Origin: Mobula hypostoma
Taxonomy: Eukaryota
DNA: 64,000 nt
Assembly: GCF_963921235.1 (NCBI RefSeq)
Contig: NC_086097.1
Location: 25,236,001-25,300,000 of the forward strand
Direction of reading: 5' to 3'
This document shows, in pieces, positions 1 to 64,000 of the stretch. The position numbers were made by a program, and so were the translations under genes. The notes under the pieces are model-generated. The model had not been told where the DNA came from, did not search any database, and saw nothing but the letters and a program-made list of their open reading frames with translations. The first letter of the stretch is position 1. Each line of letters opens with the position of its first letter.

Positions 1-102
1 AACCTTGAAGTGGATGGGCTACAGCAGTATAAAACCACAGACATACACTCAGTGGCCACTTAATTAGCTGCAGGGGGCACCTAATAAAGTGGCCATTGAG
101 TG
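1..102 (+). mobile_element. 3' end of a non-autonomous Tc1/mariner derivative ending in a TIR-TIR mini-hairpin
   Basis: ACCTTGAAGTGGATGGGCTACAGC (TLKWMGYS, Tc1 transposase HTH region), then TA-CACTCAGTGGCCACT (46-60) and the inverted copy AGTGGCCATTGAGTG ending at 102; same TIR at 30926 and 42288. Confidence 0.75.
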
Positions 103-831
103 CATAGTCCTTTACACAATTTGGGGAAGTCCCAATGGGCTCTGCAGGCCATTAAGTATTTCTATTAGAAGCGACATTACTGTTCTAATCCAGGCAACAC
201 AGCTAGTTTTGCTCAATGAATATTCCACAACAATAGCTCATTCACAAATATGCAAATTGCCATCAAACCACAATGGGGAAAAGGCAGAAAACTACAATGT
301 ATAGTCATGAATAACACAACAGGAAGCTAAAACAACTTCATTCAAATTATCTGTCAAATACTCTGCACTGAGTCATAGCTCCTCTGTATAGGTATAGCCT
401 AGGATATGTATGAGTGTTTCAAACTCTGATTTCTGACAGTTTTCAGTGCAGGCAAACCATGGTCCAAACCAGCTTAGCTTTACTTCCCAGGATCAAAAAT
501 CTCTGTCAAATCTTAATAGCAGAGTACACAAAAGAAGACTCACTTCAGTTATACCACTAGTTTGCATTGTTGATTAAAATGTGAATGGCAAAATATATCC
601 CTAAGCCTATTATGCTGCTGACATAAAAAAGAATTGAAATACTACAGTGTAAGCATATCCTGTGGGGAGTACAAAATTAAAAAATTCATAAATAAAAGCT
701 AGTCACTAATTAAAGCATGTGCAAATTAGGAAAAACATCATCACTAGGAGCTTTGGGAATGTGGAACATACTTAAACGTAGGAATTGATGAGGTAATTGG
801 TGACCCTGCATAAAAGGGAGGGAGGAATGGA

Positions 832-1140
832 AGCAACACACACAAAATGCTGCAGCTCAGCAGGTCAGGCAGTATCTATGGAAATAAATAAACAGTCTAC
901 CTTGTAGGCTGAGTACCTTCTTCAAGACTGAAAAGGAAGATGTCAGAATAAAAAGGTGGGGGTAGGGGAAGGAGGGGAGCTGGAAGGGTATAGGTGAAGC
1001 CAGGTTAGTGGGAAAGGTCAAAGGCTGGAGAGGATGGAATCTAATAGGAGAGAAAAGTGGACTATAGAAGAAAGGGAAAGTGGAGACACCTGGGGGAGAT
1101 GAAGGCAGATGAGATGAGGTAAAAGGTCAGAGAGGAAAAG
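832..1140 (-). mobile_element. Penelope-like element 3' UTR/pLTR fragment
   Basis: GCAACACACACAAAATGCTG...CAGGTCAGGCAGTATCTATGGAAA motif shared with all Penelope copies here, followed by the purine-rich reverse complement of the pyrimidine-rich UTR. Confidence 0.7.
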
Positions 1141-1299
1141 TAAGATCCATTAATAGAATTCATTGCAGAGAGCTGGAAGGCATGGAGTGTGAACACTGTT
1201 GTTTAAAATGCACTGTCCCTGCGCTAAATTCTTAATAATCCTACCACTATTGTTAGTATTCTTTGATAACTTGATTTCAAATTTTGTTGCATATTCATT

Positions 1300-1735
1300 A
1301 GCACCAAGCACCAAAGGGAACCCACTACGGCACAAGCACCATCGATATGTCAACTGGAGGTGCTGCCTCAAGAACACAACATTCACTATCAAAGATCCCC
1401 ACTGTTCAGGCCAAGATATCTTCTCGCAGTGACTATCAGGCAGGAGGTACTGAAGCCTGACATCCCACACCACAAGTTCAGGAACAGCTACTTCCTTTTA
1501 ACTATTCATCTTTGAACCAACCAACAAAACTCTGGTCACTACTGTTTAGCATGATCACTTTCATCACTTTGCACTAAAATGGACTCTTTGTTTTTTCCTA
1601 GTACTGTTCTTTCTTGTAACAATTGAGTATAATTTATATTTGATTTATGTTTTCCTTGTGAATGCTGCTTACCCGATGCTATGTGCATATGATGCTGCTG
1701 CAATTAAGTTTTTTATTTTATCTAGGCACACACCT
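1300..1735 (+). mobile_element. Rex1/Babar-type LINE 3' fragment
   Basis: ATCAAAGATCCCCAC...CAGGCAGGAGGTACTGAAGCCTGA...TTCAGGAACAGCTACTTC (IIKDP.HPG...SGRRYRS...RFRNSYF motif) plus AT-rich 3' UTR. Confidence 0.7.
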
Positions 1736-2411
1736 CAATAAATTTTGGCATTTCCCATTCAATTCAATCTAACATGTGTCATTTAATTAATTTAATAACT
1801 TGATCCATGTCAACCTATCTATACTGATCAGCAGACAGCTGAAGAGTTCAGCAGATTCCAGCCTTGTTCTGATCATCTTTGACAATGCTCTGGCCTGCAC
1901 CATCACTGGGGTAACACAACAGCGTGGCAATTGATATAATGCTATTACAGCATCAACAGTCCGGCTAAGAAACTTATATGTTCTTCCCATGACTACATGG
2001 GTTTCCTCCTGGTGCTCTAGTTTCCTCCCATATTCAAAGACTTATGGGTTAGGGTTAGTAATCTGCTGGCAGGCTATGTTTGCACCAGAGGAGTAGAGAC
2101 ACTTGCAGACTGCCCCCTCTACATCCTCACAGTGTGTTGGTCATTGATGCAAAAACTACACATTTCACCGTATGTTCTAATGTTTCAACGTACAGATGAT
2201 AAATAAATCTAATCATTGATCTTTAATTTTTAATCCCTTTTATTTTTCTTACATTCTCAGCAACTCCCACAAAATTCACATACTGTACGATTCACAAACT
2301 GCATGCCTTTTGGGATGTAGGATCTACACTTAGATCACTTTGCATTAAAATGGACTTCCTTTAGACTCTAATCGGGTTTTTTGCTGTAAATAATGTATGT
2401 AATTGTATGTA

Positions 2412-2666
2412 GGGCAGCATGGTAGTGTAGCAGTAAGCATAACACTATTACAGCACCAGTGACCGGGGATCAATTCATGCCACTATCTGTAAGGAGTTTC
2501 TACGCCCGCCCTGTGACCAAGTATGTTTCCTCCAGGTGCTCCTGTTTCCTCTGACATCTCAACAATGTATGAGTTTGTAGGTTAATTAGTCACATGAGTG
2601 TAACCAGGCAGCATGAGCTCGGGTGAGCCGCAAGGGCCAGTGCTGTATCTCTAAATAAATAAAAAA
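2412..2666 (+). mobile_element. tRNA-headed V-SINE (HE1-like)
   Basis: A-box-like TGGTAGTGTAGCAG, B-box-like GGATCAATTC, V-domain TTTCCTCCAGGTGCTCCTGTTTCCTC, tail TAAATAAATAAA. Confidence 0.75.
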
Positions 2667-2679
2667 TGTAAATTAAAGT

Positions 2680-2815
2680 ACAAACATAGATAATTCTGCA
2701 GATGCTGGAAATCCAAACAACACACACAAAATGTTGGAGGAACTCAGCAGACCAGGTAGCATCTATGGAAAAGGGTAAATGGTCGACGATTCGGGACGAG
2801 ACCCTTCTTCAAGAT
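2680..2815 (-). mobile_element. Penelope-like terminal fragment with degenerate hammerhead motif
   Basis: TCTGCAGATGCTGGAAATCC-AACAACACACACAAAATG...GTCGACGATTCGGGACGAGACCCTTCTTCAAGA. Confidence 0.7.
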
Positions 2816-3559
2816 ATTTAATTTATGTTTTTTTTGTGAATACTGCTTATATGATGCCATACGTTTCTGATGCTGCTGCAAGTAAGTTTTTCATTGCACC
2901 TGTGCATACATGTTTTTGTGCAGATGACAACAAACTTTACTTTGGAAGGAAACCAGATTACCAGGAAGAGACCCACACAGAAACAGGGAGAACACACAAA
3001 TGTTAAGCAGTTCTCAGTCTCTGTCTTAATGCCATTTTGGAAGCAAATTTTCAGCCAGAGCTTCATGGATTTATTCTGTCTCTCTCTTTGCTTTTCAGAC
3101 TTTGCTTTAAAGGCTGATATTTCTGCAAAATCTTGAATTTCCTGTGAAAATTGTGTGTCAATTGAAGCTGTGATACATCTGGTAACATTAAAGATAAATC
3201 CTGATATTCCTGCCGGACGCAGTGAAACTCATCACTTAGAGAACAACGGCTGGTAAAGTTGTATTTTAATTTAATTTGCTAAGTGTTGACTGGTTAAAAA
3301 GGATGAAACACAGATTGTTATTGAGATCGGAGCTGTAAAAACAATTGCAAATTATATTGTCAAATACCTATAAGCACCAATCACAATTCTCTGCATTTGA
3401 ATAATGAAACCATTATCGAGCTGCTGTTGTTTACAAGAAATCTTAAAAGAAACTATTATATAGAACATAGAATATTACAACACAGTACAGGCCTTTCAGC
3501 CCATGATGTTATGCCGAATTTTAAACCTTCTCTAAAATCAATTTGTCTCATTTATTTTT

Positions 3560-4140
3560 CCAAGAAAATTCACCAGTGCCTCTACTTCCTCAGTAGACTA
3601 AAGAAACTTGGCAAGTTCCTTTGATGTTCACAATAAAAGCATCCTGTTGGGATGTGTCAAGGCTAGGTACAGCAACTGCATTGCCCGTAAACACAAAAAC
3701 TGCAGAGAGTTGTTGACAGAGGTCAGCACATCATAGAAATCAGCCTCCCCTCTATGGTCTCTGCCAAACCTACACTTCTCACAGCTTCGGTAAAACAGCC
3801 AACATAATTAAAGAACGCACTTGTCCAGAACATTCTCCTTTCTCCCCCTGTCGTCAGACTAAAGGTACAAAAGCCTGAAAGCATGTACCACTAGCACGAT
3901 GGCAACTTCCCTATTTTGATAACATGAACTTTTGATCTCACAGCCTAACTCATGACTTTGCAAGCATTGTCTACCTGCACTGCCTTTTCTCTGTAACACT
4001 TTATTGTGTACTCTGTTACTGTTTTACCTTGTATTACTGCACTGCACTTTGTAAAGAATTGATCTGTATGAATGACTACTCTACTGGCACAAGACCATTT
4101 TTTCACTGTACCTCAGAACATGTGGCAATAATAAACAGAC
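3560..4140 (+). mobile_element. Rex1/Babar-type LINE 3' fragment
   Basis: CACCAGTGCCTCTACTTCCTCAGTAGACTAAAGAAA (HQ.LYFL.RLKK) and characteristic tail GTGGCAATAATAAAC. Confidence 0.7.
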
Positions 4141-4789
4141 TTACTATTTTACCACTTACCAGTGAAAAGTCAAACACATATCAATGATGAGAAGCCTAGG
4201 AGAATCATAAAATGATCACACCTATTTCACTAATTGGAGGATATACAGTAATTATTTATGTTTGGACGGAGGAACTGAGAAAAGGGAATGGCGTTTTTCT
4301 GGGAAGGACAGTCTCTTGCTCACTTTTACTTGCAATAATGTCTTAGCAATTGTAATCCTTTCAGTAGTTGTCCTTTGGAGTTTTCTTAGTTGCTGTCCCA
4401 ATATGGCTTCCTCTACATCGGGGGAGCACTTTATTGAGCATATTCACTCTATCCGCCGCGAAAGGCAGGATGTACCATCTCAATTCAACTTCCAATTCAC
4501 ATTCTGACATGTCTGTCCATGGACCTCCACTGTCATAATGAGGCCAAACACAGGCTGGAGGAGCAACACCTCATATTGTCTAGGTAGCTTTCAACCCAAT
4601 GCATTAACATCAATTTCTTTCACCTCCAGTAATTGTCTTTCTCCTTCTCTCTTTTTCTTTTCCCCCATTCTAGTTACCCTCTCACTCGCTCTCTTTTCCT
4701 CACCTGTGCATTGCCTCCCTCTAGTTCCCCTCCTCCCCTTTCTTCCATGGCCGATTGTGTTCTCCTATCCTCACAAAACTCCTATGGAT

Positions 4790-5325
4790 TACCCTTATCT
4801 AAGAAAGCATGTGCTGGCTTTGGAGACTGCCCAGAGGAGGTTCACGGGAATGAACCCGGGAATGAAAAGATTATCGTCTGAGAAGTGTTTGCTGGCTCTG
4901 GTCCTGTACTCGTTGGAGTTTTAGAAAATTGAGCGGGGGGATCTCATTGAAACCTATCAAATATTGAAAGGTCTAGACTGAATTGACATGGAGAGGTTGT
5001 TTCCAATATTTGGGGAGTTTTGGACCTCAGGGCACAGCCTGAGAATACAAGAACATCTCTTTAGAACAGAGATGAGGAGGAATTTCTTTAACCAGAGGGC
5101 AGTGAATCTGTGAAATTCATTGTCACAAACAACTGTGGAGGCCAAGTCACTCGGTATATTTAAAACGGATGTTGACGGGTTCTTGATTAGTAAGAGCGTT
5201 GGAGATTATGGAGAGAAGGCAGGAGAATGGGGTTGAGAGGGATCATTAATCAGTCATAATAGAATGGCAGACCAGACTCAATGGGAAAAATGGCCTAATT
5301 CTGCACTTATGTCTTACGGTCTCAT
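4790..5325 (+). mobile_element. CR1 LINE 3' fragment
   Basis: PYLRKHVLALETAQRRFTGMNPGMKRLS...LYSLEF, then 3' UTR GGCCTAATTCTGCACTTATGTCTTACGGTCT. Confidence 0.85.
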
Positions 5326-5477
5326 CAGATATCTTGTTCAACCCTTTACTTCTTCCAACTATCCTCTCCCAATTTCTTACTTCATTCCGGCACCCTTGCC
5401 CACACACCTTCCCCCTCACCTGGCTTCACTTATCACCTATCAGCTTGTACTCCTTCCCTTTTCCCCACCTTATTATT

Positions 5478-5930
5478 CTAGAACATAGAAAGCTACAGCA
5501 CAATACTGGCCCTTCAGACCACAATATTGTGCCGACCATGTAACCTAATCTAGAAACTGCTTCAAATTTCCCTACCACATAGCCCTCTACTTTTCTAAGC
5601 TCCATCTACCTATCTTAGAGTCTCTTATAAGACCCTATTGTATCCACCTCTACCACCGTTGCTGGCAGTGTACTCCACGCTCCCAACACTCTGTGTTACC
5701 GCTGATATCCCCCCTGTATCTACTTCCAAGCACCTTAAAACTATGCCCACTTGTGTTAGCCATTTCAGCCCTGGGAAAGAGCCTCTGGCTATCCACACAA
5801 TCAAAGCTTCTCATCATCTTATACACCTTTATCAGGTCACCTCTCATCCTCCATTGCGCCAAGGAGAAAAGGCCAAGTTCACTCAACCGAATCTCATAAG
5901 GTATGCTCCCCAATCCAGGCAACATCCTTA
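5478..5930 (-). mobile_element. CR1 LINE 3' fragment
   Basis: ORF 5650-6216 segment RMLPGLGSIPYEIRLSELGLFSLAQWRMRGDLIKVYK; tail AGAACATAGAAA. Confidence 0.85.
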
Positions 5931-7164
5931 CTCTGGTTTCTTCTCCCTTCCTTTCTAGTCCCAATGAAGGGTCTTGGCTTGAAGTGTCACCTGTTAATTC
6001 CTTTCGTACAGGCTGCCTGACCTGCAGAATTTTTCCAGCATTTTGTATGTTACTCTGACAAAGCAAGTACACTGTTCTCACTAGGACAGCAAGTTTTCTG
6101 ATTCTATGCATAACTTTTAAAGCAAATGTTAATATTTTTCTACATTGAATATTTGATTCTATCAAAAGCCCGCAATTGCCTGGATTGGTATTCCAATCAA
6201 TTATTGAACACATCAATAATTAATCTGTCTGGTAAAGATCTTTGATCCGAAATATTGACTCTTAATTTCAAGAGGTGCTGCCTGATCTAATGAGTGTATC
6301 CAGCATTTTCTGTTCCTGCTAATGAACACAGAAAATCTCTCCATTCATCTCAAACTTCAACTACCAAAAAATAAGAGTTTGGAAGAAGAATCCACAGCTG
6401 CGTTTGGAAAACAGCACGGCTCCAAGCTGAAATGAAAATTGCTTTTCCCAACTATCTTCTCATAAGAAAAGGTGAGTTTTCAGTCCACTTTCCTGATGGG
6501 ACCGTATTTCCTCTGGCCATTGTCTAGATGCCGATTAGGTTATCTTAACTTTAGTTTTATTTGTCACATGTACTTTGGAACATTGAAACATATTCATTAT
6601 CTCACATTCTCATTATTAATTGCTATTTATTTATATTTGCAGTTGCACAGTTTGTCATCTTCTTCCCTCTGGTTGATCTTTCACTGACCCTGTTACAGTT
6701 ACTGTTCTATAGATTTGTCATGTATGCCACAGGAAATTGAATCTCAGGGTTGTATATGGTGACGTACATGTAGCTTGATAATAAATTTACTTTGAACTTT
6801 GAACATACAATGCCTGAAACATTGTCTCTTTATTCCTCTCCATAGATGTTGCCTGATCTGCTATATTCCTCTATCACTGTGCATGCTACTCTGGATTTCC
6901 AGCATCTGCAGAATCCCTTGTGCTTACAATGAAATGTACTGTTTTGCAACAAGTCAAATCAATGAGGATTGCGTTGAGGAGCCCACAAGTGTCATCAACC
7001 CATATGGAGGAAAGCCACGCAGTCAAGATGAGAACATACAAACTCCTTACACACAGTGGCAGGAACTGAATCCCAATCTTACTTCTGGCTCTGTGAAGTG
7101 TTGCGCTGCCTTGACACTACCTTGCAAATGGTAATTGGTGTACTATTGTCATATGTACCAAGAT

Positions 7165-7402
7165 GGAGTGGCACGGTAGTGTAGTGGTTAGCACAACGCT
7201 TTACAGTACCAGTGACCCAGGTTCAATTCCTGCCACGGCCTGTAAGGAGCTTGTACGTTCTCCCCATGGCCACATGGCTTCTTCCGAGTGCTCCAGTTTC
7301 ATCCTAGAGTCCAAAAATGTACCAACACCGGCCAGTGGGTTAATTAGCTATTGCAAATTGTCCCGTGATTAGGCTAGGATTAAATTGCGGGATTGTTCGG
7401 CA
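7165..7402 (+). mobile_element. tRNA-headed V-SINE
   Basis: GGCACGGTAGTGTAGTGGTTAGC (A box), GGTTCAATTCC (B box), V-domain-like core. Confidence 0.8.
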
Positions 7403-8009
7403 GTGTGGGTGGGTTGGGGGGAGGGGATGGGAGGGGAGGCGAGGGGAAGGTGGGTAGGCAGGTAAACATATAGTGAAAATCTTTGCTTGCTTTCCATCCA
7501 GATAGATCTTTCTGTACATATGTACATCAAGGCAGTACAAAAGGAAAAACAGAATGCAGAATATAGTGTTAAATTTATGAAGAAAGTGCAGTGCAGATGA
7601 ACAAATGAAGTAAAAGGGCCATGGAGAAGTAGACTGAGAGATCAGCAGTTCATCTTATCCTAAGAGGCAAGAGACATGTTCAACAGTCTGAAACTGTCCT
7701 TGAGCCTGGTGGTTTGTGTCCCCAAGCTTTTGTATCCTCTACCTGACTGGAGTGGGAGGGTCCTCAATTATGTTGGCTTCTTTCCTAACACAGTAGGAAG
7801 TGTTAGCAGAGTCAGTGGAGGAGAGGCTGGTATGTGTGATGGACTGGGCTTCATTCACAGCTCTCTGCAATTTCTTGTGGTCTGGGGCAGAGCAGTGTTT
7901 GGAGACCACACTGCCGATATTTTCCCCATTCTTGTCCTACAAGCTGGCAATCTTTTTGTTTGCTCACTGATGCCATCTTCCACTTTTACCATGTTTGATG
8001 CTAATACAA

Positions 8010-8532
8010 ATGCTTGTATATCTGGCTGCATTATGGCCTAATATGGGAACACCAATGCCTTTGAGCAGAAAATCCTACAGAAGGTAGTGGATTCGGCCCA
8101 GTACATCACGGGTAAAACCCTCTCTTACATTGAGCACATCTGCATAAAACATTACCATAGACAATTAGGATCCATCATCAAAGATCCTCGCCACAGAGGT
8201 CATGCTCTTTTCTCGCTGCTGCCATTAGATAGAAGGTACAGGTGCCTCAGGACTCACAACCCAAGGTTCAAGAACAGTTACTACCCCACAACCATCAGGC
8301 TCTTGAACAAAAGGGGTTAACGACACTCATTTAAGGACTCTGTTATATTGATGGATGGTATATTGTTATTTCATGTCCGTTATTTATTGCTATTTATTTG
8401 TATTTGCAGTTGCACAGTTTGTTTACAGTTTACTATTACTGTTCTATAGATTTGCTAAATATGCTCACAAAAAAAATCAGGGTTGGTGTGGTGACATGTA
8501 TGTACTCTAATAAAAAATTTTACTTTGAACTT
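8010..8532 (+). mobile_element. Rex1/Babar-type LINE 3' fragment
   Basis: ORF 8087-8320 SIIKDPRHRGHALFSLLPLDRRYRCLRTHNPRFKNSYYPTTIRLLN; tail TACTTTGAACTT. Confidence 0.85.
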
Positions 8533-8968
8533 CCAATTTTTATTTTCAATAAACTGTACAAAACATAATTTATCTACAATCTGAAGACCACTTTTGAATG
8601 GGAAGCAGATCCTATCTACTGGCAAGTATTTAAGAAAAAGCCCAACATAGAATGTGAATTCACAAGAGAATACAGAGGCTGGAATCTGGAGAATAAGATA
8701 AACTACTGGAGGAGCTCAGCACGTCAGGCAGCATTTGTAAGGGGAAATGGACAGACTACGTTTCAGATTGAGAAAAAGGTGATCCTACCTAGGCCTTTGG
8801 TCTTGAATCTACTTTAAGGGCAACATTTCTAATTTTACTTTATGCAATGTAGGCCAACTGCATCATATTTAGGACCTGAAAATGCTATTGCTTCCCCACA
8901 ACCTTAACTTCCTACTGTAACCTTCATACTTCTAAAATCTTGAGTCTGAAGCCACAGCATGATTTATA

Positions 8969-9300
8969 TAGTACCTATAAAAATATTCACCCCCTCTTGG
9001 AAGTTTTCATGTTTTATTGTTCTACAACATTGAATCACAGTGGATTTAATTTGTTTTTTTTTGACACCGATCAGCAGAAAAAGACTCGTGTCAAAGTGAA
9101 AACAGATCTCCACAAAATGATCTAAATTAATTACAAATATAAAACACAAAATCATTGATTGCATAAATATTCATCTTCTTCAAGTCAATATTTAGTAGAT
9201 ACACCTTTGGCAACAATTATAGCCTTGAGTCTGCTGGATAGGACTCTGTCAGCTTTGCACATCTGGACACTGCAACTTTTCCCCATTCTTCTTTACAAAA
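8969..9300 (-). mobile_element. Tc1-like (IR/DR type) DNA transposon right end with transposase C-terminus
   Basis: Minus strand FCKEEWGKVAVSRCAKLTESYP (Tc1 transposase C-terminus); terminus TAGTACCTATAAAAATATTCACCCCC after TA, inner direct repeat ATAAATATTCA at ~9163. Confidence 0.8.
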
Positions 9301-9595
9301 CATACAGTGAAATGTGTCATTTTGCTTCAACGACCAACAATGTCCGAGGATGTGCTGTGGGCAACCCGCAAGAGTTGCCATCCTTCTGGCGCCAACATAG
9401 CATGCCCGCAATTGACTAACCCTAACCCATACGCCTTTGGGATGTGGAAGCAAACCAGAGCATCCAGAGGAAACCCACATAGTCACGAGGAGAACACACA
9501 TACTCCTTACAGACAGCAGTGGGAATCAAAACCTTATTGGTGATCACTGATGTTATAAAGTCATTGCACTGACTGCTACACTACTGTGCTGCCTT
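9300..9595 (-). mobile_element. V-SINE with LINE-derived tail
   Basis: Reverse complement of V-domain and tRNA head (GGAAACCCACATAGTCACG...CTCCTTACAGACAGCAGTGGGAATC...CTACACTACTGTGCTGCC). Confidence 0.75.
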
Positions 9596-10117
9596 GAGTA
9601 AACCTTGAGTCCTGAACTGTGGAATTTGGTCCTTTCCCTCGTGCATCAACTAAAACAAAAATGTTAAAACAGGAGCTGGTTTAGATGATGAGCATTCTTT
9701 ATTGATGTATTTAGTGCTTTCCTAGTTCCAAGCTCAGTACTTTCATGATAAAACCATCAACATTCAAACAAACCTGCAACTGTTTCTTCTACCTTTTTCT
9801 TACTTTGTACATTTCAGTTCAACAAATGCTAAGCAAAAAAAAACTTCCCATCTCTCTCCTGTCTCTTTGACAATTACTTTAAATCTGTCTCTTTTGGTTA
9901 CTGACTCTCCAACTAGTCCTCAGCTGCTCTTATCAGATGCCATCGTCCTGTAGCAATTTCTCCATCTCGCTGCCTTTTCTGTCAAATCTCATCATGTCAA
10001 ATCCCTCATCTCCCCATCCCAGTTACCAAAACTGCTTCCCTCCAATTTATCAATTATTTTCTTAGAAAAGTCAAATCCACAGTGGTAAAATACAACTTCC
10101 AGGAAATTATGACCATA

Positions 10118-10495
10118 CAACGCCTACAAAATGCTGAAGGAACTAAGTCAGGCAGTATCTTTGGAGAGGAATAAACAGTCAATATTTTGGGCCAAGACTC
10201 TTCATCAGGACTCAAAAAGAAGGGGGAGGGGAGGGGAGAGAGTACAAGGTGAGAGCAGGTGAGGGAGGGTGGGTGGGTGGGTGGGGGAGAAGGGTGAAGT
10301 AAGAAGCTGGGAGGTGATAAATGGAACACATTAAAGGCTGAAGAGGGAGGAACCAGATAGGAAAGGACAACCAAGAGAAAATTTGCAGACGCTGGAAATC
10401 TAGGCAACACACACAAAAAACTGGAGAAAATCAGCAGGCCAGGCAGCATCAATGGAAAAAAGTACAGTTGATGTTTCGGGGCGAGACCCTTCAGC
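10118..10495 (-). mobile_element. Two tandem Penelope-like terminal fragments
   Basis: Terminal motif at ~10120-10212 (hammerhead-like AGTCCTGATGAAGAGTCTTGGCCC on minus) and again at ~10370-10495. Confidence 0.7.
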
Positions 10496-10859
10496 TTTGT
10501 TATATATAATTCTTTATCCTTCATAATTGTTGAATGTTCTTTTTTTGCTCCACGTAGCGCCTTGACCAACACACCACAGCAAACTCCCAATACATGAAAA
10601 GGTATATGCTGAATAAAGTTGATCCTTGATCATTCTCCCCATAACCCCCAAGTTTTTACTGATTAAAAACCTATCCAGTTCTGATGAAAAGTCCTGTTTG
10701 TTTCTCTTTCCAAAGAAATTGCCTTACTAGTTTTGTTTCTATATTTTCTGATTTTATTTCCGATTTCCAGCATCTGTAGTGTTTTTTAGTTTGCAAAATC
10801 TGTCTCTCTCAGGTTTGTATATAACCAAGGACTCTGTCTTCACAGCTTTGTAATACCAT

Positions 10860-11560
10860 GTAAATGGCATTATAAAGAAAGCCCGCCCGCATCTTTACTT
10901 TCTTAGAAATTTGTGAAGATTCGGCATGTCATCTAAAACTTTCAAAGATGAGTGGTGAAAAGTATATTAACTGGTTGTATCACAGCCTGTTATGGAAACA
11001 CCAGTGGCTTTGTACGGAAATGCCTACAAAAAGTAGTGTATATGGCTCAGTCCATCAGGGGTAAAGCCCTCCCCACCACTGAACACATCTCCATGGAGAG
11101 CTGTCGCAGGAAAGCAATCTCTATTAAGGACCCTACTATCGAGTTCATGTTGTCTTCCCACTGTTGCCATCAGGAAGGAGGGACAGGAGTCTCAGGACCC
11201 ACACCACCAAGTTCAGGAACAGTTATTACCCCTGAATCATCAAGCTCTTAAACCTGAGGGGACAACCTCACTCAACTTCACTTACCCATCCCTAAACTGT
11301 TCCCATAACCTATGGACTCACTCTCAAGGACTCTTCAACTCATGCTCTCGATATTTACTGCTCATTTGTTTATTATTATTATTTTCTTTTTTTTCTCTTT
11401 CTTTTTGTATTTGCACAGTTTATTGTTTTTTTCCACATCGATTGTTTGTCCGTCCAACTGGGTGCGGTCTTTCACTGATTCTATTGTGTTTCTTGTATTT
11501 ACTGTGATTGCCCAGTAAATGAGCCTCAGGGTGTACTTTGATAATACATTTACTTTGGAC
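10860..11560 (+). mobile_element. Rex1/Babar-type LINE 3' fragment
   Basis: ORF 10952 VKSILTGCITACYGN...LQKVV..AQSIRGKALPTTEHI; family 3' UTR. Confidence 0.8.
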
Positions 11561-12900
11561 AAAGCAAAACTAAGTTAGAACTTTGGGGCAAAGGTTTCTA
11601 AAGCCTCACAATCATACAGCATAGAACAATACATTACAGGGACTGGCAGCTTGGACCACAATGCTGTGCCGAACCCTCCTTACTTCAGTCCTAAATGGGC
11701 TTTATCTGAGACTGTGCTCCCTGGTCCTACAGTCTCTCATGTGGGAATCATTCTCCCTGCATTCACCCGTCAAGCTCCTTAGACAGTACAGTAGGGCAGC
11801 AGATAGCTCCAGCAACCCAGCTTCAATCCTGAGTACTTTGTACAGTCTCCATGGGCTTTCCAAACGAATGCTCCAGATTCCTTCCGTATAGTAAAAGTGT
11901 GCTGGTTTATAGGTTAAGTGGCCGCTGCAAGATGTAGTTAAGTCGGTGGTAGAAGGAGGAGGATCTTTCAAACATACAAGACAGAATAGGGAATAGACAA
12001 ATAAGTAGATTAAACAGATTCCTGTAGGTGCCAGCATGGATTTAAAGGGCCAAAAGGCCTCATTCTATGCCCTTCAGGAAAATGAGAAATAAGAATTATG
12101 TATTATTAATAAAATAAGCTCTCTTTCAATGCTCCAGTAAACACAGTTCCAATCTGTTCAATATTTTTCATAAAACAATCCCTCACATCAGAGTTCATTG
12201 AAGTGAACATTCTTTGAACTGACTTCAATGATAATTTATTATTGGCACATTGTTTGTTTATTATTGCCATTGGCACCAAGATACAGTGACCATGCCACAC
12301 AACCTCCACCTTAAATAGACCCAATAACTAGGCCACAGATTCACCACGTTCGGGTTAAAGAAATTCCTCCTCATTTATGTTTTAAAGTGCCATTCTTGGA
12401 TTCGGAATGTGACTCTGAAACATTGAAACACAGTGAAATGCGTTGTTTGTGTCAACGGCTAAATAGTCCGAGATGTGCTTTGACACTATGAAGTGTTACA
12501 CTAACTGCGACGCTAACATGCCATCCTTTCCTGATTACCTGCTGAACTCGAATGCTGGCTTTCAGTATTTTATTAAATTAAAAAGGAAACAGAATACAGA
12601 ATATGTAGTGCAGACAGACAAATAAAGTGCAAGGGCTTCTGCGAGATAAATTGGGAGTTCAAGAGTTCAAATATTAGCATATGATGTCCGTTCAAGAGTC
12701 TGATAATGCAGGACAGAACGAGTCGTCTTTGGGGTACTGCAAGTCTGTGTCTTCATTGATGATTTGCTGCATGCTGGAGTGCTCAGTGAGGGGTGCCAAT
12801 GTTTTTTGCTGGTGGGAGGGGTCGTTACTTTTGCTACTGCTTATGCATGGGAGGCAGGAGTTGTGGGAGGGCTTTGGGGTTCTAACAGTTAACTGTCATT

Positions 12901-13838
12901 TTAAAAATCTTTTTATTAATATATAATCTTCTACAGCTATAAAATACAAAAGTTCAACAAATTAATATATATATAATTAATAAAGCTGAAGAAAAAAATA
13001 ACTTATATATGCCAATGAAAAAAAATTATATAAGAAAAAGAAGGAAAAAAGAGAACCCCAACTAACTAAAAAAAAAACCACCAACTACAAAAGAAAAAAA
13101 CATTAGGAATCGACTCCCGGAGCAATACGTCTTACAATCATCTATATATATGAAAGAAGTAAAAACAACAACTGCCAAATCACATTTATATAACATAAAA
13201 TTAGAAGGAAACCATATAAATTAATTCAAATTAAATGATAATATTTGGCAAAAGAGCCCCATCTTCTCTCAAAATCGAACCGGGATTCAAAAGTTCTACT
13301 TCTAATTTTTTCCAAACTAAGGCATAACATTACTTGGAAAAACCATTGAATTAGTGTAGGGGCAGAAGTATCTTTCCACTTCAATAAAATAGCCCTTCTT
13401 GCCAACAACGTAACAAATGCAATTACACGTTGGTTTGAAAATGAAATACCCTGAATATGATGCGGAACTATTCCAAATAGAACAGTCAATGTATTAGGTT
13501 GTAAATTAATTTTCAAAGCTTTAGAAATTGTAGAAAATAAAGATTTCCAAAAAGATTTCAATGAGGAACTGACCAGAACATATGTGACAAAGTAGCTACT
13601 CCATTTTTACACCTATCAGAATAGTTGTCTATATTAGGAAATATATTGGATAGCCTCTCCTTTGTTAAATAATAACGGTGAACAATTTTAAATTGAATTA
13701 AACAATGATTGGCACATATGGAAGAAGAATTAACCATTTTCAGAACTCGCAACCAATCTTCATTAACAAAAGTCATATTAAGTTCTCTCTCCCAATCTTG
13801 TTTAATCTTTAGTGAGAGGTTATCTTTTTGTAGTAAAT
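12901..13838 (-). mobile_element. 5'-truncated L1/Tx1-clade LINE with 18-bp TSD
   Basis: ORFs 13558-13776 and 13226-13561 give the L1-type ORF2 C-terminus (LIQFKIVHRYY, RC...ATLSHMFWS, ARRAILLKWK, LSLEKI); AATAAA on minus at 12912-12917; TSD TAACAGTTAACTGTCATT at 12883-12900 and 13839-13856. Confidence 0.9.
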
Positions 13839-16189
13839 TAACAGTTAACTGTCATTCATTGTTTGGGACACTCCTGTTTTCATGGATATTTGCAAAGAAA
13901 AAGAATTTCAGGGTGTAGATTGTATACATTTCTCTGACATTAAATGTACCTATTGAAACCTAATGAGAAGGCAGTACATGTTCTCAACCTTTTATATTGT
14001 CCAGGTAAAGGGACCAAAATTGTATGGTTCAAATTGTGGCCTCGCTGGTTCCTTGTACAAGTGCAAGTCTTCCCTAATTTTATAGACCAAACCCCTTGAA
14101 GTAAAAAGCAACATACCACCAAAAATAAAGATTAGCTTTATTTATCACATGTACATCAAAACCACAAGACCATAAGACATTGTAGCAGAATTAGGTAATT
14201 CACCCTATTCAGTATGCTCCGCTATTCCATCCTGGCTAATTTATTATCCCTCTCAACCCCATTCTCCTGCCATCTCCTCATAACCTTTGACATCCTTACT
14301 AATCAAGAACCCATCAATCTCCACCTTAAATATACTTAATAACCTGGCCACAGAATCACCACCTTCTGGCTAAAGAAATTCCTTCTCATCTCTGTCCTTG
14401 TATTCTGAGGGTAACTCTGAAACATTATTTACGTCACCAGCCAAACAGTCCGAGATGTGCTTTGGCACTGTAAAGTGTTACAAGGATTGCTATGTCACCA
14501 TGCCACCTCTTTGCTGATTATCTGCTGAACTTGAATATTGGCTTTTTTGTATTTTATGATGTGGAAATCCAAAACTCTTAAACTTCAGTTTTTTTTTCCA
14601 TTTTGACAACGAGATTTACAGGGGATCTCAGGAGGAATGTTTTTTTTTCACTCAGAGGTGATTGAGTACCTGAGAGGAGCTGCTTCAGTTGGCAGGGGCT
14701 CATACAACATTCAACAGGTACTCAGAAGAGGACCTTCCCCCACCATCAATGACAGTTTCAAAAGGTAATGTCTCAAGAAAGCAGTATCCATCATGAAGGA
14801 CCCTCACCATCCAGCATATGCACTCTTCTGATTTGCTGAATTCCCCCAACACCCAAATCTAATTTTCGTGAATGTTTCGATGTATCCATTTTCTTTCTCA
14901 TAACATAAAATGTTGAAGTCATGTACCCTCCACTGGCTAAGCCTTCCAGATCTCAATCCCCAGGGAAAGATGCTGACAGCTTCCCAACTCTGTCTCTGAA
15001 TATATTACCAAACAAGGGAGAAAGGGAGACATGTTAACAAACTAGCGAGGCACATGGACGATAGCAAAATGAGGGGCTATGTAGGAAGGAAGGGTTAGAT
15101 TGATCTTGGAGTAGGTTTTAAGTATGTCACAACATAGTGGGCTGAAGTTCCTATACTGTGCTTTGTTGTGCTATATTCTATATCTGTAGGAGTGTACCTG
15201 CTGGTGTAAGTCTAAAACAATGAGACCAGGCAGAAAATTCTGGACTCCATTCTATTGGAAGACCATGGAGGCAAAGAAATTGGCACAGTGCAAATTGCTT
15301 AGGATTACTACACATACAAGAACAAATCTGAAGACTTGATAAATTATGAACAATCTAGTTGAACCAGAAAACAAGACATTAACAATGGGGATACCTCATA
15401 GAGCACAGGGATTGGAGTGGAATAGATAGCAACCAAGAAGATATGACTATTGGTTGGAGGGGGGTGGTTAAGGAATTGGAGGGTAGTGGAAATGAGGTCA
15501 CATGCACACGGGGACAAAACCAAATGCTCTGTTTAGGGCAAAGGTCCAGAATTCAAGTTGAAATTTGAGAGGCTGGACAACTCATGAAAGACAGATCACA
15601 TCAGCATTTAAGAAGAAAGTAATTGGAATTGGAATTGGTTCATTATTGTCACATGTACCAAGATACAGTGAAGAGCTTGCCTTATACACTGTTCATGTAG
15701 ATCAAGTAATTACACAGTGCATTGAGGTAGAACAAAGTAAAACAATAACAATGTAGAATAAGTGTAACAGCTGCAGAGAAAGTGCAGTGTAGGGAAACGA
15801 TAAGGTGCAAGATCATAAGAAGGTAGATGATAAAGTCAAGAGCCCATCTCATCATGCTAGGAAATGTGCTTTCAAGCTGTTGTATCTTCTGCATGATGGG
15901 AGTAAGGAAAAAGAGAGACTGTTCGGGGTGGGCGGAGTTGTTGATTATGCTGGGTTCTTTATTAAGGCATTGGGAAGTGCAGACAGATACGTATATGTTG
16001 GGCATCGCTATTACAGTTCAGAACATTCTGGGGTTCAGAATTCAATTCCAGTGTCATTCTGTAAGGAGTCTCTGTAAGTCCTCCTGTGGAATGCGTGAGT
16101 TTTCTCTGGGTGCTCCAGTTTCCTCTTAAAGTCCAAAGTCCAAAGATGTATCGTGTAGATTAAATGACCGTTGTAAATTATCCCGTGAT

Positions 16190-16690
16190 TTTATTACACC
16201 CTCTCAGAAATCCCATTATGATAGTAACCCCGTTTGCTGGAGAAATTGTGGAAATCAAAATGCAAAGCATTATCATATTTTCTGGGAATGCCCCATTATC
16301 AAAGGCTATTGGAGTGGGATACATAAATGCCCTACAAGACATCTTTAAATGTGAAATACCCTTAGAGAGTAAGACCATATATTTTGGGTATATACCTCAA
16401 GAATGGTTGAAAAGAGATAAATATTTAATGAATATACTGCTGGTGGCTGGTAAAAAGACCCTTACCGGGAAATGGTTATCACAGGAGAGCCTAACTTTAA
16501 GTGTATTGATGGAAATTACAATGGACGTTTACAAAATGGATAAGATAACAGCATCTGTTAATGGTAAGTTGGAACAATTTTATTCATACTGGAAAAAATG
16601 GTTTAACTACATAACACCTCATAGGCCTGATTTTACTCTCACAAGTCAATGAATATGTTGTAAAAAAAAGATCACTCCCTACTCTGTACA
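16190..16690 (+). mobile_element. L1/Tx1-clade LINE ORF2 C-terminal fragment (frameshifted)
   Basis: CWRNCGNQNAKHYHIFWECP zinc-knuckle frame shifts at ~16325 into ALQDIFKCEIP...AGKKTLTGKWL...KWFNYITPHRP of ORF 16164-16652. Confidence 0.85.
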
Positions 16691-16694
16691 TAAT

Positions 16695-17222
16695 CTGCAT
16701 ACTCTGGAGATAATGCTGAAGCTTTCTAAGACAATTGTCAGGCTGCACTTGGAGTATTGTTAACAGTTTTGGGCCCCATATCTCAGAAAGGATATGCTGT
16801 CATTGGAGAGAGTCCAGAGGAGGTCCATGAGGATGATTCCGGGAATGGAGAGGTTAACATATGAGGAACATTTGGTAGCTCTGGGCCAGTACTCACTAGA
16901 ATTTAGAAGAATGCTGGTGAATCTCATTGAAACCTACTGAATGTTGAAAGGACTAGATAGGGTGGATGTGCAGAGGATGTTTCCTATGGTGGGGGTGTCC
17001 AGAACTAGAAGGGCACAGCCTCAGAATTGAGGAGCGACCTTTTAGCACAGAGATAAGAAGGACATTTTTTAGCCAGGGAGTGGGACACTGTGGATTGCTC
17101 TGCCACAGACTGCAGTGGAGGCCAAGTCCTTGGGTATAGTTAAAGCGAAAGTTGATAGTTTCCTGATTGGTCAGGGCTTCAAAGGATATGGCGAGAAGGC
17201 AGGTGCATGGGGATGAGTGGGA
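16695..17222 (+). mobile_element. CR1 LINE 3' fragment (its 3' UTR resumes at ~18401-18488)
   Basis: LHLEYC*QFWAPYLRKDMLSLERVQRRSMRMIPG; UTR split by the next element. Confidence 0.85.
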
Positions 17223-18400
17223 TGGTAGTTTGCCTCCCAGGTGCCAGGGTCCAGGATGTTTCAGATCATGTCCACGATATCCTGCAGTGGGAGGGAGGAC
17301 AGCCAGAGGTCATGGTACATATTGGTACCAATGACATAGGTAGGAAAAGGGAAGAGGTCCTGAAATCAGACTATGGGGAGTTATGAAGGAAATTGAGAAG
17401 CAGCACCGCAAAGGTAGTAATCTCGGGATTACTGCCTGTGCAACATGACAGTGAGTATAGGAATAGAATGAGGTGGAGGATAAATGCATAGCTGAGGGAT
17501 TGGAGCAGGGGGCAGGGATTCAGATTTCTGGATCATTGGGACCTCTTTTGGGGCAGGTGTGACCTGTACAAAAAGGACGGGTTGCACTTGAATCCCAGGG
17601 GGACCAATATCCTGGTAGGGAGGTTTGCTAAAGCTAATGGGGAAAGTTTAAACTAGAATTGTTGGGGGCTGGGAACTGAACTGAAGAGACTGGGGAAGAG
17701 GCCGTTGGCTCACAAATAGAGAAAGCTTGGAGACAGTGTGTGAGGGAGGATAGTCAGTTGATAGAGAAGGGACGTGCTCAGACTGACGGTTTGAGATGTG
17801 TCTATTTTAATGCAAGGAGTATTGTGAACAAAGTAGATGAGCTTACAGCGCAGATCAGTACTTGGAGCTATTTTGTGGTGGCCATTACAGAGACTTGGAT
17901 GGCTCAGGGACAGGAATGGTTACTTCAAGTGCCAGGTTTTAGATGTTTCAGAAAGGACAGGGAGGGAGGCAAAAGAGGTGGGGGTGTGGCACTGTTGATC
18001 AGAGATAGTGTCACGGCTGCAGAAAAGGTGGACGTCATGGAGGGATTGTCTACAGAGTCTCTGTGGGTGGAGGTTAGGAACAGGAGGGTGTCAATAACTC
18101 TACTGTGTGTTTTTTATAGGCCGCCCAATAGTAACAGGGATATCGAGGAGCAGATAGGGAAACAGATCCTAGAAAGGTATAATAATAACAGAGTTGTCAT
18201 GGTGGGAGATTTTAATTTCCCAAATATCGATTGGCATCTCCCTTCTTTTAAGAGACTTGTGGATAGGTACATGGAGCTTAGAAAAATAGAGGGCTATGGG
18301 TAACCCTAGTAATTTCTAAGGTAGGGACATGTTCGGCACAACTTTGTGGGCCAAAGGGCCTGTATTGTGCTATAGGTTTTCTATGTTTCTATATGTTTCT
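17223..18400 (+). mobile_element. Internally deleted CR1: ORF1 SGNH-esterase part, endonuclease start, and 3' end
   Basis: VVCLPGARVQDV...VHIGTNDIG...YKKDGLHLN (CR1 ORF1 esterase); ORF 17740-18303 YFNARSI..AITETW..YRPPNS..MVGDFNFPNIDW joined to SFKRLVDRYMELRKIEGYG*; tail TTTCTATGTTTCTATATGTTTCTA. Confidence 0.9.
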
Positions 18401-18601
18401 AATCCCAGCCATGATGGAATGGCAGAGCATACTCGATGGGCTGAGTGGCCTAATTCTGCTCCTACATCTTATGGTCTCACGGTCTAAGGTTTCTGTTAAT
18501 CAGAGCTGTGGAGTTTCTAGCGATTTTACATAAAAGCAGAGGAGGATTGGATAACTGGAGGACAAATACCAACCAGAAAACATAGAGCAGCTGTTTCATA
18601 G

Positions 18602-18853
18602 GGGAACACACACAAAAAATGCTAGTGAATGCAGCAGGCCAGGCAGCATCTATAGGAAGAGGTACAGTTGACTCTCCCTCCCACTTCCAAATTTCTTACT
18701 ATCTCTTCTTTCAGTTAGTCCTGATGAAGGGTCCTGACACAAAACGTCGACTGTACCTCTTCCTATAGATGCTGCCTGGCCTGCTGCGTTCACCAGCATT
18801 TTTTGTGTGTGTTGCTCGAATTTCCAGCATCTGCAGATTTCCTCGTGTTTGCT
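18602..18853 (+). mobile_element. Penelope-derived fold-back element
   Basis: ~68-bp arms 18605-18672 and 18746-18813 in inverted orientation; one-sided tail GAATTTCCAGCATCTGCAGATTTCC; possible TSD TTTCATAG at 18594-18601 and 18854-18861. Confidence 0.85.
18717..18752 (+). ncRNA. Minimal type I hammerhead ribozyme motif (degenerate copy)
   Basis: AGTC-CTGATGA-A-GGGTCCTGACAC-AAAA-CGTC-GACT: stem I AGTC/GACT and CUGAUGA intact, GAAA mutated to AAAA. Confidence 0.55.
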
Positions 18854-20744
18854 TTTCATAGAGGGATGCCATTGAGCTGTTGGAATCTACTTCCGCTCTG
18901 ATCCAGCTAACATCACGTCCCTGCTCTCTCCCCAGAATGTTGCAAATTCTTTCCTTTCAAAATCTTATCCAGCTCCCTTGTAAATGCGACAAATTATATG
19001 CATTTGGGTGGTATGCATCTACATTTGATAGTGGTAGAGGTAATTGAATTCGTCTCTACCACTATTGCAGACAGACAAATACCACTCAATGTTTTAAAAA
19101 ATTCTTATATTCTTATATTCATTTTTAACTCTTTTGGCAATCACCTTCATTGCCATCTGCCTAATTCTAACCTGTTGTTCAATGGGAACTGTTTCTCTTT
19201 AACCACTTGTCACTATCCTCTATGACTTTAAATATCTATCAGACCTCTGTGCAGTGATAGTAATTTCAATTGTGTAGGAATATCCTTCTTAAACATTCAT
19301 AAATACACCTTAAAGGCATTGTAATTTTATTATTCTGCTCATATAAACTCACTGTAATAGATTTTCCGATTTAGCAAATTACATACATTCTTCCACAATC
19401 TAACAGCCAAATGCAATCAAAAACCTTTATCTCAGACAGAATAGGCTGCAATGTCCAGTATTCTTAAAGTAAAAAGATTAATTTACCATTTTCTTTTGCA
19501 GTTTACCATAAATTATATTTTAGAAACAAAATTGGTTGCCCTATGTTACACAGCAATCAGGAGAAAGAAATATCTCCAAAAAAAAACCCCGTATCAACAA
19601 TGGATTTACTGGCACAGTAGTACTTATGAAGGCTGCCAGATATAAATGTTCCCTGGCCTAAATGATACATTGAACATTTTCTTCTCTAAGCAGGTGATCT
19701 ACAAAGCAGGCTCCATTTTTTTTCCCAGAAGCAAAATTGCATTAAGCAAAAGCTAACAGTGCATGGCAGCAAGAACCAATGAGTACACTAAAACAACAGC
19801 AAGCACAAAGATAAGATTCAGTAAATTCTAAGATATTTCTTTCTGCAAATAAATTTGTTACAAGCTAATTTAATTTAGGGGAGTATCTGAGTAGTGGCAG
19901 GAATGTAACTCCTCTCAGTGCATAAAGTACATTGAGGTATCCTTTGATTGAAACACAACGATTTTCTTTTAATTACCTGTTGGTACATAAAGCCAATGAA
20001 ACCACTTAAGAGGATTTGCTGAGATTGTAATTACAGAGGAAGCTTACAGCCAGCAATATGATAAAATGATTCTATTTACGGGAGCTGAGGAATTAAAGCC
20101 AAGCTTTGTGTGATCAACATTTCTTACTATTTCATGCCAAGTGAATGAGCCGGTCAAACAAACGACTGGAAACAATAAGAGACCATGTCGACTGCATAAG
20201 GGGCATAGTCTTAACACATAGACTGCATAAGGGGATAGAATCCACAGTCTTTTTTCCAAGGAAAGGGAGTCAAAATCTAGAGGGCATAGGTTTAAAAGAT
20301 GAGAGGAAAAAGACTTATAAGAGAGCTGAGGGGCGAATTCCAAACACAGTGGTTATTTGGAATAAGCTGCCAGAGAACATGGTTGACGTGGGTATAATAA
20401 CAACATTTAAAAGACACTTAGGTACCTGGATATAAAGACTCAGACTCAGAGAGATATAAGCCAAATGCAGGCAAATGGGGACGGGCATAAATGAGAACAT
20501 GGACAAGTTGGGCCTAAAGGCTTGTTCTCCAACTGTATTACTCTATGATTTTAAAGTCACCATCGTCAGCATTCTCACTTCAGACCCTCAAACAAGTCCA
20601 TTCCTCTTCACAACCACTGTCTAAGACTGAACTAGTCTGTTTACAGCATCAATATTTCATTGATTGTGAACTGATCTGGCCACACATTTGGTCATCACAA
20701 AAGACAGTTATTTTTACTTCTTTTTGTAAGAGATTAAGATTGGC

Positions 20745-21045
20745 CTAATTTGACACACAAGCATCATAAAATATACCAAAATATGTCATTTGTGCCAAAT
20801 CAAATCAACCAGGATTATGCTGGGAGCAGCCCACAAGTATTGCAATGCTTCCGCCGCCAACATAGTAAGTCTAGAACCTACTAATCCTAACCATACCTCC
20901 TTGAAAGTAGAGCACCCAGGGGAAGCTCATGCAGTCACAGGAGAATGTACAAACCCCTAACAGACAGCGGCAGGAATCGAACCCTGATTGGTGATCACTG
21001 GCGCTGTAAAGTAATTGCACTAACTGTTACACTACTATGTGCCTA
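20745..21045 (-). mobile_element. V-SINE
   Basis: Reverse-complement V-domain and tRNA head (ACAGACAGCGGCAGGAATCGAACCC). Confidence 0.7.
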
Positions 21046-21089
21046 ACCATTCTGTAATATTGTCCACTTTTCTCTCCATTGGCTTCTGG

Positions 21090-21502
21090 TTCAAAGTTCA
21101 AAGTAAATTTATCATCAAAGCACATATAAGTCACCATATACTACTTTGAGATCCATTTTCTTGCAGGCATTTACAGCAAAATAATGAAGTCCACTAGAAT
21201 TTATGAAAAAACTATACACAAAGTTTGACAAACAACAAAAGTGCAAAAGAAGACAAATAGTGCAGTAAATAAACAAATAATACTGAGAATATGAGTTGTC
21301 AAGTCCTTGAAAGTAGGTCCATAGGTTGTGGAGTCGGTTCAATGTTGAGAGGAGTGAAGTTATCCATGCTGATTCAGCAGCCTGATCGTTGGAGGGTAGT
21401 GACTACACATGAACCTGGTAGTGTGAGACCGAAGGCTCCTGTACTTCCTGTCTGATCGCAGTAGCGAGAAGAGATGACCTGGATTGTGGGGGCCCTTGAT
21501 TA
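21090..21502 (-). mobile_element. Rex1/Babar-type 3' end
   Basis: TTCAAAGTTCAAAGTAAATTTATCATCAAAG tail and reverse complement of the SIIK.P...RRLRSHTTRF region. Confidence 0.7.
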
Positions 21503-21556
21503 TCGATATTACGCAAGTTCATACACTGTATGTCAGTCCCCACATGCAATCTTCAG

Positions 21557-23078
21557 ATAGAAACATAGAAAATAGGTGCAGGAGTAGGCCATTCGGCCTT
21601 TCGAGCCTGCACCGCCATTTATTATGATCATGGCTGATCATCCAACTCAGAACCCTGTACCTGCCTTCCCTCCATACCCCCTGATCCCTTTAGCCACAAG
21701 GGCCATATCTAACTCCCTCTTAAATATAGCCAATGAACTGGCCTCAACTGTTTCCTGTGGCAGAGAATTCCACAGATTCACCACTCTCTGTGTGAAGAAG
21801 TTTTTCCTAATCTCGGTCCTAAAAGGCTTCCCCTTTATCCTCAAACTGTGACCCCTCGTTCTGGACTTCCCCAACATCAGGAACAATCTTCCTGCATCTA
21901 GCCTGTCCAATCCCTTTAGGATCTTATACGTTTCAATCAGATCCCCTCTCAATCTTCTAAATTCCAACGAGTACAAGCCCAGTTCATCCAGTCTTTCTTC
22001 ATATGAAAGTCCTGCCATCCCAGGAATCAATCTGGTGAACCTTCTCTGCACTCCCTCTAAGGCAAGGATGTCTTTCCTTAGATTAGGGGACCAAAACTGC
22101 ACACAATACTCCAGGTGTGGTCTCACCAAGGCCTTGTACAACTGCAGTAGTACCTCCCTGCTCCTGTACTCGAATCCTCTCGCTATAAATGCCAGCATAC
22201 CATTCGCCTTTTTCACCGCCTGCTGTACCTGCATGCCCACTTTCAATGACTGGTGTATAATGACACCCAGGTCTCGTTGCACCTCCCCTTTTCCTAATCG
22301 GCCACCGTTCAGATAATAATCTGTTTTCCTATTTTTGCCACCAAAATGGATAACTTCACATTTATCCACATTAAATTGCATCTGCCATGAATTTGCCCAC
22401 TCACCCAACCTATCCAAGTCACCCTGCATCCTCTTAGCATCCTCCTCACAGCTAACACTGCCACCCAGCTTCGTGTCATCCGCAAACTTGGAGATGCTGC
22501 ATTTAATTCCCTCATCCAAGTCATTAATATATATTGTAAACAACTGGGGTCCCAGCACTGAGCCTTGCGGTACCCCACTAGTCACCGCCTACCATTCTGA
22601 AAAGGTCCCGTTTATTCCCACTCTTTGCTTCCTGTCTGCTAACCAATTCTCCACCCACACCAATACCTTACCCCTAATACCATGTGCTTTAAGTTTGCAC
22701 ACTAATCTCCTGTGTGGGACCTTGTCAAAAGCCTTTTGAAAATCCAAATATACCACATCCACTGGTTCTCCCCTATCCACTCTACTAGTTACATCCTCAA
22801 AAAATTCTATGAGATTCGTCAGACATGATTTTCCTTTCACAAATCCATGCTGACTTTGTCCGATCATTTCACCGCTTTCCAAATGTGCTGTTATCACATC
22901 CTTGATAACTGACTCCAGCAGTTTCCCCACCACCGACGTTAGGCTAACCGGTCTATAATTCCCCAGTTTCTCTCTCCCTCCTTTTTTAAAATGTGGAGTT
23001 ACATTAGCCACCCTCCAATCCTCAGGAACTAGTCCAGAATCTAACGGGTTTTGAAAAATTATCACTAATGCATCCACC
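21557..23078 (-). mobile_element. Young 5'-truncated CR1 LINE (RT domain, one in-frame stop)
   Basis: ORFs 22589-23080 and 21647-22585 lie in the same frame, separated by one TAG; motifs NYRPVSLTS, YLDFQKAFDKV, GVPQGSVLGP, FADD; tail ATAGAAACATAGAAA. Confidence 0.95.
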
Positions 23079-24499
23079 AATCAGTTAATCTGAGGCATTC
23101 ACATTAGAAAAGAGAAATACAACAGAACCAATAATAATCTACACACAAACAAAGACTGATAACCGAGGTGCAAAAGAAGAAAAGCTATTGAAATTTTAAA
23201 ATAAATAAATAAATAACATTAAGAAGATGAGTTATAGAGTCCTTGGAAGTGAGTCCATAGGTTGTGGAATCATTAAACCCTAGCTGTATGACAAAGGTAT
23301 GAAATGAATGTCCTAACTACTCATGAAGCTGCATCTTGGACTTTGATTACCTTTAAGAAACACTTTGAAACTTGTTATTCCATTACACGTTCTACATATA
23401 GGGAAAATATTACAACTATGAAGGACATAGAACACAGCACAGTACAGCACAATATAGGCCCTGCAGCCCAAATGCTGTGCCAACATTTTAACCTACACTA
23501 AGACCAGTCTAGCTCTTTCCTCTCACAAAGCCCTCCATATTTCTTTCATCCATGTGCCTACCTAAGAGTCCATTAAATGTCCCTAACTTCCCTTTTCTTG
23601 GGACTGCTTAATGCTAAAACTTAGGTGGGATTTCATTGGACTATTTAATGAAGTCTTAACCAAAATCTTTTACTTTGGAGAACAATAAAAAATAAAAGCC
23701 CTATGTATGTTTTTACTTCAAGTTGTTTTACTATTTATAATCAGACGTGTCACAAGTCTGTCACTTACCAATTAATATTGTGGCAATAGTCAAAGTTACT
23801 GCACAATACACAGACATCTGCTTCAAACAAAAACTCAGAAATGGTGAAATCGCTAGATAGATACTAGTGTCAGAAATAGTTTTTAAATCAAGAAATAATT
23901 ACAACAAAATAAAATGACCAATAGGATTTTAGTTATTCATCATTTTTCATTTTGAGACTACTAATTGATAATCTGACACTGGAAAATACATTTTAATTAA
24001 TGATTTGTCCTGATGAGTCAATAAGCAATTACTCTAATGGATCCGTACTGGTCTGTTGAACAATTCAGGGAATTGAAAAGATCTGCGCTTAGTTAAGAAT
24101 AGTATGCCTTAAGCAAAGCTTATTAAGCATGGAATAGCTCATACCACAGACAGTACCCTGCTTGAAAAGTACAAATTCACAAGTGATAACTACACAGCAG
24201 GTAAATCAGCATCTGGAAGAGAATAAAATGCATTGCACAGGTGGGAGACATTTCACTCACAATGGGAAGATGTGGGAAGATATGAGAAATAAGATCAAAA
24301 AGCAACTGTTCTTCTGAATCTTAATTCAATGTATTTAACATTGTGACACAACAATAATAAGATCACACTTTCATAGTATACTATCTTGCCGAGTATCCCA
24401 ATGGTTGCATCAAGATGGAATCTGTGATAGTAGAGCCTATGCATTTGAATCTATGAGGATGTCCTTCACTGCAGTCATGACTAAAGGTGCGTGCTAACT

Positions 24500-25040
24500 A
24501 AGAGTCATAAAGCAATATAGGCTCTTTAGCCCGACAAATCCACAACAACCACCATGCCTATCAGCCAGTACCAATTTTCTGCATTCAGCCCATATCCCTC
24601 AAAACCCCTCCCCTCCATGTACATATCTAAGTGCTTCTTAAATGATACTATTGTACCTGACTCAACTAATTGCACAGATTCACCATCCTCTGATTAAATA
24701 AGTTCCTCCTCATCTCTGTTCTAAAGGGACATTCTTATTTCTGAAGCTGTTCCCTCTGGTCCTAGACTCTTCCACAATTGGAAACATCCTCTCAACACCC
24801 ACTTTATCTAGACTTTTTAATATTCAATAGGCTTCAATGAGATCCCCCATCGTTCTTCTAAACTTCAGCGAGTACAGGTCCAGAGCCATCATACCATTTC
24901 ATTCCAGGATCATTCTCGTGAACCTCCTCTAGAAACTCTCCAATACCAGCACATCCTGTCTTAGATAAGGGGCCTGAGTATGGCTTCACTAATAATTTCC
25001 ATAAGTGTGGACATAATGTCCCAACTCCTGTACTCAATAT
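24500..25040 (-). mobile_element. Degraded CR1 3' fragments
   Basis: Reverse complement of LERVQRRFTRMIPGMK / LYSLKFRR / NLWN-type motifs and CR1 UTR. Confidence 0.7.
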
Positions 25041-25729
25041 CCTCATCATGTCCTACTTGATGACTTTGAACCCAAAAATATCCAGTGTGTTTTGCATGCA
25101 GTCAAAGGAACGGTCACCACAATCAATTCCACTATTACAGCCATCCCACTATCTCATCACACTCCCCACATTCCTCCCTACCCACCCCAAAACTGAAAAA
25201 GTCAGTTGCCTTCAACAGAACACAAGGGGTTACTTTCGTTTCAACTCTGATGCGGAGTCAACTTGGAGCACTAGAGCTGGTCTGTATGCTTAGGGTTAGT
25301 GATTAACACATTCCAATACAAACAGATGAGATTGTGGGGGTCAAGGATAGCTCCATAGAAATCTTACAGCTATAAAATTCCATTTATTGTACAACCTAGA
25401 TGCAAGTTTACTTTTTGTGTGAAGTAAGTTGGTTTCTACATGCCAAGTCTGCAGCACAGAATGGGATTTGCAATGTGTCAGTCTAAATTCCAAACAAACG
25501 TTATCACTTGCTAACACTGCACTAAGCAAATTCAACGCACATACCTAAATGGTAAATTGATACCACATACCCCTTCAACAAAATCAGAGGAGACTTGATT
25601 AAATAATCTCAAGAAACAATGCTTCTAAATCATCAACATTCAACGGGAAATGACACTTTATAACACCAGTCTAGCTCTGTAGGCTGTTCTGTCTTCCTCA
25701 CTTCTCCGAGCCTCATCACCTTTATGAGA

Positions 25730-26070
25730 GTTCCTGTGAACCCAAGAGCGATGCTGTATGACGCTTAGCTCTGGATCGGGTCACTTATGGCTGCAAGGAG
25801 GAGGTTCCAGACAACCATCCACCCAAACAAGACCTCAACGGTGGAGCTGGCGGAAGCTGATGACACATCACAACGGCGGTGAAGGTGGAGGAAGGCTGCA
25901 GCAGTGAAGGGACCCCTATCATCTTGCATTCCATGCCACTGGACACTGACCCTGATCTGTCAAGAACCATATGGTAACTGCCATGTTAGCCTCCCCAAGT
26001 TAAACAATGTTCTACACAGGTTTCTCCATTAAGAGATCATACTTGACTCGAGTGACCACACGTGCAGTCT
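25730..26070 (+). repeat. GC-richer segment, probably a LINE 5' UTR-derived interspersed repeat (possibly RTE clade)
   Basis: Compositionally distinct CpG-containing block (GGAGCTGGCGGAAGCTGATGACACATCACAACGGCGGTGAAGG); family assignment from recollection only. Confidence 0.3.
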
Positions 26071-26399
26071 TCCTCAGGGGATATCAAGTTAAGAGTTCAA
26101 CAATGATGTCTACACAGTGAGGAATAGAACACACACCTAGAAAAGAAAATTATTTCAGCTTCTTCCTTGTACTCATATCTTTTTAGCTTGAAGTAGATGA
26201 ATATAAAATTTGTTGACAAAAAACCATCTCTCTATCCACTCATGACTGGTACCACAAACAGTTGGCAGGTCTCATGGAGAAATGTAGTCAAGGATCACAA
26301 ACTGCACAAGAACTTTGTCAGGTCCCAGATTATGCCCTAGCTACATCTACATGTTTACAGATGAACCACTGTAGTGGGCCATATCTCAGAAAATGATGT

Positions 26400-26726
26400 G
26401 TGGATAGCCAGCCCCAGGGCTGAAATAGCTAACACGAGGGGGCATAGTTTTAAGGTGGCACAGTAGGCACAGAGGGGATGTTGGGGCAAGTTTTTCACAC
26501 AGAGAGTGCTGGGTGCATGGAATGCACTGCCAGCAACAGTGGTGGAAGCAGATACAATAGGGTCTTTTAAGAGTCTCTTAGATGGGTACATGGAGCTTAG
26601 AAAAATAGAGGGCTATGCGGTACGGAATTTCTCAGCAGTTTCTAGAGTAGATTACATTGTCAGCACAACATTATGGGCCAAAAGGCCTGTAATGTGCTGT
26701 AGATGTCTATGTTCTATGTTCTATGA
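26400..26726 (+). mobile_element. CR1 3' end
   Basis: AWNALPATVVEADTIGSFKSLLDGYMELRKIEGY; tail TCTATGTTCTATGTTCTATG. Confidence 0.85.
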
Positions 26727-27600
26727 CTCAGAGTACAGGAAAGAGATAGAGCACTTAGTGCCATGGTGTCACAAAAATATCAACAAAACAAGAGTTGGTC
26801 ATTGACTTCAGGAATGAGGGTGGGTGGGAGGGGTGATGCACAACCTCCTGCTTACATCAACATCGCTGAGGTTGAGATAGTTGAGAGCTTCAGATTCCTA
26901 GGAGTGAACATCACCAATAGCCTGTCCTGCTCCGTCCGTAGATGTCACAGCCAAGGAAGATCATCAATACTGCCACCCTCCATCCACTTCATCAAAAAGC
27001 TAAAGAAACAGCATGTCCCCTTTGACCCTCACCCATTTTTTAATCAATGCACCACAGAAAGCATCCTATCCAGATGCATCACCGCTCAGAACAGCAGCTG
27101 CTTTGTCTGTAACTGCAGGGAGTTGTGGATTCAGCTTAGCACATTATGGAATCCAGCCTCTCCCCCCTCCCACCCCCTCTGGACTCCTCTACAAACTCTT
27201 GCTGCTTTGGTAAAGCAGCCTACATAATCAAAATCCCCATCAACTCCAGAATATTCCTCTTTTGCCATCCCCCCCCCACTGGGCAGAAGATACAAAAGCC
27301 TGAAAGCACATACCTCCATGCTCAAGGACAGCTTCAACTCCACTGCCATAAATATATTGGACAGTTCCCTAGTACAACAAGATGGACTCTTGCATTCACA
27401 TTATACCTAGTTATAGCCTTGCACTTTATTGCCTACCTGCACTGCACTTCCTCTGTAACATATTATTTTGTTTATTGTTTTCCCTTCCACAACCACCTCA
27501 ATGCACTTCTCTAATGAATCTATCTGTATGAAGAGTGAGCAAAACAAATTTTAAAATTGTACCTTGGTACATGTGAGAGTAATAAACCAATTTCCAATTT
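26727..27600 (+). mobile_element. Rex1/Babar-type LINE 3' fragment
   Basis: SEYRKEIEHLVPWCH, EVEIVESFRFLGVNITNSLS, CTTESILSRCITA; family tail. Confidence 0.8.
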
Positions 27601-28304
27601 AATTTTAATTTGAAGCTTACTAAAGTTTCTTCTCCCACCACTCACACTGCTCGTTTATCTCAAGAACATATCAAACCTTTAGTAGTAAAATAGTTTATTC
27701 TGAATTTCCATTTTTAATCCATTAGTGTGCATAAATCCTGTATGTGAGGGGTATGTGTACAAATCATTATGTATTGGACTAAGTAGCAGTGGTACCACAG
27801 TTCAAACAGCTATGTTGCCACTGCAGGCATCAGAATACAAGTGAATGATGAGAATTCATTGCAATCAATGCTGGCAATCACACAGTGCCCATCAACATTG
27901 AATTTCCTGTTCTTTTTTAGCAGGGATTTCTCAACCAAGATAAAGGCTCAAGCCATTTTGGTTCCAATTCAAACTCCCAACAAAAATTTTCCCGCAGAGA
28001 TACAGCAGTTAATTTGACATAGGGCCAGAGAAATTTGTACCCCATTTGGTCAGCTGCAATTAAACTGGAGGCAGACAGCCCTTTGTAAGCAGAACACTTT
28101 TCTGTACTTGAAATCCAAACTACAATTGTTCCAAGCAGAAACAGCATGCAAATATTCAATGCCAAAATGTAGGGAGATGAATATAATAAATAAATGTAGG
28201 AGATTAATGCTGGTAGCTAATGAAAATCTCAAACCAAATATTGATTGATATTCTTTTACACATGGAAATATTGATGGCAGAACCAAGACAGGTGGCTGAA
28301 GTTA

Positions 28305-28866
28305 AACATAGAACAGTACAGCACAGTACAGGCTCTTCTGCCCACAATGTTGTGTTGACCTTTAACCTACTCCAAGATGAATTTAATCCTTCCCTCCCAC
28401 ATAGCCCTCTATTTTTCTAACACCCATGAGCTTATTTACAATTCTCATAAATGTCTCTAACACATCGGCCTCTATCACCATGCCTGGCAGTGTGTTTCAG
28501 GCACCTACCACTCTCAATATAAAAACCCATTTCCAACATCCTCCCTATACTTTCCTCCCAAACTTTAAATTTCTGCCCTCTTGTAATAGCCATTTCTGCC
28601 CTGGGAAAAAGTCTCTGGCTATCCACTCAGTCTATGCCTCTTATCATCTTGGACACCTCCATCAAGTCGCCTCTCATCTACCTTTGTTCGAAAGAGAAAA
28701 GCTCACTCAACCTATTCTCACAAGAGATGCTTTCTAATCAAGGCACCATCCTGAGAAATCTCCTCTGTACTATCTCTAATGCTTTCACATGATTCCTGTA
28801 ATGAGGCAACCAGAAATGAATACAATACACTGTGTGATCTAACTAGAGTTTTATAGAGCTGCAACA
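28305..28866 (-). mobile_element. CR1 3' fragment
   Basis: MDSQRLFPRAEMAITRGQKFKV and CATAGAACAGTACAGCACAG tail. Confidence 0.8.
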
Positions 28867-29839
28867 ATTCAGGAAAGGATCAAGCAAATCTTGACCTAAT
28901 TTTCTCCACTCCTCTTTTTTCCCCACTGAGATTGAGACGAGGGTCCTTAATGATGGATGTCACCTCTTGGGGCACCACCTTTTGAAGATGCCCTCAATGG
29001 TTGGGAGGCTAGTGCCCGAGATGGATCTGGTTCATAGTTTATTGCCATAGACACCAGGGTACAATGAAATATTTTGCTCAAGTGAAGCACACAAAGTAAA
29101 CAGTGCACATGGTAATAATCAATACATCAAAGAGCACATATCAACAGTAAATGTGGTCTGAAGTGGTCTAAAATGAAATACTGAAGTTACAATAATGGAA
29201 TAACTAGGAGAGGAGGAATTAAGATTCTGAAAATGTAGCAGGACCACTGGGAAAATGGTGTTGGATCTGGTGATACTGATGCAGAGGCTCTTTGGAAATT
29301 GAGAATGAGGCATAAAGCTTTGGACCTTACAGCCATAGTACAAGCACAAAGGATAGACAAAGAAGAGAGAAAGTAAATGAAGTTTTGGCCATCTCCTACT
29401 TAGACTAGAGATAGTGACATTTCATTGATAACAATTAACCTATTGTATAACATAGCCAGAATTAAGTGGTGTGACACTTGCAACAGAAGATAAAGAAGCT
29501 TCTAGAAAATAAATAGTAAGCTATACTACAATTACTAGAATATTTGCTGAACAATTATATCTGAAAATATAAAAAAAATTATAAGCAAGCAAAGGAAAGT
29601 TAAATTACAAGAAAAATAAAGCACACAAAATGGTGGAGGAACTTAGCATGTCAGGCAGCAATAATGCAGAAAAATAAAGAGTCAATGTTTCAGGCCAAGA
29701 CTCTTCATCAGAGTTGGAAAGATAGGGGGAAGAAGTCAAAATAAGAATGTGGGGGCATCCTTAAAATGTTCCTTTAAGCAAGTAACTCAGCCAGCTCCAT
29801 CACAGGCATACCCCCACTATTGAAGACACCTTCAAAAAA

Positions 29840-30700
29840 CATGGCATTGCTGGAGGGCGAGTGACAACTTACTGATGGTTCCCAAAACAAGAAAAACAAC
29901 TGCTTTATTAATAAACACCTTTTCCATAAAAATTTATGGTAAACGATTAAATTTATGGTAAATGATCAATGCAAACAATGCAGAGGCGAGCGAAGGCAAG
30001 GCTGAGTCGAGGGTCGAAGAACACGGGTGCAAGACAAAGTCAAGCAAGCTCGAGGCATGTTCGAGACGGCGTTGCAGAGAGTGGAGCGGAGAAAAGGAGG
30101 AGAGGCAGATTTGGGACCCATCCACCAAAACCAAGAGCAAGATTTCATCGATCTAAGTGTTGGGCCAATTTAGAAAGGTCGGGTATGGGCCAAAACGTGG
30201 CGGCGGGGTCGAAGCCCAGAGCATATTGATGTGACAGGGTCCGGGTCCTAATGCAAGGAATGAGCTGATGTTTGGTTGATTTAAGTGGCAGACTGAATGG
30301 ATCGAAAAGGCAAGGTGTCAGGACAAGAGGCGAGTGTTGGACTGGTTCTACTCGCTGCTCCACGACATGTACTCCGCTCTTCACTGCACTGAGGCTGAAG
30401 CTGTGGGTCTGCTCCGGATTTCGTGCCTGTGGGCTCTACGCTATGTGTTAACTCAGGCTGAGACAGTGGGCCTGCTCCGGCTTTGTGTCACTTTTGTTCC
30501 AAATACTATTTGTTTACTTTTATTGTATGCACAATTTGTTTTTCTTCTCTCTCTCTGCAGACTGGGCGAGTGACAACTTACTGACAACTTACTATTTTTT
30601 AAATGGGTTCTTTTGGGTTTCTTGTTTTGTGGCTGCCTGTAAGGAGATGAATCTCAAGGATGTATAATGAATACCTACTCTGATGTACTTTGAACTTTGA
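29840..30700 (+). mobile_element. Non-autonomous retroelement with GC-rich body and Rex1-type tail, inserted in a Rex1 fragment
   Basis: Ends GGAGATGAATCTCAAGG...TACTTTGAACTTTGAA; host Rex1 sequence GACACCTTCAAAA / AGGTGGTGCCTT is split around it. Confidence 0.6.
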
Positions 30701-30925
30701 AAAGGTGGTGCCTTAAGGAGACAGCATCCACATCAAGGACTCTCACTATCCAGGACATGCCTCTTATTGCTACCATCAAGGAGGTGGTACAACAGCGTGA
30801 AAATCTACATTAGGAACAGCTTCATCCCCTCCATCATCAGAGTTCTGAATAGACAAAGATCCCATGAATACTACTTCACTATTTTTGTTCTCTTTTTGCT
30901 CTACTTATTTAATTTTATAATTATA

Positions 30926-31470
30926 CACTTAGTGGCCACTTTATCAGGTACACCTGTACACTTGCTTATTAATGCAGATATCTAATCAGCCAATCATGTG
31001 GCATTATTTTGATGCAAAAAAGCATGCAGACATGGTCAAGAGGTTCAGTTGTTGTTCAGACCAAATATCAGAATGGGAACGAAAGCTGATCTGAGTGACT
31101 TTGACTGTGGAATAATTATTGATGCAAGATGTGATGGTTTGAGTTTCTCAGAAACTGCTGATCTCCTTGGATTTCATGTACAACAGTCACTAGAGTTTAC
31201 AGAGACTGGTGCAAAAAGCAAAAAGAAAATATCCGGTAATCAGCAGTTCTGTGGGCAAAAATGTCTTGCTAATGAGAGAGGTCAGAGGAGAATGGCCAGA
31301 CTGGTTCAAGCTGACAGGATGGCAACAGTACCTCAAATAACCATGCGCTACAACTGAAGTAAACAGAAGAAGATCTCTAACACACAGCATATTGAACCTT
31401 GAAGTAGGTGGACTATGGCAACGGAAGACCATGAATATACACTCAGTGGTCATTTATTAAATCAGGAGGT
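30926..31470 (+). mobile_element. Non-autonomous Tc1 derivative with transposase N-terminus
   Basis: TA-CACTTAGTGGCCACTTTATCAGGTACACC TIR; ORF 31049-31357 MGTKADLSDFDCGIIIDAR..GLSFSETADLLGF...ERGQRRMARLVQADR.AT..QIT.RYN (Tc1 paired-like HTH); second left-type TIR at 31440. Confidence 0.85.
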
Positions 31471-32449
31471 AGAAAAATAACAGTTCTACACCTTGATCCA
31501 ACAAAGGTGATTGGGTAAGGAGTATAGCAGCAGTGGGGAAGAAGCTGTTCTCTGGTCTGTTGGTCCAGGCTTTCAATTTCTGTATCTTCTCCCAGAAGGT
31601 AAAAGAGGGAAAGGCCATGGTGAAAGGCATCTTTGAAAATACTATTAGCCTCCTTGAGGCAATGCACTGTTAAGAAGGACTGGATGGACAATAGTGTCAA
31701 TGCTGTGATGGACTGGTAGTGTTTAGCACACACTGCAGGTTCCATCAATCCAGAGTGCAGCAGTTGTTCTACCAGGATGAGATGCAACCCATCAGGATAC
31801 TTCCTGGAGCAACAAATGTGATTTCTTTTTAGCTCTTAAACTAAAAGCAAAGGAGCGAGGTCTGCAAATCTCTGTGGGTCCACAGGGGAGGTCAAAATCT
31901 GGTGTCTGCAGGCCTGAATCCACTGGAGGATGGAAGCTGAAGGCCTGTCCTGGGGGTAAGGAACTGTGTATGTCCATGGCTGGAAGGTAGGACCTGTTTT
32001 TGCTGTTGTTGTTTTGTTGCTTGGTGTGTTTTGTTTTACTCTGCCAAACACTGTAGGCATGTTATGTTGGCACCGTCAGGTGTGTTGGTTGTTAATGCAA
32101 CTGAACGTATTTCACTGTATGTTTCAATGTACACATGACAAATAAACTTAAATCCTAAAACTGGAATCTTCAATACTGAGGACCTCAAAGTCAAAAACAG
32201 AAATAATAAAACAATATGATTACATATATTGGAATGCTTAGAAAGAGGAAATTACGATTCTTGGAGATTGTAACATTACTTGTGGATTGATGGAGATCTA
32301 CAAATATTGAAGAACGATGGTGTTTAATAAAGCATTGGTCAGGCTGCTAAATGATATGCTTAAGGAATGAGATACTCTTCAGCTCCTGCAATTACAACTT
32401 CCCAAGAGTAAATGAGACCAAAGAACCTACATATAACCATCAGTAAAGC

Positions 32450-33315
32450 AACAGGCAGGGTTTCCTGGTGGCCAAATATTTTAATTCTGCTCTCCATTGC
32501 ACTCTGAAATGTCAGTCCATAGCCTCATCCACTGCCTTGATGAGGCCACTCTAATGTTGGAGGAGCAACAGCTCATATTGCATCAGGGTGACCTCCAATC
32601 TGACAGAATGAACATCGATTTCTCTAACACCAGTAATTTCTGCCCCCCCGCCCCCCACCACCCAACTCTCTCTTTCTTCACTTCCCATTCTGACTCCTCT
32701 CCTACCCATTTTCTTCTCTTCATCTGCCCATCACCTCCCTCTACTCCTCTTTCCCTTTCTCCCATGGGCCATTCTCCTCTATCAGATTCCTTCTTCGTCA
32801 GCCCTTTATTTTTTCCCACCTATCATCTCCCAGATTCTCACTTCATCATCTCTTCCCCAACCACTTAACTTCCCCCTAACCTGGCTTCACCTATCACCTG
32901 TTTATTCAACTCTGCACTGAATAATGGGACTCTTTCGCAGACTTCAGTTTAGAAACACTATGCTGCTTGTGATTACTGTTTGCATTATTTTTTTCAGTGC
33001 ACATTGTGTTAGAAGGTCTTTATATTATTTATACACACACACACACACACATATAGATTTTGAAGGGTGCCTTTGCTTCGTGGTTGCCTGTTAGAATATG
33101 AATCTCAGGTTGTATAATGTATACAAATGTTGATAATAAATGTACTTTGAACCTGTCAGCTTAAACACTTTTCCCTCCTCCCATCTTCTAATTCTAGCTT
33201 CTGTCCCCTTCCTTTTCTGTCCTGATGAACAGTCTCAGCCAAACATCAACTGGTTATTCCTCTCCAGAGATGCTGCCTGACCTGCTGAGTTGCTCCAGCA
33301 TTTGGTGTGTGTTAC
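32450..33315 (+). mobile_element. Penelope-like 3' fragment interrupted by a SINE-like tail (~32900-33150)
   Basis: ORF 32497 HSEMSVHSLIHCLDEATLMLEEQQLILHQGDLQSDRMNIDFSN (GIY-YIG C-terminus); CCTGATGAACAGTCTCAGCCAAAC at 33220. Confidence 0.8.
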
Positions 33316-35479
33316 CATAAGGAAAGCGAACAAAATAGAAATCATTTATCTTAAATGGCCTAATTCTGCTCCTAGGTATTATGGTTTTGCGTTCTCATGA
33401 ATGTTACAACAACCATAGTGGGATCTCAACTCAGGGCCCCAGATTAATCTATCTATACCTCTTATCGTCTTTAAACCTCTATCAAGTCACCTCTCCTCCT
33501 CCTTCACGCCAAAGAGAAAAGCTCCAGCTCACTCAACCTATCCTCATTAGACATGGTCTCTAATTTAGGGAGAGTGCCAGTAAATCTCCTCTTTAAAGCT
33601 TCCACATCCTTCCAATAATGAAGGGACCAGAACTGAACACAATACTCCAAGTGTGGTCTAAACAGAGTTTTAAAAAGCTGCAACATTACCTTAAGGCTTT
33701 TGAACCCTATCATTAGTACAATACCATATTACCATTGACCCAACACTGACAAGGGATACAAACCTTTTTAAAAATGTAAAAATGTGTCTGTTGATATTGA
33801 AATAATTTATAATAAATTAAAATCCACAAAGTTATAGGCTCTATGAACTGAAGACTAAAGTCCAGAAGATTGTTATAAGGAACAAGCCAGTTGCAAAGGC
33901 AATAAAAAAAACCCTGTAAAATGTAATACTGCAGTTTCTAAATTAAATTATATAATTAATGATGATAAGTGATTATAATTAGGTTGTAATTGTGTCCAAC
34001 AATGTGGAAAATTACCCAGGTATGCCCCATCAGTCTACACTGATTCAGCAGGTGATAAAAGGTGTCAAGAGCAGCACCCTTAAAAGGAATTCATCCACCA
34101 AGAACTGTTCTCCAACCCCCGGTTTGGGTTTTCCTGAACTGCTCTGCACAGTGCTTGTCCAAAAGTAGTTTCCTGAGGTGTATGTGACAGGCTGCCTTGA
34201 GCATCCAGGCAGCATTTGATAATGTGAGGCCTAAAGGAGCCCTGGGCAAACTGAGGTTTATGAAAACTGAAGGGGACAATGTCCACTTACAAAGGAAGGC
34301 AGATGATGCTGTTATTGATCAATCATTATCAGTGCCCAGGACAATGGTTTAAGTACAGATTCAGATTCATTTATTTATCATGAGTATATTGAAACATACT
34401 GTGAAATATATTATTTGCATTAACAACCAACACAATCTAACATTGTGATGAGGCAGCCCCAGGACAACAGCCTTCAGCAGACTCACAAATTCATAGACAT
34501 TGGGCCTTCAACTCCATCTGACTCACAGAGACTTACAGACCCAGGCTTCCACAGACTTCGATCTTCAGTATGGACCTCAGGACTCGCTAATGACAATGAA
34601 TGAGGACCCCAATCACTAGACTGCTTCATTAATGACTTTCCATTATGACCACTGATGTTTGCACATCATTCAAATTCAACTGCAAACTCCAAGAAAATAA
34701 GGTACTCCATGCTTGCAAGCAACAAGACCAGAGAATATTCAGGCAGGAACTAATCAGTAGTAAGTAGTATTCACTCCAAATGCTCTCGTCATTCAGCTTC
34801 CAGTGATTAGGTGGGGATGTAGGAGAGATAACGCTAGCCAAAAAAAATTTTTTAAATCAACCCTATTGATCTAGTGGGCAGCCAGAGACTTTTTACCAGG
34901 GTGGAAATGGCTCGTGTAGGGGTGCATAATTTAAGGTGATTTGAGGAAAGTATAGGGTGTATGTCAGAGATAGGTTTTTTTGCAGAGAGAGTGGTGGGTA
35001 TGTGTAACACACTGCCAGAGATGGAAGTAAACGCAGATATATTAGGGCCATTTCAGAGACTCTTAGATAGGACAAGGAAGAAAAACAAATGGAGGGATGT
35101 GTGAGAGTGAAGAGTTAGATTGATCATAGAGTAGTTTAAAAGGTTGGCGCATCTTGTGGGCTGAAGGACCTGTACTGTACTATGTTGATTTGGACCAGTT
35201 AGGTAAATACCGGGCTGAAAGAGCGAGTCAGGGACGGGTATCCAGCAGTGTGAGTGACTAACCTTGTGACACCCCAAAGCCTTTCCACCATTCAGGCGCA
35301 AGTCAGACGTATGATGGAACGGTCTCCACTTAGCTGAGTGGGTAGAGCCCAGTAGCCTTCAAGAGGCTCCAGCACAGACCTGAACACCTACTGCAGGTGG
35401 CAACTAAACCCCTCCTATACTCCTTTGATTAGTGGAACACTGGATCCACTGCATTGAGTCTACAAGTACACAGTGGAGA

Positions 35480-35715
35480 CTAAACAAACATGAAGTTGCT
35501 GGAAATCCAAGCAACACACACAAAATGCCGGAAAAACTCAGCAGGCCAGGCAGCATCTATGGAAATGGGTGAATAGACCTTTCGGGCCAAGACCCTTCAT
35601 CAAGACTCCTGTATCAGTCTCCTGAAGAAAGGTCTCGGCCTGAAACATCGACTTGTTTACTCATTCCCATTGTTGCTGTCTGGCCTGCTGAGTTCCTCCA
35701 GCATTTTGTGTGTGT
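35480..35715 (-). mobile_element. Penelope-derived fold-back element with 11-bp TSD
   Basis: Inverted arms ~35514-35607 and ~35617-35715; TSD CACAGTGGAGA at 35469-35479 and 35716-35726. Confidence 0.85.
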
Positions 35716-36540
35716 CACAGTGGAGAGTATCCTAACTGGTTGTGTCATGCCCTGGTATGGAAATACCAATACACAGGAACGGAAGTGTGATGGATACAGC
35801 CCAGTCCATCACAGACAAATCCAATGTGTACATTTACATTGAGCACTGTCACAAGAAATTAGAATGCATCAAGGTCCCCCGCCATCTAGGCCATGCCATC
35901 TTCTCACCACAACCATCGGGCAGGAAAAACAAAAGCCTTAGGGCCCACACCACCAGGTTCTGAAACGGTTATTACCCGTAAACTTGACCCACCTCAAGAC
36001 TGAACTGATTGCATAACCTATGGACTCACCTTCAAGAACTCCACAACTCATGTTCTCAGTGTTTATTTATTTGCAGTTTGACATCTTTTGCATATTGGTT
36101 GTTTGTCAGTCTTTGTTTATGTAAGTTTTTTTGTAGATACTATTGCATTTCTATGTTTTTCCCTGAATGCCGGCATGAAAATGATTCTCAAGGTAATATA
36201 TAATGACATATACATACTTTGATAATAAATTTGCTTTAAACTAAACTTTGAATACTGAACTGATTCCAAAACCTGTGGACTCACTTTCAAGAACTCTACA
36301 ACTCGTCCTCAAAATTATTTAGTACTGATTGATTTATTATTATTATCTGTTTTATTATATTTACACATTTTGTCTTCTGCACAGTGGTTGTTTGTTCATC
36401 TTTGTGCGAAGTTTTTCACTGATTCCATTGTATTTCTTTATATCTACTATGAATGCCCACAAGAAAATGAATCTCAGAGTAGTGTATGGTAGCATATAGA
36501 ATACGTACTTTGACTTCAAATTTATTTTTATCTATGAACT
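35716..36540 (+). mobile_element. Rex1/Babar-type 3' fragment with two tandem 3' UTR tails
   Basis: VESILTGC, SGRKNKSLRAHTTRF; UTR starting ACTGAACTGATT at ~35999 and again at ~36254. Confidence 0.75.
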
Positions 36541-39500
36541 AATGATACTACCCAAGACTTCGCCAACAGCAGTACCTCCAAAAGCCATGGCTTCTACAGC
36601 CAAAAAAGTAAAAAGACAATAGGTGCTCGGGAACATTACTGCCTCCAAATCCTTTCCATTAAGTATTACCTTTACTTCATTGCTGCTAGATCGACAGCCC
36701 AGAAACCCCTACTTAATAATGTTGTATGGATCCTTTATCACCTGGGCTAAAGGAATATAAGGAAAGGGCTCAGAGGCTCTTAACAACAGGCATGGTCTTT
36801 GCCAACCTCACCCAGATCATGGACAAAAGTCAAATTGAGAAAGAAGACTATGCTTGTAATAACAAAATAGTGGAAACCAGAGGTCATGTAATCAAAAGGC
36901 ACTTGGAATATTGCGTTCAGTTCTCGTCACTTCATTATAATAATAGGAAGGATGTGGAAGCTTTAGAGAGGGTGCAAATGATGCCTAGATTAAAGAGCAT
37001 GTTTTATGAGAATAAATGGAGAGGGCTGGAGCTTTTCCCTTTGGAGCAAAGGAGGGTGAGGTGACTTGACAGAGTTGAGCAACACGATAAGCGAGATCAT
37101 AAGATAATAAGAGGGTCATAATTTTAAGCTGATTGGAGAAAAATATAGAGGGAATACAAAGAATGTGGCAGGTATGTGGAATGCCCTGCCAGAGTTCATG
37201 GTAGAAGTAAATACCATATTGATATTTAAGAGACTTTAGGTAGGCATATGGATGATAGCAAAATGGAAGGCTACCTGGGAGTGAAGGGTTAGATTGATCT
37301 TAGAGTAGGTTATGTGGTCAACACAACATCCTGGGCCAAAGGGCCTTTACTGTGCTATAGCGTCCTTTTCCCCATGTTCTATATTAAAACTCTAGGAATA
37401 CATCCAAAATTCAACCCTGGAGGGAAAGAAGAGAAGAGAAAAAAACTCACAATATGTATTTAAAGGCACTTTTCTCCACCTCGAGTCAAGAACATTGAAT
37501 TAGTGAAACATTCATCATGTTTAACTGCAGTGAGATGCCTATTTCTTTTTTCGGACACATCTGGTGAACAGGTCAGCATGGGGCATATATGGCACTGATT
37601 ACAGAGGCAGGGCAGCGAGCTGCGGTCAAGAGCTCCCGGCTCTTTATACTTTCCACATCCTGCTCATGAGGGAACTCCTACAATACTGCCGGTAATGTGG
37701 AACATCCTTCCAGTGACATTTTTACCAGCACAATTTAAAGAGGCTGATACGCCCACATCTTTCACACCTCTGCTTTTTCAAGTTTTTACTCAACTACTGC
37801 CTCAGTTGCCGCTTGAAAGAATACTAGATGTGAAATCTGCCACTGAAAAGGCGATAATTACTTCAGGACAAGGAGAAAATAATGATAAATTTACGTCCAA
37901 ATGACATTGCACATTTTAACAATCACAAAGATGGCAATTTTGATTAAATTTTCTCCGTTATTAAGTGAGCTGCTTCATTAAAAATGGCATCGTACCATTC
38001 CACTGAAGCAAATACTTGGTAAATTGAAAGGAATTCACCAGAATAATAGATAAAACCACGTTTATACTGGCAAGGGTCCCCGTAGCATAAAGCAGACTTT
38101 GACTTCTGAGTCACGGTACATTGACCCTGACATTTCCAGCGAATAGGATCTATTTATCATATTATACTCATGAATGCTAGCAACAGAATGGGTTCCTAGA
38201 ACAAGAGTTCAGAGAGATCAGACAGATCACACTGTGTACTGTATTGTCTGGTTAGCAATCGCCAACTTACCCACTTTTTAAGAGTCAGGCATCCGTCACA
38301 ATTTATAATAAAAGGGACTATCAAATTTGATGGATGTGTCCTCATTACTACCAATAATCAGTTGCTTTTGCAACTACTAATTAAGCATGGAGGATTCTTT
38401 CAAATTCAGAAATATGCCATTGCAATCAGAATTGGTATTGGTTTATTACTATTATAGACATTGGGTGAAAAACATAGAACATTACAGCATAGTACAGACC
38501 CATAATGCTATGCTAACCTTTTAATCTACTTTAACATCAATTTAATCTTTCCCTCCTACATGGCCCTCCATTTTCTATCAGCCATGTGCCTATTTAAGCT
38601 TCTTAATTTCTCTAAAGTATCTGCCTCTACCACCACCCCTAGCAGGGTGTTCCACACACTCACCATTCTGTAAAGAAAATCCTAGAAAGGAAGTCAATGG
38701 AATTGGAATTGGAAATGGTTTATTATTGTCACATGGACCAAATATAGTGCAAAGCTTGTCTTGCATACAGTTCGTACAGATCAGATCATTGCACAGTACA
38801 TTAAGGTAACACCAGATAAAACAATAACAGAATGTAGAAAAAAAGTGCAACAGCTATAAAGAAAGTGCAGTGCATAGAGTCAGAGCACCACAGCACAGAA
38901 AGAGGGCCTTCAGCCCATTTTACCTGGTCCCATCAACCCGCACCAACCATCCTTATACATATCCAAACTTCTCTTAAATGTTGCAGACGAACCCACATCC
39001 ACCACTTCTGTTCATCCACCACTTCCACACTCATACACCCTCTGAGGAAAGAAGTTACCCCCTCATGATCCTCTTAAATATTTCACTTTTCACCTTTAAC
39101 CTATGACTCCTAGTTGAGGTTTCAGCTAACCTTAGTGGAAAAGGCCTGCTTATATTTACCCTATCTATGCCCTTTTGTATACATCTATTATGAATCCCCT
39201 CATTCTACTCCATTCCAGGAAATAAAGAGCATCTAAACAATGAAGTGCAGATGATAACAAGGTAGATTGTGATTCTCTTTGACTTTTGTTATTCTTATTG
39301 ATTTATAATATTATAGAATGTATTGTATGGAATGATCTCATACTAAGGAAAAGACTGTAATGATCCAGGTTTGATTAGGGAGCTTAAAGTAAAGAAAACA
39401 CAGGAAGGCAATGATCATAATATGATAGACTTCACCCTGCATTACGAGAGGGAGAAACTAAAGTGAGATATATCAATATTACAGTGGAGTAAAGAGAATT

Positions 39501-40546
39501 ACAGGGGCATGAGGGAGGAGCGTGCAAACATTGATTAGAAAGGGACACTAACAGGGCAGAACAGCCATACTTGGAGCTTTTGGAAGCAATATGGAAAGCT
39601 ACTTCTTCCTCCCAAAGAGGAAGTAGTATTCTAAAGACAGGATGATGCAACCATGGTTGACTAGGAAAGTCAAAGACAGCATAAAAGGAAAAGAGAGGGC
39701 ATATAATACAGCAAAAGTTAGTGGATTGGAAAGCTTTTAAAAAAACAACAGAAGGCAAATAAAAAAGCCATAAAGAGAGAAAAGATGAAATATGAAGGTA
39801 AGCTAGCCAATAATATAAAATAGGATACCAAAAGAATTTTCAGATATAAAAAGAGTAAAAGAGAAGCACTGGAAAATGTCACTAGTGAGGTAGAAATCAA
39901 GGACCAAGAAATGAAAGATCAACTGAATAAGTATTTTGCATCATTCTTCACTGTGGAAGACACAAGAAGTACACCAGAAATTCAAGAGTGTCAGGGACCA
40001 GAAGTGAGTGTAGTTGCAATTAACAAGGAGAAGGTGCTTGGAAAGTTGAAAGGTCTGAAGGTTGATGACTCACCTGGACCAGATGGACTACACCTCAGGG
40101 GTTTGAAAGAGATAGCTGAAGAGATTATGGAGGCACTAGTAATGATCTCTCAGGGATCACTAGATTCTGGAATGGAGAACTGGAAAATTGAAAATGTCAT
40201 TCCGCTCTTTAAGAAGGTAGAGAGGCAGAAAAAAGGAAACTATAGGCCATTTAGCCTGACGTCAGTGATTGGGAATATGTTGGAGTCCGTTATTAAGAAG
40301 GAGGTTTCGGGGTACTTCGATGCACATGGTAAAAAAGGCCAACGTCTGCATGGTTTCCTTAAGGGGAAATCTTGCTTGACAAATCTGCTTGAATTCTTTG
40401 AGGAAATAACAAGCAGAACAGACAAAGCAGAGTCAGTGGATATTGCTTACTTGAAGTCAGAAGGTCTATGACAAGGGGGCGCACATGAGGCTGCTTAATA
40501 AGATAAGAGTCCATTGTATTACAGAAAGATACTAGTGTGGATAGAA

Positions 40547-40764
40547 GCAACACACATAAAAGTTGCTGGTGAACGCAGCAGGCCAGGCAGCATCTCTAGG
40601 AAGAGGTACAGTCGAGACCCTTCGTCAGATTAGTCCTGACGAAGGGTCTCGGCCCGAAATGTCGCTTGTACCTCTTCCTAGAGATGCTGCCTGGCCTGCT
40701 GCGTTCACCAGCAACTTTTACGTGTGTTGCTTAAAATTCCAGCATCTGCAGATTTCCTTGTGTG
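40547..40764 (+). mobile_element. Penelope-derived fold-back element inside CR1, with TSD
   Basis: Arms 40547-40628 and ~40636-40730; TSD AG(TG/CA)TGGATAGAA at 40534-40546 and 40765-40777; one-sided tail. Confidence 0.9.
40632..40667 (+). ncRNA. Minimal hammerhead ribozyme motif (core intact, stem I partly decayed)
   Basis: AGTC-CTGACGA-A-GGGTCTCGGCCC-GAAA-TGTC-GCTT: CUGANGA and GAAA boxes, GGG/CCC stem II, GUC cleavage triplet. Confidence 0.6.
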
Positions 40765-42015
40765 AGCATGGATAGAAAATTGGCTGACTGGCAGGAGGCT
40801 AAGAGTGGAAATAAAGGGGGCCTTTTCTGGCTGGCTGCTAGTGACTAGTGGTTTGCTGCAGGGGTCAATGTTGGGACAGCTTCTTTTCATCTTATATGTC
40901 AATAATTTGGATGATGGAATTGATAGATTTGTGGTGAAGTTTGGAGATGATAGGAAGATATATTGGAGGGGCAGGGAGTGTTGAGGGAACAGGAACTCTG
41001 CAGAAGGACTTCATTTGGAAGAATGGGCACAGAAGTGACAGATGAAATATAGTATTTGGAGGCATATGGTCATGCACTTTGGTAGAAGGAATAAAGGCAT
41101 AGATTATTTTCTAAATGGGGAGAAAATTGAAAACAAAATCAGGTGCAAAGGGACTTAGGAGTCCACGCGCAGGATTCTGTAAAGGTTAACTTGCAGGTTG
41201 TGTTGGTGGTAAGGAAGGCAAATGCAGTGTTAACATTCAATTCAAGGGAACTAGAATATGAAAGCAAGGATGTAATACTGAGGCTTTATAAGGCATTGGT
41301 GAGGCTTCATGGAGTATTGTGAGCAATTTTGGGCCTCTTATCTAAAATGTGTTGGCATTGGAAAGCGTCTACAGGAGGTTCACAAGAATGATTCTGGAAT
41401 GAAAGGGTTAATGTATAACAAGTGTTTAATGGCTCTGTGCTTGTAATCACTGCAGTTTAGAAGATTGAGGGGAGATATCATTGAAACTTATCGAATATGC
41501 CTAGATTGAGTGGATGTGGAGAGGATGTTTCCTATAAATGGTGAGTTCAGGGCCAGAGAGCTCAGTCTCAGAATAGAACAGAGTTGAGAAGAAATTCATT
41601 GCCACAGACAGCTGTGGAGGCCAAGTCATTGGAGTGTATTTAAAGCAGAAGTTGATAGGTTCTTGAATAGTTGGGACGTCAAAAGGTTACAGGGAGCATG
41701 CAGAAGAATGGTGTTGAGTGAGATAATAAATCAACCATGATGGAATGGTCTGAATGACCTAATTCTGCTCCTAGGTATTATGGTCTTAACAATCTACTGA
41801 AGGAACACAGCATGTCCAGCAGCAGGAAAGGTATCAAATCAAAGCTCTCACTCTGACTCTTTTCCTCCATTAGGTTGTTCATTGCTCCAGACCTGAGAAC
41901 CTGCAGTGTCCTGTGTCTCTGTCAGTACTCATAAATTCATCGAAATATGCAGCACTGGAGATAGCCATTCATCCTACTGACTCCATACAAGCTGAAAGAA
42001 AGGGCCATCTAATCT

Positions 42016-42239
42016 AAGCAACACACATAAAAGTTGCTGGTGAATGCAGCAGGCCAGGCAGCATCTCTAGGGAGAGGTGCAGTCGACGTTTCAGGCCGAG
42101 ACCCTTCGTCACGAAGGGTCTCGGCCTGAAACATCGACTGCACCTCTTCCTAGAGATGCTGCCTGGCCTGCTGTGTTCACCAGCAACTTTTATGTGTGTT
42201 GCTTGAATTTCCAGCATCTGCAGAATTCCTGTTGTTTGC
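42016..42239 (+). mobile_element. Penelope-derived near-perfect palindrome with 16-bp TSD
   Basis: ~94-bp arms around position 42110 (about 4 mismatches, 1-nt spacer), tail 42205-42239; TSD GCCATCTAATCTAAGC at 42004-42019 and 42238-42253. Confidence 0.95.
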
Positions 42240-42287
42240 CATCTAATCTAAGCCATATCTCAGCTTGTGTTTTGGTCTTCAAATACA

Positions 42288-42373
42288 CACTCAGTGGCCA
42301 CTTTATTAGGTACACCGCACACATTCTCATTAATGCAAAAATAGGAGGTACTTAATGAAGAAGCCACTGAGTG
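42288..42373. mobile_element. 86-bp Tc1-derived MITE
   Basis: CACTCAGTGGCCACTTTATTAGGTAC ... GTACTTAATGAAGAAGCCACTGAGTG-TA. Confidence 0.8.
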
Positions 42374-42584
42374 TATTTTTCAGCAACTCTTCTCTAATCC
42401 TTATGGAAATTACTGTGAATTAGTATCCCCTGGTGATTGTCAGCTCTTCCAAAGAAAGAAGGTGCTTCTTACCTATTTTATATGTGCCTCCCATGATTTT
42501 ATAAACCTCAGTTTAATTTTCTGTCAACTTTTGCTGTTCCAAAGAAATCCATCCTAGGTTCTGGTAATGTGTTCATAAGCCTTC

Positions 42585-43125
42585 TCCTTGATAGAGGCTA
42601 TTATAAAGGATGAGATAACACGAGAGTTGGAAAATATCAATGGGATTATACAAAGTCAACATGTATTTCTGGAAGGAAATCATATTCAATAAACTACTGG
42701 AGACTTCTGAGGATGTAACTGGTAGAATAGATAAGGAAACACTAGTGGAGGTGGTGTACTTAAATTTTCAGAAGGTCTTTCATACAGTCCCACATGAAAA
42801 GATTGCTCTTTGCAAAATTAAAGCAGATGTGTTTGGGGTAACATATTGGGAAAGATTGAAAATTGGTTAACAGGCAGGAAACAGAGAGTAGGAATAAATG
42901 AGTCTTTTGTTAGAATGGTGGGCAGTCGCCACAGGAATCAGCTTAAATCTTAGCTACACATAATATAGCAATGATTTGAATGAAGGAAGAGAATGTAATA
43001 TTTCGAAGTTTGCGGATGACACAAACTGCATGGGATTATGAACTGTGAGGGGGACAGAAAGAGGCTTCAAGGTAATTTAAAACATGGAATGTGTGGCAAA
43101 ACACAGTAGATATATTATACAGAGT
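42585..43125 (+). mobile_element. Old CR1 RT fragment
   Basis: EDVTGRIDKETLVEVVYLNFQKVFHTVPH; AAGTTTGCGGATGACACA (KFADDT). Confidence 0.8.
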
Positions 43126-43129
43126 GGGA

Positions 43130-43660
43130 AATTGGTAAATTACTTTACTATTGCCACATGCACTGAGCTGCAGTGAAAAACTTTGTTTGGCATGCCAATC
43201 ATGCAGATCATTTCATTACAACAGTGCACAGAGGTAGTACAAGGGAAAACAATAACAGAATGCAGAGTGAAGTGTTACAGTTACAGAAAAAGTGAAATGC
43301 AGGCAGACAATTAGGTGCAAGTCCATAACGGGGAAGATTGTGAGGTCTGTTGTACTAAGTGGCCATTCAGTAGTCTTATAACAGCGGTTGAAGCTGTCCT
43401 TGAGCTTGGTGGTATGTGCTTTCAGGCATTTGTATCTTCTGCCCTAGAGGAGAGGGAGAAGAGAGAATGTCCAGGACTAGTGGGGTCCTTGATTATGCTG
43501 GTGCCTTTACAGAGGCAGTAAGAAGTATAGACAGAGTCCATGGGGCGGGAAGGGGAAGCGGCGGAATATCTCCTGTGATGTGCTGAGCTGTGTCGACAAC
43601 TCTCTTCAGTTTCTTGTAGTCACTTGCAGAGCAGTTGCCATACCAAGTCGAAATGCATCC
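43130..43660 (-). mobile_element. Rex1/Babar-type 3' fragment
   Basis: ORF 43493-43786 LSGCISTWYGNCSASDYKKLKRVVDTAQHITG. Confidence 0.8.
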
Positions 43661-43664
43661 AGAC

Positions 43665-43879
43665 AGACTCAAGAGAGACTGCAATGCTGGGTGTCTAGAG
43701 CAACACACACAAAATGCTGGAGGAAATTGGTAGGTCAGACAGCATCTATGAAAGGAAATGAACAGTTGATATTTGGCCCAAGACAATTCAACAAGATAAG
43801 TGAAGGTTTTTGACCCAAATATGTCATCTGTTCATTTCCCTCTGTAGATGCTGCATGTTCTGCTAAGTTCCTCCAGCAT

Positions 43880-43890
<11 letters not shown>
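43665..43890 (-). mobile_element. Older Penelope-derived fold-back element
   Basis: CAACACACACAAAATGCTGGAGGAA ... TTCCTCCAGCATTGTGCGTGTGT inverted arms meeting at ~43795. Confidence 0.75.

Positions 43891-43915
<25 letters not shown>
43881..43915. repeat. (GT)n microsatellite
   Basis: GT run expanded from the TGTGTGT end of the Penelope arm. Confidence 0.95.
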
Positions 43916-43916
<1 letters not shown>

Positions 43917-44689
43917 CTCTATGATATCACCTTTCTAATTAACAAATTCTGAAGTGCGACTGGACATGATGGTTTCAGGCCACCTACAAGTGCCCCATCA
44001 ATGAATTACATGTTTGTACCATCTGGCTTCTGATTTCTTTACATCTTTTGGGCAAGTATGTGTTCCCACCCACACCTTCCCTCAATTGTAACTGACATTT
44101 GTGAGATACCTACATGTTTTTGTTTTGAACAACTTCAGCATTAATGTGCTATACAAAAACAAATTAGCTGCAGCAGAAAAAGCAGCCAGTGCACAAAGCT
44201 GACTAAACTCATTGCATTTTCAAAGAGAGTCACCTAATTGTTTCTGTCACTCTGCGCTCAGACCTATTTGGTCAAAGTATGGCTTGTGGCTAGGCTGGTT
44301 TGCACTGAACTGTTAACGTATGCACGTCCGTATCCCAGAGAAAACAGACAAAAATCATTATTTCTAACGGCCAGCTCGCAGAGGGACAATTTCATGAAGA
44401 TGATTATTAATGTCTCCACATTAGCTTCTGTCACATGATAGATTTCCTTTGGCATTGACACAGTGCCCAAGCTGCTCAACTTCAGAAATCGACCTATAAA
44501 TCATCTGGCACACAGGTGTCATATCCAGAAGTGTACACACGTCTGTTTTCATTTACAAAACTTGCAGATTATTGGCGATCTGCAAGAAATATCTTTTACC
44601 TAGAACAATAAGCACAGCATAGGCCCTTCGGCCCACAATGTTGTGCCAACCTTTTAACCTACTCTACAAAGCACATATTTTGAAAGCGA

Positions 44690-45005
44690 TTAGCTTTATT
44701 TGTCACATGTACATCGAAACATCAAAACATACTGAAATCTGTCATTTTGCATCAACCATCATCCAAAGATGGTACTGGGGCAGCCCACAAGTGCTGCCAT
44801 GCTTCTAGCACAATCTAGTATACCCACACTCATTAACTCTAATCCCAACCATACATCTTTGGAAAGTGGGAGGAAGCTGGAGCACTCGGAAGAAACCCAT
44901 ATGGTCATGTTGAGAACGTACAGATTTCTTACAGACAGTAGTGGGAATTCATCCCCAATCACTGGTGCTGTAATGCTCTATTCTAGCTGCTACACCAATG
45001 CCCCA
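44690..45005 (-). mobile_element. V-SINE with LINE-like tail
   Basis: ATTAGCTTTATTTGTCACATGTACATCG tail; GGGAGGAAGCTGGAGCACTCGGAAGAAACCCA V-domain (reverse complement). Confidence 0.75.
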
Positions 45006-47119
45006 ATGAAAGTTTCAGAGTACCAAAAACTAAGCCTAACCCAAGCATTAGGAGAGGTGTAAAAAGTTAGTCAAAAAGCAAGGTTTAAACCATCTGCTGA
45101 AATGGAGAAACAGCTGGAGAGGTTTGGGAAAGTACTTCTGTAGATTAGGGCCTAGAGAGCCGAAAGTGAAAAAAACATTGGGAGATGCCTTGAAATTAAC
45201 TTCAATCTCCAAACCATCAGTTAGAGTAACTGGATTATTAATGTTTTTTTAATAAAATGAAAGTTGGGAGATGCATTCTATTGTATTTTTTTAAATGCCT
45301 GCAAGAAAATGAATATCAAGGTAGTATTTAGTAACATATACTGTACATCTTTGGATAATAAATTTACTTCAACTTTGAAGTCATAAACTCCGTTTACACA
45401 CTTGAAATGACACTTATTAAACATTTAAACAATTTGATGCACAGAAAAGGAAATAATAATGCAAATTTAAGGCACGATTCTATCATTGTATCAGAATATT
45501 TTTTACATTAGGCTGTGTTTTATGGATAAAGGACAGGAACTGAGATCCATTTGAGGAATCTGATAAATCTTATTAGGAAATGTTTAGTGAATAGTTTAGA
45601 TACAGGATTAAGACTCATTTCTACTGAGAAAAACATTTCAGATAAGGTCAGAATTTTCATTTCTACGACCTTACTGCTTTTAACATAAGCAATACAATTC
45701 TAAATTAGATGGATAAAACAACTGAAAAGTTATGCAGTTGAAGTTCCATGAACGAGAATTAAAACTAGACCAGAAAACACCACAATATTAAAAATATATA
45801 TTTGCCCTGAACCAACTACTTCGAACTTTCAACACTCTCTGTGCCTCCTTGACAACCTACATTTGACTAACAATCTGTCCCAAGGTCTTCCACTGAGATG
45901 GAAGCTAATCATAACTCATTCCTTTGTAAACCACCATTAATTCCTGAATAGTGCATTATGTATTGATACTGATGAGATCAAAACAAAGTTATCTCTGCCC
46001 CTCACAACTTAATTGCAGAACAGCAGGAAATTTATGCATTAAAGCCTGCTGATATTAAAGGGGAGACACTTTCAATGATTAGTCCAGTAAAATAATGTCC
46101 TACATTGAAATCACTGCAATTTCCTAATAGCAAGAAAACATCTTTTGACCTTCCTGTTCTTATAGTTCTACCCACTATCTTTAAAATAAGGGATGGGCCA
46201 AATGGCCTAATTCTGCTCCTATGTTTTATGGTCTTACAGAAATTTATGCAATAGATTGATATGCTTTGAACTTTCCATGAACAACACATTGTTCTCCAAT
46301 CTTATTCACTCAGATTGTGCTTTCTTGTGCCCTTCATTCCTGAATTAATTATTTTACATTTGTCTATTTTAAATTGCTCTTTGCAATTACCTAAAAAAGA
46401 TTGAATTTAATTGCACTGCTCCTTAATAATTGCTTTAATTGTTTTGTATTGTCACTAAGTTACATTTACCATATCCTTGTCATGATTAAAAATATCATGT
46501 TCCTAAGATTTACTTTCTGGAGGATATTTATTCATAAATATATCAAATTACACTTCTTCATTCCCTTACCGCTTCCACCTATCACCTATCCTACCTTCAT
46601 ACATCTTACCTCCCTCTCCCATCACTTGGTCTTACTTATCATCTGCTAGCTTGACTCCTTGCCCTATCCCTACCTTCTTATTCTGCCCTTTCCTTTCCAG
46701 TCCTGGAAAAGGGTCTCAGCCCAAAATGTTACAGTAGCAGAGCTTTACACCACCAGCAATCAAAGTTCAATTCCCACTGCTGTCTGTAAGGAGTTTGTAC
46801 GTTCTCCCTATGACCATGTGGATTGTCTCCAGGTGTTCTGGTTTCCTCCCACATACAGGTAGTAAGTTGTGGGGATACTATGTAGGCATTTGTGGATTGT
46901 TCTAAACTGAAGTTTATTTCCCTTCTTACATTTAAGCCAATATTCTTCCCAACTGCAAATCTCACTTACAATAACAAAATTATTAGCCCCCATCCATATA
47001 TTACTAGGTTGGAAACCTTGGAAAGATCTTCCTACATATCAGCTGCTTATTTCCAGCCTCTGTAGTGCTAGATTATCATGAAACATTACTGTTACTACTG
47101 CCTCATAAGCAACTTGGAT

Positions 47120-48165
47120 CGGCTCCAGAGAAGATGCTATCTCATTGGCTCTTCACTCAACCCTGGAAGATAAGGACAGCAAAGATACATACATCTGGAT
47201 GCTCTTTATTGACTACAGCTCAGCATTCAATACTATCATTCCCTCAAATCTAATCAATAAGCTTTAAGACCTTGGCCTTGATAATTGGATCCTTGATTTC
47301 CTCACTTGCAGACCCTAGTCAGTTCAGATTGCAACAACATCTCGTCCACAATCCCCATCAGCACAGATGCACCACAAGGCTGTGTGCTTAACCTCCTGCA
47401 ATACTCACTTTACACTTCTGACTGTGTGGCTAAGCACAGCTCCAATGCCATATGCAAGTTTGCTGACAACACTTCATAAGCCGAATCAAAGGTGGTGACG
47501 AATCAGCACATCAGAGGGATGCTGAAAATCTGGCTAAGTGGTGCCACAATAATCTCTTACTCAATGTCAGCAATAACGGGGAGCTGATTATTAATTTCAG
47601 GAGGGGGAAACTAGAGCTCCATTAGGTAGCCCTCATCAAGGATCAGAGGTGGAGAGGGCCAGCAACTTTAAATTCCTCAGTGTTATCATTCCAGAGGACT
47701 TGTCCTGGGTCCAGCATATAGTGCAATTATGAAGAAAGTACCACAACACCTCTACTTCCTTAGGTATTTGCAAAGATTCAGAATGACATCTAAATCTTTA
47801 ACAAACTTCTGCAGATGTGTGCTGGAGAGTATATTGACTGATTGTTTCACAGCCTGGAATGGAAACAACAATACAATATCCCACTGTTATCAGAGTCTTG
47901 AATGGACTTCTTATACAATAAGATGGACATTTGGCCTCACAATCTACCTTGTTATGATCTTACGCTTTATCATTTACTTGCACTGTACTTTTTCTGTAGC
48001 TGTTACATTTTATTCTACATGGTTACATTTTTTTCTGTAGCTGTTACATTTTATTTTACCTTGTTCCACCTCAGTGCACTGTGTAATGATTTGATCTGAA
48101 TGAACAGTATGGAAGACAAGCTTTTCACCACACCTCAGTACATATGACAATAGTAACACAAATAA
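47120..48165 (+). mobile_element. Rex1/Babar LINE RT fragment
   Basis: [69 protein letters not shown]. Confidence 0.85.
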
Positions 48166-48554
48166 ATTCAATTCAATGCATTCATTGTAACTAAAACAGA
48201 TTTGGCTAGTTCATGCCTAATCCAACCAACTCAATTTACACACCACCTATAACGTAAAGTGGAGTGGACCACAAGAAACAATGAGGCTTGTGTCGTGGGC
48301 CCTGACACCTTATACTTTGACAATGCCATCAAAGTCCTTTACAGTAAGTCTTTGGCTCTGATATCCAGAGACATTTAAACACAGTTGAAGCAGATTGAAG
48401 AAACTGAAAAATATTCCTGATAATTCATTTACTCAAAAAATTGCTATGTGAGTTAATTTAAAATATTAACATTGAGTAAAATAAAGAACCTATTTATCAT
48501 CATGTACAGTAGCTTCCCAATCCAGGTTGAAGGTGCGATACAAAATATGATGTT

Positions 48555-48858
48555 AAAGCGATTTGCTTTATTTGTCACATGTACATTGAAATGTGTTGTT
48601 TGTGTCAATGACTAACATAGTCCAAGGATTGTGCTGGGGGCAGCCTGCGAGTGTTGCCACACTTCTGGCAGCAACGCAGCATGCCCACAACTCACTAAGC
48701 CAAACCCGTACATCTTTGGAATGAGGGAGGAAACTGGAGCACCCAGAGGTTACACGGTCATGGCGAGAATATACAAACTCTATACAGACATTGACAGGAG
48801 TTGACCCTGGTTGGTAATTGCTGGTGTTGCATTAAGCACTATGTTACAGTGCCACCCC
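48555..48858 (-). mobile_element. V-SINE
   Basis: GGGAGGAAACTGGAGCACCCAGAGG V-domain reverse complement plus tail. Confidence 0.75.
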
Positions 48859-49594
48859 ATACATACACCAAATATGAATATGCATATATACAGTACGGAG
48901 CATAAGTAGTGCTACACACACCAAATTACACTTGCTGAATGCTTCGCAGTAGTCAAACATCTGATTATTATGAGGAATGCAGTTAGAAACTATGTATCAT
49001 CATAGAGGTAATGCATCAGGATCCATTACTACAAGTCAGAAAATATCCAAAGTCAATAATGACCACATTATAACTCTTCATTTTTTGAGAGAATAACTTC
49101 ACACATTGTCACATCAATCTCACCCTGATTTTCAAAAAGTAGTTTGGAAAGGGTGGAAGAACACAATTGAAGCAACTCATTTAATCCTCTCCGTTTATCC
49201 ACACTCACAATTTTTAGGCTCCTTTGCTAAAAATAACCTACCGATCCACCATACTAAATCAGGAACTGCAGTCTGTCACATCACCCCAAGCTGATTATTA
49301 GATTTAAGTTTTGTTAAAGAACAGATTAAATTATAACTTGAGATTCTTCTAACTTTCAGTTTTCTATTTTGCAGTTATTCCTGTGTTATTATTTTTGTTC
49401 TATCCAAAGTGCTTTCGCACACACAACTCATAAATTCCTGTCACCATTCTGAAAGGAGATCGATTAATACACCATGATTAATTTTTCCCTCAATAAGAAT
49501 GGATCAACATAGTGTCTCTTCATGATTCAATGATCCAAAATTCTGAGCAAGACACATTTCCTTACTTGTAAATCATCTCCACTCCTGTATTTGA

Positions 49595-52320
49595 AAACAG
49601 AACACAGACAACAGCACATGAGCAGGCCCTTTGGCCCACAATGTCTGTACTAACCATGACACCAATACATCTGACTGCATCTTGTCCATATCCTCCCATT
49701 CTCTGCTTGTTAATGTACCTAAATGGTTCTTGGATGTTACTTTTGTATCTCATTCCACCACTTCCCTGGCAATATGTGCCAGGTACCTACCTGTCTCTCT
49801 ATATAGAAAAAAGTTGCCTTGTAAATCCCCTTCACCTGAACAGTTTCCCTCTAGTATTTAATATTCCTATACTGGGAAAAAGCTCTGTCTACCTTGTCTA
49901 AGCCTTTCATAAATTTTATAAACTCGCTCTCTACTTCTGCCAATCCACAGAAACAATCCAAGTTTGTCCAATCTCTCTTTATTGCTATTACTCTCTAATC
50001 CAGGCAACATCCTGCTGAACCTCTTCCACACCCTCTTCAAAGACAGAGAGAAAAAAACAGTTTAGCTTTATTTGTCACGTATGGTCAGCAAAATGTGTCA
50101 AACGTACTGCACAATGCGTCCAAAGCTCCAACTCCTACCTGTAATGCAGTGACCAGAACCGTATGCAATGCTCCAAATGTGGCCAGCTCAAAATTTCATA
50201 CAGCTGCAACTTGACTTCCCAAATTCTATATTTGGTGCCTTGACTGATGAAGGCAGGTATGCCTAACATCTTCTTTATCATCCTATCTACTGGTTGTCAT
50301 TTTCTGTGAGGGCTATGGACTTGCACCAAACAATCCCTTTGTATATCAATGCTTCGAAGGGACCAGATATTCACTGTACACTTTCCTCTTCCATCTGACC
50401 TCCTACTTGTCCAGATTAAACTCCATCTGTAAAGTTTTTCTGTCCACATTTCCAGCCGAAATGCCGTATATCCCACAAAATCCTCTCACAGCATCCCTCA
50501 CTATCCACGACTCTGCCAACTTTCGTCATCTGCAAGTTTACTAATCAGCGCCTCCCCCCTGCATTTTCAGCCAAATTATTTATAAATATTATAAACTACC
50601 TAGCTAACTACAGTCCAATATCAAATCTTCCTTTCCTGGGCAAGATTCTTGAGAAAATCATTTTCAGCCAACCTAACAACTTTCTAAATAAGAACAATAT
50701 CCTAGAAAAGATTCAGTCAGATTTTAGAACAAACCACAACATGAAGACAGCTTGTATCAAAATTGTCAGAGATCTTAGGTTCAGCGCTGATGCCAACAGA
50801 GTCTCAGATATAATCCTTCAAGACGTAACTGCTGCCTTTGACACAATTGACAACAAGTTCCTAGATTGCTTTGAGAACTGGGTTGGCCTCTCTGGTAGTG
50901 CCCTTAATTGCTTTTATTCATATATCTCAGAGATAAATTTTTTTTTGTCAATCTTGGAGACCAATTTTCTAAGAGATATGATGTACATTTTGGTGTTGCT
51001 CATGGAAGCACCTTGACTCCTACTCTTCCTCTTATACATGTTTGTTTTAGGAGACATCATTAGAGAGCGTAAACTTTACATCCACAGTTAAGCAGATGAC
51101 ATACAATTGTATATCTCAGTTGAGCCTGATGAATGTAATAACACCCAATCTTTGTTGACATTTGGTTTGACTGCAATAAACAAATGGAGGAGCAATAATT
51201 TCCTAAAACTAAATGAAGATAAAACTGAAATACTTTTGGTTGGTCAAAAACCAAAAGAGGTAAACTTCTTGATAAACTTGGGAACTTGGCTCCCCTTGCA
51301 AAATCAGAAGTAACAAGCCTGGTGTTATCCTAGATTCAGATTTGAATTTTAAATCCCACATAAAGAAAGTAAACAAAGCAGTATTTCTACACTTAAGGTA
51401 CGTCCGTTTCTATCAAGTAATGAAGCTGAAAAGCTAATTCATGCCTTTGTATCGAATAGACTAGATTATTACATAGCACTTTTCACTGTCCTTCCAAAGC
51501 AATTTATTGGCAAACTTAAACTCATTCAGAATGGCGCCACTAGACTTAACCAAACCAGGATGAGGGAACATATCATTCCCATCCTAACTACTCTGCATTG
51601 GTTTCCTGTATCTTTTAGAATTGATATTAAAGTTTTCTTACTTGTTTTTAAAGCTCTCAATGGTCTGGAGTTAGAGTACATCACAGAATCACTTTCATTT
51701 TATAATTCTGTTTGAGCTCTCAGGTCTTGATCTGCCAGTCTCTTAAATTTAGAAAACCTCCCTCAAAAGATAATTGGCTGGTCACCTTTCTGGAAATATG
51801 CTCTTAAACTGTGGAATACAATATCTAAAACTATAAGGGATGCAGACTTAGTTAACACTTTTAAACACCAGTTCAAAATCTATCTATTTAACCTTGCTTT
51901 TAACAAACATCTTCTTGTCTTTTATTTTCATGTTTGCACTTTATCCCATTGTAAAGCACTTAGAAGTATATCATCTGTATGAACAATGCTCTATAAGTGT
52001 TATTTTAATGATTATTTTTTACTGTTGTTATTATTATTATTATTACAAACAGAGGTCTTCAGCACTGATCACAATTGCATAGCACCACTAGTCACACACC
52101 TCCAGTTGGAATAACACCCTCCAATCATTATCTTCATACTTCTAAAGCCAGGCCAATTTTGGATCCAACATACAAAGTATCCATGTATCCCATTTGCCTT
52201 AAACTTCTGAATTAGGTTACCATAAGGAACATTATTAAGAGCTTCAGTGAAGTCTATGTACACAACATCCACCACCCTACCCTCAGCAATCATCTTAGTT
52301 ATCACCTCAACAATATCAAG
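49595..52320 (-). mobile_element. Old CR1 fragment split by the L2 insertion
   Basis: CR1 tail at ~49600, reverse-complement ADDESWQ region at ~50520, resumes at 52050 with EGRVVDVVYIDFTEALNNVPYGNL (ORF 52069-52329). Confidence 0.75.
50597..52045 (+). mobile_element. L2-clade LINE, 5'-truncated, with (TTA)n tail
   Basis: NYSPISNLPFLGKILEK, QSDFRTNH, TAAFDTID, ENWVGLSGSALN, NNFLKLNEDKTEILLVG, EKLIHAFVSNRLDYY, REHIIPILTTLHWFPV; candidate TSD TATTATAAAC 50587-50596 / TATTACAAAC 52041-52050. Confidence 0.9.
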
Positions 52321-52446
52321 ACATCTCATTGAAACCTACCAAATATTGAAAGGCCTAGATAGAATGGGCCTGCAGAAGATGTTTCGTGTAGTGGGAGCTG
52401 GATGTGAGGGGATGTAGCTGATGTGACCTAGTCTGATGGAGGGGTC

Positions 52447-52773
52447 CCTGATGGTATGAGTAAATGGCATGTCCTGCGTTGTAGGGGTCCTTAATGATGG
52501 ATGCTGCCTTTTTGAGGCATCACCTTTTGAAGATGTCCTCAATGGTAGGGAGGCTTTTGCCCATGATGGAACTGGCTGAGCTCAGAGTTTACTTTGAACT
52601 GCACAGGACTGGAAAAGGCTGCATGCAGTAGGTTGTAAACTCAACCAATTCTATCATGGGCAAAAGCCTCCATACCATTGAGGACATCTTCAAAAAGTGA
52701 TGCGTCAAAAGGCAGCATCCATCATCAAAGACCTCCACTACGCAGGACATGACTTTTCCTCGTACCATACAGG
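52447..52773. repeat. Inverted pair of Rex1-type fragments
   Basis: Arms 52447-52580 and 52640-52773 are reverse complements with high similarity. Confidence 0.85.
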
Positions 52774-52814
52774 AGCCCAAAGACCCACACTCGTTGGTTA
52801 AGAACAATAGTTAC

Positions 52815-53345
52815 AGAGTTATAGAACACTACAGCACAAAAACAGGCCTTCAGCACATCTAGTCCATGCCGAACCACTGATCTGCCTCGTCCCATTGACC
52901 TGCACCCTCCCATCCATGCACCTATCCAAATTTTTCTTAAATGTTGAAATTGACTTGCGCTGGCAGTTCATTCCACACCCCCGTCACCCTCTGAATGAAG
53001 AAGATCCCTCCATGTTCCCTTTAAATATTTTACCTTTCAACTCAATCTCAGTGGAAAAAGCCTACTTGCATTTACCCAATCTATACCCTTCATACTTTTG
53101 TATACTTCTAATAAATCTCCCCTCAATCTTCTATGTTCTAGGAAATAAAATCCTAACCTATTCGACCTTCCCCACTAATTCAGGTCCTCCAGTCCTGGAA
53201 ACACCCTTGTAAGTTTCCTCTGCACTCTTTCAATCTTATTTACATCTTTCCTGTAGGTAGGTGACCAAAACTGGATACAGTACTCCAAATTAGGCCTCAC
53301 CAACATCTTATACAATTTCAGCACTTCAACCCAACTCCTGTACCT
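52815..53345 (-). mobile_element. CR1 3' fragment
   Basis: Reverse complement of LVRPNLEYCIQFWSPTYRKDVNKIERVQR; CR1 tail. Confidence 0.8.
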
Positions 53346-55006
53346 CTGTTTCTTCTACTCCACCAACAGATTTCTGAATAGTCCATGAACCGATGAAAAC
53401 TAGCTCACTATTTCTGCTCTCTTGTTGATATTTTGGTTTGCACTGTACTGGTGCTACAAAACAACATATGTTGCTGATAAGAAACCAAATTTAGATTCTG
53501 ATTTTTATTCCTTTAAATGCATTGCATTTTGTTTATTTGGGATGGTGGGGGTGGAATCAGCATCACAAAGATTCACAACCTTTTTAAAGAGCCAGGTGGT
53601 TATAATATTCATAAATCCACTCCTTTATTTTATTTAAGTCCAGACTAAACCAATGTCTGGATGAAAGAAGCTTATCTCCAGTGAAATTTACCCACAAATC
53701 ATGACAAGAGACTACGTGCACACCAACTTCACTTAACAATTTGACATGGACAGGCAGATGGAAAGGATCATTGCTTTATCCCACTTGTCATCCCAGGAGA
53801 TGAATTAAAGGGACTAAGAAAGACTGGGTAGCCTGAATTGATTGTAAAGCTTCCTGTAATTAATTAAAATGATTCAGGGAAGCAACTGAACAATTGAAAT
53901 TCACCAGACACTATCATTACCATGGATGGGAGGGGCGGAGGTGACAGAATTATATATCATTTGTATAGAATATTCCATAATTTGTATAATTGTATGAGAG
54001 GCACTGATAGGTTAGCTAGCCACTGTCTATTTCCATGGCAGTGCTGTCAAAAACTAGACAGCGTAGGTTTACGGTGAGAGGAAGGGGGTCTGAGAGAAAA
54101 TTTGTTAGACAAAGACTAGTTGGTATCTGGAATGAGCTGCCAGAGGAAGCAGTGGAGGCTGTTATAACATTTTCCAAACTTTTATCCCCCAAGGTGGAAA
54201 TGGCTAATATGAGGGGGCATAACTTTAAGGTGATTGGAGGAGAGTACAGGGGGGATGTCAGAGGTAAGTTTTTAACACAGAGTGGTGAGTGCTTGGAACA
54301 CCCTACCGGGGTGGTGATAGAGAAAGATACTTCAGGGAGACTTAAGAAACTCTTAGGCACACGAATAATAGAAAAATTAAGGGCTATGTTGTAGCGAAAA
54401 GATAGATCGATCTTCAGAGTAGGTACAACATCATGGGTCAAAGTGCCTGTACTAAGACAATAGGCAAAGGAGCAGAAGTGGGCCATTCGGCCCATCGAGT
54501 TTGCTCCGCCATTTTATCATGAGCTGATCCATTCTCCCATTTAGTCCCATTCCCCCGCCTTCTCACCATAACTGTGCTGTGCTGAAATTTTTAACAGTTT
54601 AAGACTTTACTCCCTGGAGTGTAGGGGAAAGAGGCATATAGATAGGGTAAATACATGAAAGCCTTTTCTCCTCAGATTGAGTGAGAGTAGAATCAGAGGT
54701 CACAGGTCTAAGGTTTTTACTTATTTAGAGATACAGCATGGTAACATGCCCTCCTGGCTCAATAATCCTGCACCACCCAATTACACGCATGTGATCAATT
54801 AGCCTACTAATCTGCTCCTGTGCTGTAGTATTTGTATTTCTATTTAATTTATTTCTTACACCCAAGGGAGTAAAAATCTTTATGTTGCATCTCTGTCACA
54901 ACGCACAAGCAATAAAAAGGGGAAATGTGGAAGGATATTGCCCAAACACTAAGATTTTGTATATGTAGTTATTTTGTATACGTGTTCTAACCTCTATGTC
55001 TCTGGA

Positions 55007-58000
55007 ATAGAAACATAGAAAAACCTACAACACAATACTGGCCCTTCGGCCCACAAAGCTGTGCCGAACATGCACTTACTTTAGAAATTAATTCTGGTTA
55101 CCCATAGCCCTCTATTTTTCTAAGCTCCATGTACCTATCCAGGAGTCTCTTAATAGACCCTATTCTCTCCGCCTCCACCACCATCACCAGCAGCCCATTC
55201 CACACACTTTCCACTCTCTGCGTTTAAAAATTATCCCTGACGTCTCCTTTGTACCTACTTCCAAGCACCATAAAACAGTGTTAGTCATTTCAGCCCTGGG
55301 AAAAAGCTTCTGACTATCCACACAATCAATGCCTCTCATCATCTTGTACACCTCTATCAGGTCACCTCTCATCCTCCGTTGCTCCAAGGAGAGAAGGCCA
55401 AGTTCACTCAACCTATCCTCATAAGGCATGCTCCCCAATCCAGGCAACATCCTTGTAAGTCTCCTCTGCACCCTTTCTATAGTTTCTACATCCTTCCTGT
55501 AGTGAGGTGACCAGAACTGAGCACAGTACTCCAAGTGGGGTCTGACCAGGGTCCTTGATAGCTGGAACGTTACCTCTCGGCTCTTGAACTCAATCCCACG
55601 ATTGACAAAGGCAAATACACCATATGCCTTCTTAACTATATAGTCAACCTGTACAGCTGCTTTGAGTGTCCTATGGACTCAGACCCAAAGATCCTTCTGA
55701 TCCTCCACACTGCCAAGAGTCTTACCATTAATACTATATTCTGCCATCATATTTGACCTACCAAAATGAACTCCCTCACACTTATCTGGGTTGAACTCCA
55801 TCTGCCACTTGTCAGCCCAGTTTTGCATCCTATCAATGTCCTGCTGTAACCTCTGACAGTCCTCCACATTATCTACAACACCCCCAACCTTAGTGTCATC
55901 AGCAAATTTACTAACCCATCCCTCCACTTCCTCATCCAGGTCATCTATAAAAATCACAAAGAGAAGGGGTTGCAGAACAGATCCCTGAGGCACACCACTG
56001 GTCACCAGCCTCCATGTAGAATATCACCCGTCTACAACCACTCTTTGCCTTCTGTGGGCAAGCATTTTAGATCCACAAAGCAAGGCCCCCTTGGATCCCA
56101 TGCCTCCTTACTTCCTCAATAAGCCTTTCATGGTGTACCTTATCAAATGCCTTGCTGAAATCCATGTACAGTACATCTACTGCTCTTCCTTCATCAATGT
56201 GTTTAGTTACATCCTCAAAAAATTCAATCAGGTTCGTAAGGCACAACATGACGTTCACAAAGCCATGCTGACTATTCCTAATCATATTATGCCTCTCCAA
56301 ATGTTCATAAATCCTGCCTCTCAGGATCTTCTCCATCAACTGACGTAGGACTCACTGGTCTGTAACTTTCTGGGCTATCTCTACTCCCTTTCTTGAATAA
56401 GGGAACAGCATATGCAACCCTCCAATCTTCCGGAACCTCTCCCGTCCCCATTGATGATGCAAAGATCATTGCCAGAGGCTCAATAATTTCCTTCCTTGCT
56501 TCCCACAGTTGCCTGGGGATTATCTCATCCAGTCCCAGTGACTTATCCAACTTGATGCTTTCCAAAGGCTCCAGCACCTCCTCTTTCTTAATGTCTATAT
56601 GCTCAAGCTTTTCAGTTCGCTGTAAGTCATCCCTACAATCGCGAAGGTCCTTTTCCGTAGTGAAAACTGAAGCAAAGTATTCATTAAGTACGTCCGCTAC
56701 CTCCTCCGGTTCCATATATACTTTTCCACTATCACACTTGATTGGTCCTATTCTCTCACGTCTTATCCTCTTGCTCTTCACATACTTATAGAATGCCTTG
56801 GGGTTTTCCTTAATCTTGCTCGCCAAGGCCTTCTCATGGCCCCTTCTGGTTCTGGTTCATGGAGGTCAAATCGTTTGGATAGAGATGGCGCTCAGTACCC
56901 AGTGTTGGAGAGCTGATCAGAGCTCGAAGTTTTCAGATGACTCAGAGTCGGACTGTGGTCGGGTAGGGCAGGGAGAGTTTTTCTTCCTTCATCCGTCTGC
57001 GTGAGATGTGGGACATTTGACAGACATTGAACTTCTTCTGTGCTCATGGACTTCTTCATCAAGTTATTGTATTGTTGCACTGTTGTAACTATATGTTATA
57101 ATTATGCGGTTTTGTTAGTTTTTTTCAGTCTTGGTCTGTCCTGTGTTTTGTGATATCACACCGGAGGAAATATTGTATCATTTCCTAATGCATGCATTAC
57201 TAAATGACAATAAAAGAGGACTGCATGTCTTCATAATCTAATTTCATTCTTAATCTCCTTCCTGCTGGCTTTATAATCTTCTAGATCTCTATCATTACCT
57301 AGTTTTTTTAACCTTTTGTAAGCTTTTCTTTTCTTCTTGACTAGATTTTCAATTGCCTTTGTACACCACAGTTCCTGTACCCTACCATCCTTTCCATGTC
57401 TCATTGGAACGTACATGTGCAGAACACCACACAAATATCCCCTGAACTTTTGCCACATTTCTGTCGTATATTTCTCTGAGAACACCTGCTCCCAATTTAT
57501 GTTTCCATTTTCTGCCTAATAGCTTCATATTTCACCTTACTCCAATTAAACACTTCCCTAACTTGTCTATATCTATCCCGCTCCAATGCTATTGTAAAGG
57601 AGACAGAATTGTGATCACTATCTCCAAAATGCTCTCCCACTGAGAGACCTGATGCCTGACCAGGTTCATTTCCCAATACCAGATCAAGTACAGCCTCTCC
57701 TCTTGTAGGCTTATCTACCTACTGTGTCAGGAAACCCTCCTGAACACACGTAACAAACTCTACCCCATCTAAATCCCTTGGTCTAAGGAGATGCCAATCA
57801 ATATTGGGGAAATTAAAATCCCCCATCACGACAACCCTATTACTATTGCACCATTCCAGAATCTATCTCCCTATCTGCTCCTCAATGCCACTGTTACTAT
57901 TGGGTGGTCTATAAAAACACGCAGCAGAGTTATTAACCCCCTTCCACCCACAGAGACTCAGTGGACAATTCCTCCATGACTTCCTCCTTTTCTGCAGCTG

Positions 58001-58418
58001 TGACACTATCTCTGATCAGCAGTGCCACGCCCCCACCTCTTTTGCCTCCCTCCCTGTCCTTTCTGAAACATCTAAAGCCTTACACTCTTAAGTAGCTATT
58101 CCTGTCCCTGAGCCATCCAAGTCTCTGTAATGGCCACAACATCATAGCTCCAGGTTCTGATCCACACTCTAAGCTCATCAGCTTTGTTCATGATACTCCT
58201 TCATAAAATAAACACATCTCAAACCATCAGTCTGAGTGCATCCCTTCTCTATCTCCTGCCTATCCTCCCTCTCACAGTGCCTACAAGCTTTCTCGTGATT
58301 TGTGAGCCAACCACCCCTTCTTCTGTCTCTTCAGTTCGGTTCCCACCCCCTAGCAATTTTAGTTTAAACTCTCCCCAATAACCTTAGCAAACCTCTCTGC
58401 CAGGATATTGGTCCCCCT
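55007..58418 (-). mobile_element. About 3-kb CR1 (ORF1 end, endonuclease, RT, 3' UTR), frameshifted, with a ~390-bp insertion
   Basis: ORFs 57231-57485, 56305-56826, 56067-56339, 55679-56005, 55184-55534 (FADD, GVPQGS, DFSKAFDKV); AITETW and GDFNFPNIDW at 57790-58140; tail ATAGAAACATAGAA. Confidence 0.95.
56852..57241 (+). mobile_element. SINE-like non-autonomous retroelement inserted in CR1
   Basis: Interrupts the CR1 frame between NEIR and RRGHEK; ends AAATGACAATAAAAGAGGACTGCATGTCTTCATAATCTAAT. Confidence 0.65.
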
Positions 58419-60684
58419 ATGGAAGGAAGGCAGAGCATCTGAAGGAAATCCATACAATCATGGGGAGAATGTACAAACTCCTTACAAAAAGCAGCGGGAA
58501 TTGAACCTGGATCACTGGCACTGCAATAGTATTACACTAACCGCTATGCTACCATGCCCCCCACAAAAGGTGAAATATTTAAGGGGAAGCTGAGGGGGAA
58601 CTTCTTCACTCAGAGGGTGGTGAGAGTGCGGAATGAGCTTACAGTGGAACATTTAACATTTAAGTTTGGTTAGGTACAAGGATAGGAGGGATACAGAGGG
58701 CTATGGACCAGTTGTGGGTCGATGGAACTAGGCAAGAAAGTGGGTCCACATGGACTAGATGGGCCAAAGGAGTGATTTCTGTGTTATTGTGCTCTATGGT
58801 TCTAAATAAATGTTATATTTGACAGTCAGTTTTATTGCATTGCAACATACAGCTCGGATAGATGAGGTGGGTAGGCACATGGATGTAAGGAAGATGTAAG
58901 GATATGGACATGGTGTAGATAGGAGGGATTAGTGTTTGGATGGCTTTGATTTGATTTTTAGCTGTTCCTGTGCTGTACTCTTCTATATTCTAGGATTTAT
59001 AAATTGGTGAAGAAGGACTAAATGGGCCTTCATATTCTATGCCCTGGTTGATGAGAGCTGGGGGATAAAGATACAATTTTACGACGTTAGTCAGATCACA
59101 GCTAGAGCATCAGCACAGTTCTGGCTGCTACAATAGTGGAACTTCTGGGAATGATGCACAGGAGGTTCACTAGGTGGTCCTTGGGATGAAATATTTCAGT
59201 TCTAAGGAAAGCTGGGACAGGTGAGTATGTTTTTCCTGGAGTGGCGAAGGCTGAGGGTGACCAGATAGAGCTAAACAAGGTTCTGAGGGGCCTGGATACA
59301 GCAGATAATAGGGAACTTTCCCAGATGCAACGTAAAGATCTCAGTCATGGTTAGAATCTGTATGGATGCAGGTGTCAAATTGTCGCACAATATTTAAGGA
59401 TCTAGAGGAGTACCTAAATCGCTAAACTGTAGAAGGCAACAGATCAAGTATAGGTAAGCAGAATTACTTGTAAATGGGATTATTGGTATGTGATGGAAGT
59501 TACAGCAAGGCAAGGGTTAAAATGATATGCTGATAGAACAAGACACTTTGTACAGTCTTGAGCTGAATCAAATCTTTGAAAGCTGGACTCCTCTTTATTC
59601 ACCCTTTTCTGAGTGATATGTGAAACCGGGAAGGAGAGGGATATACAGCCTTTCTGTTCAAGCCTGGGAACCAAGGTCACCATGCAGACCAAGACAATGA
59701 TGCATACAAGGGATTCTAGGACACCTAATACTGAGCAGTTATTTTACTAATTCTCAAGTATTATTGGCCTTTAACACCTAGATTTAATTGGTTATTAACA
59801 ACTGAAATATGTATTAAATGATGGTATTCAGAAAATGTGATTGAGCAATGAGTCCAGTTAAAAGGAGCATATTGAGTTAAGAGGCCTATTTCTGTAGTTT
59901 GTGACTCTATGAATGGATGGAAGGGGTTCAATGGCCAACTCCTGCTTCTTTGCCCATGTCATTGAGCGTATTTGTCAATCACACCAAATCCCGTTCACTT
60001 ATCCTTCCTGAGTAGGTTGACCAAAATTGCCAAAGAAACATGCAATTGTACAACTCTTACCTTACCTGAAGTCCCTTCATGTCTTTACACCTCTGAGTCT
60101 CTAATCTGATCAGCCATATTCCTATAAGATCTCTGTGCTCCTCCATCCTAACAGATTTGTTGGTCCTTTTTCTAATAATTGTAATTTCAGTTGCTCAAGT
60201 CCTAACTCCTGGAATTCACTCATGAAATCACCTCTCTTCATCTGAGATATTCCTTAAACTAATATCCCTTAATACAAAAATATAGGACATTGGAGCACAG
60301 TTAGACTATTCAGCCCATCGAGCCATTCCATTATCGCTGATTTGTTTTCCCTCGCAACCCTATTTTCCTACTTTATCTTCGCAACCTATGACAGACTCAC
60401 TAATCAAGAACCTATTAACTTCTGCTTTAAATATATCCAATGGCTTAGCCTCCACAGCCACTGGTGGCAATGAACTCTGAAGATGTACCACCCTCTGGCA
60501 AAAGAACTTCCTCCTGTCTCTGTTCCAAAAGGACATCCTTTTATTCTGAGGCTCTGCCCTCTGAACCTATATCTTCTCTATCTAGACCTTTCAAGATTTG
60601 GTTGGTTACAATGAGATCCCCCGAAGAGCCTCGTTGCTTAGGAACTTCTTTAATGCACCCCTAAACGGTGCTACATTAAATATG

Positions 60685-60985
60685 GGTACCACAGTAGCGT
60701 AGCTGTTATTGTGGGGCAATTACAGCTCAAAGCATCAGAGTTTGGAGTTCAATCCCAGCATCATCTGCAAGGAGTCTGTACATTCTCCCCGAGGAATGTA
60801 TGTGTTTTCTCCAGAACCCCCCGTTTCCTCCCACAGTCCAAGGACATACTGGCTAACAAATCATTGTATATTGTCCAGTGATTAGGCTAGGGTTAAATTA
60901 GGGATTACTGGACAGTGCTGCTTGAAGGGCCAGAAGGGCCTATTTCGCGCTATATCTCAATAAATAGATAAATAAATAAATAAAT
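60685..60985 (+). mobile_element. tRNA-headed V-SINE with (TAAA)n tail
   Basis: CACAGTAGCGTAGC, GAGTTCAATCCC, GTTTCCTCCCACAGTCCAAGGAC, AATAAATAAATAAATAAAT. Confidence 0.8.
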
Positions 60986-61754
60986 TGCACTATAAGAATA
61001 AAATCTACTTGGATTATTATGTAATACATATAGACCATAAGATGTAGGAGCAGAACTGGGCCGTGGGCCAAATGAGTCTGCTCTACCATTTCATCATGGC
61101 TGACTTATTATCCCTCTTATTATCCCATTCGTCTGCCTTCTCCCTGTACTTTTAATGCCCTTACTAATCAAGAGCCTATCAACCTCCAATAACTTGTTTT
61201 GAAAAGATTAGCTTACTTCACTGTCCATATTTTTGACCATAAGACAAGAAGACACTGAAGATACTAGAACACTAAAGTGGCAAATTATTGCCAGACACTT
61301 TAGAATAGCAGAACAAAACAAAATTTGACATCATGCCATGTGTGAGGTTAGATGACAAAAAAAACCTTGTGCAAATAAATAGGATTACAAATTCCAACAT
61401 TTAATGTAAAATATATGTCAGGAGAGGCAATAACTGCACCAAGCAGTTAATGTAGTATAACACCAGAAGCCATTTTGTCAAGACCACAGCGTTAACTCTA
61501 ATTCCAACATGTACTGTCATTAATTCTGACAGCGAAGTGCTTCGTCACCACTTGGATTTAAAAATTGCTGATTCATAGAAATAGCTGAATGGGTGTTAGA
61601 AGATAAAATGAGTCTGCCTAATATAACAGAATCAAGGGGAACCAAAGAAAAATAGCAATTAAGAATTACTGTTGAAATAATTAACTATATTTAAATCTAT
61701 GATCCTCAAAGTCAATAAGAGCATTTTCCACTGAAACCACAATTTAGGAAATGT

Positions 61755-62070
61755 CATTAGCTTTATTTGTCACATGTACATCAAAACATACAGTGAAAGG
61801 TTTCATATGTGTCAAATGTAATCAGCAAGGATGGTGCTAGTACAGCCTGCAATTGTGCCACCCTTCCAGTGCCAACCTGTTATGACCACAACTTACTAAC
61901 CCTAACTGTGTGTCATTGGAATGTGTGAAGAAACCGGAGCACTGGAGGAAACCCACACAGTCATGGGGAAACGTACAAACTCCTTACAGACAGTTAGAGG
62001 AATTGGAACCCACTTGGTGATCCCTGGTGCCATAAAGCATTTGTGCTAACTGCTACTCTACTGTGCCGCC
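61755..62070 (-). mobile_element. V-SINE
   Basis: GAAACCGGAGCACTGGAGGAAACCCACACAGTCA and reverse-complement tRNA head. Confidence 0.8.
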
Positions 62071-62385
62071 ATTGCTGCATTGCCACCCATTAATATATCT
62101 TCCGCAACATCTAGACTAAACAAAGCTTAAAGATCTTCCATATACATACTGAACCACAATATATTTATAATTTACACAATTTTTTAACATAATCAAAATG
62201 CAACACCTTTATAGATAATGCACATTAATCTGCATCTCAGATTAATGGATTTTTTCCCCATTTAGAAAATAGTATGCACATTTATTTCTACTACAAAAGT
62301 GCATGACCATGCATTTTCCAAAATTGTATTTCATTTGCCACTTTCTTGCCCATTCTCCAAATCTGTCCAAGTCCTTCTGCATCCT

Positions 62386-64000
62386 AACTGGCAGAGAACA
62401 TAAAAACTGACTGTAAAAGCTTTTATAGACATGTGAAAAGAACAAGATTGGTTAAGACAAATGTAGATCCCCTACAGACAGAAACAAGTGAATTGATTAT
62501 GGGGAGCAAGGACATGGCAGACCAATTGAATAATTACTTTGGTTCTGTCTTCACTAAGGAGGACATAAATAATCTTCCAGAAATAGTAGGGGACAGAGGG
62601 TCCAATGAGATGAAGGAACTGAGCGAAATACATGTTAGTAGGGAAGTGGTGTTAGGTAAATTGAAGGGATTAAAGGCAGATAAATCCCCAGGGCCAGATG
62701 GTCTGCATCCCAGAGTGCTTAAGGAAGTAGCCCAAGAAATAGTGGATGCATTAGTGATAATTTTTCAAAACTCTTTAGATTCTGGACTAGTTCCTGAGGA
62801 TTGGAGGGTGGCTAATGTAACCCCACTTTTTAAAAAAGGAGGGAGAGAGAAACCGGAGAATTATAGACCGGTTAGCCTAACATCGGTGGTGGGGAAAATG
62901 CTAGAGTCAGTTATCAAAGATGCGATAACAGCACATTTGGAAAGCAGTGAAATCATTGGACAAAGTCAGCATGGATTTGTGAAAAGAAAATCATGTCTGA
63001 CGAATCTCATAGAATTTTTTGAGGATGTAACTGGTAGAGTGGATAGGGGAGAACCAGTGGATGTGGTATATTTGGATTTTCAAAAGGCTTTTGACAAGGT
63101 CCCTCACAGGAGATTAGTGTGCAAACTTAAAGCGCATGGTATTGGGGGTAAGGGATTGTTGTGGATAGAGAATTGGTTGGCGGACAGGAAGCAAAGAGTG
63201 GGAATAAACGGGACCTTTACAGAATGGCACGCAGTGACTAGTGGGGTACCGCAAGGCTCAGTGCTGGGACCCCAGTTGTTTACAATATATATTAATGACT
63301 TAGATGAGGGAATTAAATGCAGCATCTCCAAGTTTGCGGATGACACGAAGCTGGGCGGCAGTGTTAGCTGTGAGGAGGATGCTAAGAGGATGCAGGGTGA
63401 CTTGGATAGGTTTGGTGAATGGGCAAGTTCATGGCAGATGCAATGTAATGTGAATAAATGTGAGGTTATCCACTTTGGTGGCAAAAACAGGAAAACAGAT
63501 TATTAACGCAAACAACAGGAATTCTGCAGATGCTGGAAATTCAAAACAGATTATTATCTGAATTGTGGCCGATTAGGAAAAGGGGAGGTGCAACGAGACC
63601 TGGGTGTCATTATACACCAGTCATTGAAAGTGGGCATGCAGGTACAGCAGGCGGTGAAAAAGGCGAATGGTATGCTGGCATTCATAGCAAGAGGATTCCA
63701 GTACAGGAGTAGGGAGGTACTACTGCAGTTGTACAAGGCCTTGGTGAGACCACACCTGGAGTATTGTGTGCAGTTTTGGTCCCCTAATCTGAGGAAAGAC
63801 ATTCTTGCCATAGAGGGAGTACAAAGAAGATTCACCAGATTGATTCCTGGGATGGCAGGACTTTCATATGATGAAACACTGGATCAACTAGGCTTATACT
63901 CGTTGGAATTTAGAAGACTGAGGGGGGGATCTTATTGAAACGTATAAAATCCTAAGGGAATTGGACAGGCTAGATGCAGGAAGATTGTTCCCGATGTTGG
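62386..64000 (+). mobile_element. Young CR1 LINE ORF2 (RT), runs off the window
   Basis: ORF 62433-63506 (357 aa) and 63588-63938, near-identical in protein to the 21557-23078 copy; frame broken by the insertion at 63506. Confidence 0.95.
63506..63542 (-). mobile_element. 37-bp Penelope tail-only insertion with 14-bp TSD
   Basis: ACGCAAACAACAGGAATTCTGCAGATGCTGGAAATTC between two AAAACAGATTATTA copies (63492-63505, 63543-63556); its reverse complement matches 42205-42239. Confidence 0.9.

What the first reader, a model, noticed from the sequence alone, without database searches (positions are those of the whole stretch)
42004..42253. Family of TSD-flanked fold-back Penelope elements that fold at the hammerhead ribozyme
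Seen: five independent 210-250 bp insertions (18602, 35480, 40547, 42016, 43665) share one design, two inverted copies of the Penelope terminal repeat with a ~37-nt tail on one arm only. Four have direct flanking repeats of 8-16 bp. The fold centre differs in every copy but stays at the hammerhead motif. At 42110 it is inside the CTGACGA core (TTCGT-C-ACGAA). At 40630, 35610 and 43795 it is within about 10 nt 5' of the core. At 18672 the left arm ends at the GTC cleavage triplet. Known: Penelope-like elements carry minimal hammerheads and form inverted pseudo-LTRs with a short tail. Inference: different junctions argue against one MITE master copy. Each palindrome may be made anew at insertion from a short RNA whose end is set by the ribozyme, through template switching or fold-back priming.
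Basis: partly seen in the sequence, partly recalled or inferred. Interest (0 to 1): 0.7.

Follow-up and report, generated by a model that had tools for sequence, protein, structure and literature searches.

The report
Short two-armed Penelope retroelement insertions
These hairpin-shaped inserts are very short copies of a Penelope-type jumping gene in a known head-to-head layout; their turning points gather about 25-40 bases upstream of where the ribozyme would cut, so they more likely record two copying starts that stop at one spot than a ribozyme-trimmed RNA.

Summary
The five palindromes are real. Four have 8-16 bp target duplications, and each has a ~37-nt tail on one arm. This layout is published for Penelope-like elements (PLEs). 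The turns do cluster, but not at the hammerhead cut: 9 of 10 palindrome arms run 24-76 nt upstream of the scissile bond, into sequence that a cleaved RNA lacks. Only 1 of 21 arms in the window ends at the cut. Tailed arms stop mostly at -24 to -39, solo copies included (7 of 11 within 15 nt, p about 0.002 against uniform; small n, post hoc). Best reading (0.55): both target nicks prime cDNA at the two internal RT start sites known for PLEs, both cDNAs stop at the 5' edge of the ribozyme, and short inverted matches join them. A tail-only insertion and tail-plus-inverted-arm joints in public contigs support this. cDNA fold-back is the main rival (0.25); a ribozyme-set end is unlikely (0.07). No genome was held, so the genome-wide breakpoint test remains undone. 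This scan noted the same family and reached a similar verdict on other DNA of this genome.

The parts
42004..42019 (+). Left target-site duplication (16 bp; its last 4 letters also match the element's tail-less end)
42016..42111 (-). Tail-less arm of the 42016 copy; 5' end at -27 relative to the predicted cut (inside the CTGACGA core)
42111..42239 (+). Tailed arm of the 42016 copy; 5' end at about -25; predicted cut after 42135; 37-nt tail 42203-42239; 1-nt overlap with the other arm
42238..42253 (+). Right target-site duplication
40547..40628 (-). Tail-less arm of the 40547 copy; 5' end at -28; internal 13-nt deletion between TCG repeats removes the 3' half of stem II through the cut site
40625..40764 (+). 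Tailed arm of the 40547 copy; junction TCAG / 7-nt loop / CTGA is the element's own short inverted repeat; core starts 40636; inserted in a CR1 LINE with duplication 40538-40546 / 40769-40777
18605..18672 (-). Tail-less arm of the 18602 copy; ends at GTC (-3 to 0, depending on junction microhomology)
18673..18852 (+). Tailed arm of the 18602 copy; 5' end at -76; pyrimidine tract plus CAG at 18690-18714, stem I 18717-18720, core from 18721, predicted cut after 18748; duplication 18594-18601 / 18854-18861
35480..35607 (-). Tailed arm of the older 35480 copy; 5' end at -32; duplication 35469-35479 / 35716-35726
35614..35715 (+). Tail-less arm of the 35480 copy; 5' end about -34 (aligner range -28 to -46), after a 6-nt filler
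43665..43804 (-). Tailed arm of the oldest copy; 5' end about -39 (range -27 to -45)
43801..43892 (+). Tail-less arm of the oldest copy; 5' end -24; end expanded into (TG)18; no duplication found
63506..63542 (-). Tail-only insertion (37 nt, identical to the 42016 tail over 37 of 37 letters) in a CR1 LINE with an exact 14-bp duplication
10118..10493 (-). Partial tandem of the same family: short tailed arm (5' end -24) directly upstream of a long tail-less arm
32485..33316 (+). Long tail-less copy: C-terminal piece of the GIY-YIG endonuclease frame (32485-32634), pyrimidine-rich 3' region (interrupted by another insert), hammerhead and repeat end
2681..2814 (-). Solo tailed arm, 5' end -30

Best explanation
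Each palindrome is one insertion of an endonuclease-positive Penelope-like retrotransposon (probably Neptune-like; clade not tested by a tree). Steps. (1) The element's RT-GIY-YIG protein nicks both target strands 8-16 bp apart. SHOWN here: the duplications. Shown in vitro for the anole PLE: both strands cut and extended. (2) One 3' end primes cDNA at the tail-end start site, the other at the repeat-end start site ~36 nt upstream, so only one arm has the tail. SHOWN: two fixed 3' ends. INFERRED: both used in one event, on one RNA or on two RNAs of one source. (3) Tail sequence follows the repeat only at the 5' repeat-ORF junction of the transcript, so tail-primed cDNA has about 140 nt of template before a stop zone at -24 to -39, at the 5' edge of the hammerhead. 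SHOWN in this window: the zone. INFERRED: its cause, most likely the RNA's 5' end or a block at the pyrimidine tract and putative splice acceptor, not ribozyme cleavage. (4) The two same-sense cDNA ends can only pair through inverted matches. They anneal at 1-5 nt matches such as TCAG/CTGA beside the core and are filled in, giving a head-to-head palindrome. INFERRED. The copies are dead-on-arrival relics.
For: Duplications in 4 of 5, with paralogous CR1 empty sites: flanks overlap at 63162-63169 for the 40547 copy and over 14 bp at 22314-22327 for the tail-only copy. Contigs of four public runs laid on one arm show long unrelated 3' flanks piling at 18851/18852/18856 (375/355/237 contigs in X1) and at 18816 (203 in X5): two fixed 3' ends about 36 nt apart. 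A TSD-flanked tail-only insertion stops at the second start site. Three of the 15 joints shown are opposite-strand; two of them (18717 to 18818 in X1 and X5; 18742 to 18818 in X5, side 34) read as a tail-only arm joined to an inverted tail-less arm, which fold-back of the tailed cDNA cannot make. At 42110 the tail-less arm reaches 1-2 nt beyond the tailed arm, with no foldable loop. The tail-less ends share 4, 2 and 0 letters with the target in the three young copies. Tailed-arm 5' ends: 7 of 11 within 15 nt, p = 0.0015; worst case with three weak hits added, 7 of 14, p = 0.01. Tailed arms cut to 60-80 nt would have been detected (9 of 10 and 10 of 10 at E < 0.05). PMC11167929: two RT start sites flank the tail, both strands are extended, a dimer is predicted, the hammerhead is dispensable.
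Against: The 40547 junction is exactly what intramolecular fold-back at TCAG/CTGA would give, and in 3 of 5 copies the tail-less arm lies within the span of the tailed arm, as fold-back requires. Both arms of each young copy share subfamily letters, which suits one template. One tailed arm (18673) passes the stop zone to -76. n is small, ends of old arms are uncertain by 5-10 nt, and the window width was chosen after seeing the data. The opposite-strand joints are 1-2 contigs each, their geometry is my reading of side lengths, and 19 of 34 joints and 856 loose-end rows were not shown. The cause of the stop zone is untested.
Confidence: 0.55

Rival explanations
1. cDNA fold-back (self-priming). 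One cDNA starts at the tail end, copies through the hammerhead, folds back at the element's own short inverted repeat (TCAG/CTGA, TTCA/TGAA) and copies itself until it is cut or joined at the repeat end.
For: The 40547 junction is a TCAG/CTGA stem with a 7-nt loop, and the 43795 junction is TTCA/TGAA with a 10-nt loop. The unbroken arm's antisense strand is predicted to form this hairpin. The arms share subfamily letters. Self-priming was proposed for palindromes at PLE inverted junctions, though on an antisense RNA template (PMC3846280, Discussion). Fold-back through short homologies is documented at yeast breaks (PMC11724301, abstract only).
Against: The native hairpin is weak: -3.8 kcal/mol, z = -0.46, 60 of 200 shuffles fold as well. 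42110 has no usable loop, and there and at 35610 the tail-less arm is the longer one. It does not explain tail-only insertions, tail-plus-inverted-arm joints, solo copies stopping in the same zone, or why the second arm ends at the known second RT start.
Confidence: 0.25
2. One reading: the ribozyme sets the end of a short RNA, and RT folds or switches template there, or jumps across a cleaved or circularised junction.
For: The 18672 arm ends at GTC. The 40547 left arm has a 13-nt deletion whose microhomology covers the cut, and the decayed 10675 arm has a similar one. One contig joint skips 18717-18748 and lands on the first base after the cut (X5, 1 contig). Circular templates were proposed in PMC4209133.
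Against: 20 of 21 scored arms extend past the cut, and the cluster lies 24-39 nt away from it. No 5' loose-end pile at 18749 and no indel at the cut among the rows shown (856 loose-end rows hidden, ranking rule unknown). For the anole PLE, hammerhead mutants leave insertion unchanged and no RNA-seq reads begin or end at the cut (PMC11167929). The cut site itself lies in a 6-bp palindrome, which could attract junctions without cleavage.
Confidence: 0.07
3. Post-insertion trimming: longer head-to-head insertions lost their centres by deletion, and short palindromes are the survivors that get assembled and noticed.
For: The 42110 junction can be derived from a 40547-type junction by a 12-nt central deletion (my inference). 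Long perfect palindromes are unstable (general knowledge, recalled).
Against: It does not predict one stop zone shared by solo tailed copies (2814, 10493, 10677). The young copies have nearly intact arms (3-4 differences in 68-94 nt, mostly CpG-type).
Confidence: 0.08
4. A palindromic master (MITE-like or SINE-like) is copied as a unit.
For: Similar overall size, 218-250 bp.
Against: Five different junctions and at least four sequence variants; duplications of 8-16 bp, not a fixed length; asymmetric ends; the same repeat occurs as solo, tandem and endonuclease-linked copies.
Confidence: 0.05

Closest known systems
Inverted insertions of EN+ Penelope-like elements (Craig et al. 2021, PMC8557442, passages; Arkhipova et al. 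2013, PMC3846280, passages and Discussion; Schostak et al. 2008, PMC2377424, passages)
   Same: An inverted 5'-truncated copy adjoining the 5' end, a 30-40 bp tail at one end only, 8-10 bp target duplications, a short overlap or palindrome at the inverted junction.
   Different: Here both arms are cut down to the terminal repeat, with no ORF between them. I found no statement of a fixed stop zone relative to the hammerhead in the passages read.
Poseidon from Anolis (PAc) in vitro (Frangieh et al. 2024, PMC11167929; parts 1-2 of 4 read, supplements searched)
   Same: Two internal RT start sites bracket the tail, about 85-92 nt downstream of the hammerhead cut; both target strands are nicked and extended; the hammerhead is not required.
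   Different: The parts read do not treat inverted products or how cDNA ends are joined.
Minimal hammerheads of metazoan PLEs (Cervera and De la Pena 2014, PMC4209133, parts 1-2 of 4)
   Same: Type I core, palindromic minimal helix III, one extra base before helix II. The paper already notes dual motifs 100-700 bp apart on opposite strands.
   Different: Here the pairs are closer and the junction often destroys one or both cores.
L1 twin priming (as described in PMC11702581, passages)
   Same: A second primer from the other target end, a preserved duplication, microhomology at junctions.
   Different: L1 arms are adjacent and barely overlap, and carry poly(A). Here the arms duplicate about 100 nt and start at fixed internal sites.
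Non-LTR retrozymes (bioRxiv 10.64898/2026.07.22.740005, part 1 of 5 and passages)
   Same: Non-coding, PLE-derived, hammerhead-bearing.
   Different: Retrozymes are direct tandem repeats with two or more complete ribozymes; these are dispersed inverted pairs.

Membership tests
EN+ Penelope-like element | C-terminal GIY-YIG endonuclease upstream of the terminal repeat | tested here: met
   32485-32634 hits 6 proteins at E <= 0.001. One has Pfam GIY-YIG at E 0.0013, below the curated cut-off. Another shows RT-like motifs, a Cys-rich linker and LYIGET by eye. Four of the six are chimeric gene models or carry no such family. The link to the repeat at 33219 crosses another insert.
EN+ Penelope-like element | Telomerase-related RT in the same ORF | not testable with these tools
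   No RT-bearing copy of this family was found in the window, and no genome is held.
EN+ Penelope-like element | Minimal type I hammerhead in the terminal repeat (sequence) | tested here: met
   Stem I AGTC/GACT, CTGANGA, stem II, GAAAC-GTC with palindromic ACGT; loose-end consensus in four runs. Rfam gave no hammerhead match; I did not check whether it holds a model of the minimal form.
EN+ Penelope-like element | Hammerhead self-cleavage | not testable with these tools
   Only contigs were available.
EN+ Penelope-like element | 30-40 bp tail at one end; two fixed 3' ends | tested here: met
   5 of 5 palindromes have one tail; 3' piles at 18816 and 18851-18856.
EN+ Penelope-like element | Tandem or inverted 5'-truncated copies with short variable target duplications | tested here: met
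Neptune clade | Zn-finger-like motif between RT and EN; phylogenetic placement | tested here: inconclusive
   A Cys motif is visible in database relatives; no tree was built.
MITE (non-autonomous DNA transposon) | Uniform copies, symmetric terminal inverted repeats, fixed-length duplication | tested here: not met
   Five junctions, one-sided tail, duplications of 8-16 bp.
Non-LTR retrozyme | Direct tandem units, each with a complete hammerhead | tested here: not met
   Inverted pairs with broken cores; no such array among the 6 tandem-repeat rows.
Twin-primed inversion (works-like comparison) | Second cDNA primed from the opposite target end, arms not overlapping | tested here: inconclusive
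   The five palindromes overlap fully. Non-overlapping tail-plus-inverted-arm joints appear in 4 contigs of two runs.

The most novel reading that the evidence does not exclude
PLEs integrate by obligatory twin priming from their two internal RT start sites, and in this family reverse transcription has a strong stop 24-39 nt upstream of the hammerhead cut, at a putative splice acceptor or transcript 5' end. That would explain inverted pseudo-LTRs, one-sided tails and tail-only insertions with one mechanism, and this very high-copy family would let it be read directly from junction statistics. A smaller side peak at the cut itself would be in-vivo evidence that a PLE ribozyme sometimes shapes the template.
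Probability: 0.35. Interest if true: 0.55.

Novelty: new member of a known kind. Interest (0 to 1): 0.27.

Why it matters
How PLEs make their inverted and tandem insertions is called undefined in PMC8557442, and PMC11167929 leaves the late steps open. A family this dense (21 arms plus two fragments in 64 kb; 60,334 contigs laid in one run, which is no copy number) could supply the junction statistics to decide between two-primer joining and fold-back, and to test whether the ribozyme ever sets the template end. The five copies themselves are dead relics with no sign of function.

Tried and rejected
No own genome is held, so the genome-wide breakpoint map could not be made. Pattern scans: viral contigs 0 matches; metagenome contigs 66 loci, none of this family (1 of 66 had a 44-nt chance-like match). 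Rfam at E <= 1: 6 hits, all microRNA models far below gathering score, matching only because the DNA is palindromic. Pfam on four window frames gave no GIY-YIG hit; a PDB sequence search with P0004 found nothing. The depth profile cannot serve as a truncation curve: contigs are short, and private changes in the reference (18732-18741, 18799-18800) create artificial dips and loose ends at 18742 and 18801. The first bin (18661-18667) had no cover, which proves nothing. No RNA holder was listed, and run X18 is only guessed to be RNA, so nothing is claimed on expression. RNA folding of 40626-40680 as a monomer did not give the hammerhead fold (z = 0.70), as expected for a motif thought to act as a dimer. 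Weak profile hits at E 0.06-10 were left out of the main count; the reversed window gave 3 hits at E 1.4-4, and a worst-case count includes three of the weak hits. The 3'-broken copy at 46699 was not scored. One search left out the tail-only copy; one search includes it. Literature: no paper held all terms (self-priming, hairpin, from 2014; cartilaginous fish, hammerhead); none listed held Penelope, pLTR and twin priming together; none listed held pLTR with fold-back. Lunse et al. 2017 is not held. Evgen'ev and Arkhipova 2005 and Arkhipova 2006 were not read and may already describe such short forms. Figures of the papers read (e.g. Fig. 2 of PMC3846280 and PMC8557442, Fig. S2 of PMC11167929) and bioRxiv supplements were not visible and may bear on junction positions.

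Full report
Observation. All five inverted pairs exist at the stated places, with arms 79-96% complementary. Four of five pairs have flanking direct repeats of 8-16 bp, with chance probability 0.001-0.011 against about 1500 random position pairs. The fifth ends in a (TG)18 run. Each pair has a tail on one arm only. The 40547 copy sits in a CR1 LINE. Its two flanks, aligned separately to an uninterrupted CR1 copy, overlap at 63162-63169, so the repeat was duplicated on insertion.

Identity. Profile searches find 21 arms of the family in the window: 10 in palindromes and 11 solo or tandem, plus a 3'-broken copy at 46699 and a tail-only copy. The arm at 10675 was added by eye and scores weakly when left out of the profile (E 0.006-0.05). 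Upstream of the long copy at 33219 lies a frame whose relatives include a protein with a weak Pfam GIY-YIG hit and one with RT-like motifs, a Cys-rich linker and LYIGET. The repeat carries a minimal type I hammerhead: stem I AGTC/GACT, core CTGANGA, stem II, and GAAAC-GTC with palindromic ACGT. This matches the motif described in PMC4209133. The predicted cut lies 28 nt downstream of the first core base.

Where the turns are. With the cut as 0, the 5' ends are: 42016 copy, -27 and -25; 40547 copy, -28 and -34 to -38; 35480 copy, -32 and about -34; 43665 copy, about -39 and -24; 18602 copy, -3 and -76 (old arms are uncertain by 5-10 nt). So 9 of 10 palindrome arms, and 20 of 21 scored arms, hold sequence upstream of the scissile bond, which the 3' cleavage product lacks. 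Solo tailed arms end at -30, -24, -35, -12 and -15. Among 11 tailed pieces (tail-only copy included), 7 end within 15 nt, p = 0.0015 against uniform on -80..+72. With three doubtful weak hits added it is 7 of 14, p = 0.01; for the five palindromes alone it is 4 of 5, p = 0.03. Tailed arms cut to 60 or 80 nt would have been found in 9 of 10 and 10 of 10 cases, so the gap between the tail and the ribozyme is not a detection artefact for copies of this age. The test is post hoc and small. The cluster is therefore probably real, but it lies at the 5' edge of the ribozyme, not at its cut.

Wider data. No genome is held, and the viral and metagenome scans gave no relatives. Contigs of four public runs were laid on the arm at 18661-18870 (60,334, 46,893, 21,045 and 3,223 laid). 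Long unrelated 3' flanks pile at 18851-18856 (tail end) and at 18816 (repeat end): two fixed 3' ends about 36 nt apart. No 5' pile at the cut (18749) is among the 24 loose-end rows shown, but 856 are hidden and the ranking rule is unknown. Of 15 joints shown (19 hidden), three change strand. Two of them join 18818 (side 34, which fits 18818-18852) to 18717 or to the reference's clip point 18742. I read these as a tail-only arm facing an inverted tail-less arm. The third joins 18726 (-23) to 18779. Fully overlapping palindromes are expected to collapse in such contigs (my inference), so their absence says nothing. One same-strand joint in one contig lands on the first base after the cut.

Mechanism. 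PMC11167929 shows for the anole PLE that both target strands are nicked and extended, that RT starts at two internal sites bracketing the tail, and that hammerhead mutants do not alter insertion. Putting this together with the anatomy (inference): each nick primes one cDNA, one from each start site, giving outward-facing 3' ends, one tail and a target duplication. The tail follows the repeat only at the 5' repeat-ORF junction of a transcript, so tail-primed cDNA has little template. This fits the window: 0 of 5 tailed solos but 5 of 6 tail-less solos reach -58 or further (Fisher p = 0.015, post hoc). The two cDNA ends are the same sense and can pair only through inverted matches. The junctions show such matches: TCAG/CTGA at 40625-40639, TTCA/TGAA at 43788-43805, and one base at 42111. 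The TSD-flanked tail-only insertion at 63506-63542, whose flanks overlap by 14 bp on another CR1 copy, is the product expected when the first cDNA stops at the second start. What sets the stop zone is open. A pyrimidine tract ending in CAG at -35/-31 looks like a splice acceptor, and in D. virilis the intron end maps to the 5' end of helix I (PMC4209133). A transcript 5' end or RT release on the U-rich tract would also fit.

Rivals. Fold-back of one cDNA gives the same junction at 40547 and suits the shared subfamily letters of the two arms. But the native hairpin is no better than shuffles (z = -0.46), 42110 has no loop, and tail-only forms are unexplained. The ribozyme model keeps three hints: the 18672 end, two internal deletions ending near the cut, and one contig joint. 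A circular template (proposed in PMC4209133) is not excluded by upstream sequence alone. Later central deletion could turn a 40547-type junction into the 42110 one. A MITE master is excluded by five junctions, variable duplications and asymmetric ends.

Known versus new. The layout is in print: an adjoining inverted 5'-truncated copy with a one-sided 30-40 bp tail (PMC8557442), inverted repeats with 8-10 bp duplications and palindromic junctions read as self-priming (PMC3846280), and opposite-strand hammerhead pairs (PMC4209133). I did not find a two-primer account of PLE inversions, or a stop zone relative to the ribozyme, in searches. Older reviews and all figures were out of view. Earlier notes of this scan describe the same family on other DNA of this genome, and one (e1-7809460) concludes that turns follow short inverted matches and not the cut.

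Verdict. This is a new member of a known kind; interest 0.27. Its value lies in making the PLE integration mechanism testable from junction statistics.

Noticed in passing
window 63506-63542 (-): A 37-nt insertion made of the tail alone, identical to the 42016 tail, with an exact 14-bp duplication inside a young CR1; another CR1 copy shows the empty site.
   Followed up: yes
window 10118-10493 (-) and 10675-10795 (+): A partial tandem (short tailed arm upstream of a long tail-less arm), and 180 nt away a decayed tailed arm facing the other way with an internal deletion across the cut site.
   Followed up: partly
window 40612-40628: The tail-less arm of the 40547 copy lacks 13 nt between two TCG words; the downstream edge overlaps the predicted cut. 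Could be slippage or a jump from a cleaved RNA end.
   Followed up: partly
window 18690-18720 and matching places of long copies: A pyrimidine tract ending in CAG directly before stem I looks like a 3' splice site; it coincides with the stop zone. Splicing was not tested.
   Followed up: no
solo copies at 831, 2692, 5956, 6265, 6839, 8700, 10118, 10358, 10675, 29622, 33219: Tailed solos are all short (0 of 5 reach -58); tail-less solos are mostly long (5 of 6).
   Followed up: partly
window 52437-52778: A ~340-bp palindrome (arms 82-86% complementary, 33-nt centre) of another repeat, with no match to this family's profile. It resembles LINE-type 3' coding pieces elsewhere in the window (resemblance by eye; label not tested).
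   Followed up: no
window 43-105 and 42281-42380: Two small palindromes with the same ~30-bp inverted ends, MITE-like; weak Rfam mir-9256 hits far below the gathering score.
   Followed up: no
window 7012-7280: An inverted pair of 59-nt arms (78%) from another dispersed repeat, 151 nt apart.
   Followed up: no
window 4400-6058 (+): A long copy of this family with endonuclease-like frames at 4400-4600, split by a CR1 insertion of about 1.1 kb before its hammerhead at 5964.
   Followed up: partly
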